Shown in pieces: positions 1 through 64,000 of a DNA stretch of 64,000 bases; within the stretch, counting starts at the first letter, position 1; every line of letters begins with the position of its first letter. Both the position numbers and the translations under genes were made by a program. Below the pieces are notes generated by a model. It saw only the letters and a list, made by a program, of their open reading frames with translations. It was not told the DNA's origin and searched no databases. Source of the stretch: Escherichia coli (GTDB lineage: Bacteria > Pseudomonadota > Gammaproteobacteria > Enterobacterales > Enterobacteriaceae); assembly GCF_050320075.1 (NCBI RefSeq), contig NZ_CP190018.1, one strand, 5' to 3'.

Positions 1-31184: not shown

Positions 31185-32900
31185 ATGAATTCGTTACAAA
31201 TCTTGAGTTTTGTCGGTTTTACGCTGCTGGTGGCGATCATCACCTGGTGGAAGGTTCGCAAAACAGATACCGGATCGCAACAAGGCTATTTTCTTGCCGG
31301 ACGTTCACTAAAAGCGCCGGTTATTGCCGCTTCGTTAATGTTAACCAACCTTTCCACGGAACAACTGGTTGGACTTTCCGGGCAGGCCTACAAAAGCGGC
31401 ATGTCGGTGATGGGCTGGGAAGTGACTTCAGCGGTGACGCTGATCTTCCTCGCGCTAATCTTTTTACCGCGCTATCTGAAGCGCGGCATTGCCACCATCC
31501 CCGATTTTCTGGAGGAACGTTATGATAAAACGACGCGTATTATCATCGACTTCTGCTTCCTCATTGCCACCGGCGTCTGCTTTCTGCCGATTGTTCTCTA
31601 CTCCGGCGCGTTGGCGCTCAACAGCCTGTTTCACGTCGGGGAATCGCTACAGATTTCTCACGGTGCGGCTATCTGGCTATTGGTAATTTTGCTTGGTCTG
31701 GCGGGAATTTTGTATGCGGTGATCGGCGGACTGCGCGCAATGGCAGTGGCGGACTCCATCAACGGTATTGGTCTGGTTATCGGCGGGTTGATGGTGCCGA
31801 TATTTGGCCTGATCGCGATGGGCAAGGGCAGCTTTATGCAGGGCATTGAGCAACTCACCACCGTTCACGCCGAGAAATTAAACTCAGTCGGCGGCCCGAC
31901 CGATCCCTTGCCGATTGGCGCGGCATTTACCGGTTTAATTCTGGTGAACACCTTTTACTGGTGTACAAATCAGGGCATCGTGCAACGCACGCTGGCGTCA
32001 AAAAGCCTGGCGGAAGGGCAAAAGGGGGCGCTGTTAACGGCGGTGCTGAAAATGCTCGACCCGCTGGTACTGGTGCTGCCAGGGTTGATTGCGTTTCATC
32101 TGTATCAGGATCTACCGAAAGCCGACATGGCCTACCCGACGCTGGTCAATAACGTTCTGCCAGTGCCACTGGTGGGTTTCTTCGGCGCGGTGTTATTTGG
32201 TGCGGTGATCAGTACCTTCAACGGCTTTCTGAATAGCGCCAGTACGTTATTCAGTATGGGTATTTACCGTCGCATCATTAACCAGAATGCCGAGCCGCAA
32301 CAGCTGGTCACCGTTGGGCGCAAATTTGGTTTCTTTATCGCCATCGTTTCGGTGCTGGTCGCGCCGTGGATTGCCAACGCGCCGCAGGGGTTGTATAGCT
32401 GGATGAAACAGCTCAACGGTATTTACAACGTGCCGCTGGTTACCATCATCATTATGGGCTTTTTCTTCCCGCGCATCCCGGCGCTGGCGGCAAAAGTGGC
32501 GATGGGGATTGGCATAATCAGCTACATCACCATCAACTATCTGGTGAAGTTCGACTTCCATTTCCTCTATGTGCTGGCCTGTACGTTCTGCATCAACGTG
32601 GTCGTGATGCTGGTGATCGGTTTTATCAAACCGCGCGCCACGCCGTTCACCTTCAAAGATGCGTTTTCAGTGGACATGAAACCGTGGAAAAACGTCAAGA
32701 TCGCGTCAATTGGCATCCTGTTCGCGATGATTGGCGTCTATGCCGGGCTGGCTGAATTCGGCGGCTACGGTACGCGCTGGTTAGCGATGATCAGTTATTT
32801 CATTGCCGCCGTAGTGATTGTCTACCTGATTTTTGACAGCTGGCGGCATCGTCACGACCCAGCCGTAACCTTTACTCCCGACGCGAAGGATAGCCTATGA
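31185..32900 (+). CDS. yidK: Sodium:solute symporter family transporter YidK
   Basis: 571 aa polytopic membrane protein of the SSS family. Confidence 0.9.
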   Translation: MNSLQILSFVGFTLLVAIITWWKVRKTDTGSQQGYFLAGRSLKAPVIAASLMLTNLSTEQLVGLSGQAYKSGMSVMGWEVTSAVTLIFLALIFLPRYLKRGIATIPDFLEERYDKTTRIIIDFCFLIATGVCFLPIVLYSGALALNSLFHVGESLQISHGAAIWLLVILLGLAGILYAVIGGLRAMAVADSINGIGLVIGGLMVPIFGLIAMGKGSFMQGIEQLTTVHAEKLNSVGGPTDPLPIGAAFTGLILVNTFYWCTNQGIVQRTLASKSLAEGQKGALLTAVLKMLDPLVLVLPGLIAFHLYQDLPKADMAYPTLVNNVLPVPLVGFFGAVLFGAVISTFNGFLNSASTLFSMGIYRRIINQNAEPQQLVTVGRKFGFFIAIVSVLVAPWIANAPQGLYSWMKQLNGIYNVPLVTIIIMGFFFPRIPALAAKVAMGIGIISYITINYLVKFDFHFLYVLACTFCINVVVMLVIGFIKPRATPFTFKDAFSVDMKPWKNVKIASIGILFAMIGVYAGLAEFGGYGTRWLAMISYFIAAVVIVYLIFDSWRHRHDPAVTFTPDAKDSL

Positions 32901-34390
32901 AACGCCCCAATTTTCTGTTCATCATGACCGATACCCAGGCCACCAATATGGTCGGTTGCTATAGCGGTAAGCCGCTGAATACGCAAAATATTGATAGTCT
33001 GGCGGCGGAAAGTATTCGCTTTAATTCCGCCTACACCTGTTCACCGGTTTGTACACCAGCGCGCGCCGGGCTGTTTACCGGTATCTACGCTAACCAGTCC
33101 GGCCCGTGGACCAACAACGTCGCGCCGGGCAAAAACATCTCCACTATGGGGCGCTACTTTAAGGATGCCGGCTATCACACCTGTTACATCGGCAAATGGC
33201 ATCTCGACGGTCATGACTATTTCGGCACTGGCGAGTGTCCGCCGGAGTGGGACGCTGATTACTGGTTCGATGGGGCGAACTATCTTAGCGAACTGACGGA
33301 AAAAGAAATTAGCCTGTGGCGCAATGGCCTAAACAGCGTCGAAGATTTACAGGCGAACCATATTGACGAAACCTTCACCTGGGCGCACCGCATCAGCAAT
33401 CGAGCAGTGGATTTTCTGCAACAGCCCGCGCGCGCCGAGGAACCCTTCCTGATGGTGGTTTCGTATGATGAGCCGCATCACCCGTTCACCTGTCCGGTGG
33501 AGTATTTAGAGAAATACGCTGATTTTTACTACGAGCTGGGCGAGAAAGCACAGGATGACCTGGCGAACAAACCGGAACATCACCGCTTATGGGCGCAGGC
33601 GATGCCATCGCCAGTCGGTGATGACGGGCTTTATCACCATCCGCTCTATTTTGCCTGCAATGACTTTGTTGATGACCAAATCGGACGTGTCATCAATGCC
33701 TTAACGCCAGAGCAACGTGAAAATACGTGGGTCATTTATACCTCCGATCACGGTGAAATGATGGGCGCACATAAGCTGATCAGTAAAGGAGCGGCGATGT
33801 ATGACGACATCACCCGTATTCCGCTGATCATCCGTTCGCCGCAAGGGGAGCGGCGACAGGTCGATACGCCAGTCAGTCATATCGATTTACTGCCGACAAT
33901 GATGGCGCTGGCAAATATTGAAAAACCAGAGATTCTGCCGGGGGAAAATATCCTTGCCGCGAAAGAGCCACGCGGCGTAATGGTGGAATTTAACCGCTAC
34001 GAGATTGAGCATGACAGCTTTGGCGGTTTTATTCCGGTGCGTTGCTGGGTGACGGATGACTTTAAACTGGTACTCAACCTCTTCACCAGTGATGAACTTT
34101 ACGATCGACGTAATGACCTAAATGAAATGCATAATCTGATCGATGATATCCGTTTTGCCGACGTTCGCCGCAAAATGCATGACGCCTTATTGGATTACAT
34201 GGACAAAATTCGCGATCCGTTCCGCAGTTATCAATGGAGCCTGCGTCCGTGGCGTAAAGATGCACAGCCGCGCTGGATGGGGGCATTTCGTCCACGCCCA
34301 CAAGATGGCTATTCGCCAGTGGTACGCGACTATGACACCGGCCTACCGACGCAAGGAGTGAAAGTGGAAGAGAAAAAACAGAAGTTCTGA
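32897..34390 (+). CDS. yidJ: Sulfatase YidJ
   Basis: 497 aa with the sulfatase signature CSPVCTPARAGLFTG (Cys-type C-x-P-x-R); ATGA overlap with yidK. Confidence 0.92.
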   Translation: MKRPNFLFIMTDTQATNMVGCYSGKPLNTQNIDSLAAESIRFNSAYTCSPVCTPARAGLFTGIYANQSGPWTNNVAPGKNISTMGRYFKDAGYHTCYIGKWHLDGHDYFGTGECPPEWDADYWFDGANYLSELTEKEISLWRNGLNSVEDLQANHIDETFTWAHRISNRAVDFLQQPARAEEPFLMVVSYDEPHHPFTCPVEYLEKYADFYYELGEKAQDDLANKPEHHRLWAQAMPSPVGDDGLYHHPLYFACNDFVDDQIGRVINALTPEQRENTWVIYTSDHGEMMGAHKLISKGAAMYDDITRIPLIIRSPQGERRQVDTPVSHIDLLPTMMALANIEKPEILPGENILAAKEPRGVMVEFNRYEIEHDSFGGFIPVRCWVTDDFKLVLNLFTSDELYDRRNDLNEMHNLIDDIRFADVRRKMHDALLDYMDKIRDPFRSYQWSLRPWRKDAQPRWMGAFRPRPQDGYSPVVRDYDTGLPTQGVKVEEKKQKF

Positions 34391-34436
34391 CGATAATGCC
34401 CGCTGATGATCACCCGGCGGGCATTATTCAGGCTGC

Positions 34437-34886
34437 TTAAGCCAGCGAACCGCCGGTCAGGAAAGAAAAAATCAGGAACATCAGCAGAAGGCCGCACACG
34501 ATGCCGATACCAAAAAGCAAGGTATGGAAAGCCAGCGTCCCGCCGCCGAAAACCAGCGCGCCGCGAATGCCCCAGCGATTTTCCTTACGCATACCGCCAA
34601 CAAATGCGCAAAGTAGCGCAGCAATGGCCAGTGCGATACCGCTTTGATCGAGGATTTTATCGACATCCACGTCCTCTTTTTTCTCCACGGTGGTAATTTT
34701 TTCGCCTTTTATTCCGGCGAGAAGACCTCTTTTAATTTCAGCCGTTTTGTCCGCCACGATGCTTTCAAGCGTTGGCGGTGGTGCGGAAAAAGGGCCGAAT
34801 GAAAAGTGGATAATCCCCATTATTAAAGCGATGGCACCGAACAGCATGCCCAATGAACTGATTTTATTTTGCGCTATGATACCCAT
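34437..34886 (-). CDS. yidI: Inner membrane protein YidI
   Basis: 149 aa from MGIIAQNKISS, RBS GGAGG upstream on the minus strand. Confidence 0.8.
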   Translation of the reverse strand: MGIIAQNKISSLGMLFGAIALIMGIIHFSFGPFSAPPPTLESIVADKTAEIKRGLLAGIKGEKITTVEKKEDVDVDKILDQSGIALAIAALLCAFVGGMRKENRWGIRGALVFGGGTLAFHTLLFGIGIVCGLLLMFLIFSFLTGGSLA

Positions 34887-34993
34887 CTGACCTCCTTGTA
34901 GCGGATGGCAAAAGCATATCAGGAAACGGGTGGACGAAATTCTTAAAAAAACCGCTAAAGGTAGAGCGTTAGTGAAATTGCAAAGGAGCAACA

Positions 34994-35341
34994 ATGAAAA
35001 TTTCCCGCCTCGGAGAAGCGCCCGATTACCGCTTCTCGCTGGCTAATGAGCGTACTTTTCTGGCGTGGATCCGTACCGCACTAGGATTTCTGGCTGCGGG
35101 GGTTGGGCTTGACCAACTTGCGCCAGATTTCGCCACGCCCGTCATTCGCGAACTGCTGGCGTTGTTGTTGTGTCTGTTTTCCGGCGGGTTAGCGATGTAT
35201 GGCTACTTGCGCTGGTTACGCAATGAAAAAGCGATGCGTCTGAAAGAGGACCTGCCTTACACCAACAGCTTATTAATCATCAGTTTAATATTGATGATCG
35301 TGGCGGTGATCGTCATGGGACTGGTGTTGTATGCCGGATAG
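34994..35341 (+). CDS. yidH: Inner membrane protein YidH (DUF202)
   Basis: 115 aa, two TMS. Confidence 0.85.
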   Translation: MKISRLGEAPDYRFSLANERTFLAWIRTALGFLAAGVGLDQLAPDFATPVIRELLALLLCLFSGGLAMYGYLRWLRNEKAMRLKEDLPYTNSLLIISLILMIVAVIVMGLVLYAG

Positions 35342-35693
35342 CCGCAAAGCCAGACGCATTGCCGACCCAGGGCTGCAGCCGGAGCGCACATCACTGGCGT
35401 GGTTTCGTACCATGCTGGGCTACGGCGCGTTGATGGCGTTGGCTATCAAACACAACTGGCACCAGGCGGGCATGTTATTCTGGATTTCGATTGGCATCCT
35501 CGCCATCGTGGCGCTGATCCTCTGGCACTACACTCGTAATCGCAATTTAATGGATGTCACGAATAGCGATTTTTCCCAATTTCACGTAGTCCGTGACAAA
35601 TTTTTGATCTCCCTCGCGGTGTTATCTCTCGCAATACTGTTTGCTGTAACGCATATACATCAACTTATCGTATTTATTGAGAGAGTCGCATGA
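35331..35693 (+). CDS. yidG: Inner membrane protein YidG (DUF202)
   Basis: 120 aa; overlaps yidH 3' end. Confidence 0.85.
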   Translation: MPDSRKARRIADPGLQPERTSLAWFRTMLGYGALMALAIKHNWHQAGMLFWISIGILAIVALILWHYTRNRNLMDVTNSDFSQFHVVRDKFLISLAVLSLAILFAVTHIHQLIVFIERVA

Positions 35694-36187
35694 CAGGAAG
35701 TCAGGTCATTGATGCTGAAGAGGACAGGCATAAACTGGTTGTAGAGTATAAGGATGCTCTGCAACCTGCCGATTTTTATCACAATTTCAAACAGCGGGGC
35801 ATCCGCTCCGTACAGCTCATTCCCCATCTTGAATTTGATGACCGGGGCGATCTGACGGCCGCTTCGGTGACAGCAGAGCTGTGGGGGAAATTTTTAATTG
35901 CCCTGTTTGAGTGTTGGGTGCGGGCAGATATCAGTCGTATCTCGATTGAGCTTTTTGACGCCACATTACAAAAATGGTGTGGCAGCGAAAACCCGCACTC
36001 GCGCCGTGGCTGCCAGGCGTGCGACTGGCATCGGCTGTGCCCGCACGCTCGGGAGGAGACGCCAGACAGCGTGCTATGTGCGGGCTATCAGGCGTTTTAT
36101 TCTTACTCCGCACCGCATATGCGGGTGATGCGTGATCTGATAAAGCAGCATCGTTCTCCCATGGAGCTGATGACGATGCTGCGGTGA
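35690..36187 (+). CDS. yidF: Cys-rich protein YidF (putative sulfatase-maturation accessory protein)
   Basis: 165 aa; ATGA overlap with yidG; Cys cluster CQACDWHRLCPH. Confidence 0.8.
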   Translation: MTGSQVIDAEEDRHKLVVEYKDALQPADFYHNFKQRGIRSVQLIPHLEFDDRGDLTAASVTAELWGKFLIALFECWVRADISRISIELFDATLQKWCGSENPHSRRGCQACDWHRLCPHAREETPDSVLCAGYQAFYSYSAPHMRVMRDLIKQHRSPMELMTMLR

Positions 36188-36194
36188 CGTGAGC

Positions 36195-37379
36195 TTAAAC
36201 AGGCTGCCCCTGATGCGACATCCGCGTCGCCAGCGGTAGCCAGCACAGCACGATCAACAATCCCATTAAGGTCATCAACAACCCCAGGCTGCCCTGACCG
36301 GTTTGCGGCAACATCGCAGAGAGCGACGCCAGCACGCCGGAACCAATGTTTTGCAGACCGCCGACCAGCGCGCCCGCGGTGCCCGCCAGGAAGGGGAACG
36401 GTTCCATTGCGCCGCTGGTCGCCAGCGGAAACAGCATCCCGGCACCGAAAAAGAACAGCGCGGCGGGAACGAGCAGCGTCCAGACATTCATCACGCCAAA
36501 CCAGTCGGGGATCCACATCAGCAAGCCAGCCAGCAGGCAGCAGATAACCGACTGCCACATCAACGTTGAGAAGCGTTTATTAGGACGTCCGGCAAACCAT
36601 GCCCCAAAAAATGCCGCCGGAATCGGCAGAATAAACAAAATACTGACCGTCATACTGCTCAGCCCTAATACCGCGCCCATCAGCACGCCGGAGCAGGCTT
36701 CAAAGGCGGCAATCCCGGCCAGACCGCCAATCAGCATCAGCAAATAACAGTTAAAACCGCTGTTACCGAAAAGCGTTTTATAACTGGTAAGCAGGCGTGT
36801 GCGCGGTGCGTCGACCGGACGCGTTTCCGGCATCCAGCGGGCCATACTGAAGGTCACACCGGCACAAAGTACCAACAAAAAGAGATAACAGGCGCGCCAG
36901 TTCCACATCGTATCCAGCAGACCGCCGATTAGCGGTGCGAGCAACGGACTGACAAGAATTCCCATGTTTAACAGGCTATTAGCATGGCGCAATTGTGTCC
37001 GTTCATATAAATCACGCGGCAAAGTACGCGCCATTACGCCGCCAACGCCGGTGCCCATCCCCTGCATCGCGCTGGCGGCAATCAATACTGTCAAACTGGA
37101 GGTCGTGACCGCGACCAGCGTTGCCAGCATAAAAATGGACATTCCGACGAGGATCACCGGTCGGCGACCCACACGGTCGGAAATCGGGCCATAAAACAGC
37201 TGTGAGACACCGTAAGTCAGCAGATAAGCGCCCATTACGCTCTGCACCGCCCCTTCACGGACGTTGAGATCGCGCGCCATATCGGCAATAGCTGGAATAT
37301 AAATGGTTTGCGCCATCTGACCGACGGCCACGAGTAATACCAACATCAATAACAAATTGACGTTTCTATGCCTTTTCAT
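36195..37379 (-). CDS. emrD: Multidrug efflux MFS transporter EmrD
   Basis: 394 aa from MKRHRNVNLLLMLVLLVAVGQMAQTIYIPAIADMARDL. Confidence 0.95.
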   Translation of the reverse strand: MKRHRNVNLLLMLVLLVAVGQMAQTIYIPAIADMARDLNVREGAVQSVMGAYLLTYGVSQLFYGPISDRVGRRPVILVGMSIFMLATLVAVTTSSLTVLIAASAMQGMGTGVGGVMARTLPRDLYERTQLRHANSLLNMGILVSPLLAPLIGGLLDTMWNWRACYLFLLVLCAGVTFSMARWMPETRPVDAPRTRLLTSYKTLFGNSGFNCYLLMLIGGLAGIAAFEACSGVLMGAVLGLSSMTVSILFILPIPAAFFGAWFAGRPNKRFSTLMWQSVICCLLAGLLMWIPDWFGVMNVWTLLVPAALFFFGAGMLFPLATSGAMEPFPFLAGTAGALVGGLQNIGSGVLASLSAMLPQTGQGSLGLLMTLMGLLIVLCWLPLATRMSHQGQPV

Positions 37380-37609
37380 TATCACGGATGCTTTTATAAA
37401 AATAATTAGAATAAGTCACTACGCATTCCCATAAATGCGGGAGAGGAATCTATCACATTGATAAATGTTAGCCAGATATACGCCAGGAATGGGGAATTGT
37501 TTAGCGGCAGAATATGTAAACAAAAGCGGCAATAAATGTTGCCGGGAGGGATGGTAGGGCGGATAAGATGCATCAGCATCGCATCCGACACCAACCCGCA
37601 CGCTAAATA

Positions 37610-37640
37610 TGAAAGGGGAGCGGTTACCCGCTCCCCTTTG
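37610..37640 (-). terminator. Rho-independent terminator of the tisAB transcript
   Basis: Hairpin aggggagcgg ... ccgctcccct followed by a U-rich tract on the minus strand, 3' of tisB. Confidence 0.6.
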
Positions 37641-37657
37641 GTGCGACTTGAATCTGA

Positions 37658-37747
37658 ATTACTTCAGGTATTTCAGAACAGCATCAAGCAGTTGCAGTGC
37701 TGCAACAATGAGTTTGAGGATAAGAATGGCGATATCCACCAGGCTCA
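37658..37747 (-). CDS. tisB: Type I toxin TisB (SOS-induced membrane-depolarising peptide)
   Basis: Manual translation of the minus strand gives the 29-aa peptide MSLVDIAILILKLIVAALQLLDAVLKYLK, one residue different from K-12 TisB as recalled; below the ORF track size cutoff. Confidence 0.9.
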
Positions 37748-37982
37748 TACGCGTCTCCTGTGGTTCAGGAGCACTGCCAGCTGACGTACCTTTCCGCTGC
37801 CTGTTGCCAGCTGTTGTGCACGCGGTATCTCAAGGAGAAACGTTGTGCTCGTTGACATAACACAGTGTGCTCACGCGGGGTTAAGGCGCTGACGGCACCA
37901 CCCGTTTCAGCCAGGACTTAGTGCGCCGGGTAACGATGCGGCCCCCGCATAACACATTGCGTACAGTGATATTATAGAAGTT

Positions 37983-38002
37983 TACTGTATAAATAAACAG
38001 TA
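37983..38002. promoter_or_regulatory. LexA box (SOS operator) of tisAB/istR-2
   Basis: TACTGTATAAATAAACAGTA matches the LexA consensus TACTGTATATATATACAGTA (CTG-N10-CAG) and lies between divergent tisB and the expected istR position. Confidence 0.85.
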
Positions 38003-38044
38003 ATATTTGGACAAAACGCAAACTGTGATCGATACTCAACTATG

Positions 38045-38185
38045 CACTAAATACGTCAAAATTCGTGCCGAAATTGCGCGTTTTGCGCGGAACACGTATA
38101 CTTTCTGTGTTGACATAATACAGTGTGCTTTGCGGTTACCAGCCGCGGGCGGCTGACGAAACCTCGCTCCGGCGGGGTTTTTTGT
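38045..38185 (+). ncRNA. istR: IstR sRNA locus (IstR-1/IstR-2 antitoxin RNAs); boundaries approximate
   Basis: Divergent from tisB across the LexA box. A 21-nt plus-strand segment at 38110-38130 is a near-perfect direct repeat of 37849-37869 inside the tisAB 5' UTR, i.e. the sRNA would be complementary to the mRNA. A T-tract near 38176-38187 gives a likely 3' end. Confidence 0.5.
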
Positions 38186-38312
38186 TACCTGCAGTACAGT
38201 ACAAAACGTGATCAACCCCTCAATTTTCCCTTGCTGAAAAATTTTCCATTGTCTCCCCTGTAAAGCTGTGCTTGTATAAATATTGTTAAACACAAAACCA
38301 ACAAGGTCCCCA

Positions 38313-38411
38313 ATGACTACTTCCATGCTCAACGCAAAACTACTACCAACTGCGCCATCCGCCGCAGTGGTCGTCGTGCGTGTGGTGGTGGTCGTCGGCA
38401 ATGCGCCGTAG
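38313..38411 (+). CDS. ivbL: ilvB operon leader peptide IvbL
   Basis: 32-aa peptide MTTSMLNAKLLPTAPSAAVVVVRVVVVVGNAP with a Val/Leu-rich regulatory stretch. Confidence 0.9.
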   Translation: MTTSMLNAKLLPTAPSAAVVVVRVVVVVGNAP

Positions 38412-38434
38412 GGACTGGAACAACACACGATTCC

Positions 38435-38468
38435 AAAACCCCGCCGGCGCAAACCGGGCGGGGTTTTT
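38435..38468 (+). terminator. ilvBN attenuator terminator
   Basis: GC-rich hairpin ccccgccgg ... ccgggcgggg followed by TTTTT, just after ivbL and before ilvB. Confidence 0.8.
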
Positions 38469-38516
38469 CGTTTAATCACCTCCCGGAAAGTCGGCCCAGA
38501 AGAAAAGGACTGGAGC

Positions 38517-40205
38517 ATGGCAAGTTCGGGCACAACATCGACGCATAAGCGCTTTACCGGCGCAGAATTTATCGTTCATTTCCTGGAACAGCAGGGCATT
38601 AAGATTGTGACGGGCATTCCGGGCGGTTCTATCCTCCCTGTTTACGACGCCTTAAGCCAAAGCACGCAAATCCGCCATATTCTGGCTCGCCATGAACAGG
38701 GCGCGGGGTTTATCGCTCAGGGAATGGCGCGCACCGACGGTAAACCGGCGGTCTGTATGGCCTGTAGCGGACCGGGGGCGACTAACCTGGTGACCGCCAT
38801 TGCCGATGCGCGGCTGGACTCCATCCCGCTGATTTGCATCACTGGTCAGGTACCCGCCTCAATGATCGGCACCGACGCCTTCCAGGAAGTGGACACCTAC
38901 GGCATCTCTATCCCCATCACCAAACACAACTATCTGGTCAGACATATCGAAGAACTCCCGCAGGTCATGAGCGATGCCTTCCGTATTGCGCAATCAGGCC
39001 GCCCTGGCCCGGTGTGGATAGACATTCCTAAGGATGTGCAAACGGCCGTTTTTGAGATTGAAGCACAGCCCGCGGTGGCAGAAAAAGCCGTCGCGCCCGC
39101 CTTTAGCGAAGAAAGCATTCATGACGCAGCGGCAATGATTAATGCTGCCAAACGCCCGGTGCTTTATCTGGGCGGTGGTGTGATCAATGCGCCTGCGCGA
39201 GTGCGTGAACTGGCGGAGAAAGCGCAGCTGCCTACCACCATGACTTTAATGGCGCTGGGTATGCTGCCAAAAGCGCATCCGCTGTCGCTGGGTATGCTGG
39301 GGATGCACGGTGTGCGCAGCACCAACTATATCTTGCAGGAGGCGGATCTGCTGATTGTTCTCGGCGCGCGTTTTGATGACCGGGCGATTGGCAAAACCGA
39401 GCAGTTCTGTCCGAATGCGAAAATTATTCATGTCGATATCGATCGCGCAGAGCTGGGTAAAATCAAGCAGCCGCACGTAGCGATTCAGGCGGATGTTGAT
39501 GACGTGCTGGCGCAGCTGATCCCGCAGGTGGAAGCGCAACCGCGTGCAGAGTGGCACCAGTTGGTAGCGGATTTGCAGCGCGAATTCCCGTGTCCAATCC
39601 CGAAAGCGTGCGATCCATTAAGCCATTACGGCCTGATCAACGCCGTTGCCGCCTGTGTCGATGACAATGCGATTATCACCACCGATGTGGGTCAGCATCA
39701 GATGTGGACGGCGCAGGCTTATCCGCTCAATCGCCCACGCCAGTGGCTGACCTCCGGCGGGCTGGGCACGATGGGCTTTGGTCTGCCTGCGGCGATTGGC
39801 GCGGCGCTGGCGAACCCGGATCGCAAAGTGTTGTGCTTCTCCGGCGACGGCAGCCTGATGATGAATATTCAGGAGATGGCGACCGCCAGTGAAAATCAGC
39901 TGGATGTCAAAATCATTCTGATGAACAACGAAGCGCTGGGGCTGGTACATCAGCAACAGAGTCTGTTCTACAAGCAGGGCGTTTTTGCCGCTACCTATCC
40001 GGGAAAAATCAACTTTATGCAGATTGCCGCCGGATTCGGCCTCGAAACCTGTGATTTGAATAACGAAGCCGATCCGCAGGCTGCATTGCAGGAAATCATC
40101 AATCGCCCTGGTCCGGCGCTGATCCATGTGCGCATTGATGCCGAAGAAAAAGTGTACCCGATGGTGCCGCCAGGTGCGGCGAATACTGAAATGGTGGGGG
40201 AATAA
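38517..40205 (+). CDS. ilvB: Acetolactate synthase I large subunit
   Basis: 562-aa ThDP-dependent enzyme (ThDP motif GDGSLMMN). Confidence 0.97.
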   Translation: MASSGTTSTHKRFTGAEFIVHFLEQQGIKIVTGIPGGSILPVYDALSQSTQIRHILARHEQGAGFIAQGMARTDGKPAVCMACSGPGATNLVTAIADARLDSIPLICITGQVPASMIGTDAFQEVDTYGISIPITKHNYLVRHIEELPQVMSDAFRIAQSGRPGPVWIDIPKDVQTAVFEIEAQPAVAEKAVAPAFSEESIHDAAAMINAAKRPVLYLGGGVINAPARVRELAEKAQLPTTMTLMALGMLPKAHPLSLGMLGMHGVRSTNYILQEADLLIVLGARFDDRAIGKTEQFCPNAKIIHVDIDRAELGKIKQPHVAIQADVDDVLAQLIPQVEAQPRAEWHQLVADLQREFPCPIPKACDPLSHYGLINAVAACVDDNAIITTDVGQHQMWTAQAYPLNRPRQWLTSGGLGTMGFGLPAAIGAALANPDRKVLCFSGDGSLMMNIQEMATASENQLDVKIILMNNEALGLVHQQQSLFYKQGVFAATYPGKINFMQIAAGFGLETCDLNNEADPQAALQEIINRPGPALIHVRIDAEEKVYPMVPPGAANTEMVGE

Positions 40206-40208
40206 GCC

Positions 40209-40499
40209 ATGCAAAACACAACTCATGACAACGTGATTCTCGAACTCACCGTTCGCAACCATCCGGGCGTAATGACCCACGTTTGTGGCCTTTTTGCCCG
40301 TCGCGCTTTTAACGTCGAAGGCATTCTCTGCCTGCCGATTCAGGACAGCGACAAAAGCCATATCTGGCTACTGGTCAATGACGACCAGCGTCTGGAGCAG
40401 ATGATAAGCCAAATCGATAAGCTGGAAGATGTGGTGAAAGTGCAGCGTAATCAGTCCGATCCGACAATGTTTAACAAGATTGCGGTGTTTTTTCAGTAA
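40209..40499 (+). CDS. ilvN: Acetolactate synthase I small (regulatory) subunit
   Basis: 96-aa ACT-domain protein directly after ilvB. Confidence 0.95.
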
Positions 40500-40532
40500 G
40501 GAGCGACATTAAACCGCTCGGGGGGTTTGCTG

Positions 40533-40550
40533 ATGAGCGATTTTTGATAG
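40533..40550 (+). repeat. 18-bp motif atgagcgatttttgatag, copy 1 (upstream of island ORF 1)
   Basis: Identical 18-mer recurs at 42129-42146 upstream of ORF 2. Confidence 0.6.
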
Positions 40551-40572
40551 ATCCGTTCAGATATATAGGGTG

Positions 40573-40605
40573 AAATTGTGCCAGAGACCATCTCAGGCAC
40601 AATTT
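40573..40605. promoter_or_regulatory. Palindrome aaattgtgcc-N13-ggcacaattt upstream of island ORF 1 (candidate operator)
   Basis: Perfect 10-bp inverted repeat with a 13-bp spacer, about 160 bp upstream of the ORF 1 start. Confidence 0.3.
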
Positions 40606-40763
40606 ATTAGCCCAGGACGTTAATTTAAGTCGCTGCACCGATAACCAGGGGGTTGACAGTTAGGGCTAAAAATTTCCAGCGATGGTGTTAAATTCTGATT
40701 GCTGTCTATACCAGTGGTCATGACCAGCATTCTATTAATTAATGGTTCATCGTGAGGTATATT

Positions 40764-64000: not shown

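Follow-up and report, generated by a model that had tools for sequence, protein, structure and literature searches.

The 64-kb stretch of DNA analyzed here (the window, an E. coli chromosomal segment that runs from mnmE, dnaA, and gyrB through uhpT) almost certainly carries, to judge from its sequence, the chromosomal tisB/istR-1 type I toxin–antitoxin locus of Escherichia coli in a complete and apparently functional form. The locus is already known, intact, and ordinary, and nothing new follows from its presence. Both ribosome standby control and the formation of persisters under SOS induction have tisB/istR-1 as their textbook example, and its correct recognition here annotates a gene that is overlooked by size-filtered ORF tracks.

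Alignment places the locus directly. Positions 37600-38200 of the window (601 nt) are 99% identical to the region of K-12 MG1655 in which tisB, IstR-1, and IstR-2 are annotated, a comparison that the earlier note had proposed, and the 1-kb region around tisB/istR is 100% identical to many complete E. coli chromosomes. In those identical genomes the RefSeq gene order is emrD, ysdE, tisB, ivbL, ilvB, ilvN, and by the annotations of both K-12 and the identical E. coli genomes the location between emrD/ysdE and ivbL-ilvBN is the K-12 position. From the tisB terminator through the IstR terminator, seven substitutions separate the window from K-12, one of them non-synonymous in tisB and two in the IstR-1 stem. 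Single-base differences are found at 37611 and 37626 (terminator region), at 37850 (in the leader, adjoining the IstR-1 target, where a G·U replaces an A-U with IstR-2 only), and at 38083 and 38106 (in the IstR-2-specific part).

Several observations concern the immediate surroundings. Between emrD and tisB, RefSeq places the 24-codon small-protein gene ysdE (37461-37535, plus strand), whose product gave no Pfam or NCBIfam match. Two weak Rfam matches near ivbL (STnc310 and P6) fall under their gathering scores and coincide with the ivbL attenuator/terminator hairpin; we regard them as chance. The tisB/istR module is itself a presence/absence polymorphism, with approximately 1070 of 5426 complete E. 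coli genomes carrying neither tisB nor istR. In E. coli AH19E045 (L124), for example, ysdE and the ivbL promoter are separated by approximately 150 nt of unrelated sequence in place of about 0.7 kb, in a comparison that spans about 37540-38236 of the window.

To set the locus beside those of other enterobacteria, we scanned one genome per species with a pattern consisting of the IstR internal stem and terminator, from which the pairing segment was deliberately excluded. The pattern is GC-rich and draws many chance matches in high-GC genomes, and by design it misses loci with a different IstR stem. The sample comprises approximately 30 enterobacterial species among the matches listed, including one Salmonella locus, and at least 28 other-species loci were analyzable; the genera covered are Escherichia, Salmonella, Citrobacter, Enterobacter, Leclercia, Lelliottia, Kosakonia, Phytobacter, Pluralibacter, Pseudenterobacter, Siccibacter, and Superficieibacter.

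The toxin gene lies where the earlier note had put a 29-aa TisB gene, on the minus strand: the ORF at 37659-37748 encodes 29 amino acids plus a stop and translates to MSLVDIAILILKLIVAALQLLDAVLKYLK. The product scores 69.9 bits on NF011340, against a cut-off of 53, and 61.5 bits on TIGR04459, against one of 38, both of these being NCBIfam equivalogs; it also matches Pfam TisB_toxin (PF13939; 37.6 bits, cut-off 25), and in the genomes that are 100% identical here RefSeq lists it as TisB, WP_000060506.1. Ahead of the gene, a Shine–Dalgarno sequence, AGGAGA (37754-37759, minus strand), matches the tisB ribosome binding site (RBS) of PMC11264685, Table 1. Among the matches listed, a TisB ORF was recognized in 23-24 of the 28 other-species loci.

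TisB in the window is identical to K-12 TisB at 28 of 29 residues. The sole coding difference in the gene lies in codon 2 (window position 37744), which reads AGC (Ser) here and AAC (Asn, MNLV...) in K-12; the earlier note had given asparagine as the K-12 residue and serine as the residue here, and the K-12 sequence confirms this. We surveyed TisB variants in E. coli with DNA queries. Of 4358 complete E. coli genomes with a tisB gene, 3288 contain an exact match to a 61-nt Ser2 query centered on the single-nucleotide difference, so that any other allele over that query occupies at most 1070 of the 4358. Published work agrees: the consensus TisB found in 85% of genomes carries Ser2, Asn at this residue is found in K-12-lineage laboratory strains, and the N2S form of TisB is toxic, exceeding the K-12 form at low induction (PMC11264685). 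In none of the 23 other-species TisB ORFs among the matches listed does Asn occupy residue 2, which is either Ser or Gly throughout. Ser2 is thus the majority E. coli allele and the Asn2 of K-12 a minority one, as was published in 2024 (PMC11264685); because most genomes carry it, Ser2 is the norm and no peculiarity of the window. For annotators, it is K-12 that is the atypical reference at this residue.

The promoter region contains the near-consensus LexA box that the earlier note had located at 37983-38002 (TACTGTATAAATAAACAGTA). It agrees with TACTG(TA)5CAGTA at 18 of 20 positions, has a perfect CTG-N10-CAG core, is unique within the 64 kb, and is identical in sequence to K-12 in the alignment; none arose in shuffled sequence. 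The box covers part of the tisAB promoter, namely its spacer and -35 region, and ends 5 nt ahead of the istR-2 -35 hexamer; the tisAB -10 hexamer, TATAAT, lies at 37971-37976 on the minus strand. On the plus strand follow the istR-2 promoter (38008-38036; -35 TGGACA at 38008-38013, a 17-nt spacer, and -10 GATACT at 38031-38036) and the istR-1 promoter (38074-38102; -35 TTGCGC at 38074-38079, a 17-nt spacer, and -10 TATACT at 38097-38102). All of the MG1655 promoter and RBS hexamers given in PMC11264685, Table 1, these among them, are found at the expected spacing. The promoter region thus holds a predicted LexA box such as SOS control of tisAB and istR-2 would call for, and a CTG-N10-CAG box stands at the matching position in 27 of 28 other-species loci among the matches listed. 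Expression of istR-1 is constitutive and LexA-independent in K-12 (PMC2826370).

A second LexA-like box (e.g., CACTGCGAACATTTACAGTA) is present in several non-Escherichia genera (loci L023, L036, L046, L053, L056, L067, L082, L091, and L121), approximately 28 nt past the main box on the tisAB side, where it overlaps the tisAB transcription start region; E. coli has one box only. At the far end of the toxin transcript, the sequence AAAGGGGAGCGG-GUAA-CCGCUCCCCUUU (37613-37640, minus strand) reads as a putative intrinsic terminator hairpin of tisAB. It forms a closed hairpin at the 3' end in every predicted mRNA fold and is conserved across genera.

On the other side of the LexA box, the Rfam istR model (RF01400, 130 positions) matches 38054-38183 on the plus strand over its full length, with 145 bits against a gathering score of 45. 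Transfer of the K-12 annotation by alignment gives IstR-2 as a 140-nt sRNA at 38044-38183 (plus strand) that contains the whole of IstR-1. The antitoxin sRNA IstR-1 occupies 38109-38183 (plus strand) if its 5' end is set at the beginning of the pairing segment discussed below (38109-38129); the RefSeq K-12 annotation maps to 38111-38183 (73 nt), beginning two bases into that segment, so that 19 of its 21 nt lie within IstR-1 under RefSeq, against the 21 nt given in the literature. Folding prediction leaves the initial 12 nt of IstR-1 single-stranded, ahead of an internal stem-loop and then a terminator hairpin, which starts at about 38158 and ends in a U-tract at 38183, a terminator-like site. 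In K-12, IstR-2 is under LexA control and is not regarded as a repressor of tisB (PMC6690012, PMC4147584, PMC2826370, PMC11264685). The antitoxin here differs from that of K-12 in having G at 38147 and 38152, where K-12 has A at both positions; these substitutions turn two U-A pairs of the internal stem into U·G and leave the predicted fold unaltered (-31.2 vs -32.5 kcal/mol in K-12). The exact 75-nt IstR-1 allele is a minority one, found in 650 of 4274 genomes, including O157:H7 EDL933.

Might these differences mark a decayed or inactive copy, disabled, for instance, by the N2S change or by the changes in the IstR-1 stem? The seven substitutions relative to K-12, with one non-synonymous change in the toxin and two changes in the antitoxin stem, could be read in that way, and the module as a whole is evidently dispensable, having been lost in approximately 20% of E. 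coli genomes. We nevertheless consider decay very improbable. The ORF, the Shine–Dalgarno sequence, the LexA box, three promoters, both terminators, and the pairing segments are all intact; the supposedly disabling Ser2 is the majority allele within the species, has only Ser or Gly and never Asn as its counterpart in the 23 of 23 other-species TisB ORFs among the matches listed, and yields a peptide at least as toxic as that of K-12 (PMC11264685). The IstR-1 substitutions, for their part, keep both pairing and fold and belong to an allele shared exactly by 650 genomes, O157:H7 EDL933 included.

The element that ties toxin and antitoxin together is a 21-nt repeat, GTTGACATAA(C/T)ACAGTGTGCT, which the earlier note had reported as occurring twice on the plus strand, once about 100 nt upstream of tisB, and had interpreted as the arrangement expected if a trans-encoded IstR-1 pairs with tisAB mRNA. 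There are exactly two plus-strand copies, at 37851-37871 and 38109-38129, against a chance expectation of 0.01 matches, and the first begins 103 nt from the tisB ATG. Alignment to K-12 shows that the repeat corresponds to the IstR-1 pairing region and supports the proposed arrangement: the second copy is the 5' end of IstR-1, and the first is the published target, located in the tisAB 5' leader (minus strand) as part of the ribosome standby site and falling at approximately +94 to +114 if +1 is 37964. The tisAB leader is the location that the literature gives for both IstR-1 pairing and the standby site (PMC4147584, PMC6690012). Because tisAB and istR are divergently transcribed, a direct repeat in the DNA makes their transcripts complementary. 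The predicted IstR-1/tisAB duplex has 21 contiguous pairs, 20 of them Watson–Crick and one G·U; the C/T difference between the copies becomes a G·U wobble in the RNA duplex, with no mismatch, as it does in K-12.

A duplex prediction between the two segments, which the earlier note had suggested, returned -33.5 kcal/mol over the 21 contiguous pairs. Shuffled IstR 21-mers gave -6.3 ± 2.6 kcal/mol, with -18.4 for the best shuffle, and in a sliding scan the IstR-1 target was the best pairing site along the whole of the +42 mRNA. Of the duplex predictions we use this 21-mer energy and the sliding scan, since a prediction with the full-length RNAs over-extended the duplex by ignoring intramolecular structure. 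Experiments in K-12 have directly demonstrated the pairing, RNase III cleavage within the duplex, and the failure of 30S subunits to bind (PMC6690012, PMC4147584).

Conservation of the repeat across genera bears on the same question. Among the matches listed, both copies (at the IstR 5' end and in the tisAB leader) are present 236-257 nt apart in 28 of 28 loci. Position 7 of the repeat, an A in both window copies, is replaced by G on both sides in 20 of the 28 loci among the matches listed, most of which belong to species other than those of Escherichia, Salmonella, and part of Citrobacter (several species); at position 12 the two copies share an A-to-G change in L007 and in L034, again among the matches listed. 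Most of the remaining differences among the matches listed give U·G wobbles, frequently at position 20 and, in E. coli only, at position 11, with an A·C mismatch at duplex position 5 in a minority of genera. Joint change of both copies at two positions supports selection for pairing, although homogenization of the two sequences could in principle produce the same joint changes. That the direct repeat is instead a duplication remnant with no pairing role, or a protein-binding or promoter element, is extremely improbable: the repeat does contain the -35 consensus TTGACA, and its copies do share one strand, as expected after a duplication, but a suitable -10 hexamer is absent after either copy, the copies sit in divergently transcribed and hence complementary RNAs, the paired changes at two positions among the matches listed keep complementarity across genera, and the K-12 experiments cited above demonstrate pairing, cleavage, and loss of 30S binding (PMC6690012, PMC4147584).

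The same variation touches tisA, a 37-aa ORF at 37745-37858 (minus strand) that gave no Pfam or NCBIfam match and whose start codon (37856-37858, minus strand) is part of the IstR-1 target. Where repeat position 7 is G, as in 20 other-species loci among the matches listed, this AUG is an ACG, and a tisA AUG is found in only a subset of the genera among those matches. The tisA ORF is thus not conserved, in agreement with reports that tisA is untranslated in K-12 (PMC2826370).

We infer that tisAB transcription starts at approximately 37964, seven bases 3' of the -10 hexamer, and published landmarks of the leader can be mapped onto the window from that position. The stem-loop reported at +42 to +69, which would form the 5' end of the processed +42 tisB mRNA, then falls at 37923-37896 (minus strand) and has complementary ends (CAC...GUG); its segment is nearly invariant in 10 genera among the matches listed, and the stem-loop is needed for standby binding by S1 and the 30S subunit (PMC6690012). 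The single-stranded standby region, published as +85 to +111, becomes 37880-37854, and the +106 end of the RNase III product (PMC6690012) becomes 37859, within the 21-nt segment. The fit of the +42, +69, and +106 landmarks supports the assumed start, although it does not prove it. When the +1 mRNA is folded in silico, its nt 3-22 are predicted to be base-paired to +85 to +105, which agrees with the published basis for the inertness of the primary transcript. The mean unpaired probability over +85 to +111 rises modestly, from 0.20 in the +1 mRNA to 0.37 in the +42 mRNA, a modeled gain in accessibility on removal of the first 41 nt that hints at the published direction of change.

A lineage difference is apparent within the leader itself. 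Directly 3' of the IstR-1 target, Escherichia and Salmonella have an extra segment of approximately 34 nt (window ~37815-37850, minus strand) that is absent in Citrobacter, Enterobacter, Lelliottia, Phytobacter, and other genera among the matches listed (loci compared: L006, L024, L041, L046, L050, L056, L063, and L066). Accordingly, target and tisB AUG are 102-104 nt apart where the segment is present and 67-72 nt apart where it is missing (Citrobacter, Enterobacter, Kosakonia, and others), among the matches listed. The segment loosely resembles the surroundings of the target (CCGCGTGCACAAC vs CCGCGTGAGCACAC), which suggests a partial duplication. It is conceivable, but in our judgment unlikely, that this segment, combined with the minority G38147/G38152 allele, measurably alters standby efficiency or the antitoxin threshold; if so, these lineages would differ in their TisB persister thresholds.

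Given the near-identity to K-12, we infer for this strain the mechanism worked out there, with expression, LexA binding, and TisB toxicity presumed by analogy. LexA bound at 37983-38002 would repress both the leftward tisAB promoter and the rightward istR-2 promoter until DNA damage removes it. The primary (+1) tisAB mRNA would not be translated, its 5' end being folded back on the leader; loss of the first 41 nt would yield the +42 mRNA and expose the single-stranded standby site, acting together with the 5' stem-loop. S1 and the 30S subunit would load at this site and then shift approximately 100 nt downstream to the structured tisB RBS. IstR-1, made constitutively from its own promoter, would pair through its 5' 21 nt with the standby site, blocking 30S loading and triggering RNase III cleavage to an inactive +106 mRNA. 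Once tisAB mRNA exceeds IstR-1, the 29-aa TisB would be expected to insert into the inner membrane and to lower the proton motive force and ATP, favoring dormant, antibiotic-tolerant persister cells. In K-12, loss of istR-1 raises ciprofloxacin persisters 10- to 100-fold. TisB has been reported to depolarize the inner membrane, lower ATP, and promote ciprofloxacin-tolerant persisters (PMC6690012, PMC4147584, PMC2826370, PMC11264685).

Elsewhere in the window, several further features are apparent. An IS1 element of 768 bp (43826-44593) lies approximately 130 bp upstream of uhpA, with 23-nt terminal inverted repeats, a 9-bp target-site duplication (CCAAACGCT) at 43817-43825 and 44594-44602, and a transposase ORF at 43841-44344 (minus strand; Pfam DDE_Tnp_IS1, 261 bits). 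The element is missing in the otherwise 99.99% identical strain Ecol_545, and it could affect uhpABC expression. Between ilvN and uhpA are two long plus-strand ORFs, at 40752-42047 (431 aa) and 42302-43792 (496 aa), in neither of which was a Pfam domain found and which RefSeq annotates as "hypothetical protein" CDSs in near-identical Ecol_545. Since we take ilvN and uhpA to be neighbors in K-12, these approximately 3.4 kb look like a strain-variable insertion. Adjoining mnmE, at 287-2455 (plus strand), is a gene for a ShET2/EspL2-family type III effector or enterotoxin, assigned from Pfam Toxin_15 (171.9 bits) and the RefSeq product name in Ecol_545. Rfam matches above the gathering score mark AsdA, the antisense RNA of dnaA mRNA (7577-7657, minus strand), the ES036/CssrF sRNA downstream of gyrB (13134-13176, minus strand), and a ROSE_2 thermometer in the ibpA leader (23306-23378, plus strand).

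Among characterized systems, the closest counterpart is tisB/istR-1 of E. coli K-12 MG1655 (b4618/b4616), which shares with the window its position, divergent architecture, LexA box, promoter hexamers, 21-nt pairing segments, G·U wobble, and terminators, and differs at TisB residue 2, at the two IstR-1 stem positions, and at the other single bases described above. Further divergently encoded type I systems under SOS control, dinQ/agrB and the class of zorO/orzO and shoB/ohsC, likewise combine a small hydrophobic inner-membrane toxin with a divergent sRNA that pairs with a long 5' UTR and not with the RBS, and likewise involve an inert primary transcript, activation by 5' processing, and RNase III (PMC4147584, PMC5066626); however, the toxins and sRNAs of these systems are unrelated in sequence to those considered here and their loci lie elsewhere; none of them is the locus in the window. 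The hok/sok system is alike in that a small membrane toxin is kept from being translated by an antisense RNA, with RNase III cleavage to follow, and in having an upstream leader ORF (mok there, tisA here). It differs in that Sok, a cis-encoded RNA, acts on the translation of mok, which it blocks and with which that of hok is coupled, whereas the trans-encoded IstR-1 competes with ribosomes on standby, and tisA is untranslated (PMC4147584, PMC2826370).

What the first reader, a model, noticed from the sequence alone, without database searches (positions are those of the whole stretch)
38313..38468. ivbL leader peptide and attenuator upstream of ilvBN
The 32-aa leader is Val/Leu-rich and is followed by a GC-rich hairpin plus T-tract, the classical attenuation control of ilvBN. 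It is a small feature easily missed by automated annotation.
Basis: partly seen in the sequence, partly recalled or inferred. Interest (0 to 1): 0.15.

Follow-up and report, generated by a model that had tools for sequence, protein, structure and literature searches.

The report
ivbL leader and ilvBN attenuator
This is the well-known E. coli ivbL leader peptide and transcription attenuator that switches the valine/leucine biosynthesis genes ilvBN on when charged Val/Leu tRNAs run short. It is base-for-base identical to the K-12 copy, so it is real but ordinary.

Summary
An ATG ORF at 38313..38411 (+) encodes MTTSMLNAKLLPTAPSAAVVVVRVVVVVGNAP, which has 9 Val and 3 Leu in 32 residues. A GC-rich hairpin (38435-38447 / 38454-38467) and a U-tract (38464-38468) follow it, 49 nt upstream of the ilvB ATG (38517).

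From about 38198 to 38476 the window is identical to E. coli K-12 MG1655 ivbL (b3672) and its attenuator. The same segment occurs in 5418 of 5426 complete E. coli genomes, and every one of the 35 listed rows carries a PGAP "ivbL" annotation.

A mutually exclusive antiterminator (38402-08:38445-51 plus 38411-13:38440-42, -21.1 kcal/mol) matches the terminator in stability (-21.0). It overlaps the UAG stop codon, so a ribosome that finishes the leader blocks it.

In 99 distinct leaders from more than 20 enterobacterial genera, both structures stay 97-99% paired but are almost invariant. One stem pair covaries perfectly (U-A 37 / C-G 62, at two synonymous sites). Synonymous third positions of leader codons 19-32 are 98% identical to E. 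coli, against 55% in ilvB.

Published reporter work on the identical K-12 sequence shows the Val/Leu response. Verdict: already known and low interest. Only the claim that automated annotation easily misses it is not borne out.

The parts
38275..38280 (+). TATAAA, a -10-like hexamer of the presumed ivbL-ilvBN promoter. It is inferred only, and the transcription start was not mapped here.
   Evidence: Read from the sequence. The consensus scan found no sigma-70 promoter here, so the -35 is poor. The region is identical to K-12. A start near 38286-38288 would give a terminated leader of about 180-185 nt, which matches my recollection of the published leader length (untested here).
38290..38306 (+). 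5' UTR: a CA-rich stretch ACACAAAACCAACAA (38290-38304) and the Shine-Dalgarno AAGG (38303-38306), 6 nt before the ATG.
   Evidence: Sequence. PMC11347164 reports ivbL as a GcvB target with a predicted site in the 5' UTR near the AUG. Assigning that site to this CA-rich stretch is my inference. 38305-38310 pairs with 38411-38416 in the MFE fold; that helix is only 83% paired across relatives.
38313..38411 (+). ivbL leader ORF, 32 codons plus UAG. Regulatory codons: Leu6 CUC (38328-30), Leu10-Leu11 CUA CUA (38340-45), Val19-22 (38367-78), Arg23 (38379-81), Val24-28 (38382-96). Stop codon at 38409-11.
   Evidence: Identical to K-12 b3672. PGAP annotates it as ivbL in RefSeq genomes. CTACTA and the Val run are near-invariant at the nucleotide level in 99 relatives.
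38313..38395 (+). Large 5' helix ('protector'): the start of the ORF (38313-38326) pairs with the second Val run (38382-38395), topped by the hairpin 38350-54:38363-67.
   Evidence: MFE and pair probabilities of 0.8-1.0. Cells paired across 99 relatives: helix 2 86.6%, apical helix 82%. Pair 38351:38366 covaries perfectly, C-G 62 / U-A 37 with none unpaired, at the third positions of Thr13 and Ala18.
38402..38451 (+). Predicted antiterminator (AT-A): 38402-08:38445-51 and 38411-13:38440-42, enclosing the hairpin 38416-20:38431-35. Its 5' arm spans codons 30-32 and the UAG stop.
   Evidence: It is the MFE of transcripts ending at 38448-38460, and of ribosome-masked transcripts until the mask reaches about 38404. 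Energy -21.1 kcal/mol against -21.0 for the terminator. It is more stable than shuffled upstream sequence (-21.9 against -13.4 +/- 2.9; 5 of 500 shuffles as low). The outer helices are 98-99% paired in 99 relatives but invariant; the inner hairpin shows compensatory A-U/U-A changes in 14 sequences.
38435..38473 (+). Intrinsic terminator (attenuator): stem 38435-38447 / 38454-38467, loop CGCAAA, bulged G at 38456, U-tract 38464-38468, then CGUUU.
   Evidence: 97.5% of cells paired and 9 of 13 pairs invariant in 99 relatives. RNAalifold recovers it independently. Term-seq lists a 3' end 'ivbL_t' in E. coli (PMC9023263).
38517..40499 (+). The regulated structural genes: ilvB (38517..40205) and ilvN (40209..40499), acetohydroxy-acid synthase I.
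   Evidence: ORFs; RefSeq annotation of identical DNA.

Best explanation
This is the ivbL-ilvBN ribosome-mediated transcription attenuator, identical to the K-12 element. Transcription starts a few dozen nt upstream of the leader ATG, and a ribosome translates the 32-codon leader while RNA polymerase moves on. When charged Val- and Leu-tRNAs are plentiful, the ribosome reaches the UAG at 38409-11. There it covers the 5' arm of the antiterminator (38402-38413), the terminator hairpin (38435-38467 plus U-tract) forms, and transcription stops before ilvB. When Val- or Leu-tRNA charging is low, the ribosome stalls at CUA-CUA (38340-45) or in the two Val runs (38367-96). Segment 38402-13 then stays free and pairs with 38440-51 as soon as that emerges, the terminator's 5' arm is sequestered, and polymerase reads through into ilvBN. 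Shown here: the sequence identity, the ORF, the terminator, the existence and stability of the mutually exclusive antiterminator, and the conservation and covariation. Taken from the literature: the response to Val/Leu and the effect of stop-codon occupancy. Inferred: which stall positions feed which alternative helix, and the kinetics.
For: Identity to K-12 ivbL and its attenuator. Present in 5418 of 5426 complete E. coli genomes, and annotated as ivbL in all 35 listed rows. Synteny emrD-tisB-istR-ivbL-ilvB-ilvN as in K-12. The terminator and antiterminator share 38440-38451 and are isoenergetic at -21.0 and -21.1 kcal/mol. Masking by a ribosome at the stop codon abolishes the antiterminator, giving -0.4 kcal/mol for the truncated transcript, whereas stalls at Val19-Val26 leave it intact at -21.9. 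99 distinct leaders from more than 20 genera keep the terminator 97.5% paired and the antiterminator outer helices 98-99% paired. Pair 38351:38366 covaries perfectly at two synonymous sites. Four-fold-degenerate third positions of leader codons 19-32 are 98% identical to E. coli, against 55% for ilvB in the same 91 genomes. Literature on the identical sequence: a GFP reporter is repressed by Val plus Leu, and mutants lacking Leu codons respond to Val only (PMC11187965). A Delta-RF3 strain with more stop-codon occupancy shows more attenuation at ivbL (PMC5373646). The leader controls ilvBN by attenuation (PMC11347164, citing Hauser et al. 1985).
Against: Nothing contradicts the explanation. Limits: the terminator and the antiterminator outer helices are nearly invariant, so they are supported by conservation rather than covariation. 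Some pairing of the C-rich terminator arm with shuffled G-rich upstream sequence is common (mean pairing probability 0.66 against 0.69 for the real sequence), so only the stability is above chance. The equilibrium MFE of the full-length leader is the terminator state in almost every ribosome-mask condition, so antitermination must be kinetic. Without any ribosome, the truncated transcript also prefers the antiterminator (-60.1 against -49.4), so thermodynamics alone does not reproduce the 'no translation gives termination' expectation of the classical model. The transcription start and promoter were not verified here.
Confidence: 0.95

Rival explanations
1. The canonical attenuator is present, but the element carries further regulatory layers that explain its extreme nucleotide-level conservation. 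Candidates are a second antiterminator that uses the second Val run (38378-38392 pairing with 38438-38450), RNA polymerase pause signals, GcvB/RNase E control of the leader RNA, or a trans-acting role for the terminated leader RNA of about 185 nt.
For: With the ribosome mask ending at 38377 or 38380 (stall at Val19), the truncated transcript folds best by pairing the second Val run with the terminator's 5' arm, at -26.5 and -24.8 kcal/mol. Synonymous sites of codons 19-32 are 98% conserved. ivbL is a reported GcvB target, with RNase E sites between ivbL and ilvB (PMC11347164). A CA-rich 5' UTR lies at 38290-38304.
Against: The isolated AT-B helix is weak, at -14.0 kcal/mol. No covariation is available to test it. 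The CA-rich 5' UTR is not conserved across genera. Nothing here tests a trans-acting role. Codon-specific tRNA sensitivity together with the known helices may be enough to explain the conservation.
Confidence: 0.12
2. IvbL is simply a small protein gene with its own ordinary terminator. ilvBN would then be controlled only at its promoter, with no structural switch.
For: The full-length MFE is always the terminator state. In a plasmid assay the terminator is weak or leaky (PMC9023263).
Against: RNA-level conservation of synonymous sites and of both arms of the antiterminator. The variable N-terminal half of the peptide contrasts with the frozen Val/Leu codons. Published Val/Leu-dependent reporter output and codon-swap mutants. 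The effect of stop-codon occupancy.
Confidence: 0.02
3. The short ORF and the hairpin occur together by chance.
For: None beyond the small size of the ORF.
Against: A unique Val run in about 128,000 ten-codon windows. Fold z-score of -3.45. Conserved in 5418 E. coli genomes and more than 20 genera.
Confidence: 0.005

Closest known systems
E. coli K-12 ivbL (b3672) leader peptide and ilvBN attenuator
   Same: The peptide is identical. The DNA is identical from the promoter region through the terminator U-tract. The neighbouring genes are the same: emrD, tisB, istR, ilvB, ilvN.
   Different: Nothing within the element. The first difference from MG1655 is one base (T against G) about 10 nt downstream of the U-tract, near 38478. 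The downstream neighbourhood differs: a 3.4 kb low-GC island and an IS1 lie between ilvN and uhpA.
trpL / trp operon attenuator (the paradigm of ribosome-mediated attenuation)
   Same: A leader ORF with clustered regulatory codons, mutually exclusive antiterminator and terminator hairpins, and a ribosome at the stop codon that favours termination.
   Different: The ivbL element is multivalent, with 9 Val and 3 Leu codons instead of 2 Trp. The antiterminator's 5' arm overlaps the stop codon itself. In silico the untranslated transcript does not clearly sequester that arm.
ilvL / ilvGMEDA and leuL attenuators of E. coli
   Same: They belong to the same regulatory class and the same branched-chain amino-acid pathway (established knowledge).
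   Different: They have different leader peptides and codon sets; ilvL also senses Ile. No sequence similarity was tested here.
Corynebacterium ilvBNC leader / ilvB-II motif
   Same: A Val/Leu/Ile-rich uORF with a three-hairpin attenuator upstream of ilvB (titles and abstracts of PMC10272879 and PMC11857589).
   Different: The sequence and lineage are unrelated. It is analogous rather than homologous, as far as was tested.

Membership tests
E. coli ivbL-ilvBN attenuator (specific locus) | Leader peptide sequence MTTSMLNAKLLPTAPSAAVVVVRVVVVVGNAP | tested here: met
   The translations of the window and of K-12 b3672 are identical.
E. coli ivbL-ilvBN attenuator (specific locus) | Located immediately upstream of ilvB-ilvN in the conserved chromosomal context | tested here: met
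   The ilvB ATG is at 38517 and ilvN follows. emrD, tisB and istR lie upstream, as in K-12.
Ribosome-mediated (leader-peptide) transcription attenuators | A short translatable leader ORF with SD and start codon, enriched in codons for the pathway's end products | tested here: met
   AAGG SD 6 nt before the ATG; 12 of 32 codons are Val or Leu; the Val run is unique in the window.
Ribosome-mediated (leader-peptide) transcription attenuators | An intrinsic terminator (GC-rich hairpin plus U-tract) between the leader ORF and the first structural gene | tested here: met
   38435-38467 plus U5, -21.0 kcal/mol, 97.5% paired in 99 relatives.
Ribosome-mediated (leader-peptide) transcription attenuators | An alternative antiterminator helix that is mutually exclusive with the terminator | tested here: met
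   38402-13 pairs with 38440-51, -21.1 kcal/mol, 98-99% paired in relatives, more stable than 495 of 500 shuffles. This is a prediction and was not probed experimentally.
Ribosome-mediated (leader-peptide) transcription attenuators | Ribosome position decides which helix forms: a stall at regulatory codons frees the antiterminator, and completion of the ORF blocks it | tested here: met
   In silico masking: stalls at Val19-26 keep AT-A, while a ribosome at the stop codon abolishes it. Supported experimentally for K-12 by PMC5373646.
Ribosome-mediated (leader-peptide) transcription attenuators | Read-through responds to the supply of the cognate amino acids in vivo | not testable with these tools
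   Shown in the literature for the identical MG1655 sequence (PMC11187965).
Ribosome-mediated (leader-peptide) transcription attenuators | A 5' 'protector' pairing sequesters the antiterminator when the leader is not translated (superattenuation) | tested here: inconclusive
   As it emerges, segment 38402-13 is first held by the hairpin 38396-99:38405-08 and the helix 38308-10:38411-13. AT-A then becomes 10.7 kcal/mol more favourable once 38445-51 is made. The outcome depends on kinetics.
Rfam leader / cis-regulatory families | A match to a curated covariance model | tested here: not met
   No + strand Rfam hit at E <= 1 within 38283-38474. The only hits there are sub-threshold minus-strand matches to the hairpin (STnc310, P6). 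The element is documented as a gene (ivbL) rather than as an Rfam family.

The most novel reading that the evidence does not exclude
The leader's 3' half is almost completely frozen at the nucleotide level: 98% identity at synonymous sites across more than 20 genera, against 55% in ilvB. This could reflect constraints beyond the textbook two-hairpin switch. One possibility is two alternative antiterminators that read the two Val runs separately. Another is a second role for the abundant terminated leader RNA as a GcvB/Hfq-interacting regulatory RNA.
Probability: 0.1. Interest if true: 0.35.

Novelty: already known. Interest (0 to 1): 0.08.

Why it matters
For this window it matters little. It confirms that the ilvBN operon carries its normal, intact Val/Leu-sensing attenuator, which standard annotation already captures. 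The comparative numbers gathered here are a tidy illustration of RNA-level selection on a coding leader, but they do not change what is known. Those numbers are the perfect U-A/C-G covariation at two synonymous sites and the 98% against 55% identity at synonymous sites.

Tried and rejected
1. The simple terminator scan did not report the attenuator hairpin. The reason is the bulged G at 38456, not absence of the hairpin.
2. The Rfam search gave no leader family. The minus-strand sub-threshold hits (STnc310 at 22.7 bits, P6 at 22.3 bits) are generic hairpin matches and were rejected.
3. A CRP-site search (TGTGAN6TCACA with up to 3 mismatches) finds CGTGATCAACCCCTCA at 38207-38222. The window holds 219 such matches against 216.5 expected by chance, so this says nothing, and CRP control remains a recollection from the literature.
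4. Covariation tests of the terminator and the outer antiterminator helices are uninformative because both arms are invariant.
5. The SD-sequestering helix 38305-10:38411-16 has a central pair that is unpaired in 59 of 99 relatives, so it was not relied on.
6. The original 1982-83 papers could not be retrieved by DOI.
7. The Term-seq supplementary coordinates are not held.
8. Equilibrium folding with ribosome masks on the full-length leader mostly returns the terminator. It was replaced by truncated-transcript snapshots as the more relevant test.

Full report
**Observation.** The + strand carries an ATG-initiated ORF at 38313..38411 that translates to MTTSMLNAKLLPTAPSAAVVVVRVVVVVGNAP followed by TAG.
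- It has 9 Val and 3 Leu codons out of 32.
- VVVVRVVVVV is the only ten-codon window with 9 or more Val among about 128,000 such windows in all six frames of the 64 kb sequence.
- An AAGG Shine-Dalgarno lies 6 nt upstream of the ATG.
- Twenty-three nt after the stop codon begins a GC-rich hairpin, AAAACCCCGCCGG-CGCAAA-CCGGGCGGGGUUUU (38435-38447 / 38454-38467, one bulged G). It is followed by a U-tract whose first run ends exactly at the finding's end coordinate, 38468.
- The consensus terminator scan missed the hairpin because of the bulge.
- The 188-nt leader folds at -71.6 kcal/mol, z = -3.45, and no shuffle out of 200 folds as well.

**Identity.** The stretch 38186-38520 aligns to E. coli K-12 MG1655 with no difference anywhere in the promoter-proximal region, leader ORF or attenuator. 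The first difference is a single base about 10 nt past the U-tract.
- The peptide equals K-12 b3672, 'ilvBN operon leader peptide'.
- The gene order emrD - ysdE - tisB - istR - ivbL - ilvB - ilvN is that of K-12.
- The leader region occurs once in 5418 of 5426 complete E. coli genomes, at 95% identity or more by the tool's identity bands.
- All 35 listed rows, 20 of them sampled evenly down the ranking, are annotated by PGAP as 'ivbL: ilvB operon leader peptide IvbL'.

**The alternative fold.** It can.
- In the full-length leader the MFE contains three elements. The first is a long 5' helix in which the start of the ORF (38313-26) pairs with the second Val run (38382-95). The second is a small hairpin, 38396-99:38405-08. 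The third is the terminator.
- A different structure is optimal when the transcript is cut just before the terminator's 3' arm is available, or when ribosome footprints are imposed. In it, 38402-08 pairs with 38445-51 and 38411-13 with 38440-42, around a small hairpin at 38416-35.
- This antiterminator uses the terminator's 5' arm, so the two are mutually exclusive. They are isoenergetic at -21.1 and -21.0 kcal/mol.
- Its 5' arm spans codons 30-32 and the UAG. A ribosome stalled with its A site at Val19-Val26 leaves it intact (-21.9 kcal/mol). A ribosome at the stop codon abolishes it (-0.4 kcal/mol).
- That is exactly the logic of ribosome-mediated attenuation. It agrees with the published finding that increased ribosome occupancy at the ivbL UAG stop increases attenuation (PMC5373646).

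**Caveats on the folding.**
- Some pairing of the C-rich arm with G-rich upstream sequence also arises in shuffles. Only the stability of the real helix stands out, with 5 of 500 shuffles as stable.
- At equilibrium the complete leader prefers the terminator in nearly every mask condition, so read-through must be a kinetic outcome.
- Without any ribosome the truncated transcript also prefers the antiterminator by 10.7 kcal/mol. Thermodynamics alone cannot say whether an untranslated leader terminates.
- With a stall at Val19, a second option appears in which the second Val run pairs with the terminator arm. I could not test it.

**Comparative evidence.** A degenerate DNA pattern for VVVVRVVVVVGN, with third positions free, found 109 loci in one-genome-per-species bacterial contigs. 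They include Escherichia, Salmonella, Citrobacter, Enterobacter, Klebsiella, Raoultella, Kluyvera, Kosakonia, Cedecea, Buttiauxella, Pluralibacter and Serratia, among others.
- 99 of the 104 loci checked had an ilvB-like ORF downstream. All encode a leader with a variable N-terminal half and a fixed LL.TA...AAVVVVRVVVVVGNAP tail.
- In the alignment of 99 distinct sequences, the terminator is paired in 97.5% of cells. The outer helices of the antiterminator are paired in 98-99%.
- Nearly all of those pairs are invariant, so this is conservation rather than covariation.
- Real covariation exists elsewhere. Pair 38351:38366 is C-G in 62 sequences and U-A in 37, and never unpaired. Both positions are synonymous third positions, of Thr13 (ACU/ACC) and Ala18 (GCA/GCG). 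The small hairpin inside the antiterminator loop shows A-U to U-A swaps in 14 sequences.
- RNAalifold independently recovers that stem and the terminator.
- Four-fold-degenerate third positions of leader codons 19-32 are 98% identical to E. coli across 91 genomes. Those of ilvB in the same genomes are 55% identical.
- The pattern fixed only first and second codon positions, so this is not a selection artefact. It shows purifying selection on the RNA sequence or on codon identity, rather than on the peptide.

**Literature.**
- The MG1655 ivbL region placed before GFP is repressed by Val plus Leu, with defined response ranges. Replacing the Leu codons gives a Val-only sensor, and other amino acids with five or fewer codons in the leader have no effect (PMC11187965).
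- ivbL controls ilvBN by attenuation. It is also a GcvB target with RNase E sites between ivbL and ilvB (PMC11347164).
- Term-seq lists a 3' end 'ivbL_t' with weak termination strength (PMC9023263).
- The primary papers are Friden et al. 1982 and Hauser & Hatfield 1983. I cite them from memory only, because they could not be retrieved.

**Comparison and verdict.**
- The element is the K-12 ivbL-ilvBN attenuator itself, not merely something like it.
- Every defining feature that could be tested was met. The exception is the classical 'protector prevents antiterminator without translation' step, which is inconclusive in silico.
- No Rfam family covers it, but it is a named, annotated gene.
- Novelty: already known. 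Interest: low.
- The most novel reading left open is that the extreme nucleotide conservation hides additional functions. These could be dual antiterminators, pause signals, or a GcvB-related role for the terminated leader RNA. I put this at about 10%.

Noticed in passing
window 40500-43900: A low-GC (33-40%) island of about 3.4 kb sits between ilvN and the uhp genes. It is absent from K-12, where the ilvN-uhpA gap is 75 bp. It holds two + strand ORFs, 40752..42047 (431 aa) and 42302..43792 (496 aa). They are 25% identical paralogues (E = 4e-23), have no Pfam family, and are 'hypothetical protein' in RefSeq. The island DNA is found in 1110 of 5426 complete E. coli genomes, at 80% coverage or more in 643, and partially in O157:H7.
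   Followed up: partly
window 43841-44344 (-): An IS1 transposase ORF (InsB-like, PF03400, E = 2e-78) lies directly after the island. The best-matching strain, CFSAN061763, has no IS1 there: uhpA follows its island directly.
   Followed up: partly
window 37659-38183: A complete tisB/istR type I toxin-antitoxin locus lies just upstream of ivbL. It comprises tisB at 37659..37748 (-), a LexA-box-like palindrome TACTGTATAAATAAACAGTA at 37984-38003, and istR (RF01400, 145 bits, E = 1e-31) at 38054-38183 (+). The istR terminator ends about 100 nt before the ivbL promoter region.
   Followed up: partly
window 38367-38411 and alignment A2: Synonymous third positions of leader codons 19-32 are 98% identical to E. 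coli across 91 enterobacterial species, against 55% for ilvB four-fold sites. The tandem rare Leu codons CUA-CUA (38340-45) are also near-invariant.
   Followed up: yes
L079:164-369 (Serratia rubidaea NCTC12971): This leader has a 1-nt insertion (GCGCCGGTA) just before the stop codon. The insertion removes the stop and extends the ORF through the terminator into a peptide of about 75 aa. It could be a sequencing error or a natural frameshift; I did not examine it.
   Followed up: no
window 38305-38310 with 38411-38416: In the MFE fold, part of the leader's own SD region pairs with the GGGACU just after the stop codon. This fits the suggestion in PMC11347164 that GcvB binding opens a structure that occludes the RBS. 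The helix is only 83% paired across relatives, and its central pair is unpaired in 59 of 99.
   Followed up: partly
E. coli genome collection: 8 of 5426 complete E. coli genomes give no megablast match to the ivbL leader region. I did not check whether ilvBN is deleted in them.
   Followed up: no
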